Source of the DNA: Octopus sinensis
Lineage: Eukaryota
Assembly (NCBI RefSeq): GCF_006345805.1
Contig: NC_042997.1
Location: 162,874,001-162,938,000 of the forward strand
Direction: 5' to 3'
Length of the DNA stretch: 64,000 bases
Each line of letters begins with the position of its first letter. The stretch's first letter is position 1. Of the stretch, positions 1-64,000 are shown piece by piece. A program made the translations under genes and the position numbers. Below the pieces are notes generated by a model, which searched no databases, was not told the DNA's origin, and saw nothing but the letters and a program-made list of their open reading frames with translations.

Positions 1-1390
1 TCCTTTCTGAGAAAATTATCAACAAATCTCCGCTGTCACTCTCTGATAGTATCCATCAACTGTCTCTTCAGTTTCATCTTCTTCAACAGTTCCACATTCG
101 TCACCCTCTGTACCCATGAGATTCTAAGCATTTTACTATAAAACCACATTTCTGCAGCTTTGAATCTCTTCTCCATGACTTTGCTTATCGTCCAAGACTT
201 ACATCCATACTTTAGCACCGACCAGATGTTGCACTTCAATACTCTTTTCTTGACTTCCATTCCAATTCTCTTTGCACAAAAAATGCTCCTCATATCCATA
301 AAAGCCTTCTTTGATAATCCAATTCTGCACTTGATGTCCTTATCTGACCTTCCATCTGATGTTATCCAACTTCCCAGATATTGGAAACTGTCCTTCTGCC
401 CTATCCCAGTTCCATTCACCGTCAAGCAATATGCGGGTACCTGTGCTTTCTTGGTACAGACCATTGAGAAGGTTTTCTGGCAGTTAATCGTCAATCCGAG
501 CTTTCCCCTCTCCTCAATCACGATATTAGTCAATCCCTGAAACTTCTTTTCTGGGTCCACAAACAAAGCCGTATCATCTGCGTACCTCAGATTGTTATAA
601 TTCCTTTCCCTCAGTTGTAGCTCTACAATTGTCTTGATCTTGCTTAGAGCTTTCTCACTATACAGGTTAATAAATCAGGTAACAAAATACAACCCTGCCA
701 GATGCCTTTCTGAATGCCAATCTAGTCGCCCAGTTCTCCATGCACTCTGATGGCTGCTTTCTGATCCCAATACAAATTTCGAATCATTCTTAGGTCTTTC
801 CCATCAATCTCGAGTTCTTCCAACATTCTCACAAACTTTTCGAGCTTGACACAATCAAATGCATTCACATAGTCAATAAAACAGATGTACAAGTCTTTTT
901 GTTACGCTATACACTTTTCCACTGACGTCCTCAAGCACAGAATTGCATTTCTCATCTCCTTTCCTGTTCGATAGCCGAGCTGTTCATCTGATAGGTTTCC
1001 CCTAATAGTAGTTTTCATTCGATTCAACTCCACACTCAAAATAATGTTTGTCATATGACTCATTAGGCTTATCGTTTAGTGATTTTTGCACTCGATTAAT
1101 CCGGACTTTTTAGGCAAGGTGATGAAGATTGATTCCAGCATTTCTTCAGGAACATCCCCCGAATTGTAAGCATTGTTCGCTATCTCTGTTATTTTTCTAC
1201 TCCCAAACTCCCCAAAGCATTTACTAGTTCAAACGAGATGTTATTATTTCCCGTCACTTTTCCACTTTTCATCTTGTCCAAAGTCTGCTTGATTTCAGCT
1301 GCTGCAATCATATGGCCATCCATCGGCTTGCTTATCTATGGTTTTTCTTTCCTTCTATCATCAGCGTAAAGACTTTTGATGTAATCGGTC
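1..1390 (-). mobile_element. Degenerate RTE-clade LINE reverse transcriptase fragment
   Basis: Minus strand reads NNLRYADD near 570-597. ORF 36..566 has FQYLGS..SDGRSDKDIKCRIG..KKAF and LKYGCKSWT..AAEMWFY..MLRISW, typical of the RTE RT C-terminus. Stops and frameshifts occur upstream. Confidence 0.88.
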
Positions 1391-1392
1391 CA

Positions 1393-1551
1393 GGCCAGTT
1401 TATGGGGTAACTCTGGGTTTCCCATCCATAAAGAGTTTAACTTTATGCCGTATCATCAGACCCGAAGACCAGTCGGCCTGGGGTCTGACGATACGCCATA
1501 AAGTTAAACCCTTTTTTGGACTGGAAACCCAGGTAACCCCATAAACCGGCC
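1393..1551. repeat. ~160-bp imperfect palindrome; each arm carries a hammerhead-like motif
   Basis: Arms GGCCAGTTTATGGGGTAAC...TCATCAGACCC and GGGTCTGACGA...GGTAACCCCATAAACCGGCC are reverse complements. Plus arm reads GGGGT-CTGACGA(1485-1491)-stem II-GAAA(1524-1527)-CCCAGG-TA-ACCCC. Confidence 0.75.
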
Positions 1552-2719
1552 CCAACCTGGTGCCTGTAGATTGTGAAATGATCTTAATCATACATCTATA
1601 CTGCATCTCCCCTACAAATTCCACTCTTTGTTGCGATGTTTTACCTAGTGTACATCAACAATCCTGAGAATATGCCAGTGGAGTGCAAGCTCCTTGTACG
1701 GCCTCCCATGCTCGACAAAGTGAAACGATGGACGCCACACTAGTATGGATAATATGGACTATTTCTTCCCAAAGTTAAAATGCGTTTGCGTTGAGCTGAT
1801 GCTCCTGTACAGCAAAAAAAATGAATTAGCAAAGTTGCAGAAGAATCGGTGAGAATTCAAAACCAAAACCTTAACAAGGAGCAAAAAAGATGACCCAGAG
1901 TTAAAACCGGTGGGGAAATGTCGTCGATGGCCTATGCTGCAAAGAGAGTGAAGAGCTTAAATAAAAGTATGCCCCATCAGTTAGAAGCTAAGTAAGAAAG
2001 CGTATCACTCTCGCCACCCTCCAGTGCAACGTCTTTTCCATTTTGTCTTCAGGGACCATGAGACGGTCTGAATTACAGGGAATTCACGTCCACTCCTTAA
2101 TGTAAAGTTACTCCATACAATATATTAGCACCGCAAGAAAAGTGCTTAATAACAGAGTAATTTAAATTTTAAAATGGATTCACGTAAAAAAAAAATGCAT
2201 GCATGTGACAGCATTTTTTAACCCTTCGTGTTTGCACTAGCATATGAGGGGGAAGGCATCTATACTGTCGCTTAACCTGCAACATATAGCAGTAAAATCT
2301 TTCTTAAATTACACCCTACTATCTTAAAAAGGAAAAAAAACTCATCGGTTTTGTGAAATATGAGATACAAGGCCGGAATTGCCACGGTTAGAATGCGTTT
2401 GACTACAGATTTCTTCTGTTCAGAGTTGACCTGAACTAAACACAACGCAATGTACAACTTCTGTGATTACATCTATTCGAATTTGATATAAAGTTTGTGG
2501 GGGTAAATTCGACTCTAAGCTAAAAATATTTAAATTCAAGATGACATATGTACTTTTCGCCAGAAAATTAATCTTCCATTGAACTAAAATCATTGCTATT
2601 GTTAAGACCTAGATCAGTTCTCTAACCCAGCTGCCTAAAAGTATTCCAGCTGTAATAACTCCAGCTTTTCAGTATATCTAGGGCTACAATAGACAATATG
2701 TTCCTTTATATATATATAT

Positions 2720-3150
2720 CCAGGCCAGGCCAATTCCCCATTTTTAGGAGGGGGTAGCTACAAGACACACACCAGGCATTCCATTCATTTCCCACCTCAA
2801 AGAGTTGAGCCTCGTTCTATGCTCGGACAAGGTATAGAACGCAACCCCCAATATCAGTTGCGGAGCCCGACAGCATGTGCTGGTTTACCTCCGCCGCATC
2901 ATGTTACTTCCGTACACCTTTGACCAACATCAAATTCACTTATCTGTCCACAAACACTCTCCAAGATTTCCTATCATTTATAAACTCTCTTGCTTTTCTC
3001 ACTCCAACACCTCTAACCGCCAAAGCTTTCCTCACTCCATACACCCACACAAACCGAGGTCTGCCTCAGGTTTTGCTGGCTGCCACTTCTGCCTTCATCA
3101 CGCTTCTTACCATCCGCTCTACATCCATCCGCTCCATGTGGCCAAATATT
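2720..3150 (-). mobile_element. 3' end of an RTE-clade LINE with 3' UTR
   Basis: Minus strand translates FGHMERMDVERMVRSVMKAEV..*GRPRFVW..GVRKAL....DRKSWR, the RTE C-terminal GH..R / GRP..W pattern. Confidence 0.7.
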
Positions 3151-3286
3151 CATATTTGTTTAAAATAGCAGAAGTTAAACATACAAGGCGGCTAAAACTG
3201 AGGTAAGGTGAAACAGTTATACAAAACGAGAGGCATGTAACGAGACAAAAACATAGACGTAAAGACACAGAACCAAATATATATAC

Positions 3287-3339
<53 letters not shown>

Positions 3340-3528
3340 GCTTACGTGCATACACACAGGTACTCACACACACATAGATACATATACAAACATACGCTCT
3401 CACAGCTATATGTCGCGAGAGGGGGAGAGAGGTATGGCCAGTGTGCGTGAGAGAGTCTCATACACAATACACACACACACACACGTGTGTGTGTGTGCGT
3501 GTGTGTGTATATATACATATATATATGT

Positions 3529-3658
<130 letters not shown>

Positions 3659-4446
3659 AGGTGGGAAGAAAGAGATGCAGCAGACACGCTGAGGCAAGCA
3701 AAATAAATCAGGTAACGCATGCGCCCGATAGAGAATGGCGTGAACGATGGAAGAGCTAAAAGAAAGCGAAAGAATAGTAAAAGACAACGAGAAGAATAAA
3801 AGAGACACAAATAAATAAATAAATAAATAAATAAATAAACAAATAAAGAATATGAAAGCAAAGTAGGAATGAAGGTAAAGGATTAATGATGGAAGAAGAA
3901 AAAATCAGAAAAGACAAGAAAAGGAAATAGGCAAAAATACATAATGAAACATGAATCAATAAGAATTCTCTGTTCATTTTTGGTTTTGGTGATAGAATAG
4001 ACACCATTGTGAATCTCCAATTAAGGAATGTTTGCAGAGAAATTCCTGTCATTGATATTGGAGTATGTCCTAATATATTTGGCCCCAGGACGAGTAAAAA
4101 ACGTCATTAATCTCTGGAGTAATTAGGTTTTCGGTTATATTCTACCCATATATATATATATATATAATATATATATATATATTATATATATATATATATG
4201 TACGTATGTGTGTGTGTGTGTGTATGCGTGTGTGTGTGTATTGTGTATATGCATGTATGTATGTACACGTTTCATCTATCAGTATGGGTGAATGGTTTAT
4301 TCCCACATCAGCACCACCTCTAACTAAAGCCTTGTGGTTTCGGAGAAGCCTTCCTAATCGACCAACTAAAAAAGTCGACAACTGGTCGTATATATATATA
4401 CATACATATATACATACATGCAAATATATATATACATACATACATA

Positions 4447-4498
<52 letters not shown>

Positions 4499-4576
4499 CA
4501 GGTATGCATACGCACTCACATATACAACACACATATATGTGCATGTATGTATATATCTACATATATGCATATACAT

Positions 4577-4634
<58 letters not shown>

Positions 4635-4669
4635 TAATATACACACGCGCGCGCACACACGCATACACG

Positions 4670-4716
<47 letters not shown>

Positions 4717-5094
4717 GCACGCACACACACACATGTATATTCATTAAGGCGTGCATACAAAGGAAGTGAAATGGCAGGGTTGTGGAGATTAGTTGCTTGC
4801 TTTGCAGATCGTTTGTTCGTGTCTCAACGCTCTGAGATCGAATCACACCAATATCAACTAGATTTTTCATACCTTCGTGATCGATGCAAAAAAAGTATCT
4901 GTCTAGCATTGTGGAGTGGTGGTAGTTAGACCAGATGCATCGCAGTGTCTGTTTTTACTGTCTGTGTTGTGACGACAGTACCAGCGTTGATACTGATGCA
5001 CAACTGTAAGGCTTCCAAAATAGCCGTCTTTGCTTTGTATAACACTATTGGTGTTATCTAAGAACGTCGAGGACTTTTATATAAAGACAACTAA

Positions 5095-5507
5095 GGCGGC
5101 GAGCTAGCAGAAACGCTAGCGCGCCGGGCGAAATGTTTAGCGGCATTCCGTCTGCCGTTACGTTCTGAGTTCAAATTCCGCCGAGGTCGACTTTGCCTTT
5201 CATCCTTTCGGGGTCGACAAATTAAGTACCAGTCACACACTGGGGTCGATGTAATCGACTTAATCCGTTTGTCTGTCCTTGTTTGTCCTCTCTGTGTTCA
5301 GCCCCTTCTGGGTAGTAAAGAAATAGGTATTTCGCCTGCCGTTAAGTTCTGAGTTCAAATTTCGCCGAGGTCGACTTTACCTTTCATCCTTTCGGGGTCG
5401 ATAAATTAGGTACCAGTTACGCACTGGGGTCGATATAATCGACTTAATCGCTTTGTCTGTCCTTGTTTGTCCTCTCTATGTTTAGCTCCTTGTGGGCAGT
5501 AAAGAAA
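5095..5507 (+). mobile_element. tRNA-like-headed SINE (family A) with a duplicated body
   Basis: Head GGCGGCGAGCTAGCAGAAACG..GTTCAAATTCC followed by two ~185-bp body units ending GTAAAGAAATA. The same family recurs at 8173, 9606, 41450 (-) and 53079. Confidence 0.85.
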
Positions 5508-6100
5508 TATATATAAGCGCAATTGCCAGGCTTCTACAAAAATGTGTCTATATATGCAAATTAGCATACACATTGTTAATTGTGTATGTATGTGTGTGCG
5601 TGAATATATACATATTGTATGTATGTTCCAAGTTGTAGACCATGAAATTACGCCTATGTCGGAGAAATTTTACATACAGGCACATCTCATGAAGGAATTC
5701 ATAGGCCAGGGGACTTTTTCTAGTACCTCCTAGTAAAACACCAAGTCATGCTGTCCACGGCTGCCAGTGTGTGTGTTTGTGTGTGCATATGGGTGTGCGC
5801 GTGCACGCATATATGTGCAGAACACACAAATACACAAACACACACACATATATAATGTATGTGTGTACATATATCATATATGTGCATGTATGTAATTAAC
5901 CGTATAATATAATTGTTTCATAGACCTTGGACATTATTTTAAGTACGCTTGCCACTGGCTTAAATTATTATTAATTAATAATATTAATTTCTACCCTCAA
6001 TATTTAACTTTATATATATATATATATATATATACTACAGTTCTATATTTAAGAGATGAGGAATTTTGTACATTATTTACATTCGACGGATATTTGTCCT

Positions 6101-6142
6101 CAACGTTTCGGCTGAGATGCCCTACAGCCTTCTTCAGGTGTC
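6101..6142 (-). ncRNA. Minimal type-I hammerhead motif with most of the 3' stem I strand deleted
   Basis: Minus strand: GACAC CTGAAGA A GGCTG-TAGGGCATCT-CAGCC GAAA CG TT G. A palindromic AACGTT stands in place of stem III. Confidence 0.65.
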
Positions 6143-6197
6143 TTGGGGAAATTTCAAACCTGGGTTCTCATTGGTAAGGTATTTTTCGATGTTGTTG

Positions 6198-6246
<49 letters not shown>

Positions 6247-6268
6247 CATCATTATTATTATTATTATT

Positions 6269-6821
6269 GAGTGAGAGAGCAGTTCATGCCATCAAAGTGA
6301 CACTGGGGTAAAATATACGAAGACCAATATACCCATCATGACTACCCGTCTGATAAAGGTACACCAGGCACATGCATCACAACCATATGTGCACGACATG
6401 GTGATCTCATATCAAGATAAACAGCACATGACCTTGCAGGTGGGGCCCAGTTAGAATTTTCTTCAGGTTGAGTAGCCCATCCCGCTCAAAAGGTCCCTGA
6501 ATAAGGGTTGTTTAAGGATGTTGGAAGAACCACCCATGTTTCCAGAGGTGAACTATTCAAACCTCAAAGAATCCCTCTCAACACATGGCTATGATGCTCC
6601 CCCACAACTTCTGCTCGTGATCAGAGATGCACATATCGTCAGCCACTAAGGGACATGCTCAACTGGTTAAGGTCAAACAACTGACAAGCAAATCTGTGGT
6701 ATTGAGCAGAATATTTGCTGTAGCCCATCTTTTATACCAAGACAAAACAATGTACATGATAACACTTCCAATCAGTTAAGATCAGAAGCCATGAGAGCCA
6801 CTGCCTGGTACTGCATCAGGG

Positions 6822-6822
<1 letters not shown>
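6269..6822 (-). mobile_element. ~550-bp non-coding repeat inserted in (TTA)n (copy 1)
   Basis: A near-identical copy lies at 62046-62589. Both are flanked by TTA repeats and share the same left boundary GAGTGAG(A/C)GAGCAG. Confidence 0.85.
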
Positions 6823-6860
<38 letters not shown>

Positions 6861-6906
6861 TATTATTATTATTATTATTACTATTATTATTATTATTATT
6901 ATTATT

Positions 6907-7052
6907 CAGTAGTTTTATATTTTTATATCGTGCTTTCACTTCACTACCGAGCGCAGCTCTGTGTGCCTTGGGTATGTGCTGTGATTTGTTGTGATGCTCT
7001 GATGGTTATTGTATGGAAGGTGTTCTGCGTAGGATGTGTGCAGTGCCTAGTA

Positions 7053-7053
<1 letters not shown>
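6907..7053 (-). mobile_element. Extreme 3' end of an R4/Dong-type LINE in (TTA)n
   Basis: Minus strand reads LLGTAHILRRT..* plus UTR. It matches 59053-59200 and the GTAHILR motif at the end of ORF 13418..13840. Confidence 0.8.
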
Positions 7054-7118
<65 letters not shown>

Positions 7119-7809
7119 CTGGCCACTGCTTGGAATCGAACTCGGAATCTTGGGGTTAGTAGCCCGCACTCTTAACCACTATGCCATATGCCCGTGGGCA
7201 TATGGCAAGAGTGCTTATAACCACGGCTGGAAGGCCTTTCTGCAATGTTTGTACGCCCATTGTCAACACAATGGGGTTAATGTATTTCACACCAGCACCA
7301 CCACCACCACCACAACAACAACAGCAACAACAACAACAACAACAACAGTACTAATCGTCAAGCCTATGAATTTTGCTCTTGTGTAAAATATATATGTTTC
7401 TCTTATAGTCTCGTGATTGCTAGCTTCTCCCACATTTTCCAGTTCGTCGTGATCGATATTTCGGCGAGTCTTAAGTCAGTATAAGTTATTCTTCACTTCC
7501 TTTAAAACTCACTGTGTTACAAGCTATGATACAGCTCGTTAAAGACAAACGGACACGCCCCGTTTAACTTCCGCTTTTATGCAAAACTTGAGATATTGCT
7601 CATGCACCAGATACAAGATGAAGGTCAGAGACATATTGCACAAGGAAAATATTTCTATAAAGTCAGTGATTCAGTAAAATATTTGACTTTTTATTCGCCA
7701 CAAGAAGAAAAATCTAATGGCGACTGTTGTGCGTATGTCTGTGAAGAAACCCATCAATCCATCCGTTCTTTTACATATACATATTTTCATTGCATACACA
7801 CATACATAC

Positions 7810-7859
<50 letters not shown>

Positions 7860-8172
7860 GTGTGCATGTGTGTGTGAGCGTGAGTACATTTATGCATGTA
7901 TACGTACAGGTACAATGGATTAAATTCCTCATGAGAACAGTTATGTGCCAGTGATTAAGCCAGACAACAGAATACACTACTAGGGAACCATGTAACCTTA
8001 TTAAAGTTATGTCTACAGATTTTCTATAGAAATTAGAACCAGTGCCTGTTTGTAACCCTGTAACAAATCAGTACTGGCTCTAATTTCTATCGAAAATCTG
8101 AAGAGACAACTTTAAAGTTAGTTAATAGACTGCTTACACAGGTGAGGCATAATATTGACTTATAAGACAAAA

Positions 8173-8950
8173 GGTGGCGAGCTGGCAGAAACGTTAGCAC
8201 GCCGGGCGAAATGCGTAGCCATATTTCGTCTGCCGTTACGTTCTGAGTTCAAATTCCGCCGAAGTCGACCTTGCCTTTCATCCGTTCGGGGTCGATTAAA
8301 TAAGTACCAGTTACGCACTAGGGTCGATATAATCGACTTAATCCGTTTGCTTGTCCTTGTTTGTCCTCTCTGTGTTTAACCCCTTGTGGGTAGTAAAGAA
8401 ATAGGTATTTCGTCTGCCGTTACGTTCTGAGATCAAATTCAGCCGAGGTCGACTTTGCCTTTCATCCTTTCGGGGTCGATAAATTAAGTACCAGTTACGC
8501 ACTGGGGTCGATATAATCGACTTAATCCGTTTGCTTGTCCTTGTTTGTCCTCTCTGTGTTTAACCCCTTGTGGGTAGTAAAGAAATAGGTATTTCGTCTG
8601 CCGTTACGTTCTGAGATCAAATTCAGCCGAGGTCGACTTTGCCTTTCATCTTTCGGGGTCGATAAATTAAGTACCAGTTACGCACTAGGGTCGATATAAT
8701 CGACTTAATCCGTTTGCTTGTCCTTGTTTGTCCTCTGTGTTTAACCCCTTGTGGGTAGTAAAGAAATAGGTATTTCGTCTACCGTTACGTTCTGAGTTCA
8801 AATTCATCCGAGGTCGACTTTACCTTTCATCCTTCGGGGTCGATAATTAAGTACCAGTTACGTACTGGGGTCGATATAATCGACTTAATCTGTTTGTCTG
8901 TCCTTGTTTGTCCCCCTCTGTGTTTAGCCCCTAGTAGGTAGTAAAGAAAT
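8173..8950 (+). mobile_element. SINE family A: one head plus four tandem ~184-bp bodies
   Basis: Body units start with (G/A)TATTTCGTCT at ~8221, 8405, 8589 and 8770. Confidence 0.88.
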
Positions 8951-9240
8951 ATATATGTTTAGTTACTCTATCTCAAATAATTTATACGGCTTCAGAGAGA
9001 ATTTTACCGCTTTGGAACTACATGAATTTGGGTTCAGTCCATTGCGAGGCACTTTAGCCAGTTATCTTCAACTCTTGTCCAGACTTACTAATACCTTGTG
9101 ACAGAAAAGTTCCTGGCTTTAGGGGTATCACGAAAGTCCTATTTATGGATGCGAAACCATTAGTCACTCTATTACCGGACATATATTTAACTTCATGTAA
9201 ATATACATGTATGTATGTGTGTGTGTGTGGTGTGTGTGTG

Positions 9241-9278
<38 letters not shown>

Positions 9279-9605
9279 TGTGTGGTGCGTGTGTGTGCAT
9301 GTGTGTGTGAGCGTGAGTACATTTATGCATGTATACGTACAGGTACAATGGATTAAATTCCTCATGAGAACAGTTATGTGCCAGTGATTAAGCCAGACAA
9401 CAGAATACACTACTAGGGAACCATGTAACCTTATTAAAGTTATGTCTACAGATTTTCTATAGAAATTAGAACCAGTGCCTGTTTGTAACCCTGTAACAAA
9501 TCAGTACTGGCTCTAATTTCTATCGAAAATCTGAAGAGACAACTTTAAAGTTAGTTAATAGACTGCTTACACAGGTGAGGCATAATATTGACTTATAAGA
9601 CAAAA

Positions 9606-10381
9606 GGTGGCGAGCTGGCAGAAACGTTAGCACGCCGGGCGAAATGCGTAGCCATATTTCGTCTGCCGTTACGTTCTGAGTTCAAATTCCGCCGAAGTCG
9701 ACCTTGCCTTTCATCCGTTCGGGGTCGATTAAATAAGTACCAGTTACGCACTAGGGTCGATATAATCGACTTATCCGTTTGCTTGTCCTTGTTTGTCCTC
9801 TCTGTGTTTAACCCCTTGTGGGTAGTAAAGAATAGGTATTTCGTCTGCCGTTACGTTCTGAGATCAAATTCAGCCGAGGTCGACTTTGCCTTTCATCCTT
9901 TCGGGGTCGATAATTAAGTACCAGTTACGCACTGGGGTCGATATAATCGACTTAATCCGTTTGCTTGTCCTTGTTTGTCCTCTCTGTGTTTAACCCCTGT
10001 GGGTAGTAAAGAAATAGGTATTTCGTCTGCCGTTACGTTCTGAGATCAAATTCAGCCGAGGTCGACTTTGCCTTTCATCTTTCGGGGTCGATAAATTAAG
10101 TACCAGTTACGCACTAGGGTCGATATAATCGACTTAATCCGTTTGCTTGTCCTTGTTTGTCCTCTGTGTTTAACCCCTTGTGGGTAGTAAAGAAATAGGT
10201 ATTTCGTCTACCGTTACGTTCTGAGTTCAAATTCATCCGAGGTCGACTTTACCTTTCATCCTTTCGGGGTCGATAAATTAAGTACCAGTTACGTACTGGG
10301 GTCGATATAATCGACTTAATCTGTTTGTCTGTCCTTGTTTGTCCCCCTCTGTGTTTAGCCCCTAGTAGGTAGTAAAGAAAT
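9606..10381 (+). mobile_element. SINE family A tandem array (duplicate of 8173-8950)
   Basis: Same four-unit structure and the same diagnostic variants as 8173-8950. Confidence 0.88.
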
Positions 10382-10644
10382 ATATATGTTTAGTTACTCT
10401 ATCTCAAATAATTTATACGGCTTCAGAGAGAATTTTACCGCTTTGGAACTACATGAATTTGGGTTCAGTCCAATTGCGAGGCACTTTAGCCAGTTATCTT
10501 CAACTCTTGTCCCAGACTTACTAATACCTTGTGACAGAAAAGTTCCTGGCTTTAGGGGTATCACGAAAGTCCTATTTATGGATGCGAAACCATTAGTCAC
10601 TCTATTACCGGACATATATTTAACTTCATGTAAATATACATGTA

Positions 10645-10702
<58 letters not shown>

Positions 10703-11062
10703 GTGTGTGTGTGTCTTTGTACTCAAGTTTGTCCCCCACGACAGCTTGACAACCAGCGTTGGTTTGGTTATTTCTCCAGAACTGAGTGGTTCGGCAAATG
10801 ATGTCGAGAGAATAAGTAAAAAATTTAGAAATATGCACTGATGTCGATTTGTTCGACTAAACGCTTGAAGACGGTGCCCCAGAATGGCCACAGTCCAACG
10901 GCTGAAAAACGTAAATGGTAAAAGATAACACACTCACACACTCAAACGCACACACACACACACGCGCACGCCCGCATGGTCGCACAGACAGAAAGACAGT
11001 CAGCAGACAGAGAGTCAGTCAGACAAACAGTGAGACAGACAGACAGATATACAGACAAGCAA

Positions 11063-11109
<47 letters not shown>

Positions 11110-11608
11110 CATACATACATACATACATACATACATACATACATACATACATGCATGCATACATACATACATACATACATACATACATACATACATACAG
11201 ACAGACAGACGGACAGACATACATACTGAAGCAATATGAAGCCTCCCTGAAGCGAAACCTTCAGACATACATACTGAAGCAATATGAAGCCAACCTTTAG
11301 CGCATCAACATAATAGTTGGAGAAACCTCTGCATTAAGAGCGCCAAATTCCTCGAGCTATCTCATACTGGGGTGTTTGCATAGAAAAAGGAGGAGGAGGA
11401 AGATTGCACGAGAAACACATATTGATTACATGGCCCCATAAATCTTGATTTTTGTTCAATTTTGTTTTTAAAATTCGTTCTATTTTCTTCTTATTTTGGC
11501 TACTACTGCTTCACTTGTGCTACAACTTCTATCATCGTGCCAGCCGCATATACGTATATATGTGAATGTGTGCGCGTATATTTACATACCCTTTATATGT
11601 ACATGCAT

Positions 11609-11660
<52 letters not shown>

Positions 11661-11662
<2 letters not shown>

Positions 11663-11870
11663 CGGAAGCTTTATGAAAATAAACAAAAGACGAAGGCAGG
11701 TGAAATACAAACAAACAATTGTATTAGTATGGCGCTCAGGAATATAAATAAAACAAGTCTTTTACATTTCGAGCCTACGCTCTTCAACAGAAAGATACAC
11801 AGAAAAGAAACACGGAAAGAAACAAGGAGAGAAAAAAAATGCGTGCAGAAGCTAGCGAATCAACATGGCG
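11661..11870 (-). mobile_element. Short (TA)n-anchored repeat carrying a variant minimal hammerhead; probable Penelope LTR fragment
   Basis: Minus 11758-11795 reads TCTTT CTGTTGA A GAGC-GTAG-GCTC GAAA TG TA AAAGA. Related sequence occurs at 29240-29440 (+) and 36890-36960 (+). Confidence 0.55.
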
Positions 11871-12267
11871 ATATAGACGTATATGTGAATGTGTACGCGT
11901 TTTTAAAAATAGGGAACAGATTACTCTATTTTGCACATTATATTTCCTTTTTCTTTGCTGTTGGGTGACTTTGTATTCAAGGGTTTCCAAATTGAACTGT
12001 ACTGAAACTCGCTATTCGCTGGTTATTTTCAAATGACACACCAAGGTTGTATTAACTGCTGGTAGGGTCATCGTATTTTTCTTACGCAACCAAAATATTA
12101 TACTAAGTATATTAAAAGCTTATAAGTTAATATTCTTTTCTACTCTAGGTAGAAGGCCCGAAATCTTTGGGGGAGGAGGCAGTCGATTAGATTGACTCAG
12201 TACACAACTGGTACTTAATTTATCTACCTCGAAAGGATGAAAAGCAAAGGTTACAGACCGGTGCAGT

Positions 12268-12651
12268 GAAATAGAAATTGACAAAAAGTGGAACCTCAAG
12301 ACTAAAACAATACCTGTTGCCATAGGCGCCTTAGGAATGATAGCAAAAGGGGTTGATTGCTACCTAGCTCAGATACCAGGAAATCCAAAAATGGCAAAAA
12401 TTCATAAGATAGTGCTCATAGGAACTGCTCATATCCTACGGAAAATACTGTCTATGTAATCTCAAATTCTAAAACAATCTTATAATTTTCTTATGTTCTC
12501 TTAAGCATTCTCTAGAACAATACTTTGTGCAAAACCAAATATATGGCACCTTAATGATAACATCAACCTGAACATCTAACCTGTTGTGTTTCGAGGTCTC
12601 TGAGTGAGACTCGGAGCCAACTTGTACAAATACAAAACAAAAGACAAACTT

Positions 12652-12655
<4 letters not shown>
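12268..12655 (+). mobile_element. 5'-truncated R4/Dong-type LINE 3' end
   Basis: Translates EID.KWNLKTKTIPVAIGALGMIAKG..YLAQIPGNPKMAKIHKIVLIGTAHILRKILSM*, paralogous to 13650-13840. Ends in (TAA)n. Confidence 0.88.
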
Positions 12656-12701
<46 letters not shown>

Positions 12702-12702
12702 T

Positions 12703-14047
12703 ATTGACAGAAAAATACGAAAACTGTTGACAATGCATAGAATGCACCACCCTAAGGCAAATACAGAACGACTTTATCTGCCAAGAAAAGAGGGAGGCCG
12801 TGGACTTTTACAACTGGCAATAACAATGAAGATTGCTACAATTGGCCTAGACACCTACCTGAAAAACTCTGAGGACTGGATGTTAAAACTTGTCTCAAAA
12901 CATGAAAACAAGAAAGCATCATACTCAGTAACAAAACAGGCAAAGGAATATCTAAGTGAATTCCGAATGCAACAAATTTCGGAATTAGAGATAGACATAC
13001 AAGAAACAGGCACAGAAAAAGCTAAGCGCATGAAAACCCGTGCTAAATCTGCGGCCTTAGATATTCTGAATGATAAATGGCAAGAAACACCTCTCTATGG
13101 CAAATACCCAAAGAGAGCAAATAATGCAGATGTTGACAAAGCCCTGACCCATCAATGGCTAATGGCCTCTGGCTTAAAATCTGAAACAGAGGTTTATCAT
13201 AGCAGCTCAAGATCAATGCCTACCAACAAGAAACTACCAGGCCAACATATTAAGATCAGAAGCAGTCCAACGTGTCGTGTATGCAAGCAACAAAATGAAA
13301 CCATTGACCATGTGGTCTCCAAGTGCAGTCTTCTAGCGCCTACAGAGTATCTCAACAGGCACGATAGAGCTGCACAATATATTCACTGGGTAATCTGCAA
13401 AAACCTGGATTTGCCCCATGACAAAAAACTGGTGGGAACACAAACCACCCCCAGTGCTTGAAAATGACCACATCTCACTCCTCTGGAACTTCACCATTCA
13501 AACTGACAGAAAGATAGATGCAAATAGGCCAGACATCATATTGAAAGACTTCAAACAAAGAACATGCCTCCTCATTGATATGACTGTCCCAATCGATATA
13601 AACGTATCTGTCAAGACCTACCAAAAACTGAGCAAATATAAAGATCTTGAAATAGAAATCAGCAAAATGTGGAACCTCAAGACTAAAACACAACCTGTTG
13701 TCATAGGTGCCCTGGGAATGATAGCAAAAGGGGCTGATAGCTACCTAACTCAGATACCAGGAAACCCCAAAATGGCAGAAATTCAAAAGATAGTGCTCAT
13801 GGGAACTGCTCATATCCTACGCAAAATACTTTCTATGTAATCTCAAGGTTTAAAACAAACATAATTTTCGGTTTACAAAAAAAAAAAAAAAGTAAACTCT
13901 TTTTAGACATTCATTAGTACACACCCCCCCAATATATGGCACACTAGGCATAACAACAACATGAACTTCCAACCCTGTTGTCTCTTGAGGTCTCTGGGTG
14001 AGACTTGGAGCCAACTTGTACAAATATAAAGCAAAAGTCAAACATAG
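12703..14047 (+). mobile_element. 5'-truncated R4/Dong-type LINE (C-terminal CCHC finger + restriction-like endonuclease)
   Basis: CRVCKQQNETIDHVVSKC..RHD zinc finger and NRPDIILKD..CLLIDMTVP..KY.DL (PD-D/ExK). Frameshifted, and flanked by (TAA)n on both sides, the known Dong target. Confidence 0.92.
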
Positions 14048-14093
14048 AATAATAATAATAATAATGATAATAACGATGATGATGATGATGATA

Positions 14094-14138
<45 letters not shown>

Positions 14139-14183
14139 ATGATGATGATGATAATAATAATAATAATGATGATGATGATGATG

Positions 14184-14243
<60 letters not shown>

Positions 14244-14253
14244 TAATAATAAT
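14048..14253. repeat. Compound (TAA)n/(TGA)n microsatellite
   Basis: Directly visible; forms the tail of the Dong-type element. Confidence 0.95.
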
Positions 14254-14886
14254 CATAAACCTGCAGACAAACGCTGGCTTTAGTTTCGGCAAATGTACCT
14301 CTTCGGTACAGTCTTATTTTTAAAGGAAAAAATGCTTCGTCGTTGTATTGTTCACAAAGTTAAAGTAGAATTAAACGAAATTGTCTATGGTTCAAAAAAA
14401 TATCAGAATTTAATGCAGTTTAAAATAGCGTGTGGAACAGAAAAATACCTAATTCTTAGACTAGGCGGGGAGCAGTTTATCAGAAATTCAAATATCGGTT
14501 TATATATTCGACCTAATTTCGAGAACAATAGGATTTTAACTTTAATGTCAATGTGTTTACATTCTATTCCTGTCGATATCATGGTATCTTCATTTTCAGA
14601 GGTTTTGGACCAACCACATGCAGTTGTGCCCATACACAAAGGGGATTGACCTGAAAAAGGCAAACAGACGAGATCTGATTTCTATCACAAGGAATAAGTA
14701 TTTGAATTTCTAATGAACTGACTCCTGCCTAGGCAAAGAAATAATTATCTTGAACTTCTACACGCTATTTTAGGCTGCACATGACTCACTTGTTGAGCCA
14801 AACAAATCCGTTTTATTGATTTAATTTTTTTACTTTTTGACCTATATAGCTTATTGTATATTTTTCTTTCAAATGTAAAACTGAGT

Positions 14887-14942
<56 letters not shown>

Positions 14943-15179
14943 GTGTGTATGTGTGTGTGTGTATGTGTGTGTGTATGCGTTCTTGTGTGTATGTATGTGT
15001 GATGAGAATGGAATATAATGAAGAATTTCAGCTAAAATACACCATGCTAAACTAAATACGGCATAGACGGGATTCCGAACCAATTCTAAAATTCAAAGAC
15101 ATATATGATCAATTCAAATATTTGCATAATAGAATGGTACAAGGAAAGAAATAGATCTAATAGACCTAATGACCTACTG

Positions 15180-16391
15180 AAATACTTTGAGAAATTGGTT
15201 TTCGGATCAACACCACTGAAACCAACCTTATGGCTGCGATATGTTGATGACATCTTTATACTCTGGTCCTACAATGAAGATAAAGCTAGCCATACAGTTC
15301 ACAATGGAAAAGGACGTACTAATAACACGCATTCCTGGACGTATTAATAACACGCACCAAGTATAGATTCAGGACATCTGTATACCGCAAGCCGACTTTC
15401 GCTGGACGATACCTCAACTTCAATTCCCACCATCCATACTGTGTAAAGAGAGAGATTGGTCAGTGCCTAAAACATCGAGCAAAGAATATAAGTAGCGATC
15501 GTGATACACACCACGAAGAAATGATCAAGCTCAATAACGATCTGTTAAGCAACAACTATCCCAAAAACAGACTATCCACTCCAATTATGAAGAAAAGAGG
15601 GGATGAAACCAATAAACTGTCCACAGTCTGCCTACACTATGTGAAAGGCCTCTCCGAAAAGATACAAAAGATATGCGACCCATATGACATCAGGACAGTA
15701 TTCAAGAGTAATATAACACTTCGCAAATATCTCCTTCGAGTAAAACCACCAATAAAAGTGAATATGACCAAAGTCTACGTGTACTCCATCCTATGCAGCT
15801 GTGGTAGGTAATATAATGGCGAAACATGCCCCCCCCCCACCCCAAAGTAAGGGTAGACGAACATCGCAAAGCTGTGACACGAGGAGATATTAATAAATCG
15901 GGTATAGCTGATCATGTATGGGAAAATGGAGACGACCTCCTCCTGTCGGATGAAGTTAAAATAATAGACAGAGAACACTACTGGAAAATACAAAAACTAA
16001 AAGAAGCAACACATATGCTAGGACACAGCAACCTCCTAAGCAGACCAAATGCAGATATGAATAGCATATGGGAACCGATATTAAGGAAGGATAGGAAAAT
16101 AGATTTACTTCATAATTGCCTACGGGCATATGGCGTAGTGGTTAAGAGCGCGGGCTACTAACCCCAAAATTCAATTCCAGGCAGTGACCTGAAAAATATA
16201 ATAATAATAATAATAATAATAATAACATCGAAAAATACCTTAGGAATGAGAACCCAGGTTCGAAATTTCCCCAAGACACCTGATGAAGGCTGGAGGGTAT
16301 ATCAACCGAAACATTGTGTTAACAGGATAACAACTATTCGTCAAATGTAAATAATGTACATAATTTCTCATCTCTTAGATACAGAACTGTA
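15180..16391 (+). mobile_element. Degenerate Penelope-like element (RT C-terminus + GIY-YIG endonuclease + terminal repeat)
   Basis: RT motif LWLRYVDDIFILW, linker LHYVKGLSEKIQKI, GIY-YIG-like VYSILCSCGR*YNGET..RVDEHRK..KSGIADH..KLKEA. Followed by a tail containing an HHR. Confidence 0.9.
16275..16320 (+). ncRNA. Minimal type-I hammerhead in the Penelope terminal repeat (two substitutions)
   Basis: GACAC CTGATGA A GGCTG-GAGGGTATAT-CAACC GAAA CA TT GTGTT. Stem I is GACAC/GTGTT. Confidence 0.7.
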
Positions 16392-16996
16392 TTCAGTATA
16401 GTATTTGAATCACTTGATTAACCAGAGTTTTTACGCCTTTGATTGAGTTCATAACACGTAATTGTTTTTAACTTACTGAAGAAGGAAAATTGTGTGTGTG
16501 TGTTTGTATATCTGAGTTTGTCTCCTCCCCAACAACGCTTGACAGCTGATGCTGTGCGTTTACGTCCCCGTAACTTAGCGGTTCGGTAAAAGACCGAGAA
16601 AATAAGTACTAGGCTTACAAAAAATATGTCCTGGGGTCATATGGCTGAAACAAGTAAAAGAATAAAAGTACAGAGTGAAAGTATATCAATGAACAGCAAA
16701 AGTTAAAATCTCAACTTGTTCGAATGTAAGATTCTTACATACTCTTCAAAATCTTCGCAAACGGAAACATTTACAAACAATGCAGAAAAAATATACAATT
16801 TTGCAGAAGAGACAACAACGACAATAGTATTTTCATCCCCAACATCACAAGCTCTTACAGGATTCATTTAAAAGTATGCAGTTTCTACATAGATACATAA
16901 AATAATTTTTGTAGACACCACCCAAATACATAAAAATTCTAACTATACAACATTAGCAGTATTGAAAACAAATTCAAGAACAATTCTTAAAGCTTC

Positions 16997-17044
<48 letters not shown>

Positions 17045-17276
17045 ATATAAATCTCAGAGCGAGTTATAAACAGTAGCGGTAACACATCGTGATGCATATA
17101 TGCCATTTGAATATGGCTAACCCATAAGGGTGGATGCTACTGTAGTTTGTAGCCCCAGGAAGATATCTCCTCCAGCTGGCTATAGATACACTATCTGTGT
17201 CCTGTCAGTATTTGTGAAGGGGAGTCATCCTCCCCGTCTATATGTATATATATATATATATATATATTATACATAC

Positions 17277-17327
<51 letters not shown>

Positions 17328-17342
17328 CATATATATATATAC

Positions 17343-17428
<86 letters not shown>

Positions 17429-17429
<1 letters not shown>

Positions 17430-17994
17430 TGGGTTGTCCGGAAAATTCGTGCCGATTTATAGTAGCTTACCTTTCGACTTATTTTAGAACATGGTTAAGT
17501 TCATAAAATAGGATTTGACTACACCCTCATTTAGAGCACAGTTTTAGCTATCTTTTCGTGGAAGAAGATTTATGTTCCTATAACCTGTGTTTATTCTGTA
17601 ACCCTTTAAAATGGAAGATAAGAAAGTTCATTTTTGGTACTTGATGCTTTGGGAACCAGACAAAAATTGCTGCAGCTCGGCTGGGATGTGTTACTCCACC
17701 CTTCATATTCACCAGATATTGCTCTGTCGGATTTCCACTTATTCAGGTCTCTGCAGAATAGTCTTAATGGTAAAAACTTAAATTCCTTGGATGACGTAAA
17801 AAGATACCTTGATGAATTCTTTGCCATGAAACCACCTCAATTCTGGGAAGAGGGTATTTTTAAGTTAAAGGAAAGATGGAGACGCATTGTGCAACAAAAT
17901 GGTTCATATTTGGTTGATTAAAAATGTAATGGCAAGTATTTATTGACCTTTTTCTTTCCTTTAAATATCGACACGAACTTTCCGGACAACCCAA
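17429..17994 (+). mobile_element. Internally deleted mariner transposon
   Basis: TIRs TTGGGTTGTCCGGAAAATTCGTGCCGAT / ATCGACACGAACTTTCCGGACAACCCAA with TA flanks. ORF 17634..17921 contains HPSYSPDIALSDFHLF..L.ERW. Confidence 0.93.
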
Positions 17995-18008
17995 TATATA
18001 TATATATA

Positions 18009-18521
18009 CTAGCAGTATCGCCCGGCGTTGCTCGGGTTTGTAAGGGAAATAACTATATAAGCATTTTTAGAGAGTTACTTCCCTTATAGATGCCAATTTG
18101 GGCTTTCTTAGCCATTTCTGTTTTGGTGTCTTCAAGCCATGAAGTCGTTGTTCTAAAAGAACGCTGGTCTCCTTGACAACGTTTTACGACGTTGATTTCC
18201 TTACACTCCCTTCCCCACAGCTTCACGAGGGAGGGAAGAAGGAGGAGAAGCAAAGAGGTACAGGTGTGACCATGGACGCCAACTCCGCCGCCATCGACAC
18301 ACGAAAAATTATGCATTAAAATGGAATAAAAAATGACGTTAAATTATTGTTAAAATCGTAGACTCATCGTTGACGCGCGCTAATACTCAGACGGGCTCGA
18401 TATGAATCACGACTATAAGATACCCGAATTTGGTTAAACTGCACCGCAAAATGTGGGAGTAGTTAGGAATATAAATCGAAGGGGACAGACACTCACACAA
18501 CTACAGTTTTATATATATCGA
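18009..18521 (-). mobile_element. Non-autonomous Helitron
   Basis: Minus strand starts A|TCGATATATATAAAACTG and ends with hairpin CCCGAGCAACGCCGGG..CTAG|T, giving TC...CTRR termini at an AT site. Confidence 0.8.
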
Positions 18522-18764
18522 TATGATATTCGTTTGCTTGTTTCAGTTATTTGACCGTGACCATGTTGGAGCAACGCCTTGGTATATTTACCATTTATCT
18601 TTTTATATTTTACTTGTCTCAGTCATTAGATTGCGGTCATGCTGGGGCACTGTCGTGAAGAATTTTAGTCAAACCAATCGATCCCTGTACTTATATTTTT
18701 TAAAGCCTAGTACTTATTCTATCGATCTTTTTGGTCGAACCGCTTGATTACATCGACGTAAACA

Positions 18765-18820
<56 letters not shown>

Positions 18821-19129
18821 AAGCATTGGTTATAGAACAAAAATTAGATTTGGGTCAACGACTTTACATACAACACCACCCCTCAAACATTTAATCATAT
18901 ATAAAAACACAATGGTCTACAAACACATAAAAAATTATACATATACATAAAATCACAGAATGTAAATATATATATATTCTAATAAAATACAAATAGAACG
19001 GCTTATCAAAAGTTAAATATAACGACTAAAAATTTCAAAACTATCAAAAGGCCTAATGGAAAAATATAAAATATATATATGTGTCCATCGACTAAATTGA
19101 TTTTATCTTTTTTTTTTGCCCCTTTTTAA

Positions 19130-19358
19130 AGCCTAACCAGGCTCATGGGTCCGGTTTCCCGGTTTCAATGGCGTATGTGTTCCCCAGCTGGACGGAACGC
19201 CAGTCCATCGCAGCGTTACTCATTTTTGCCAGCTGAGTGGACTGGAGCAACGTGAAATGAAGCGTTTTGCTAAAAAAACACAACGCGTCGCCCGGTCCAG
19301 GAATCGAAACCACAATCTTACGATCATGATGCTGACACACTAAGCCACGCGCCTCCAC
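19130..19358 (-). mobile_element. tRNA-derived SINE (family C) with a V-domain-like core
   Basis: Head GTGGAGGCGCGTGGCTTAGTG..GGTTTCGATTCC, core CTGCGATGGACTGGCG. Paralogues at 42049 (+) and 41060-41280 (-). Confidence 0.75.
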
Positions 19359-19542
19359 AAAAAAAATTTATCAGACGATTAAAATATTTTTTGAAAAAAG
19401 TATTTAAAAAATAAATATTTTAAAAATTTTTTATCTTTGTCTCATTTATATTTGAGCACTTCTTTTACAGCCAGCCCTATAAACCTTGTTTCAATAAAAA
19501 GAGACAAATATTATTTCTTGTATATATATATATATATATATA

Positions 19543-19927
19543 GGCGCAGGAGTGGCTGTGTGGTAAGTAGCTTGCTAACCAACCACATGGTTCCGGGTTC
19601 AGTCCCACTGCGTGGCATCTTGGGCAAGTGTCTTCTGCTATAGCCCCGGGCCGACCAATGCCTTGTGAGTGGATTTGGTAGACGGAAACTGAAAGAAGCC
19701 TGTCGTATATATGTATATATATGTGTGTGTGTGTTTGTGTGTCTGTATTTGTCCCCCTAGCGTTTATGTCCCCGTCACTTAGCGGTTCGGCAAAAGAGAC
19801 CGATAGAATAAGTACTGGGCTTACAAAGAATAAGTCCCGGGGTCGATTTGCTCGACTAAAGGCGGTGTTCCAGCATGGCCGCAGTCAAATGACTGAAACA
19901 AGTAAAAGAGTAAAAGAGTAAAGAGTA
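19543..19927 (+). mobile_element. tRNA-derived SINE (family B) with an internal microsatellite
   Basis: GGCGCAGGAGTGGCTGTGTGG..GGTTCAGTCCC head and tail ..GACTGAAACAAGTAAAAGAG. Partial copies at ~10730, 16510, 19963 (-), 21790 (-), 32449, 34130, 43470 (-), 44170, 46535, 47470 and 62930 (-). Confidence 0.85.
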
Positions 19928-19962
<35 letters not shown>

Positions 19963-21554
19963 ACAGGCTTCTTTCAGTTTCAGTCTATCAGATTCACTCA
20001 CGAGGCTTTCATCGGCCCGAGGCTATAGTAGCAGACACTTGCCGAAGGTGCCAGACGGTGGGTCTGAACCATATAATTGGGATAGAAACGTCTTACCACA
20101 CAGCCACGCCTACGCCTGTATGTATATAAATTCATTCCAAATTATACACCGATTTCGCTAGATAGACCCTTTCTATTATAAAGGTATTACAAATGATACA
20201 TAAAAACATTATTGTTATATTTCGGAAGTGTCATGATTGATAAAGCCTATAAACACACTCAATGCTTATTATTTGTCTATATTTCACCTCTTTTTCTTTT
20301 TCTAATGCAGTTGGTGTTTGCTTATTCCCCCTACCCCACCCAATATTTTTCACAATATCGATCCGCAGCCTTTTCAATAGGTGTAAATACTTTCTTTTAA
20401 ATGCTTGATTTTTTAGTTTTCAACGGATTTTGACTGTTGTTATATTTCTATAGAAAGCATATCAGCTAATGACCTTTCTGATTATTATTATGCTTTGCCG
20501 TCGATATCGTTGTTGTTCTGGTTGTTGTTGTTGTTGTTAACATCAGAACATGTGTCTGTGTGTATGTGTGTGTGTTTGCTTGTCTGTGTGTGTGATTGAA
20601 TTGCATGACTTTACTCGTTCTCAGACTAACACTCAATCATTTAAAAGAAAAAAAATACACCCATTCAAAAGGTTACAGACCGGTGCAGTGAAAAATATTA
20701 GCCGTTTTTTGGACTAACTAAAAACCAAACATTTAAAAGAAAAACTATACACCCATTGAAAAGGTTATAGGTCGATAAAAGGAAAAATATTTTGATGGGA
20801 CGTAAACAAAAATAGATTACTTTAGGTAAAAGAACAAAAAATACAATAAAACCAAACACCTGGCGAATGTGTTTATAGACTTTAGGGTTGCGACTCTTCT
20901 CAAATACCAACAATATTGGTTTCATTATCCGGCTCCAGATCAAAATTCTTACACACAAATTCAATATTAAAAAAAAGAAAATTTACAGAAACTGTCGCCA
21001 CTAACCCCTAAGCCCGTTCTAGTTTGCACACTATCACCAAAAATTGGAAAGAAGCAGCAAGTATCGTACTCCGACCGTATCCATCTTGCCACCCTCGCTG
21101 TGGTCACCATCAGAATTTGTGGGTATACAAGAATGGAAAAAAAGAAAAGTAGACTATCAGGCTACATTCCTTACAACTTAGCCCTGCTTGTCGGGTTGTT
21201 GAGTGAAGCCCGTGGACCAGATCGAATCACGAGGAAGTCTCATTGTTCGGTCGACTTTGTTGCGCTATATCGGACTGTTTGAATAGGATTGACTAGGAGA
21301 GGCACAACTACAACAACAACAACAACAACAAGAGCAAAACCCTAAAATTCTACACACCAGATAACTGTCCAGTGTACCCATTTATAAGATAGCCTTGAAC
21401 TCTCCTATATGCATATTTGCGGTAACAATGGATGGGAAAATTTGTACACCAATCTGAAAATCTGACAGTCAAAACCAAAACCACCAAGTAGGCAGAGCAC
21501 TTTAGAGGATATTAGTTCTTTAGAGAACTAATAATATAATAATACAAAAACTAT

Positions 21555-21765
21555 TGGATTGTCCGGAAAGTTCGTGCCGATTTATAGTAGCTTACCTTTC
21601 AACTTATTTTAGAACATGGTTGAATCCATAAAATAGGATTTGACTACACCTCCATTTAGAGCACCGTTTATGCTATCTTTTCGTGGAAGAAGGTTTATGT
21701 TCCTATAACCTGTGTTAATTCTGTAACCCTTTAAAATGGAAGATAAGAAAGTTCCTTTTCGGCAC
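21555..21765 (+). mobile_element. 5' end of a mariner (same family as 17429)
   Basis: TA-TTGGATTGTCCGGAAAGTTCGTGCCGATTTATAG... through ATGGAAGATAAGAAAG matches 17429-17630. Confidence 0.88.
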
Positions 21766-24700
21766 GTTTTTTTTAGAAATTATCATCTTTTACTTGTTTC
21801 TGTCATAGGACTGCAACCATGCTGGAGCACCGTACTGAAGGGTTTAGTCGAACAAATCAACTTAAATACTTATTTGAAAACCGTTATTTATTCCAAAGGT
21901 CACTTTCGCCGAACGTTAAAATGCGGAGACGTTGTTAAACTAACACCGGTTGTCAAGCAGTGGTGCAGGATAAACACAAGCACAAAGAAACACCTCACAC
22001 ATAGATATAAGACTGGCTTCCACACAATTTCCATTTACCAAATTCACTCGTAAAGCATTGGTCTCTCCTTGGGCTGTTGTAGAAAATACTTGTCCAAGAT
22101 GTGTTTTAGTATAGTTATTGTCATCGTCATTGTCATCGCCAATAACAACAACGTTGTATTATTATCGTCGGAACAAAGGGGAAATGCTGGAAATAGCTTA
22201 AATGGATTCTGGTTCTTGTTATATTTTTTGCTTTTAAGAAGTAAACATTGAAAAATTTGCACAAACACACACGCCCATACACACACACAGAGGCACACAC
22301 ACAGGCACACACACACACACACCACACACACACACACATACACACATGCACACACACAGACACGTGCGCGCGCGCAGGTTTTCAGACATATAGTAAACTA
22401 GCTTAAAAGCCGCCATGTGGAGAGCTCTTTATTAGGCCTTAGGACCAACAATGACACTTCATGCATTGAGTACATATTATATTTTCTTAAACTTCAACAA
22501 TATTTTTCAAGCAATGAACATTTTGCATCAAAACAATGATATAATTTGTCGACTTGGAACTTATCGCAAAGCTGCATAATAAACAACAGTACCGCCACCA
22601 TCGCCACCACATCTGCCATACACACACCATTCAGACTTCTGACGCCAGCACCATCATTACTTTTGACTTGGCTGTCTTCCCCTCCACCATCATCACCACC
22701 GCCGCCAACTACAGCTAGTACTATGACTATCACCCCATTACCATCACAAAAAGGCTAAATGTGTGTGTAAAAGAATTCAGTGTTCAGTATGTTCGTTCAG
22801 TATGTTAGTTCAGTATGTTGGTTCAGTGTTCACTCCTTCTTTCTTTCTTTCACATGACCACTCTGTTTTTCTCTCTTACTATCACTTCCACTGCCACCAT
22901 CAACACTACTACTTTTAATAAAACATCCTCAACTCTCCCTTAGATTCTTTTTCTCTCTTTCTCTCCCGCTCTTCCCCCTCTCTCTGTCTTCGCCACCGCC
23001 CTCACCGTCTCTATGCTTATTATTACTCTCACCCCAGCATGTGCAATAGTGATTGAGGGTGTCAAAGTGTGACACATTGACACACAGAAATAAGTTTCCA
23101 CATTTATCATATTCGTAGTCACGTGCCTAAGATGCCTTGCAATCGGATCGAACCTGTTATCTCGTGATTGAGAAGCAAAATTTTTAAACATTCAGCTATA
23201 CTGTATCTCTATACACACTAAAACAGTCGAACTTAAACACACACACATATACACATTTTAACACAAACGCACACATACACACACATTCATACATACGTAC
23301 TATATATTACACGCAAGAATTAGTAAACTACACAGCAAACAATAAAGTATAACAAATAAAAAAAAAGAAAAAAGAAAGAAAGAAGTTTATAAAGATTTTT
23401 CTGGAGTTCGGCTGGCATTCGATTCCACCAATTATTGTTGTCTGAATTCTGATAAAAGCGTGTCGTGTGTCTCTCAAAAATCATTTGCTCTTTTATTGAG
23501 AAGATTTGAGATAGAGAAGGAAGAAAAAAAAAAGGTAAAGAAAAGAAAAAAGTAGATTCTAGCATAACATTGACTTTGTAGGAAAGAATATATAAAAAGA
23601 ATAGAAATAGAATTCGACAGACAGAGAAATACAATTATCACACAATCACCATAGAAATACAATTATCACACTGTTCCCGGTGCTGATTCTGCGATACGAA
23701 TTCAGCATAACAACTACACGACCATCGCTTGTTATGTATCAGTTTTTATTTTTATTTTTTACCCATTTTTATTCCATTAGTTGATTTTTCGTTGTTGTTG
23801 TTGTTGTTTTCTTGTGACGACGAGTGGGAGTATTTATAATACAATGGGATGATAGATACAATGGTTACAGAGTCGGTAAAAATACTTTGTAACATTCGTT
23901 CCGGCTTTTTACGTTCAGCATTCAAATCCCGCCGATGTCAAATTTGCCTTTCATCCTTTCGTGGTCGATAAAATAAAATAACAGTCAAATAGTGAGATGG
24001 ATAATATCAGATCAAATCCGTCTCCCCCCTCTCTCTCTCTCTCCTAACAAAATGAACGGCCTTGTGTTTGAATTTGAAAATATTAACCCCTCAGAACTGG
24101 ACCCCTGGCGGCCTTCGGGCTAAAACATTTTTAAGGATTTAAGGATTTATAGTTGGATACGCAGTTCAAGAGTAACGATTGTAGACAAACTAATGCATAA
24201 AATCGGCAGCATCTTCTTTTTCAATGTATATTATTCATTACGAGAATCCAGCAGAGAAGACATTTAAACTATTCCCGCTATAGCAGGAATCCAGCAAGAT
24301 AGGATTAATGAGGTCTAAAAAATGGCAGCCAGTTAGCAGAATCATTAGAGCATCGGGCACATTTTTGTTCCAGCACTTGTTGAAATCCTATCGAGAACTT
24401 TTCAAACTTTCGGATTCGATAAAACACATAACCAGTCAAGTAGTCGGCAGATAATATCAATTGCCCACCTTCTTCTTCCCCCTTAAAGCTTCGAGTCTTG
24501 TGCCTATTTAAGCGGCTGACTGGCAGTATCGCTAGAGCGTCGGACAAGATACCTTTCGGTATTTTTTCCGGCTCCTTTACTGCAATTCTCACCGTCCCTG
24601 CGGGGTCGATAAAATAAGGTACCTCTCAAGTACTTGATTTAACCGACTAACCTCATTCCCTCGAAAATTACTAGCAAAATCAGTAGAGCATCGGAAAATT

Positions 24701-24967
24701 TCTTTGAGGTATTCGTTCCAGTCCTTTACTTACCGAGTTCAAATCTCAATTGACTAAGTGTGTCTTTCATCCTTCCACGAATGATAAAACACCAATCAAA
24801 TATTGGGAATCGAAGGTATCGACTACCCCATCCCCTTTTACCAAAATTCCTGGCCTTGTGATTAAAGTACAAACCATTATACACTAGCCTTGAGTCTAAA
24901 TCAGACACAATTAGTTTTAGTTTTAAATTAGGCGCAGGAGTGGCTCTGTGATAAGTATCTCGCTTAC

Positions 24968-26320
24968 TTCACAGGAGAGTACGGGTTTTTTTTTTCTTTT
25001 TCACTCTTGGAAGTCACGTCGTTCGACGTTGAAATATTGAAAAATTGAAGCACGACAACAGATAAGGCGTTTGTTTTTTGGGAAGCTCAATGAGGTCTGT
25101 TGTTTGTATGTAATAATTTGTGTCGAACAAGGGTCTCCACTGGGTTCGAGATATTTGTCTGCCTGTGGTCTGCGAAAAGACTCACTGTGTAGTGAGAATT
25201 GTGTTTTTTGGGAGGCGTATACCTCCGGAAAAGTTATTGCGAAAATTGTCTTCTTTTGACTGTGTTCGTGCCCTGGATTTACCTTGGATTTACGGAGGCG
25301 GCCAGAGTTGGATGAAAGTAGAAAATTTTGTGCTGTAACGAATTATTAACGTTCACGTGGATTACTGGAGTAGCAAAATTGTGTGCCATTCGAACTCTCT
25401 TTCTATTGTGAATTATCTTCCTTCATTTTTTCTTCTCTTTTCTGTCATCCCGTCCTTTTTTTTTTTTTACTATCATTGACTTTATTATTGACTTCAGTTG
25501 AACATTTTTTGGACCTATTGTTTGCGAACTATTTGACCTCTTCTCTTCTTCCATAAAAATGGCAAAGAAAACTTTGGAATGGGAGATTAAACCACCAGAA
25601 AAGTGGTTGAAGGATTTCAACGAGAGGACCGTGGTGTTGAGAACCCATTGTAGGTCTCTCGACACCATTACCGTTTTCTCGCGCAATGATATTGAAAATG
25701 AGTTGGCAGGGTTCCTGTCAACTTTTAGGTTTATCCGTAGGGGTGCGAAGTACGCAACTGTGTGCGTGTTTTTCGACACCCCAGCGGTGGCGCAAAAATT
25801 CGTAAGCCAACTTTTGTTTCTCCCCACATACGGTGGGCAAAAACTGATAAGAGCTTGGGTGTATGGGCTGCTATAGAGCCCGAATGGATAGAGGATTCTA
25901 TCCGTCAGGGGCTGGGTGGCAGCACCGCCAAGCTTTTGAATATGAAAATTCTACCTGCGGCTGATTTGGTCGGGTCAAAAGCAATTTTGGCCCTATGGAC
26001 CCAATCAGCCAATGATCTGGTGTTACCAGGTTTCTTAACGATGGCCGGTTCCAGGTACCCGGTGATCCTTGAGGGACGCCCCCCCCCCCCAAGTGTCACC
26101 TGTGCCTGGAATGGGGTCATATAAAGAAAAACTGTCGTAGGGACCAGGCAAAGGTCCTGGAACAGTTAATTGTTGAGGAGACCCCCGCTCCCCCATTAGA
26201 GGGAGAGAGGAAGCAAGTCGAGGAGGTTACAAAAGGAAGAAAAAGAAAGTTGTGCAACAATGGTTGCCCACCGATGGATCCTGAGGCGACGGGAGGGAAG
26301 GAGGGACCTCCGGACAACTG
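24968..26320 (+). mobile_element. 5' UTR and frameshifted gag-like ORF1 of a non-LTR retrotransposon (L1/Tx1-like)
   Basis: ORFs 25559..25876 and 25762..26124 join by frameshift. After EGRPPP the sequence reads KCHLCLEWGHIKKNC, a Cx2Cx4Hx4C knuckle at ~26092-26137. No ORF2 is seen. Confidence 0.72.
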
Positions 26321-26704
26321 GAACTCAACTGGATGGCCAGAACGAGGTGCGTCTTTGAGGTCAACATTTCAATTTTTGAACTTGGCATACCAATCACGAG
26401 CGGTTCTTTTCAGCTTTTGTACCTTCTCCATATATAGCACAAATGTCGTGAGCGGCTTTTGCGGCCTTAGAACCTTGATTAAAAGCAAAAAGAAGGAGGT
26501 GCCGAAAATGTTCGTTTTTCTTAACTTGACATTCCATTTTAATGATCTGAAAATAAACAAAAATTAACTAAAATTAACTAGAAAAAAAAAAAGATTCCAA
26601 AATGATTCAAAAATAAAATTCTCGAATAAAATAGATTCCAAAATTTAAAAACTCAATAAATTCCCAAATTTAAAAAGACGGCGGGAACTTTGTTGCGAGC
26701 CCAA
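26320..26704 (-). mobile_element. Mariner 5' fragment (TIR + HTH region)
   Basis: Minus strand reads KRTARDWYAKFKN*NVDLKDAPRSGHPVEF. TIR TA-TTGGGCTCGCAACAAAGTTCCCGCCG lies at the right end. Confidence 0.8.
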
Positions 26705-27055
26705 TATATATATACGCACACACGAATATCCTCTACGTATCTACATAGCTACATACAAAATGAACGTATGTATGTACGTACGTACGTATGTATGTATGTA
26801 TGTATGTATGTATGTATGTATGTATGTATGTATGTATGTATGCATGCATATTTGTCGATAGGTAGGTAAGAAGTTAGTTAATTAGTTAGTTAGTTAGTTA
26901 GTTAGTTAGGTAGGTAGGTAGGTAGGTAGGTAGGTAGGTAAGCGTTTGTAAAACAAATAGGGGAAATAGAACTCAGTGCAAGAGTATGTATAGTTTTTCA
27001 ATCGGTAGAAAAGTTACAAAAGCGACTCAAACGCTAAGGGTTTAAGTGGCACGTA

Positions 27056-27927
27056 CGAGGTGGTATCAAAAGGTTCCAGGGCTAGTTATGTCTAATCGGA
27101 AATAACTTATTTACCTAAGTTTTAACACCTTCTTCTTCAAAATAGTCACTTTGCTCAGCAATACCCCGGTCCCAACGTTCCTGCCACTTTCGGAATCCGG
27201 CCTGGAGGTCGTTTTCCATAAGCAACTCAAAGACCTTCTGCGATTCGCTCTGGATCTCGACTACGATGTTAAAACGACGACCTTTGAGCTGCATTTTCAT
27301 TTTGGGGAAGAGAAGGACGTCTGCAAGTACTAAATCTGGAGAATAGGGCGGGTGCAGAAGCGACACCATGTTGGTTTGGCAAGAAGAATTCGGTGAAGAA
27401 TCCAATTCTTCGCGCTCTTCAGATCCGGTCGTTTTCATCAAACACCCTCCTCAAATGCTTCTAAACGTCGCTATAAAACTCTCGATTGATGGTATCGCCC
27501 TGGGGGACGAATTCGCAATGCACAATACTACATTTCGGTGGGTGACACTCGTAGCAGGTCATCCAGGTCACTCATCGTCTACCAGTAATGTTCATCCGCT
27601 TTTGAAGCGCCCATGCCACTCGAAACAGTGCGTACACCCTATTGCATCGCCGCCGTATAGTTGTTGAATCATAGCCCAGTGTCTCTGTAGAAAACTTGCC
27701 GAGTTTAACGCTAAATTTCATGTTGGCTCTTTCTTCCAGTCCAGGAAAAATCGCAGACTGCAGCATAAAACGTGATCACAAAAAGCACAAATTTCACAAC
27801 TTGCGAAGTAAACACAGCAATGTCACTCGGCACACTGCCTCATGAAGACCATTGGTAGCTTACACTACGCAGGCACCAGTGTGCTGTCATCTGCTGGCGC
27901 GCTACAGAACTTTTTGATACCAACTCG
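27056..27927 (-). mobile_element. Internally deleted mariner transposon (a different family)
   Basis: TIRs CGAGGTGGTATCAAAAAGGTTC / GAACTTTTTGATACCAACTCG with TA flanks. N-terminus EERANMKFSVKLGK; C-terminus HPPYSPDL..AD..LFPKMK..LKGRRF..WQERW. Confidence 0.9.
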
Positions 27928-28064
27928 TATGAAACTCTCATCCTATGAGTCACATTGTGATTTTCTGCTGATTACGCAGGCACACACACACACGCGCAAC
28001 ACACACACACACACACACAACACACACACACCACACACACACACACACATACTCATGAGTGTGT

Positions 28065-28345
28065 GTGAAGGTGCATGGCTAAGTGGTTAGAGTGTCGGGC
28101 TCACAATCATGAGGTAGTGGGTTCGATTCCCGAACTGGGCTGTGTGTGTTGTGTTCTTGAGCAAGGCACTTTATTTCACGTTGCTCCAATTCACTCAGTT
28201 GTAGAAATGAGTTGCGACGTCACTGGTGCCAAGCTGTATCGGCCTTTGGCTTTCCTTTGGATAACATTAGTGCCGTGGAGAAGGGAGGCTGGTATACATG
28301 GATGACTGCTGGTTTTCCATAAACAATCTTGCCTGGACTTGTGCC
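28065..28345 (+). mobile_element. tRNA-derived SINE related to family C
   Basis: A box TGGCTAAGTGG and B box GGTTCGATTCC, then TTGAGCAAGGCACTT..TTGCTCCA..TCACTCAG as in 19130 and 39105-39400. Confidence 0.7.
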
Positions 28346-28498
28346 TCGGAGTAGATACACAGCCGACAACTGATGAAGGGTCGTTCTTTGTGTTACTTGT
28401 CCAATTTTTTCTCTCGTTGTTTGCGTATTTAACTCGCTTGTTTTCGTATTTCATGTTGTTTACAGTTTGTGACGTATTGTACCCATATACGCATATAC

Positions 28499-28608
28499 AG
28501 AATATTCCCCTTCATCAGTTGTCTCTGTTTCATCTACTCCGAATTTCGAAGGCAGGCTCGAAACGCGGAGTAGGTGAAACAGGGACAACTGATAAAGGGG
28601 AATATTCT
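28499..28608. repeat. 110-bp palindrome formed by head-to-head copies of a short repeat
   Basis: AATATTCCCCTTCATCAGTTGTC..TTTCGA and TCGAAA..GACAACTGATAAAGGGGAATATT are reverse complements. The same family occurs at 28362, 55965-56085 (+) and 56400-56560 (-). Confidence 0.85.
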
Positions 28609-29176
28609 TTATCTTGTATGTCTCGTTTCTCTGTTCGTTTTTTTTTCCGTTGTTCGAAAAAAAGTGCATTTTCTATGTTTTTGTTTTTATGTTTTCGTTT
28701 CTCATTGTGTTCAATGTTTTTTTGATGTCCTGTGCCCATATATGCATGTATATATTCATATATATGTAGGTATGTACATATATGTATGTATATATGAATA
28801 TTTTTATATGTATTTATATATATATATATCCTCCTTCTTTCTTTCCTTTCCTGAGCGTCCAATAACACTATGCTTGATCCACGTCCTCGCGTTGTTGTGT
28901 TTTCTCTTTGTATTTCCATGTTTGGATTAACTATATATATATATAAATTCAACAACAATTGAGGAATGGCCTTAATAGGCCATTCGACCCACTAGAAAGA
29001 GCAGCCAGGACTCAAACCGCCAAGTAGTAGTAATTCAGAAATTAAAAGAAAATTTAAAAACATTTACCCTAATTCATCTTTAGACAATGCATTGTTTCGG
29101 TGTTTTTAATGGCAAACCAGCTTAATTAAATTAAATTAAGTCAATCTACCAAAGGCTACACCTCATTGGTAAAGAG

Positions 29177-29217
<41 letters not shown>

Positions 29218-29971
29218 GTATGTATATTATAAGTAAGTTTTGGTGAGTCATCCTGGACTGCTGAGCTCTATAGGCTTTTTTTCATTATCTCCCTGTTTTT
29301 ATCCTCTTATTCCTCTCTGTTCAAGAACGTGGGCTCGAAACGTAAAAGACTTCTTCATTTTTCCCGAGCGCCAAACTAATACACTTGCTTGTTGTTCATA
29401 CATCTGTCTTCGTCTTTTGTTTTTCTATAAATTTCAACGATATATCAATTGATTTCTCTAATCATTTCAATGATGTTTCATTATCTTCCAGTGTTTTACT
29501 TCAGTTTGGGAGAATAAGGTTCCTTAAGTTCATTCACGTTTCACACACACACACACAAACACACACACAAACACACACACACACACGCACGCATACTATA
29601 CAGAGTTAGACATACGCAGTTACACTCGCAATTAATCACGCACACATACCCCCTCTCTCTCACTCTCCCCTCTCCCCTCTCTCTCTCTCTATTATATATA
29701 GAGAGAGAGAGAGAGGCAGAACCACTGAGGGATAGGAGAGGCAGTCGCTGTATGCGAACTTCTTAAAATTTATTGCTTAAATGTAATGTAATACTATCAC
29801 ACATAAACAGACATATATATATAGGTACATATCTATGTATATATCTATGTGTGTGTGTATGTATATATATATGTGTATATATATTCTTTTATGTATACAT
29901 ATATATATACATATATATATACATACATATATACAATATATATATTTATATTATGTATATATGCATACTGT

Positions 29972-30006
<35 letters not shown>

Positions 30007-30623
30007 CATACATACATGCATACATCCATACATACATAAATAGTTGAACATGTGAGTGAATATGAATATTTCTGTGTACGTATATAAATGTATAAATATA
30101 TGTGTGCGTGTGTGTGTGTGTGTGTGTGCGTGCGTGTGTGCGTGTGTGTGTATGTATATATACACACGCATACATATCTACTAACATACGTACCTTACAA
30201 GCATTCGCAGAAATGCAAGGCTCTATGTCCAGCCACGTGGTTCCGTGTTCGTACTCGTAGCGCATAGCATTTGTCGTTAGATAATATAGCCACAGATAGA
30301 CTTTGAAATCTATGCTAAGTTAATCCTGTGTGTGTGTGTGTGTGTGTGCGTGTGTATGTTGTTTGTGTGTGTGTGTTTGTTTTTGCATGTAGGTATATTC
30401 CTATCAGCCTGTGTTCCTCCTTGTTTACTCGAGTAAACCGGCATTGCTATTCCTTTGTGACAAAGCGTAACTTAGCGATTCAACAACTAACTAGAAATCG
30501 ATAGAACACGTACTGCTTGGACGCAGTCCAATGCAAAAATTAAAGAACCGATAGAAAAAAATGAAGATAAATATTTTTCGTTTTCTGTGTTTATAGAATC
30601 ACATACTTACCTCTGCATATATA

Positions 30624-30682
<59 letters not shown>

Positions 30683-30713
30683 ATTATTATATGTATGTAG
30701 TATGTTTATATAT

Positions 30714-30745
<32 letters not shown>

Positions 30746-31471
30746 GTATGTATGTATGTATGCATGTATGCATGTACATATATATACATATAAATTTATA
30801 TATGCGTGTGTGTATGTGTATATATATCTATATATATGTATGTATGTATGCATATACATATACATACATATAAATTTATGTGTGTGCGTGTGTGTGTATT
30901 CTATTAATATTTGTTGTCCAATCAACAGTTTACAAATTAAAACTTGTCACCTGGAAGAAGGAAGACGGACAGGTGTGGTACTTTGTCGCTTGCTTCTATG
31001 CTACGAGTTTTGTAAATATGAATAACAAGGCCGGCTGTTCAAAGAAGTAGGCGTGGCTCTAGACTACCTCTCGCTCTTTTCATTGGTCCGTTTGCATAAA
31101 GCTGTCAGACGGCTGCTGCTGCTTGCTCTTCGCTTATATTTCTTCTATATTTTACCTATATTCGCCTTTCTTGGCCTTTCTTGAGTATTTTGTTGTCGTA
31201 TATGCTTATTGATGTTGCTGTTGCTGTTGGTCTTGTTGTTGTTATTGTTGATGCTGTTGATGGTTGTGATGGTGGTTGTGGTGCTGGTGGTGTCGGTGTA
31301 AAATCAGAACTATTATAATCATTTCAGGCAAGACAGAATTTCAGAACTGATGGATCTTGGGAAAAATAGGCGTGGCTAAGCAAAACTGTAAACTATAGTA
31401 CAGAAATGCCTGCTTATAGTGAAAGAACATTGATGATGATGATGTTGATGATGATGATGATGATGATGCTA

Positions 31472-31509
<38 letters not shown>

Positions 31510-31655
31510 GACACGGCGGCGGAGGTGACGGAGGCAGTGGAGGCGGCGGTAGAGAAGGCGGCGGCAGAGGAGGCGCGGCAGCGGAGACGGCGGCAGCGGA
31601 GGTGGTTGTGGTGATGATGGTGGTGGTGCTGCTGTATTATTATTATTATTATTAT

Positions 31656-31706
<51 letters not shown>

Positions 31707-32415
31707 CAGTAGTACTGGTGGTGGAGGTGGAGGTGGTGATTGTAGTAGTAGCAGTAGTAATAATAGTAGTAGTACTACCAGCAGCAGTAGTAGTAAAGAG
31801 CTTTTTTTTTGGCCCGAATTTCCACGGAACTGAAACGAGTTTCAGAACGAAGATGAATGGTAAACGGTGAAATGTGGCTGAAAAAGGCACCAGCCAGTTT
31901 TTGGAGTTCTGGTCAATTTGAACACTGCTTTATAATAAATCACAAAGTTTCACTACGTTTCTCTATCCATCTTTCTCTTTACCCCTCCCCCCACCACACA
32001 CACATTCACTCTGTCTATCGTTTTCTCTCTCTCTCTCACACACACACACACTCTCTCTCTCTCTCTCGCTCTCTCTCTTTATCTCTCACTCCCATTAAAT
32101 ATTTGGAGCAAATTCACACAAAGTACAGTTGTAAATATATATATGGAATGAGTTTATCACAGGAAGGACCTAAAATATGGAGAGAAGTCTTTAGGAATTC
32201 TATGTAGCATCCAAGACCACGTTCTACATTATTATTTTTCCCCCCTCTCTTAATAAACTCACTTGCATTTCATAGTCCGGAGTACGCTGTAAAAATGCAA
32301 AAATAAAAAGATGGTGTTGTCTTGACTGGAACGCCTTCAGTCATAGACAGGTCCATGCAATTGAGCTAAATAACAACTAGAACCTTGGCAGTAATTACTT
32401 TAGCGCATACATACA

Positions 32416-32447
<32 letters not shown>

Positions 32448-32654
32448 AAGGCGTAGGAGTGGCTGTGTGGTAAGTAGCTTGCTTACCAACCACATGGCTC
32501 CGGGTTCATTCCCACTGCGTGGCACCTTGGGCAAGTCTCATCTACTATAGCCTTGGACCGACCAAAGCCTTGTGAGTGGATTTGGAAAAAAGACAACAAA
32601 ATCATATTTGCCTATAAAACACATAAACACACAAACACACAAACACACATACAC

Positions 32655-32696
<42 letters not shown>

Positions 32697-32719
32697 ACAT
32701 CTATGTGGTCTGTAAACAA

Positions 32720-33210
32720 TTAGTTGATGAAGTGCAGAATAGACAACACTACAGATAGCGACAAATGCAGAATGTGTGCTGAGAGGGGTGAAATGTTATG
32801 GCACAACGTTAGCGAATGCCCGAAATTGGCACAATGCGAAGACAAAAGACGCCATGAGAATGTGACAAGAATGGTCCATTGGGAGTCACTGAAAATAAAA
32901 CTTGTAAAATCCCATGGAATGCAAAGATCCTGTACGATCACCTGACCAGATATCGGAAACCGGACATTGCTGTGGTGAATAAAAAAGAAATAACGTGTGA
33001 TGATCGACATAGCATGCCACGGTAACAACAGGATCCATGAGAAAGAAGAAAAAATAAACAACTATGACGATTTAAAGTGGAGAAATACGAAGATTGTGGT
33101 CAATGAAGAGAGTAGACGTGATACCAATAGTAATTGGTGCACTCAACTACCAACATGGCTGAAAAAGAGCGGTGCAAGTGTGAAAGTAGAACACCTTCAA
33201 AAATCAGCAT
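32720..33210 (+). mobile_element. Degenerate RLE non-LTR retrotransposon fragment (R4/Dong-like)
   Basis: CRMCAERGEMLWHNVSECPKLAQ..KRRHENV..VHW, followed by RKPDIAVV..MIDIAC..EKINNYDDL. Confidence 0.82.
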
Positions 33211-33224
33211 TGAAGATTAAGTGG

Positions 33225-33440
33225 ATTCTTCTGACGAACTCTTCTCTTTAGTTTTGTCCACCTTTGCTCGATGATATTTTAGTTAGGGCTTCTAGCTGGC
33301 CAAACTTTCAATATGATAACACCTTCATTAGCCAGACTCTGTTGTGTTGCACGCGATCTGTGGCACGGAGCTCCGTCATGCTGAAAAAGCTCACCTTCAT
33401 CCAAGTCTGGTATCAAATTCTTCTTCAGCAACTGGATGTA
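33225..33440 (-). mobile_element. Tc1 transposase DDE fragment
   Basis: Minus strand reads YIQLLKKNLIPDLDEGELFQHDGAPCHRSRAT..WPARSPN*NIIEQRWTKLK. Confidence 0.82.
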
Positions 33441-33668
33441 TTTAGCACTAGTTACAGTTAATTAGTTACAGAAAAATTTTAACCAACTTTCCTGAACCAT
33501 CAATTTTTAGGTATCCCTAAAGCATCAGACTCTTACCCCCAAACTGCAAGAATTCTTCGTAGGGTTCTCGAAGCATGACCAGTAAAACAAGTATCACCTT
33601 AGTCTGCAGGCTGTAGACAGCTGACACTTTCTACCATATCCAGCACTATAAGCTGTGAGTTTTAATAC

Positions 33669-33706
<38 letters not shown>

Positions 33707-33870
33707 TAATAATAATAATAATGATAATAATGTGGAGGCACATGGCCTAATGGTTAGAGTAGCAGACTCGCGGTCGAGGGATCGTGGGTTCGAATCTCAG
33801 ACCCGGTGATGTGTGTGTTTATGAGCGAAACACCCAAGCTTCGACATTATGTAAATAGAGGAATTTATCG

Positions 33871-34068
33871 GTAATATAATATGTGACAATTATTCGGTTG
33901 TCATAATAAGACTCCGAGTTGCGGATGTCGGGGCCGAAACCTGCTCCAGCATCACGTCAGTTATGATTGCCTCGTTAACTGACGAGATGCCGGAGCAGGT
34001 TTCCGCACCGACATCCGAAACTCGGAGTCTTATAATAGCAACCGAATAATTGTCACATATTATATTAC
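33871..34068. repeat. ~200-bp palindrome with a hammerhead-like motif in each arm
   Basis: Outer arms GTAATATAATATGTGACAATTATTCGGTTG / CAACCGAATAATTGTCACATATTATATTAC are perfect reverse complements. Plus arm: TAA CTGACGA(33979-33985) GATGCCGG..CCGACATC C GAAA(34017-34020) CTCGGAG TC TTA. Confidence 0.85.
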
Positions 34069-34397
34069 ATATATGTGTGGGTGTGTGTGTGCATAACATT
34101 TTTCTGCCTACTTAATGATCTTTGCAACCATTTGTCCAGGTTCAGTCCCACTCTGTGGCACCTATAGTCTCGGGCCGACCAAAGCCTTGTGAGTGGATTT
34201 GGTAGACGGAAACTGAAAAGAAGCCAGTCGTATATATATATAGCGGTTCGGCAAAAGAGACTGATAGAATAAGTATTAGGCTAACAAAGAATAAGTCCTA
34301 TGAGCGATTTCTTCGACTAAAAGGCAGTGCTCCAGCATGGCCACAGTCAAATGATTGAAACAAATGAAAGAATAAAAGAATAAACCAAGAGAATATC

Positions 34398-36000
34398 TTT
34401 TGCAAGGAATTTACTAATAAAATTTTATATATAAAAAAAAAGAACTGAAAATAAATTTATTCAATAATTATTTCTCGCTTTGCAGATCGTATTAGAGACC
34501 TCAGCATTTTTCTGTAAGAGGTCCTACAGTGTTCTGCTGTTATTTCCCCAAACTTATCTTCAATAAGTGCCCTAAACCCTACTTCATTTATAGCACCTCT
34601 CCTTATCACCAAATTCTTCCAGAGAAAATATTCTCTATTGTCTTGAAAAAAGGGGAATATGGTGGAATATACCTAATGTTATAGGTAACTACTTCCAAAT
34701 CTTCAGACAAGCCCTGTAGTGGTGAATGCTGGCGTTATCCATAATAAATACTGGATTTCTTATGCCTTTTTCCAAACAAGCTGTCTTTAACTCTTGGAGA
34801 GATCTCCTAAAATCTTCACCATTTACTGCTCTCTCATGGATTTTATGGTATACCATACCATATATATTCATGGCCAGAAATGTTTAAACTTAGCGCAGCA
34901 GGTACAGATACATATGCTGATTGTCCACACCTATTACAACGTCTGTTATCATTATCCGCTTCAAGATTCCAATAAGCAGTGGCATATGTCTTCCTGAGTT
35001 CAATTGTGCTTCGCGCAGGAACCAGCGTGACCCTTTTAAAAGTATAAATGAAACTGACGAAGGTTTCTATCAAGACTACTTATTGATACCCGAATGCCGA
35101 ACATCTCCAAGACCCAGTTAGATTACGATTTTTAGAGTGCTAGTACAATTTTGGTCTATATTGGCGAGCAATTGCACTTTAACCTCTGAACTAAGTTTAG
35201 AACGCCTATCGCCTCCGCACTTCAAAGGGAATTTGGCACCAATTTTCAGGTATCATTTTACAATACTGCTAACACTTTGGTACTCTCTTCCATACATAGA
35301 AGCTATATTGGAAACTGAATAGCCTTCCAATGTTTTGCCACAATCCTCTCTCTGTCATCATTGGAAACTGGTGTTCTCTTCCGATTCTGGGCTCTGTTAA
35401 AGATATTGGATTTTCATTCACATCGGCAGGATCATCGGCATTGATAGCAGCAGGATCATCGCTAGTCATAGCAGTAGAATCACTCCCATTTTTTAAAGCT
35501 TGTTCATTTTCTCCGTTTCGTTTAATTTCATAGACTATTGAAATTTAAAAAAATTTAATTAGTTTAGTTTTGAAAGAAGCCTAGGATGTTTTGATCGAAT
35601 ATATTTCGAACATTTTTTCAAATTTAGAATTTCATTCAACAGTAACTAGCTTGTGCTATAAATTGTACAAAAGTGTATATTTAAAATATTTCTAATTTTT
35701 ATTATTAAATTGCTTGCAAAGATTATTAAATTGCATGCAAAGATTATTAAATTGCATTTAAAGATTATTAAAAGCTTGCAAAGATTATTAAATTGCATGC
35801 AAGATTATTTAATTGCTTGCAAAAATTATTAAATTGCTTGCAAAGATTATTAAATTGCTTGCAAAGATTATTAAATTCCTTGCAAAGATTATTAAATTGC
35901 TTGCAAAGATTATTAAATTGCTAGCAAAGATTATTAAATTGCATGCAACGATTATTTAGATGGCTGCAAAGATTATTTATTTGGTTGCAAAGATTATTAA
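34398..36000 (-). mobile_element. Degenerate IS630/Tc1-superfamily transposon with tandem-repeat termini
   Basis: Minus strand has FIMDNASIHH (ORF 34689..34871) and a Y.PPYSPFFKTIE-like motif near 34635-34675. A 21-bp array lies at the right end and one inverted unit at the left end. Confidence 0.75.
35701..36000. repeat. Minisatellite: 14 copies of the 21-bp unit ATTATTAAATTGCTTGCAAAG
   Basis: Counted directly. The unit core TTGC(A/T)TGCAA is palindromic or nearly so. Confidence 0.93.
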
Positions 36001-36186
36001 GTAGGTAGAAATATCCTATATTATTATTCTTGCATTTATTTATAGACTGCATTTTGACAACAGATCAGTAACGGCCGTAAGATATGTTACGTCACCTATT
36101 TTGTTATGTCATGCTTTGTATTAAAATATAAGCTACAAATGTGGTCGAATCGATGTGTTTGTTAATCAGTGGTTTTCTCCATTTTC

Positions 36187-36236
<50 letters not shown>

Positions 36237-36388
36237 AATTAAGGACTGAACACGAAAAGTGGACAGTCAACATGCTAGATATTAGACGTCAAATCGCCAT
36301 TCACCACAAAAGATTATGTTCTCAGATCAAACTCAACACAAAACCATAGCAATAAACAAGTGAAAAATATACGAAAAAAATAATTACC

Positions 36389-36450
36389 CATGTACTAAAT
36401 TAGTTTCAGCTGTTATTTTCCGCAAGGAAAACTGCAGCATCATCAGCATG
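36389..36450 (-). ncRNA. Type-I hammerhead ribozyme motif
   Basis: Minus strand: CATG CTGATGA T-GCTG-CAG-TTTTCC-TTGC-GGAAAA-TAA-CAGC-T GAAA CTA-ATT-TAG TA CATG. GUA cleavage triplet; U-U at the base of stem II. Confidence 0.72.
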
Positions 36451-36569
36451 TTCTTTATATGTAATTTATAAATATTTTAATCTTCGGATTCTTTTTAATA
36501 TGCTAGACCACTGGTCTTAATTGATAAATATCAATTTCTACCCTTAATTAATTTTATATATTATATATA

Positions 36570-36830
36570 TTTAGCTAACTCTCCATAAAAGAGTTGTTTT
36601 GGCATCCTTGAATCCTTCGTTCTGACCAGATGACCACTCCATCTGAGCCTTTGCTTTAACACAAGAGCTTCTATACTTTCACACCGAGAGCCTTCCAGTA
36701 TTTCAAGATCACTGATGCGGTCCTTCCACTTAATGCCATAGATCCGTCTGAGGCACATCTGATGGAAACGTTCCAGTTGTTTAAGGTGGTACCGATACGT
36801 GACCCACGTCTCGCAGGCATAAAGAAGATA
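36570..36830 (-). mobile_element. RTE (BovB-like) LINE fragment
   Basis: LLYACETWVTYRYHLKQLERFHQMCLRRIYGIKWKDRISDLEIL..RLRWSGHLVR..DSRMPKQLFYGEL. Confidence 0.9.
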
Positions 36831-37106
36831 ATAATAATATATATATATACATATGCATGTATATATATGTATATATATATATACATGCATCTGGCTTCGT
36901 CTTTTGTTTATTTCCGTAAACCTGCCTTCGTCTTTTGTCTATTTTCATAAAGCTCCCGTTATATATGTATATATATATATTATATATACACATGTATATG
37001 TATATATAGTATATATGTTATATATTAACATATATACATATATATGTATATGTATTATATATATATATATGTATGTATATATATAGTATATATATGTATA
37101 TATAAT

Positions 37107-37158
<52 letters not shown>

Positions 37159-37845
37159 ATACATACTACATATATACATACTATATTTATATTATATATA
37201 TATTATATATATATTATATGTATGTAGTATATATGCATAGATCAATGTGTGTAATGGGTGTGTAGTAAGTGCTTCTGTTGATTGCTTTATTTTCAAATAT
37301 TTTTAATTTTCTGACTCAACAAATAACAACAATTCCTACGTCGTTTACTCAATACAAACCGACTTCACATTTTGAAATTTCGTAACAAGTAAAATAACAG
37401 AGCAGCGCTGTTTGATGAGAGGTAAATACGTGCGCATGTATGTGTGTGTGTGTGGGAGGGGGGTGAGAGAGAGAGAGAGAGGGGGGTGTAGGGGGTGTTT
37501 GTGTGCATTGAGAGTGTAGTAGTGAAGGAATATGAAAAACTTAATAAGATGAATTGGGAAATGGAAAAAAAGCAACGTGTTATTAGACATGAGTAAGGAT
37601 AGACTTGTTAGGAGGAGAGAAACACAGAGAAAAAGAGATTGAGAGAAAGAGATTGAGAGAAAGAGTAGAGAGAAAGACCGAGCAATGTAAAAGCTGTAAA
37701 TGTTAGGAAGTTTGGTCTGGATGTGAAAGTTCAAACTGTCTGTTAACATGTGTTCTTGGGAATGGTGCACGTGAGTCATTCTTTACAATAATATACTGTG
37801 GTTGTTCTCTTTCTCTCCTGTCTATCACAATATGATATTATATAT

Positions 37846-37893
<48 letters not shown>

Positions 37894-38023
37894 TATATAT
37901 ATATATATATTATTATATATAATTATATATACATACATATATATATTGCTAGAAATGGTAAGGCAACAAAAGAATGAAAGAGACCTCGATATTATGTAAT
38001 AAAGGAATTTATCTGTAAATATA

Positions 38024-38113
38024 ATATGTGACAATTTTTCGGTAGCCATGATAAAACGCCCCGACATCCGAAACTCGAAATTTTATCATGGCTACCGAAT
38101 AATTGTCACATAT
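38024..38113. repeat. Shorter palindrome of the same family as 33871-34068
   Basis: ATATGTGACAATTTTTCGGTAGCCATGATAAAAC..CCGACATCCGAAACTCGAA..TTTTATCATGGCTACCGAATAATTGTCACATAT. The left flank also matches 33840-33870. Confidence 0.82.
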
Positions 38114-38154
38114 ATGTACATATATGTACATATATATATTGCCAATATATATAT

Positions 38155-38200
<46 letters not shown>

Positions 38201-38535
38201 AGGCGCAGGAGTGGCTGTGTGGTAAGTAGCTTGCTTACCAACCACATGGTCCGGGTTCAGTCCCACTGCGTGGCATCTTGGGCAAGTGTCTTCTGCTATA
38301 GCCCGGGCCGACCAATGCCTTGTGAGTGGATTTGGTAGGCGGAAACTGAAAAAAGCCTGTCGTATATATGTATATATATATGTATTTGTGTGTATGTTTG
38401 CGTGTCTGTGTTTGTCCCCCTAGCATTGCTTGACAACCGATGCTGGTGTGTTTACATCCCCGTCACTTAGCGGTTCGGCAAAAGAGACCGATAGAATAAG
38501 TACTGGTCTTACAAAGAATAAGTCCCGGGGTCGAA
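38201..38535 (+). mobile_element. tRNA-derived SINE (family B)
   Basis: Near-identical to 19543-19845. Confidence 0.85.
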
Positions 38536-40332
38536 ATGCATAAGTCACTGTTGTTCTCTTGAGTTTATTGTTCCTCTTGTTTTTTGTTGTTATTGGTATT
38601 GTTGTGGGTCTTGTCTTGTTACTGTTGTTGACCCCGTTGTTATTTATCTTGTTGTTACTTTGTTTTATTATTGTCGATGTCGCTGTTGTAGTTGTTGCTG
38701 TTCCTGCTGTCTCCGATGCTCCGGTTGCCGTTGTTGTTGTTGTTGTTGTTGTTGATATTGTTGCTTTTGTTGTGGCCTCGTGTTGCTTTTGTTGTTACTT
38801 ATATCATTCTTGCAGTACTTGTTCCTGTCATTGGTGCTCTTGCTATTGTTTGCCCCTCCATCAGATTATCCCTCCATAGAACAATAAGCTACTTCAAAAG
38901 ACGTTCCGTTCCAGTCCTGACTATTCCAGCATTTTAGCGATGTTTTGAACCGAATTGCCCTATGTCTTGTCCTTAAACTCATGTAAGATGGTGGAGTTAT
39001 TTGAGGTTGTGATTTGAGGATGATTTGACTATTGACGATGACGGCAATGTTGAAGGTGGCAGTGGTGATTGTAAGAATGGTGGCGATGGTATGGTAAAAG
39101 GGAAAGACCTCACTTCAGTCATGACTGACCATGGGATTGCACCTAGAAAGTCCCCCATCCACCTAGGTGCAAATCCGGACAAGGTTGTTTATGGAAGACC
39201 AGCAGTCACCCATGCATACCGGCCTCCTCTCTCTCTACGCATCTGATGTTATCCAATGGAAAGGCAAAGACCGATACACTTTGGCACTAGTTACGTCGCA
39301 ATTCATTTCTACAGTTGAGTGAACTGGAGCAATGTGAAACAAAGTGTCTTGCTCAAGAACACAACACACAGCCCAGTCTGGGAATCAAACTCACTCACTC
39401 ATGATTGTAAGCCCGACGGTGATGGTGACGTTCATGATGGTAATAGTAGCTGTGATGGTAGTGGTCGTGATAGGCCAATGATGGTGGTGATAAAGAGCAT
39501 GGTGGGAATGGTGAAAACGGAGATATGATAGTGACGATGGTAGAGATGGTGATGATGGTGACGATGGTGTCGATGCTGGGTACAGTGATGGTGGGCCAGT
39601 ATAGTAACTAGTCGAAATGATCAAACATCACTACACCCACCTCAACGTATAATTTGGAAGTCAGCCGAAAGACATTCATCAGATGTTCCTTTACGCCGTG
39701 GTCACTTCACCTTCAAGGAATACCAACTAAATGACACTCGAACCAGACTCTACTCTGCTACCTTCTTAAAAAACAACCGAATTAAATAATGTGGCTGAGA
39801 TTATTATGATTTTTTATTAGAATACTTTTGATAATAGATCTGCTCGATCAGAGACTATTTCGGCTTAAACAACAAAAACAACGACAAACAGCAGAAGCAA
39901 TAGCCGTCCAAGAATTTGGACCTGGAAATGTCTATTTCCAGTGACTTCGAGGGCCACCTCTCAGTGGTGTCGGGCGTCAACGAAGAGCCCTCGACTACAA
40001 CAAGACGAAAAAAGTTGTTTTCTTTTCCAAGATCTGGGGTCTCCCGCCCCTAAGCCCTAGACCATCACCCTTATCCGTCTTGTTGCTTAACAACTACAAA
40101 CAGCAGCAGCAGGAATAGAAGCTGCAGCTGTAGCAACAGCTACAAGCCACCATATTTGGACTGGTTGCTAATGAATCAAAGATTTCATAAAGTCGTATAA
40201 GCCATTACGTAGTGGGATAAAGAGAATGCTAACGTGTTGAGCAGAATCTTTTCATCAGAAAGAATTGCCGATGTAAGATATCCCTGTTTTTTCGTTCTCT
40301 ATAGTTTCACCTCTCTCTCTTTCTCATTCTCT

Positions 40333-40410
<78 letters not shown>

Positions 40411-40414
<4 letters not shown>

Positions 40415-40567
40415 CTTGATCACCTTGACCGACCAGTCCGTCGGGCGTCCATTTGACACCGCTGGTCACAGCACGCTGTCCACTCCTCTCTGGATCGCGC
40501 CTTTCTCATCCACGTGATCCCAATCGTCCTCCTGAAATCGTAACTCCACCGTCGTGGAGGCCTTCCT
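40411..40567 (-). mobile_element. Extreme 3' end of an RTE-clade LINE
   Basis: GRPPRRWSYDFRRTIGITWMRKARSREEW, ending in short TCAAGGTGA repeats. Confidence 0.7.
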
Positions 40568-40615
40568 GAACTCCTGAACTCTCTATCTCTCTCTCTATAT
40601 ATATGTGGATGTATG

Positions 40616-40717
<102 letters not shown>

Positions 40718-41449
40718 TGTATGTACAAATGTATATACAGGAATTCCCCATGTTACGGAAGTAATGCGTTCCTGTAAAATCTTATGATACGAAATCGTTT
40801 TACGTGAAATATATTCACCCATTGATTTTCATATTATAAAGCAATAATGCGTTCTGGCAGTTATTTTCGAGAAAAAAAAAAGCAACACGACTGCCTTTAT
40901 GTATGGAAATTGCAATTTCTAAACATATGTATACGTAAAAACATTTGAAGATAAATACGTTATGGAATAAACAAGAATCTTGATATTGTAATAGGGTGTG
41001 TTCTAACCATATAAGATGTTTCAAAACAGGATCAAAGGTCTTCGCCTAACAATAGGTTCATAATGATGGTTTCCAGGATTCTGTGGCGTAGATCTTCTCC
41101 ACTGGACTGTATGTCGGTCACTTGCTGAATTATTCATTTTTGCCAGCTGAATGAACTGGAGAAACACAAAATTAAGTGTTTTGCTCGAGAACAGCGCATC
41201 GCCCTGTCCAGTAATCGAAACCACAATCTTACGATCATGAGTTCAGCACCTTAACCACTAAGCTATGCTCCACCACATGTAAGATGTTTACTGGCGTGAA
41301 AAGTGTGAAGGTGGAATGGAAGTTACCTGGGAGGATGAAGAACACTATCCGCTAGCTTATTGTTTTTCATCATCATCACCATCACCAACATTATTAACAT
41401 CAACATCTGTTTGAGGGTCGATGTACTTAGACACAAATGTTTAATATAC

Positions 41450-41657
41450 CTATTTCTTTACTACCCACAAGGGGCTACACACAGAGAGGATAAACAAGGA
41501 CAGACAAACGGATTAAGTCGATTGTATCGACCCCAGTGTGTAACTGGTACTTATTTAATCGACCCCGAAAGGATGAAAGGCAAAGTCGATCTCGGCGAAA
41601 TTTGAACTCAGACCGTACGGCTACGTATTTCGCCCGGCGTGCTAACGTTTCTGCTAG
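41450..41657 (-). mobile_element. SINE family A
   Basis: Reverse complement of 53079-53318. Confidence 0.82.
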
Positions 41658-42048
41658 ACCGTCACATTGTACAGCTCAGTATAAGAACCAGTCTCATTGT
41701 ACACTCCCCTTGTAAGTTAGATATTATACCTTGATCTATTGGCTGGAGGAAACAAATTGTATTCTTGGCGACATATTCCACTCTCATATTATTAGAAAGC
41801 GCATTTAAATTCATTGGGTTCCTCGGTGCTTTCATTATTATTTGACGTTCACGATTAAGGTTGCTATCAGCAAAAATTTACTGACATTTTTCTATAAGTG
41901 CCAACGCTTTAGCAGTTCTCTTTGCAGTCAATTTAAGCGGACTTGTTGGAAATTCCATATTTTTATCTGTATACTCAACTTGTCTTTGTTCAATCAACAT
42001 CAGTTCTTTGAAAAATATTTTAGATATATACTTTCCCTATGAGACACT

Positions 42049-42366
42049 GTGGAGGCGCAATGGCCTAGTGGTTAGGGCTGCGGACTTGCGGTCGGAGGAT
42101 CGCGGTTTCGATTCCCAGACCGGGCGTTGTGTGTGTTTATTGAGCGAAAACACCTAAAAGCTCCACGAGTCTCCAACATGGCGTGGTGGCGACCCCCGTT
42201 GTACTCTTTCGCCACAACTTTCTCTCACTCCCTCCTCCTGTTTCTTGAGTAACGCTGCGATGGACTGGCGTCCCGTTCAGCTGGGAAGAACACATGCGCC
42301 ACAAAAACCGGGAAACCAGGCCCATGAGCCTGGCTAGGCTTGAAAAGGGCGACGTTTTTTTTTTAT
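42049..42366 (+). mobile_element. SINE family C with a 12-bp target site duplication
   Basis: TSD CTATGAGACACT at 42037-42048 and 42367-42378. A box TGGCCTAGTGG, B box GGTTTCGATTCC, T-rich tail. Confidence 0.9.
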
Positions 42367-43706
42367 CTATGAGACACTAGCAATTCAACCACGTTATGCT
42401 TCTATGACTTCTACAAATCTTACATCATATGCAAGTCTCACAATATTTTTTTTAGATTTTTATGGAGACTTTGGGCTTGTGAAAAATTAGTAAAGTTACG
42501 AATACAATCTGGCCTTATATTTTTCCAAGCAATATTCATAGTTGAAGTTTTAACTTCATCTCACAGCATTCATTATGTTGAAATACTTCCAGAAGTTTCT
42601 AACTGTAGCTTTATCTACTTTATGATTTGCTTTCATAAGTTGTTTGAAAGTTCTTTTCAGATAACATTCCTTGAAGTTAGCTGTAGTTTGATGTATTGGC
42701 TACAGCAAACAAATTGTATTATTAGGAATATATTCCATTCCCATATTATTAAAAGGCTCATTTAAGTTCATTAGGTTGCTCGGTGCAAGCATTCTTAGAA
42801 GTCTAGCACTGCATCTTTCTACAAGAGTAAAAAAAAAAATGTTTGTAAACAACTCTTTGGAAAACGCTCCTAGTTTTCCAAACTTTCTTATTTAAACGCG
42901 AAGTCAAGGATGTTTCAGTCAGCTTTTAAAATACACTACGGTTACAGCATTATTGCATGAGATTGTTCTGCTTTTATTTAGATGGAGTTGCAAATTTTGT
43001 TCATGCTAATGTTGCGCTGTTGTTGGTCTGTAATGACAGATAATGTTGATTGCAGATAATGGTGGTGGTGAAGGTTGATTCATACATACATACCTATGTA
43101 TGTATGTATGTATGTATGTATGTAGTATGTATGTATGTATGTATGTATGTATGTATGTATGTATGCATATTTACCAAATGGCAATGAAAACCAGCTCCTG
43201 TTGAGAGGTGAAGATAACCTCAACTCACAAAGATTCTCCAAAGTTGACATGCCTTTAAGGAATGGATATATATTTCTGGTTCCAAGCCTTCAGTTGCCAT
43301 CAGCACGACAATTGTCTGATCTTATTTCCAGAAGGCAAAGGACTAAGACTTATGCAAAAAGGAGCAGAAAAGACAAAAATGAGCTAAAATACATACATAC
43401 ATACATACATACATACATACATACATACATACATACATACATGTGTGTGTGTGTGTAAAATAACTTTTCTTAGTTTCAGTCATTAGACTGTGGCCAATGT
43501 GGGGCATCGCCTTGAAAAATATTTTAGTCTAATGACTATATTTTTTAAAAGGCTGGTACTTATTCTGTCGGTCTCTTTTGCCGAACTGCTATTTTACAGG
43601 GATGTAAACACCAGCACCGGTTGTCAAGCGGTGGTAGTGGTGGGGATAAACGCAGATACAAAGACACACATATATGTAGCGATATTTTAAAATTTCATCT
43701 CAGGTG

Positions 43707-43782
43707 AATCTAGCTGATGAGGACTAATCAAATTTACAATAACAAACATATTTTGGAAAGTCCGAAACTCGCGTCCTAGATT
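43707..43782 (+). ncRNA. Canonical type-I hammerhead ribozyme motif
   Basis: AATCTAG CTGATGA GGACT-(33-nt loop)-AGTCC GAAA C-TCGC-G TC CTAGATT: 7-bp stem I, 5-bp stem II, short stem III. Predicted GUC cleavage after 43775. Confidence 0.85.
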
Positions 43783-44003
43783 ATCCATTTTTCCGATGCT
43801 CTTAAGACGAAATTTTTTTAAAGTTCACCGCCCGCATACATCTTTGCCAATACACATTTCAGTGAAGCTTTACATAGCGTCGTATCGTTATCGACTGCTT
43901 TTTCCAGAAGATATTGGTGCCTGTTGTTGCCACTATTTCTTATATATATAAACGAAAGAAGAAGCCGCCGTATATATGTATGTATATATATATATATATA
44001 TTA

Positions 44004-44087
<84 letters not shown>

Positions 44088-44603
44088 TATATATTATATA
44101 TATATATATATATAATATATATATATATGTATGTATGCGTGTGTGTATATGTTTGTTGTCTGTGCTTGTCCCCCCAACATCGCTTGAGAACTGATGCTGG
44201 TGTGTTTACGTCCCCGTAACTTAGCGGTTCGACAAATAAAATCGATAGAATAAGTACTAAGCTTACAAAGAATAAGTCCTGGGGTCGATTTGCTCGACTA
44301 AAGGCGGTGCTCCAGTATGGCCACAGTCAAATGACTGAAACAAGTAAAAGAGTGATATATCAATGACCGGAACATGCAATCAAGGAATCTTTTCATAAAA
44401 GAAGTGTGTATAATTGTGAATAAATCACAATTATAACTCTTCTTGGTTTCAATCATTTTTGCAAAAACCCTTACATGTCTAGAAATAGCAGTCAAAACCG
44501 TTATAAAGCCACTATAACCACTCATATCTCTTCACAATAAAGCTGTCGGCGGGCAACTTGACATAAAATTCAAAACTTAATTACAAGGTTAGTCCTCTAT
44601 TGG

Positions 44604-44703
44604 NNNNNNNNNNNNNNNNNNNNNNNNNNNNNNNNNNNNNNNNNNNNNNNNNNNNNNNNNNNNNNNNNNNNNNNNNNNNNNNNNNNNNNNNNNNNNNNNN
44701 NNN
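44604..44703. other. Assembly gap (100 N)
   Basis: Run of Ns. Confidence 1.
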
Positions 44704-46867
44704 TGAATTCTTCTATGATACAATACCAACGTTAGTATTTTTATTGAAATAAGTTTAGATATAAATAAAACTTTCAAGCTCTGTATTTTTTTTTCCTTCG
44801 TTTACATAAAAAAAAGTTTTCTGAATTATTGTAAAAGTAACATTTTCTAAAAACATCAAGTTGATTTTGAATTTTCATAGACCCGAACCCAGTTCGCCAG
44901 CCTCAAAAGATACTCATTGAAATCTCAAGTTAGAAAACTGGTAATTTTCTAAGAATGTTTATTTCCTCGACAAATAATAAAATGTTACTTGTAAGAAAAT
45001 CCAAATTCTATTAACCTCAACAGACACGATACAACTTTGTATTCATATCAGCGGACATGATACAACTTTGTACATCATGATAGAATCTACAAGAGTCTTT
45101 GAATTAATTATTTGTCTTTCATCGGAAACGTTGAAAGATTCTGAAATTATTGATACCAAAAGATAACATAGTCGCTCTTTGCTTGTTATCTTATCTAGAT
45201 ACTGAGATCAGTCAACTATAAATCAACAATAAATATTTTCCTATAATAGAGCTGTTAGCAAATTTACTATGAAGTATTAGGCAATTTTCAAACTTTCCAA
45301 TTGTCTACCTAACTTAAACAGTACCTTCCCATTAACAGGAAACCACAAAGTAAGATAAATTAGTGCTTTTATTCACAGACAAAGAGCCTGTATAAAGGCG
45401 ATCGCTAATCAGGAAAAATCTGACTGTAGTTCTCCAGGAGAAAAAGATGGCCGTTATTTAAGTAGTTAATTACAAAACCAACACTATGTGTTCTCGTTGA
45501 TGATGAGGTGTAGAAATTATTTGTTTTCAACAATACATCAGTCGGGATTCACAACACGCCTGTTGCCGTTTCTTAAGTTCTTCAATGATGTTTCTTTCTT
45601 ACTTTTAATATCAGCTCTCTTTCGCTAGATTCTTTTATCAAATCAATTTTCCATTCTTCATTTTCGATTAAGAATTGTTCATCAATTCTCCTTATTGTGC
45701 TGAGTATTCTACCTTTGAAGAACCATTCCATTATGTTGCTATAAAATCAATCGATTTACTTTTCCCCTAAATCAAAGTGGCCCATCTACTTCTCGATATT
45801 TCCATTTCAAATACAGGTTGCATAAAACTAATGAATTGCAGTATACTTACATTCTAGAATAAGCTTGAACAGATCAGAAAACAATCAAGAGGGACAAAAA
45901 AAAATACTGCAGATTACAGAAGACTTTGAAACGAAGTAAATAAAGTAATTCCTTTCTTAATTATGAATTACCAATTGGAAACGGAAGACATGATTTTTGC
46001 CTTTGGTTTTAACATTCTATTCTACTCAGAAATTCATAAAATGTCGCCTGTCTTTCTCTGTTAAATTTGAGAAGTTACCACGTAGCCTTCTTGCAAAATT
46101 TTATATCTAAATTAGTCACATATTTCACAATAATGTATCAACCGAAACCAGATTTTTCCAAACAACCGTGTCTTTACAGGTATCTTAAACTCTAGCGTGC
46201 GGTGTATGCTATAGCGTAGCAATAATTAATACAGTATGTTTTTGAAAGGTAGAAAAATAGGTGACTAGTGTCGTAGATAATGCCTTACAGTATTTGTTCC
46301 GGTTCTCTAAATTCAAATCCTGCCGAGAACAACTTTTTAAGATGTTAGAGTGTATGATGTTGAAGGAAGATATGACTGGTATTTCTCGCGGATTAAGAGA
46401 CCACCTAGGAGCTCCCTTGGCTTGTATTTAAGTTTGACGTTGTTATCTAGTCCTAGACCAGCTCTAACCGAGAAGACCTATGATGGTCACTCCAGCCGTG
46501 ACCACCTTCTTTTGCTTTGCTTTTGTCATATGCAGACGTGGCTGTATGGTAAGAAGTTTGCTTCCCAACCACATGGTTCCGGGTTCACTCCCACTGCGTG
46601 GCACTTTGCACACGTGTCTTCTACTATGGCCTCAGTTGGCGAAAACTGAAAGAAGTGTGTGTGTGTACATGTATATATATATATATATATACAGACACAC
46701 CCACATACATATATATTTGTCGTCACCTATCGCTATGCTGCCGCATAATGACCTGGTCAAGATGAAATAGATTCCTTAGCAGAAGCTAACTACAGTGACC
46801 ACTTTGATATGCTCAGCAACAACCATTTTATCTTTATTGAAATAAATTTTAGTTATATCTTTCATAT

Positions 46868-46926
<59 letters not shown>

Positions 46927-48197
46927 TACACACACACACACATTTTCTCTCTCTGTGTATTTCTCTCTCAACAACAACAACAATTTGTCATTAAACTGCA
47001 AGTTTTTATAGTCTGCGTTGAGCTGTCTATATGTTGAAAGACATACAAGAACGCACACTCACACACATACCCAGAAATATATACACAAACAATCGAAAAT
47101 GTAACTAACTATATGTGTTATATATATATATATACATCTAGTTATTTTTTTTAATCTGTGTTGCGTTATGTTGACACACTTGCACTTAAATTACCGCGTT
47201 TTTTAATCAAAACTTCTTAGTTACTATGGTGACAACACTACTTATCTATCTATCTTTCATATTCTCTCTCTTTCTGTCCCTCTCTCTCTCTCTCTCTCTC
47301 CATCTCTCTTACACACTGTATTTCTCTCACAACAACCTTTTCTCCTCTCCTTTTTCCTACCCTCTAATAGATATTGTGGCAGATAGACAAACAGATGGAG
47401 ATCAGCTTCTCTTTTATAGTATAAGGTTGTGTGTGTATGTGTGTGTGTGCACGCGCGTTTATCTCCGATCACTGCTTGACAACCGCTGTTGGTGTATTAA
47501 TACCACCGTAAATTAGCAGTTCGGCAAAAGACCCTATTGAATAAGTACCAAGTTTTAAAAAATTAGTACTGAAGTCAAGGCGGTGCCCCAGCATGGCCGC
47601 AGTCTAATGACTGAAGCAAGTAGAAGATCAAAGATGAAAGATGCAATTTATCTACGATGCATTTAAGAAAGTAAAGTATAGTATTGAGAGATATTTGGCT
47701 GCTACTTCCCAGGTCGTACAACCAAGTGGTAGCAATGATGATGATGATGATGTTGATTGTGATGGCTGTGGTGGTGATGATGATAGTGGTAGTGATGATG
47801 ATGACGATGGTGTTGGTGGTGGTGATGGTGGTGGTGATGGTGGTGATGGTGGTGATGGTGGTGATGGTAGTGGTTTTGGTGGTAGAACTTTACTTTTTGT
47901 TTGTTTGTTTTTGTTTTGTTTTTTTTTGGTGGGGGGGGAGTATTTTATTTTAATAATTCCTCATTCTTAAGAGCACAACTTTTCAAAGAGATCCACATGA
48001 TTAAACTTCATAAATGTATATCAGTAAGAGCACGCAATCGAAGTCTCGCCAAGGCGGTCTCTATAACCTATTAAAACAGTCCGTGCTTGGCGTGTTCTCG
48101 CCAGAAGGAACAGCAAAATATACTTCTACAAGAAAAGGAAACCAAAATTTCAAGCAAAAACAAAATGCATAACAACAACAACAATAACAATAATAAC

Positions 48198-48250
<53 letters not shown>

Positions 48251-48701
48251 GAGACTATCTCTTAGCTGATAATGCATGCAGCAGAAAGCGACCAAGTGTA
48301 TCAACCATTTGGCTCTGCGTGAGAGTCCAGCGAACCTAACGCTGTTCTTGTATCAGCGGTTTACGGTGGGATGGAGCGGCAGTATTGAACGGGGTGGAGA
48401 GACGAGGATGTTAATGCTGTTTTTTCTATTTTATTATTCGTGTGTTTATTTTAATTAATCGCTCTTTCGAAAAGAAACCGTGATACTATATAAGAATGGC
48501 TCTCTGCTAAAAGCTATATTTTTGATTATGTCTTTGCACGCGTTGTTTTATTTAGCTTCACCATCAGTTCTCCTCTCTCTGTGCGTGCGTGTGTATGTGT
48601 GTGTGTGTAAATGTGTCTATGGATGCGTATGTATGTGTGAATAGATGCGTTTGTGTATATGCATGTGTATGTATGCGTGTATATGTGCATATAATATATG
48701 T

Positions 48702-48740
<39 letters not shown>

Positions 48741-49216
48741 CGGGTCTATATGTTATAATTTTTTTTTCTAATTTATTGTGTTGCATTAGTCTATGCTTGT
48801 ACCTCGTTAAATGCATCATCATCGTCGTCATCATCATCGTCGTCATCATCATCGTCGTCATCGTCATCGTCGTCGTCATCATCGTCATCATCAGCAGCAG
48901 CATTAGCATGAGGAGGAGGAGAAGGGTGTAAAAAATCATTTATAGATTACTATAGCAGTAATCTTGTGATAGTTATTTAACTCTAGGTCAGTCCAATTTG
49001 AGTAAATCTATAATGAAAATTATTCCATCCGTGTCTATCCAGTCGGTTTTGTTTGCTGTTTTTGCATTTCTTTTATTTTTTTATACTACGGACTCAACTT
49101 TTTTTTAAGATGGTAAGATGTGATTGGAAGAAATTTGACTACTATATCTAACAGGGTGAGTGACTATACAGAGATTACCTCGTTGGCTCTTAGTTTAACG
49201 GTTGTGGTTTCAGGAG

Positions 49217-49276
<60 letters not shown>

Positions 49277-51139
49277 ATGGTGGTGATATGAAAATAAAAA
49301 CTTTCAAAAACTTAAGATCTGCAATAACACGAAACTGGTAGGCTTAATGTGACCATGGTCTCATAGTTATTACATGTTTTCTTGTGAACAATAGATACAC
49401 CTTCAAACCCGGTGAATAAGTGAGAATGGCGGAGCGGTATTCAAGAAGAGCTGTTGCTGCTGTTTAGCTCTGGATCAGCTCTGATTAACCTCTTACCATA
49501 CACTTATTTTTTTCAATTTCCATGCAAAAAATATCTTTTTACTATTATTTTGAATCTGTATATAAGGAAGAATAAGTACACAAATTATTTTGGATCAGTT
49601 ATGATTTATTTTGAAGTTACTGATAGAAATGATAGTTACTGATAGTTAATGGTAGAAAACAGAAATAACATCATGAACGAAGTATTTTGCGTTGGAAATA
49701 AGTGACAGATACCTCAGAGTTCACTGAACGAATATTTTCATCCCAATATATATTTACTAGACATGTCTGAATGAAAATATACGGGATAATGTTAAGAGGT
49801 TAAGCAGACTTACGATCAGTGATGTTTCATCTATGAGCATCTCATCTTATTTTCAGACAATAAATACGGATAACACTAATACGGATAACATTAACCGTAT
49901 CAGTGACCGAGTCGTAGTTGGTGCGACGAAAATTTTGTCAAGAAATAATAAACGTTTAAGTGAACTTAGCGGTCCTTGTGTGTTTTTGAATGGCTAATAG
50001 GAGCCTTTCGCGCTGTGATCGTTTTAGTTTAGCATGCAGTCTCGGATCAAATATGATTTGATCTGAGACCGTATGCTTCCATTTTTCTTTTCTTTTCTGT
50101 TTTTTATGCTTAAAATGTGGTTTGGGAGGAATTTGACAGCTATTTCTACCGAACCGAACGACCACATCGTAGCTTCTTTGCTGAGTCACCAAAAACAAAA
50201 AAGAAAAGTGGTCAGAATTGGTAAAATTTGAACAGAAAATATTAAAAGCTAAAAAAAAAATCAAAATATCCGAAAAATAAGAAAAAATATGTTTTAAGAA
50301 TTAATGCTTTGATTGCTATTATCGATCTTTTGATCTCTCGGATCTGAGAAATCCACTCTGAAAATTGAAAACCAATAGTCTGAAAGAGAATCTAAAAGAA
50401 GAGTGAGAGTAGAATGGGGGTTATACATGCTAAAATTGACTACTACTTAACGAAAAAAAAAAGTGATGTTGAAATTAGATTTTTTCCTGAAACGTTTTCG
50501 AATTTAAATCTTTAAAAAAACTCTTTTGGGTTGCGCATTCTTTTTCTTTCTTTCTTTTTAAATAGTTAATACTGAGATAGGGGAAAAAATTATTTTTCAA
50601 TCGCAGTTTGCTTTCTAAAATCACATTTTTTTTCTATTATTATCAGTTTGTTCTTTTTCAACTTATCAATATCAACATTTTTTTTTTTTGTTTGTTTAAA
50701 TTTCAGCAATCATCTTTGTTAAATATTTTCTTTTATTAAATATCTCCGCTTCTATCTTAAGAAAGTTAAGCTAATGGTAAATGATGATGACGATAATGAT
50801 GTTGATGACGACTACGATGATGACAATGATAACGATGATGACGTCGTGATGGTGGTGATGGCGTAACCCATCCCAGATAGATTGTTTACAACACTAAAGG
50901 ATTTATATTAGCATAATGTATCTAACATCTCGAACAGTGTTGTTACCACTTATACAAACTCCCAGATCAGAGCAAAAAAAAAATTTCATTCGACCGATTG
51001 GCAGGAAGTTGTTAAAGCTCTGTTTTTGGGGTTTTTTTAACTTGGGAAACCAGATATTTCTACAAATTGGGATTAATGGAGAATCTTGCCTCTCACAATA
51101 TAGAAACGTTTCTCGTGGCACCAGCAGACAAAATGGAAA

Positions 51140-51660
51140 GGGCGCTACCCCAGGATGATAGCGAAGAAGACGCGCTGGAACAGCCACTCTGACTCTCGGA
51201 GCTTGCACTTGCGGACAGCAATCTCCGCCCCGATAACGGTGAGCAGGGATATGGTCCAGGAGCCAAGAACGCCAGAAGTCTCAGCTGCTACAGGCTCGAC
51301 CATAAATATGTCAGAAAGCGACCGATATTGTAACAGTTTTTTGTTTTTTGTTTTTTTTTTCTCAGCTTGACGAGCAGGAGAGCCTGGGTTGGAAGATGAC
51401 CACCCCAAGTTGCCGCTGGAGAAGATGTCACAGCATGTGTGTGACATCCCAGATGAGGATCCTACCGCCACGGAACGGAAAAATTGTCATACCGTTCGGC
51501 CTTTTACCGTCCCTTCGGTCTAGCCCTGCTGGCTCGAGCTTGGAATTGAAACCTGCGGCGTCTAGGCCATGCTTTTTATTGTATCAATATGCTCCTGTCT
51601 CTGTCCCGCAGACGTACTGTCTCATCATTCGGGCTATTCTATCCCTACTTCAATAGCCTC
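51140..51660 (-). mobile_element. CRE-clade non-LTR retrotransposon endonuclease (RLE) fragment
   Basis: Minus strand reads LEPAGLDRRDGKRPNGMTIFPFRGGRILIWDVT, then after a frameshift CCDIF..ARQAEKKK..YRSL..EPVAAETSGVLG..LFQRVFFAI. This fits the CRE pattern EP.GL...DGKRPDG.T..PW..G....WD.T / ETSG..G / L.QR.S.A. Confidence 0.75.
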
Positions 51661-51979
51661 TGTTCCTCCGAGATGATTGACTCCCTACCACAATAGCAAC
51701 GCCAGAATGTTTGCCCTAATCCTTGGACGAAACCAGGAAGAGAAAGAATCAAGCCGGTGGGCGAACTTAACACTTCTTCAAGCACATCTAGCGAGTAATG
51801 CACTTGTTAGTTGTAAACAAAGTCCTTGTTGCTTTTATTTAGATATGATACTTTCTTTATATCATACACATCGATATATACAAATATATGCGTCTACCAA
51901 ATTCACTCACAAGACTTTAGTCGGACCGTGGCTAAAGCAGCAGTCATTTGCCCGAAAGCGTGTGGTTGAGAAGTAAACT

Positions 51980-52023
<44 letters not shown>

Positions 52024-52024
52024 T

Positions 52025-52087
<63 letters not shown>
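51980..52087. repeat. (GATA)n microsatellite
   Basis: Directly visible. Confidence 0.95.
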
Positions 52088-52153
52088 TTAGTTGTCTATA
52101 GCTCTATGGATAAGAAAAAACAGGGGCTCATATTTGGTATATTATTATTAATA

Positions 52154-52548
52154 CTAGCAGTATCGCCCGGCGTTGCTCGGGTTTGTTTCGACCCTTTAGA
52201 ATTGGAATTTTTGAAAAGTAAAACTTTTGCATTATGTAGCTTGTTATTCTCTTTAAGTGAACATTTTTCTGGTTGAAATACACCGAAAAATGGCGACACA
52301 GCAGTCAAACAATCGTAAAAAAAATTGGGATTTACACAGAAAAAAAGCACCTTTTTGATGTAAATAAATTTTGGTGTTAACATGGTTCGATTTGAATTTT
52401 TTTCTTCTACGGAAGGAAGAGCAAGCCTTCTTCTATCATACTCTCAATTTTGGTCAACTTGCGCCGCAGGGTCTCAGAGGAGATAGTGTTAGTTGAAGGC
52501 TACCAAACCTGCCATACACAGGCAACTTCAGCTTTATATATATAGAGA
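52154..52548 (-). mobile_element. Non-autonomous Helitron
   Basis: Minus strand A|TCTCTATATATATAAAGCTG...CCCGAGCAACGCCGGGCGATACTGCTAG|T. The 3' end is identical to that of 18009-18521. Confidence 0.82.
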
Positions 52549-52659
52549 TAATGCAGTAGTATATTCTCATAATGACTAATTTACTAGTTGGTTTCATATC
52601 AGGAGCTTAAAAACCCTGGCAATCACCAGAAAAATCCTAAAGGAATGGTATCACGTAGG

Positions 52660-53880
52660 CGCTTTACTACTTGAGGCCACACCTTTCGACTCGGATTCGC
52701 TTTGGATTAAACGGAATGACCCTGATGGTTCCTTTGACGTAGCGATGGAAGCATTTGGTAGTGCTGATGTATGTGATCTTATATAGGCTTCTTTTTATTC
52801 TAGATATGCTCAACAAGAAATTCCCCTCAACTAGCTTTGGCCTCTATAGGGACAGTGCTTCTACATTATCGAGAGGGGCGAATGGCCACACACTCGATAG
52901 ACTTTAAAAAGAATCTAGCCCATGCCTTTAATTCTCTTGGGCTCAAGGCCACAAAAGAAACCAGTCTAAGAGTGGGTGATTTCCTGGGTGTGACACTAAA
53001 CTTAGACACTGGTACCAATAGACCCTTTTAGAAATCGAATGAGAGGTTGATATACATTAACAGGTTCCTACTATCCTGATACAAGGCGGCGAGCTGGCAG
53101 AAACGTTAGCACGCCGGGCGAAATGCTTAACAGTATTTTGTTTGTCGCTACGTTCTGTGTTCAAATTCCGCAGAGGTCGAATTTGCCTTTCATCCTTTCG
53201 GGGTCGATTAAATAAGTACCAGTTACGCACTGGAGTCGATATAATCGACTTAATCCGTTTGTCTGTCCTTGTTTGTCCTCTCTGTGTTTAGCCCCTTGTG
53301 GGTAGTAAAGAAATAGGTTCCTACTATCCTGCCATAGGGACTTTGTGAGGAGGAGTTACAGAAGAATCTCCAACCTATTTTTGAATAAGGATATTTTCAA
53401 TGCAGCAGCCCCGTACTACGAGACCTGAGCCGCCACTTCTTTTAAGGATAAGATTAGATATATGCCCGACCCTAACTCCACTAAGAGAAACGCCATCGAA
53501 AATTCATATGGTTTGCATCCCTATTTTCCCGAGACTTAAAACTTGTGTAGGCAGGGTCTTCCTTAGTTTAAGTCTTAAATGCTTTCCCCAAACACAAAGA
53601 TGCGGGAAAATATTTCATACATACACCTTGAGGATCTCTTTTAGCTGAGCTCTGGGCATAAAAAATATTACCAAGCAGGTCCAACCCTCAAACAGAGACA
53701 AGCTGCACATACAGAAGTAACACTACATGTCCACTTAACAACTATTGCAATACAGAAACCGTTGTGTATGAGGCGATGCTAGCGTTAAAGGATTCTAATG
53801 GAGCTACGGACATGCGGAAGTATGCTGGCGCAATAAAGGGTCCCTTAAGAATCACATTCGTGGGTCACACGTATTTGCTT
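52660..53880 (+). mobile_element. Highly degenerate Penelope-like element RT fragment (second lineage)
   Basis: SFDVAMEAFGSADVCDL, GLYRDS (cf. GLYRDDG), DFLGVTLNLDTGTNRPF*KSNE.LIYIN and KT.VGRVFL..KCFP..KIF..TLRISFS. Split by a SINE. Confidence 0.75.
53079..53314 (+). mobile_element. SINE family A monomer with a 17-bp TSD
   Basis: TSD AGGTTCCTACTATCCTG at 53062-53078 and 53315-53331. Confidence 0.9.
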
Positions 53881-54651
53881 GATATCCAAGAGTGAGGTAC
53901 TCAATAAGCCAATAAGATCACAAGTCGACGGCAAAGCCTTTACATGGTTCTTCGACTTGCTAAAAAGAGCAGTCAAAATTTCTTCAAAGCAAACTTGTAC
54001 TGTCTTAAATAAGGTATAGTACGATGACGTACGGTGCCAGGGAAAAAAAAAGAGGAAGAAACGAGATAGTCATGGTTGGATTGCTTTTGACCATAGGGTT
54101 GCTTAATCAATAAACTAAACAATAATAAGAACAAATATGTTAATCTGCTTCCCTTTCAAATCTGATTTTCTTTCTGATTACAAAAAAAAAAAATTAGATC
54201 TATGTTATAGTTAATGGTTATTTCATGCGAAACAATGCGATGGAAAAATAAACAGAACAAGCGTAAAACAATGAAAATAAACTCGAAAATCAGGAAATTT
54301 ACTATCCTACTAATTTGATACCCCATCACTTTACTTATATGTCCCACTAATTTTGAATGTGCTTTGATTAGAAGAATAAAATATGATTAGGAAAAGTACA
54401 GGAGCGAAACGATATCACAGTATTAGGAGAACAAATAAAAAATTAGGAAAGTTTTAAAAAATAAATAAGGCTAACATACGATACTGAACACACACACTCA
54501 CACATACACACACACACACATATATATATACATACGTACATTCATACATATATACATACATATATTCATACATATATACATATACATACATATATTCATA
54601 CATATATACATACATATATTCATACATATATACATATACATACATACATAC

Positions 54652-54715
<64 letters not shown>

Positions 54716-54891
54716 CATATTATATACATGAGAACATGTATATACATATGTGTATGTATACATATAGGATCATGCACACACACGTGTGTGTGTGTGTATG
54801 TACTCATACACAACCTTAATTTTTCCTTCCGAAGACCTTTATTTTTCCATTCCGAAGATTTATATATGCACACACACACACACACACACAT

Positions 54892-54938
<47 letters not shown>

Positions 54939-54949
54939 ACACACACACA

Positions 54950-54997
<48 letters not shown>

Positions 54998-55433
54998 ATA
55001 TGAAACGGTAGATTATGCATGAAAGACTTTCTCCGAAGAAATCATGAGATTCCTGAATTCACCAAATTTGTATGAGAAGAAAGAAGAATCCTGACGTGGA
55101 TGAGACAAGAACCTTGATATGGGAAGAAGATAAGAATGGCGACGCAAATCCCTACTTTTTTAAAATCGATATTTATGAAGCGCGAGTTCCTAGTTTCAAG
55201 TCTTGAACTATATCTCGAATTCTTAGATTTAGGTCTGTTTTTTTTTTTGTTTTTTTTGGCTTTTCGGGTCAATGTTACATGGCGTGTCTTGGACGACAGC
55301 ACTTAATGTGTCCTTGCTATTTTTAAAACGACGGGATTGGTACGAAGGAGAGCTGTTTGTTATTTCAAGCAAGTCAAGCAACGAGGTAGACGCTCCTTTG
55401 TTGGCTCGTAGTTGTGTGTGTGTGTGTGTGTGT

Positions 55434-55476
<43 letters not shown>

Positions 55477-56081
55477 GTTGTGTGTGTGTGTGCTTGTCAC
55501 CGCTGGATTTAAACTCTTTAAAATAGCAGACACAACTCCTTCATATCATACACAACCGTCTTAGAAAAAGGAAGGACAAGTTCGATAATGAGGTCCTATA
55601 AACATTATTACTGACGAAAAAGACGGGACAGTCATTGCTAGAATGCATTTAGTTACATAGCTACCCGATTTTGTCTAATACTAAACACTAACAAAACACG
55701 TAACCATCTTTCTTTTCCTGTACGGACGTTCAAAAGACTGGACGCTTTATTTCTCTCTCCTGTCTTTTTACTTTTCAAAGAAAATATTTCTCCCAGCGTT
55801 CACTATTTTCCTCTTGTCCTGGTCTAACGATGTTTGTTTTCGTTCGGTTTCCTTGTATGTCTCCACTGTCCTGTTTTGTTCCCAACTTTGACCCTCCATA
55901 AATCCTAAAGTTTATTTTAGAATATATGGGAGCAACTGTATTTGAAGTCTCATACTGTCGTTGAATGCTCGAAATGAGGAGCCGACAACTGATGAAGGTT
56001 CCCTTCTTTGTGTTTAATTGTCCTGTTTTTACTTATTTCATGCTGTTTGCACAGATGGTGATGTCCTGTACCCATACATGC

Positions 56082-56136
<55 letters not shown>

Positions 56137-56282
56137 GTGTGTGTGTGTGTGTATGTGTGTATTTGTATGTGTGTGCGTGAGTATGTATTATTTATTATTA
56201 TTATTAGTTAATTGAACGCCACGCATCCATTTCCAAGTAAGTATATGTATATATACATATTTATGTATATATACATATCTAA

Positions 56283-56370
<88 letters not shown>

Positions 56371-56617
56371 ATGTATATATAATAAATAATATATATGCAT
56401 ATACATAAGCATATATGGGCACAGGACGTCACAGAACGTAACCAACATGAAATACGATAACATTAACAACGAAAGAAACAAATGGAAAACAAGACAAGCA
56501 ACATAAAAAAACTACCTTTCATCAGTTGTCGGTTGTTTTCTACTCCGTATTTCGAGCATATATATATATATGTGTGTGTGTGTCTATGTATGTACATATG
56601 TACGCACATATATATAT

Positions 56618-57120
56618 ACAACTTATAAACAAGGGCAAAAGAAAAAAAATTCGAATGCCAAATATGCCGAAAATAGACACTTCGTCAATAACCATATAAT
56701 TTATCACTATAAGTACGTGTCTCGAAGAAAGCCGACAGAAATTTCTAAAAAATTCTGTTATTACCATATCGGACCCGATTTCAGAGTTAATTTATAAGAA
56801 TCTTCTCTTCATCAGTGATAAATGCGGCAAAGAAATAAATGAAATACCAACTTATACCCATGGAAGCAGCAAACACCACGTCATGAGCAGACCTAAGTAC
56901 CCCAAATATATCCAAAATAGAAATTCTCCAGCACATCTCGAGACATGAGCGATTCGAACTGAAAACTCTCACAGAGTGAGGGAGTCTGGAAGTGAACACT
57001 ATTAAATTTACATCTAATATAGGATAAAATATTTCGAAAACAATTCTATCAATGGACAGCATATTAAAAAATACCTTTAAAGGTTAAATTTATAAACAAC
57101 TTATAAACAAGGGCAAAAGA
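56618..57120 (-). mobile_element. ~500-bp (TA)n-flanked element with a terminal direct repeat and an internal hammerhead
   Basis: ACAACTTATAAACAAGGGCAAAAGA occurs at both ends (~56618 and ~57096). HHR at 56761-56821. Confidence 0.65.
56761..56821 (-). ncRNA. Type-I hammerhead ribozyme motif
   Basis: Minus strand: TTATCA CTGATGA AGAG-(18-nt loop)-CTCT GAAA TCG-GGTC-CGA TA TGGTAA. 6-bp stem I with one G-U; AUA triplet. Confidence 0.8.
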
Positions 57121-57774
57121 TATATATATATGTGTGTGTGTGTGTATGCATACATATATATATATATACACACATATATATATAAATATGCATATATATA
57201 TATGTATATATACATACATATACATACACCAATATACACACACATATTTATATATTTGTGTGTGTGTGGTTGCATATTTCTGTCCGTATTTGTTTTCTCT
57301 ACCACTTGGTATCTGGTGCTGGTTTGTTTATGTTTCAGTAATTTAATGGTTCGTCAAAAGATATAATAAGTATCAAATTAGTGTGGTGGGGGAGCAATTC
57401 ATTTACCTAACCCAGGGTCCATATAGGCCTTGGTGGTGGGGGTCCATATGGGCCTTGGTGGTGGGGGTCTATATAAGATTTTGTTGTTAAAGTTTATGCA
57501 CAATAAACTGGCTATACTTTTACAATACACAAAATATTTAAACAATTTTAAAATCGAATTCCTAATAAATTTAATAGTAAAAATATAATAGGAGTTTTTA
57601 GACAACGAAAGGCTATGAGGGTCTCCTTCCTCTGAGTAAAAGAGGAATCAAAGGGATCCGTAGGGTAAAAATGGTTGAGAATCACTGACCTATCCTTAAA
57701 ACAAATAAAAGATAAGATGAAAAAACCCAGTCATTTTGTAGGCACTAGTTACTACCTGTAACTTAGGTGTCAAC

Positions 57775-58945
57775 AATCTTTCAATAGTTTTTCAAGTGCT
57801 CATGACCCTCCTGATAATCTTTCCTGGCCCTAAGAGGCAAATTTTCTGTATAAAGTCTACAAGGCATTCTATTCCAATCTCCTTCAGCCATTTGTCTATA
57901 TCTTCGCTTACAGTTCCAAATGCACCAGTTATTATAGGCACAACCTTCACAATATTCATATTCCAAATTCTTGCAATTATTGCTTAAATGACATTTAAGG
58001 GATTATAAATTCTTGCATTTATTGTTTCAATAACATTTAAGGGATCGTATTTCTTTTTCGTCTTTTTTCTTTGCGATTTTGGAATCAAACGGACATGATG
58101 GATCAATTAGTAGGCAACTTCGCTTTCTCTTGTCTATTATTGTTATATCTGGTCTATTATTTTCTAGCTTCTTATCCTATTGAATATGAAAGTCCCACAG
58201 AATCTTACAAATTCTCCGACCCCAGCACTCCTTCGACCCGATGTTCATACCATGTGTTTCTAGCTTCAAATCCTTATTTCTGGCAAAGCTTCCAGTGTAA
58301 AACTTTTACAACTTGGTCATGCGTCTATTTCTGCTATTCTGCTATGTCTGCCAGTATAGTACTCTCAGTCTCTTTTTTTTTTCCAGTGTTCCTTTCATCA
58401 GCCAATCCCACATATTTTTTCCAGCAACTTCTGTTGTGGCTACATGGAATTGATTGTGTAGTCCCTTCTTGCGTTATTCTTCTTCATGTCCTTTTTGTAT
58501 TTCTTTTATTTTTCCTATTTTCTCTGCTCTTAATACTCCCTCGTTCCTAATTGTCACTAGCAAGGTTTCTTTATTTTGGGCTGGGTATCTCATTAAGTTC
58601 TCGAGTTCGATATGCGCACAGTCTTCCACACTTACCAATCCTCTTCTTCTATTTGCTCTCTTCGTGTATAGGCAATCAGTGTCTTCACGTGGATGATGGG
58701 CTCCATGCATCGTTAGGAACTTTATTGACTTCCTGGTCATCTCCTTTAGCTCCTCTTCTGTCCACTTCGAGATTCCAGTGCCATACCGAACTACTGCGAC
58801 TGCGCACGAGTTTATTGCCGAAATCATGTTTCTGATATTCAGCTTTGAAGCCAATATTTTTCTCACTCGCCTTAAGTCTTTAGTTTCATGTCGTGGTGCT
58901 TGATTTCACCTACCTCAAGTATTCCCAGGTATTTATAGGTCGTCC
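57775..58945 (-). mobile_element. Degenerate R4/Dong-like LINE 3' half
   Basis: ORF 58474..58866 reads RKILASKLNIRNMISAINSCAVAVVRYG..WTEEEL..HGAHHP..D.LY.KR..GRGLVSVED-like. RLE remnants lie downstream. Confidence 0.8.
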
Positions 58946-58987
58946 ATGAATAGCAAGTGGTTTAGTTTTCTCTTACCTCTTCCCAGA

Positions 58988-59052
<65 letters not shown>

Positions 59053-59055
<3 letters not shown>

Positions 59056-59425
59056 TAGTTTTATTTTTATAGCGTGCTTTCACTTCACTACCGAGCGCAG
59101 CTCTTTGTGCCTTGGGTATGTGCTGTGGTTTGTTGTGATGCTCTTATGGTTACTGTATTGAGAGTGTTTTGCGTAGGATGTGTGCAGTGCCCAGTAGTGC
59201 AATTTTCTGTATGTTATATATATTTGTAAGTCCTGGTGTTTTTGTTATGTATTTGTCTGAATATTTTTTATCATGCCTAATGCGCCTACTATAATAGGAA
59301 TTGTTTCTGTTTTTAGATTTCACATTCGAGTTACCTCTATTTCCAGTTCTTTGTATTTTGAAAGTTTCTCCATTTCTTTTAGAGAAACGTTGTCATCTGC
59401 TGGTATTGATACATCAATTATAAAG
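59053..59425 (-). mobile_element. R4/Dong-type LINE 3' end between (TTA)n tracts
   Basis: Minus strand reads CFIIDVSIPADDNVSLKEMEKLSKYKELEIEVTRMWNLKTETIPIIVGALG..LLGTAHILRKTL. Confidence 0.88.
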
Positions 59426-59449
59426 CATTTTATTATTATTATTATTATT

Positions 59450-62004
59450 GTTATTTTTTTTCTTTCAAATTTTCTTCCATTTCTTGCCGAGTGTCTTCCC
59501 GACTCCTAGGGCAAAGAAACTCATAGTGTATATTGGTAGGCCATTAAACCAAACTCAGTAGTTCGTTCTTTTTTTTTTTTTTTTTTAAGTTAAATTAAAA
59601 TTAAAATACATGAGCAGCAACAGTTCTCACATCGACAATGCTCTTCTCAATACGTGTGATGTACCAGTTAAGACAATCTTTTGCACTTCTTGCAGGGATG
59701 GTAAGCCAGGGATCATTCTCATATAATTTTCGGTTCCCTTCTTGATCATCCTAGTTCTCCTACGATCACTGGTATTGTAACCGCCTTGAGATGCCACATT
59801 TTCTCAATTTCAATGAGTAGGTCTTTATATTTTCTGAGCTTGTCAAACTCTTTCGCTGAGATATTATGATCACAGGGGATGCTCATGTCGATCAATAAGC
59901 AAACTTTATTGTTTTGGTCTTTCACAACAATATCTGGTTTATTGGCCTTGATGGTTCGGTCTGTATGTACTGGAAAGTCCCACAGAATGGTTACATTTTC
60001 TCCTTCAGTTACAGCCTCAGGGTGGTGATTATACCACTTGTCGGCAGTTTTGATATTGTAATGCCGACTTATTAGCCAGTGGAGATATTGGCCAACTCTG
60101 TCATGTCTTAATTTATACTCCACTGGTGCTAAGACTTTACATCCAGAGATTAGGTGGTCCACTGTTTCAATCATGTCGTTGCAGAATCGGCATTTTGGGT
60201 CTGCTCCATTTTCATCACATTGGCCTGGTAGTCCGGGTTAATAGGCTTTGGTCTTGAGCAGCCAGGATGAAACCTTCGCTCTCTGCTTTTAGCCCTGAGC
60301 TCCGCAGCCACTGATGGGTTTGCTTCTGGTCAACATCAGCTTGTTTGCTGCGGGTCACATATTTGGCCGTGCAGAGGTTTCTCCTCCCACCTATCAGCCA
60401 ATTGCTCGTGCGCTTTTTTCATTGCCATCATTTTCACCTTCTTTGCAACAATAGTTGCCGTACTTCCCTCGGGTTGTTCAGTTTGGGTATCCTGCACGAG
60501 ATCAATAGCAAATGTTTTGCTTTCCTTGATGATAGAATGAAGCTTCTTTCGTCTTTCGTGATTTTCCACGAGCTTTAGCATCCAGTCATTCGATATTTCG
60601 AGATATTTGGCCAGTCCAATTGTGGTTGTTTGTAAGCTAGTTCAAATTGGATCAGGCCTCGACCTCCTTGGGCTCTGGGAAGGTAAAGGCGATTTACGTC
60701 TGCCTTTGGGTGGTGCATCCTATTACAACTCAGCAGCTTGCGTATTTTTCTATCTATATTCTTACTTCACTCATATTCCAGTTCAACACATTGTAGCTAT
60801 AAGTAACAACTGGAACTGCTAAGGAATTTATAGCTAACACTTGTTACGTGCATTTAGTTCAGATTTCAGGACTGCACGAACTCTCCTATAACATTCCTTC
60901 CTGATTTCTCTTTCATGCTTGCATGCTGAATACCAGAGCCTTCATTTATCCCTAAATATTTGTATGTCTGTTCTTGCTCAAGCTCTTATGACTGTGTCAA
61001 CATCTAACACGACTGAATTGTGGTCTTCACTTCCCTTTCTGGAAAGTGGCCTTGGCACACTTCTCAAGTCCAAACTCCATCCCGATGTCATCGCTGAATG
61101 CTTTCACGGTGCGCAATAGGCATTCAAGTTCATTATTGTCTTTACCATAAAGTTTTAAGTCATCCATATAAAATAAATGGCTTATTTTTTTATTGGCAAT
61201 TTTATACCCATACCCTGTTCTGTTTAATTCACTTGTAAGGGGTATTAGGGCTATGCAGAATATTAAAGATGAAAGTGAGTCACCTTGAAAAATTCCACAG
61301 TTGATGTTTATGTTTTCTGAGGCAAGTACTCCATTAGAGTAGTATAATTGGAGATTCGTATTCCACAACGACATATTGTGCTTCAGGAAGTTTGAAATCA
61401 CAGGGGAAATTTTAAAGATGTCCAGCGATCTCAAGATCCATGGATGCGGTATACTGTCGAAGGCCTTTTTATAGTCAATCCATGCGGTGCTGAGATTTCT
61501 GCGCTTGTTGTGACAGTCTCAAGGATCATACGATTGATTAGCAGTTGATCTTTGCATCCGTAAGAGCCTCGGCGGCACCCTTTTTGTTCAATGGGGAAAA
61601 TATCGTTCTTCTCCATGAATGCATATGTTTTCTCCGCCAGGATAGATGTTAGGATTTTATACGTGGTGGATAGACAGGTTATAGGCCGATAGTTTTTTGG
61701 AAGGTTGGTTTCGTTATTCTTTGGGAGTAGGTAAGTAATGCCACTTGCTAACCATTCAGGTGTTTTCTTTGGGTCTCTCAAAATTCCATTGAGCAGCTGA
61801 ACTAGCTTACCGTGTGCGCACGGGAGCGATGCGAGCCAGAAATTCGGCACCCTATCTTTACCGGGGGATTTCCAATTATGGGCCTTCGTGAGTGCCTTTC
61901 TTAGGTCTGCTATTGTGATGTCTTCCCATGCTTGTTGTTGTAAATTTTGGTAGGATCCTTCAGTTTGTATAATCCAGTCTGCATTTATGTTGTACGTCTT
62001 CTTG

Positions 62005-62006
<2 letters not shown>
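59450..62006 (-). mobile_element. 5'-truncated R4/Dong-type LINE (RT + CCHC + RLE), frameshifted
   Basis: WKSPGKDRVPNFWL, NYRPITCL, EQKGCRRGSYGCKDQL, GIFQGDSLS, HLFYMDDLKLY, CRFC..ETVDHLISGC..RHD and KPDIVV..LLIDMSIP. Flanked by TTA repeats. Confidence 0.94.
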
Positions 62007-62045
<39 letters not shown>

Positions 62046-62589
62046 GAGTGAGCGAGCAGAGCATGCCACCAAAGTGACACTGGGGTAAAATATACGAAGC
62101 CCAGTATACCCATCATGACTACCCGTCTGATAAGGGTACACCAGGCACATGCATCACAACCATATGTGCGCGACATGGTGATCTCATATCAAGATAAACA
62201 GCACATGACCTTGCAGTGGAGCCCAGTTAGAATTTTCTTCAGATCGAGTAACCCATCCCGCTCAAAAGGTCCCTGAATAGGGTTGTTTAAGGACGTTGAA
62301 CGAAACACCCATGTTTCCAGAGGTGAATTATTCAAACCCCAAAGAATCCTTCTCAACACATGGCTATGATGCTCCCCCACTACTTCTGCTCGTGATCAGA
62401 GATGCACATATCGTCAGCCACTAAGGGACATGCTCAACTGGTTAAGGTCAAACAACTGACAAGCAAATCTGTGGTATTGAGCAGAATATTTGCTGTAGCC
62501 CATCTTTTATACCAAGACAAAACAATGTACATGATAACACTTCCAATCAGTTAAGATCAGAAGCCATGAGAGCCACTGCCTGGTACTGC
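62046..62589 (-). mobile_element. ~550-bp non-coding repeat inserted in (TTA)n (copy 2)
   Basis: Paralogue of 6269-6822. Confidence 0.85.
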
Positions 62590-62591
62590 TA

Positions 62592-62639
<48 letters not shown>

Positions 62640-62644
<5 letters not shown>

Positions 62645-62862
62645 CGTTTTGTTGGAACTCCTAGAGTCTTGCATGCGTAGTGGGCTTGCTGCCTACAAAC
62701 TACGGTACCATTCTATCAGTTCTTTTCAACTGTCTAATACTTTCCTGATTATTCTGACAATGCCAAGGAAGCAAACCTTTTGTAACAGTTCTACTGGACA
62801 CTCTAATCCGATTTCCTTTATCTTCTTCTTGATGTCTTTTGATACTGTCCCCAAGGACCCAT
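62640..62862 (-). mobile_element. R4/Dong-like LINE extreme 3' end
   Basis: Minus strand reads GSLGTVSKDIKKKIKEIGLECPVELLQKVCFLGIVRIIRKVLDS*, then UTR and (TAA)n. Confidence 0.75.
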
Positions 62863-63433
62863 ATTATTATCATCATCATCATCATCATCATCAGTAGTAG
62901 TAGTAGTAGTAGAGGCAGTATACACATACGACGACCTTCCATACAGTTTCTGTCTACCGAATTCACACACAAGATATTAATTGGCCCAAGGCTTTAGTAG
63001 AAGACACTTACCAAAGGTGCCGCGCAGAGGTACTGAACCCGATACCACATGGCTGCAAAGTAAATTTCTTAACCACACCGCCATTCTTGCACCTGGTGTG
63101 AGAAAATTACTAACAACCAACTGATATGCTAATTAGTCAAAGCCAAGTGTATCAGTATACTAAAAAGATACGTTCCAATTTTAGTGAAAGTTAGTAAAAC
63201 CGCTAGTCACATGACTGATTCCAAGCAGGCGTGGAAGTCTGTACAAGAGTGTTGATTGAGCCCTAAGAATAATTCCCTCCTTCTAGAAATATTTGCCCAT
63301 TGTTTCTCCTTTTTCTTCCTTTCTTTCTTCCTCTTTATTTTTATTTTATTTTTTTGCCTTTTGTTTTTGTTTCGTTTTCCTTTTTGTGCATGCTGACAGT
63401 TTTTATATATATTTATATATGTATGTATGTATA

Positions 63434-63504
<71 letters not shown>

Positions 63505-63760
63505 GCACACACATATCTTTATTTCATCTTCTTGTGACTTTCTCTTTCTCTTACTTTCACTTTCATATTGCATTTTATCGTGTGTGTGTGGTGTGTGTGT
63601 GTGTGTGTTTATTTTTGTTCGTTTTCTTCATCAGCGTTCGCATGGGAGGAGAATGAACTAGAAAAATGGATACCGTTCTCTTTTGATTCTTTCGCAGCTA
63701 ATTAAGAACTTGGCGGAGATAATTTTTTTCTTTCCATATTCTTTATCATTATTATTATTA

Positions 63761-63807
<47 letters not shown>

Positions 63808-64000
63808 TTATTATTATCATTATTGTTATCATTAGTATTAATGTCTATTTTCTTGAAATATTTCAAGGATTGTTTCAAAACCCTTATTTTAATGATGTTC
63901 AACATTCCAAATATTGCAACTATGTTACAACTGGAAAAAGAGAATTTTTAAGACGTGTCTTCTGCTTTCTTCTTGTATTTTTGATTGCTGTTTTCTATAT

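Follow-up and report, generated by a model that had tools for sequence, protein, structure and literature searches.

A repeat on the minus strand of a 64,000-nucleotide stretch of Octopus sinensis DNA (NC_042997.1, positions 162,874,001 to 162,938,000; hereafter the window) represents a short, dead copy of the terminal repeat (pLTR) of a Penelope element, interrupted twice by other repeats, and the tRNA-derived head of this repeat is likely an internal RNA polymerase III (Pol III) promoter. We give this reading a probability of roughly 0.7.

Structure of the solo copy in the window

Read along the minus strand, the copy starts with a short inverted arm of 11 bp (7206–7196), which lies on the plus strand and repeats the initial 11 nt of the head as a fold-back, followed by a 2-nt spacer (7195–7194), a 74-nt tRNA-derived head (7193–7120, +1 being 7193), a (TAA)n spacer and a 156-nt pLTR tail (6191–6036) with a minimal type I hammerhead. 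The initial annotation had described a solo unit at 6036–7206 and proposed an RNA of about 270 nt; the three parts of the unit, head, (TAA)n and hammerhead tail, are all present, but the unit is not contiguous and spans 1.17 kb, with two younger repeats interrupting its (TAA)n. The first part of the spacer (7119–7053, minus strand) is followed by insertion A (7052–6905, minus strand), identified from its translation and a second copy as the 148-bp 3' end of a 5'-truncated LINE; beyond insertion B (6268–6823), a non-coding repeat of about 556 bp and fixed length with a second copy in the window, the last part of the spacer reads (TAA/CAA)n (6267–6192, minus strand). The hairpin with 11-bp arms reported at the start of the unit, GCCATATGCCC-GT-GGGCATATGGC, was confirmed at 7183–7206 and is the short form of a head-to-head inverted arm found upstream of 52 of 90 sampled tails. 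The 3' end of the copy lies within (TA)n and is the distal of the two 3' ends of the family. No target duplication was found at this copy, the only one at which duplications were scored.

The window hammerhead consists of the 5' strand of stem I (6142–6138), the core CTGAAGA (6137–6131), stem II and GAAAC-GTT (6109–6102). A 20-nt deletion after GAAACGTT eliminates the 3' strand of stem I (GAGGA vs GTGTT), so that the hammerhead is unable to close and the copy is dead. It had been described as a hammerhead with an AACGTT palindrome: the core motifs are indeed present in the window copy, but the palindrome does not hold for the copy at 16280 (GAAACATT). Moreover, insertions A and B bring three T4 runs upstream of the hammerhead. 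Because of the interruptions, the added T4 runs and the loss of stem I, the window copy cannot yield the proposed RNA, and the locus was rejected as a functional RNA gene.

Insertion A has its second copy at 59051–59196, its C-terminal peptide matches a TAA-inserted LINE at 12715–14040, which we take to be Dong-R4-like, and its upstream continuation was present in longer copies at 9 of 10 loci. The second copy of insertion B (62045–62594) is 96% identical, and the repeat has 33 matches in the fetched loci (76–98% identity, mostly >95%), with TAA flanks in 14 of the 14 matches listed. It contains no ORF of more than 59 codons, no terminal inverted repeat and no A- or B-box match, is often located within the Penelope (TAA)n spacer, and is possibly a non-autonomous partner of a TAA-targeting LINE. 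LINEs inserted in (TAA)n, all 5'-truncated and broken, belong to at least two families in the window (12715–14040 and 12270–12660 on the plus strand, 6905–7052 and 59051–59196 on the minus strand); they carry a zf-RVT domain and a restriction-like endonuclease motif.

A tRNA-like head with A and B boxes

ARAGORN called no tRNA in the window or, with relaxed settings, in the head majority sequence, and Rfam (gathering threshold on the window, E-value on six loci) called neither the head nor the hammerhead. The apparent kinship of the head to tRNA is based on aligning the head with tRNAs from the same genome, for which a partial isotype set was used (27 distinct sequences of five isotypes, Arg, Ala, Cys, Lys and Thr, plus Phe). 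The head majority is collinear with these tRNAs from position 1, tRNA-Arg(TCT) being the best match (z 7.5) and the other isotypes giving z values of 3.3–7.1. In the window copy, the A box (7186–7176) reads TGGCATAGTGG; its presence had been noted before, but the sequence then quoted, TGGCGTAGTGG, belongs to the copy at 16131. The B box of the window copy (7143–7132) reads GTTCGATTCC at 7141–7132, and in the head at 16124 a 7-nt deletion disrupts this box. The A box occupies +8 to +18, starting 13 nt after −6, and lies 32 nt from the B box. This spacing and position agree with the SINE Pol III consensus, which is placed 10–15 nt from the 5' end (excerpts of PMC8969392). As in tRNA-derived SINEs, a tRNA-related head with A and B boxes stands near the 5' end, and it likely acts as a Pol III promoter.

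Head, (TAA)n and hammerhead form the pLTR of a Penelope-like element

The window also contains, on the plus strand, a broken, 5'-truncated Penelope ORF of the same family (15177–16110), whose translations show the end of the reverse transcriptase (RT) and then a C-terminal GIY-YIG region. Attached to it is a pLTR (16111–16391) composed of a short UTR, a head (16124–16190), (TAA)n and a tail (16226–16391) with the hammerhead core at 16280–16315. The head of the solo copy is 94% identical over 51 nt to 16122–16172, and its tail is 84% identical to 16226–16391. In the family copy L192 an RVT_1 match was obtained with Pfam (E 1.3e-7), and homologues carry PF00078 and PF26215. The GIY-YIG/CCHH region, C-terminal to RT, was recognised by eye in L192 and in the window, Pfam giving no match to the GIY-YIG pieces or to the window ORF pieces. 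Long copies have a single ORF with RT followed by GIY-YIG (the latter assigned by eye), as in PLEs with a C-terminal endonuclease (EN+). Further PLE features are a minimal type I hammerhead, of which the motif and stems are present in the family majority, partial tandems (pLTR), a 30–40-bp tail and inverted 5'-truncated copies, the last being standard among PLEs (PMC8557442). By every feature tested the element is an EN+ PLE, and its domain layout, rather than a tree, suggests a Penelope/Poseidon-type clade; no CxxC precedes the GIY-YIG motif in L192, while Neptune and Nematis possess a CxxC finger at this place (PMC8557442).

Exact 25-mers were counted in 2.72 Gb of genome sequence, giving 4189 matches for the tail, 1573 for the B box, 1315 for the head start (+1 to +25) and 435 for the ORF end (about 80 nt upstream), compared with none for the reversed controls. 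Since only 25 of 136 tails found with other anchors contain the exact tail 25-mer, the family would comprise about 20,000–23,000 arms, as a rough estimate. The sampled loci were the first matches along contig C1, the one that holds the window. A tail was found within 1.5 kb downstream of the head at 28 of 30 B-box-anchored and 25 of 30 5'-anchored loci, order and orientation being fixed in these 53 of 60 cases, and the ORF end is followed by the head in 25 of 30 loci. For the tail sample, 90 loci were taken from the first 100 matches listed (six loci fetched via the head pattern and the last three were left out, and one locus has two matches). Of these tails, 40 sit in units whose 5' end is the head start and 12 adjoin ORF or UTR sequence, while in 9 the head is cut and in 29 it is absent. 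The count of copies with and without an adjacent Penelope ORF, which the initial annotation had called for, comes to 12 attached units against 40 solo units starting at the head.

In 7 of 30 loci that contain the ORF start (four of the 30 being near-duplicates), namely L224, L225, L227, L228, L232 (with a deletion), L236 and L240, a head–TAA–tail module directly precedes this start, which identifies the module as the pLTR of the autonomous element. The ORF end, the head and the tail are all represented in contigs of four other organism labels, and in three of the four the ORF end is bridged to the head with at least 31 letters on each side. Genome-wide, head, (TAA)n and hammerhead are one fixed module, the pLTR of an element that is probably of Penelope/Poseidon type. 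That an unrelated tRNA SINE landed by chance beside the Penelope tail in a shared microsatellite is highly improbable: (TAA)n tracts do gather unrelated insertions, two of them at the window locus itself, but this would not account for the fixed order and orientation, no other conserved body lies downstream of the head, and the UTR–head junction of attached copies contains no microsatellite. Chance insertion, which the initial annotation had named as a possible refutation of its proposal, is refuted by the head–tail linkage and by the module before the ORF start in tandem copies.

Most copies that reach the head begin there

The 5' ends were determined for 121 distinct head arms from 120 loci. 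Among the 91 arms reaching +10, 71 stop between −7 and +10 of tRNA position 1 (the "5' wall"), with peaks at −7 (16 arms) and +1 (13 arms); nine of the 71 are fold-backs that had been aligned by chance to −14 to −17 and were reassigned to −7, and one arm of another SINE (L287) is included. Within the wall the stop hazard is 0.060 per nt, compared with 0.0037 elsewhere, a 16-fold difference whose nominal P is overstated because arms of one insertion are not independent. The exact 25-mer counts also drop at the wall, from 1573 at the B box and 1315 at +1 to +25 to 435 about 80 nt upstream. In the most divergent of the other organism labels (X19), loose contig ends lie at −3 (65 contigs) and +1 (71 contigs). 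The solo copies do not, then, have random 5' truncations, in line with what had been predicted for them. As the head is not a chance SINE and the 5' ends are non-random, a Pol III start is likely.

A different origin of the wall has to be weighed. The head could be a captured tRNA or SINE passenger, the wall a result of RT fold-back at a hairpin or of a Pol II start, and the solo units ordinary 5'-truncated Penelope copies. A 9-bp hairpin (−15 to +11, −9.6 kcal/mol) does lie on the wall and is the strongest fold in the last 300 nt; however, at +11 to +28, within a palindrome of similar strength, the hazard is only 0.0097 per nt, 6-fold below that of the wall. Fold-back junctions are frequent, and the palindrome at +17 gathers eight of them too, yet many copies begin at −7 to +5 on unrelated flanks without fold-back, and 13 arms start exactly at +1. 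In nine sampled copies the inverted head gives a better fit to the fold-back arms than does the Penelope UTR, and since these arms are without the AT bulge of the UTR, the cDNA stopped near −7 and not at variable points as far as −15. The PLE promoters characterised so far are Pol II-like (PMC8557442; excerpts of PMC2377424) and three RNA-seq runs contained no discrete RNA (see below), both as expected for a passenger; the intact box spacing and the sense strand free of T4 are not. Taken together, we consider a passenger head unlikely. Two observations run against Pol III initiation as well. While three of the seven tandem copies begin at the upstream head, the other four extend past it into the UTR, and Drosophila virilis Penelope has a LINE-like, TATA-less internal promoter (excerpts of PMC2377424).

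Solo and ORF-attached copies probably share one source

Of 165 tail arms located through the 5' half of the tail, 83 have their 3' end in one cluster and 64 in another, the two being about 30–50 nt apart and both downstream of the hammerhead, in agreement with the two RT starts and 30–40-bp tail of PAc, the element of Anolis carolinensis (excerpts of PMC11167929). Within the tandem unit these ends map to the ORF start, and so differ from the 3' ends of SINEs, which are copied from the end of the RNA and accompanied by a target site duplication (TSD). A hammerhead cut was rejected as their source, as only 1 of the 165 arms has its end 5 nt or less from the cleavage site. Likewise, no peak marks cleavage at the 5' ends: in a set of 337 arms, which mixes loci selected with several patterns, six end at 90–94, compared with 1–3 per 5 nt before and 3–7 after this interval.

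No diagnostic column distinguishes 85 solo from 48 ORF-attached units (the smallest p, 0.009, stays above the threshold of 0.00025; 51 intermediate-class arms and two near-duplicates were left out), the Fst-like value between them is 0.001 (permutation p 0.26), and their non-CpG divergence is 4.8 and 5.0%, respectively. A non-autonomous lineage with source copies of its own, as SINEs have, is not apparent in this comparison, and the solo units probably arise as by-products from the transcript of the element itself. Retrozyme-like tandem arrays are likewise absent from the 90 tail-anchored loci, which are single or head-to-head with one direct tail pair (L071). The self-cleaving SINE/retrozyme hybrid of about 270 nt proposed in the initial annotation is therefore not supported, solo and attached copies sharing one sequence and one age and a single 3' end lying near the cleavage site.

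A SINE or retrozyme made of self-propagating solo units, mobilised by Penelope, with dispersed copies as Pol III templates and the hammerhead as processing step, is in our judgement slightly less probable still than a passenger head. Such a lineage would fit the excess of solo tails starting at the wall over attached ones, the retention of the A box in 54, of the B box in 57 and of the hammerhead core in 32 of the 85 solo copies, and the existence of non-autonomous PLE derivatives (excerpts of bioRxiv 10.64898/2026.07.22.740005; MRC1, PMC8557442). It would not be expected to show neither subfamily marker nor age difference, ends away from the cleavage site at both sides and dispersed copies without arrays; in PAc, moreover, the RNA required for activity reaches beyond the part that is copied (excerpts of PMC11167929). 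We retain this alternative because a shared source would be mimicked if a very young SINE master had produced one brief burst of copies.

Frequent non-CpG variants within the family hammerhead sit at permissive positions (U/A at N7, CUGA-U/A-GA; U/C at the cleavage site), and the cleavage triplets GUU and GUC occur in a ratio of 102:18 across the family. The position of these variants hints at selection on ribozyme function in source copies.

T4 runs and RNA data

The sense strand of the 2721-nt column majority contains no T4 run, compared with 4.8 expected by shuffling (P 0.0035) and 2.6 and 2.0 under two Markov models (P 0.10 and 0.13). In natural ORF segments there were 36 T4 runs against 108 by synonymous resampling (0.52 vs 1.56 per kb; the 106 segments are non-independent), and Phe, with 534 TTC to 195 TTT codons, has the strongest C bias among six two-codon amino acids. 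Because the copies descend from one source, this depletion counts as one observation; a control LINE had 1.7 T4 runs per kb in one segment and 0.19 in another. As a sign that Pol III may read through the ORF, the loss of T4 is suggestive only. In the search for a second Penelope family as a control, 150 protein matches (70–100% identity) were taken as one family, and tblastn of the fetched loci gave one weak outside match.

RNA data came from three RNA-seq runs of a related organism label, of which about 6% each was read. Depth was high over the unit and equal in both directions (the strandedness of the library is not known), and very low at the ORF start, and 69% of the reads continue into unrelated sequence, a pattern that passive co-transcription in host transcripts would give. 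RNA ends had been predicted at the head and at the hammerhead cleavage site; in these three runs, from libraries that may lose short RNAs, there was neither a pile-up of starts or ends nor a discrete RNA.

Proposed mechanism and comparison with known systems

If the head is a Pol III promoter, transcription would start at about −6, which places the start 13 nt before the A box. By analogy with the anole Poseidon element in vitro, the element's protein would begin reverse transcription inside the RNA, at the junction of repeat and ORF, and priming at the first internal site would copy the RNA to its 5' end and so give a solo unit from the element's own transcript. The end of the cDNA could then fold back on the GCCC/GGGC palindrome, resulting in a hairpin, or be joined to a second arm, and multimeric or circular RNA may give rise to copies that extend into the ORF. 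Solo copies, without the downstream protein-binding RNA, would be dead ends, as suggested by PAc, and their (TAA)n would later have drawn in TAA-targeting repeats. A bolder version, which we put forward tentatively and with the odds somewhat against it, is that an autonomous coding retrotransposon captured a tRNA gene as its promoter, that Pol III reads all 2.7 kb, that the ORF was purged of T4 and is translated uncapped, and that internal priming yields SINE-like copies, a route from Penelope to SINE.

The closest characterised relative is PAc, in which two internal RT start sites at the pLTR–ORF junction underlie the PLE tail, RNA beyond the start sites is required and no reads end at the hammerhead site (excerpts of PMC11167929). 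To the extent that PAc is described in these excerpts, the octopus element shares with it a single ORF with RT and C-terminal GIY-YIG, partial tandems as pLTRs, a hammerhead at the pLTR–ORF junction, two 3' ends (about 30 nt apart in PAc), AT-rich targets and the absence of sequences ending at the hammerhead site; unlike PAc, its pLTR contains (TAA)n and a tRNA-derived head of full length, A and B boxes included, and its 5' ends cluster at this head. Dispersed single minimal hammerheads have earlier been interpreted as truncated PLEs (excerpts of PMC4209133). The octopus hammerhead resembles the minimal metazoan PLE hammerheads of that source in having no true helix III, a palindromic 15.2/16.2 pair and an unpaired base before stem II, and in occurring mostly as dispersed singles or as inverted pairs 100–700 bp apart, but the excerpts mention no tRNA-type head.

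The initial annotation knew of no description of its combination; the joining of a tRNA head to a hammerhead is in fact known from Schistosoma, where Sm-alpha and Sj-alpha are tRNA-related, apparently Pol III-transcribed short repeats with a hammerhead and more than 10,000 copies (excerpts of PMC6765202 and PMC2770079). According to the same excerpts these repeats are non-coding and often tandem, their active hammerhead frees monomers and no partner ORF is named, whereas the octopus module is the terminal repeat of a coding element with ends that appear to be set by RT start sites. Non-LTR retrozymes, proposed derivatives of PLEs, are also pLTR-related, hammerhead-bearing and non-coding, with monomers genome-wide (excerpts of PMC7761336 and bioRxiv 10.64898/2026.07.22.740005). 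Their definition requires circular RNA and tandem arrays in which every unit has a hammerhead; neither was observed in the octopus element, and the excerpts describe no tRNA head. The octopus element is SINE-like at its 5' end and falls outside SINEs and retrozymes in showing no lineage of its own, no TSD at the window copy and no tandem arrays. In the open literature, excerpts of two cephalopod repeat papers included, we found no autonomous Penelope repeat described as containing a tRNA head; a repeat-library entry may exist.

A promoter type otherwise typical of non-coding parasites would here serve a protein-coding Penelope element. PLE promoters have been characterised in very few cases, and these look Pol II-like. 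R2 retroelements are co-transcribed by Pol I, and a Pol III promoter in the pLTR would, if real, constitute a third expression route for an autonomous retroelement, beside those of Pol II LINEs and Pol I R2. Two questions would also become testable, namely how a PLE RNA that has a hammerhead and no cap is translated and how PLEs give rise to SINE-like or retrozyme-like elements. In practical terms, roughly 20,000 arms, by our rough estimate, that an annotation pipeline could label as SINEs are likely Penelope by-products.

Other sequences in the sampled loci

On the minus strand of L196, about 143–980 from its end, a stop-free frame of 279 codons resembles the RT end of a different Penelope-like family and contains three T4 runs in 837 nt. 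At about 1450–1500 of L287 the head of a different tRNA-like SINE adjoins a Penelope head arm, with only box-like motifs in common. Upstream of the ORF start in L237, about 150 nt within the pLTR tail are very G+C-rich in AT-rich surroundings, possibly an assembly or contamination artefact. At L308–L310 (C1:77303811–77303931) the ORF-end 25-mer is repeated at 32- and 64-bp steps, forming a short tandem repeat derived from the Penelope ORF end. Finally, L192, L193, L219 and L220 represent one long Penelope insertion with identical flanks on C1 and three small contigs, either a segmental duplication or uncollapsed haplotypes.
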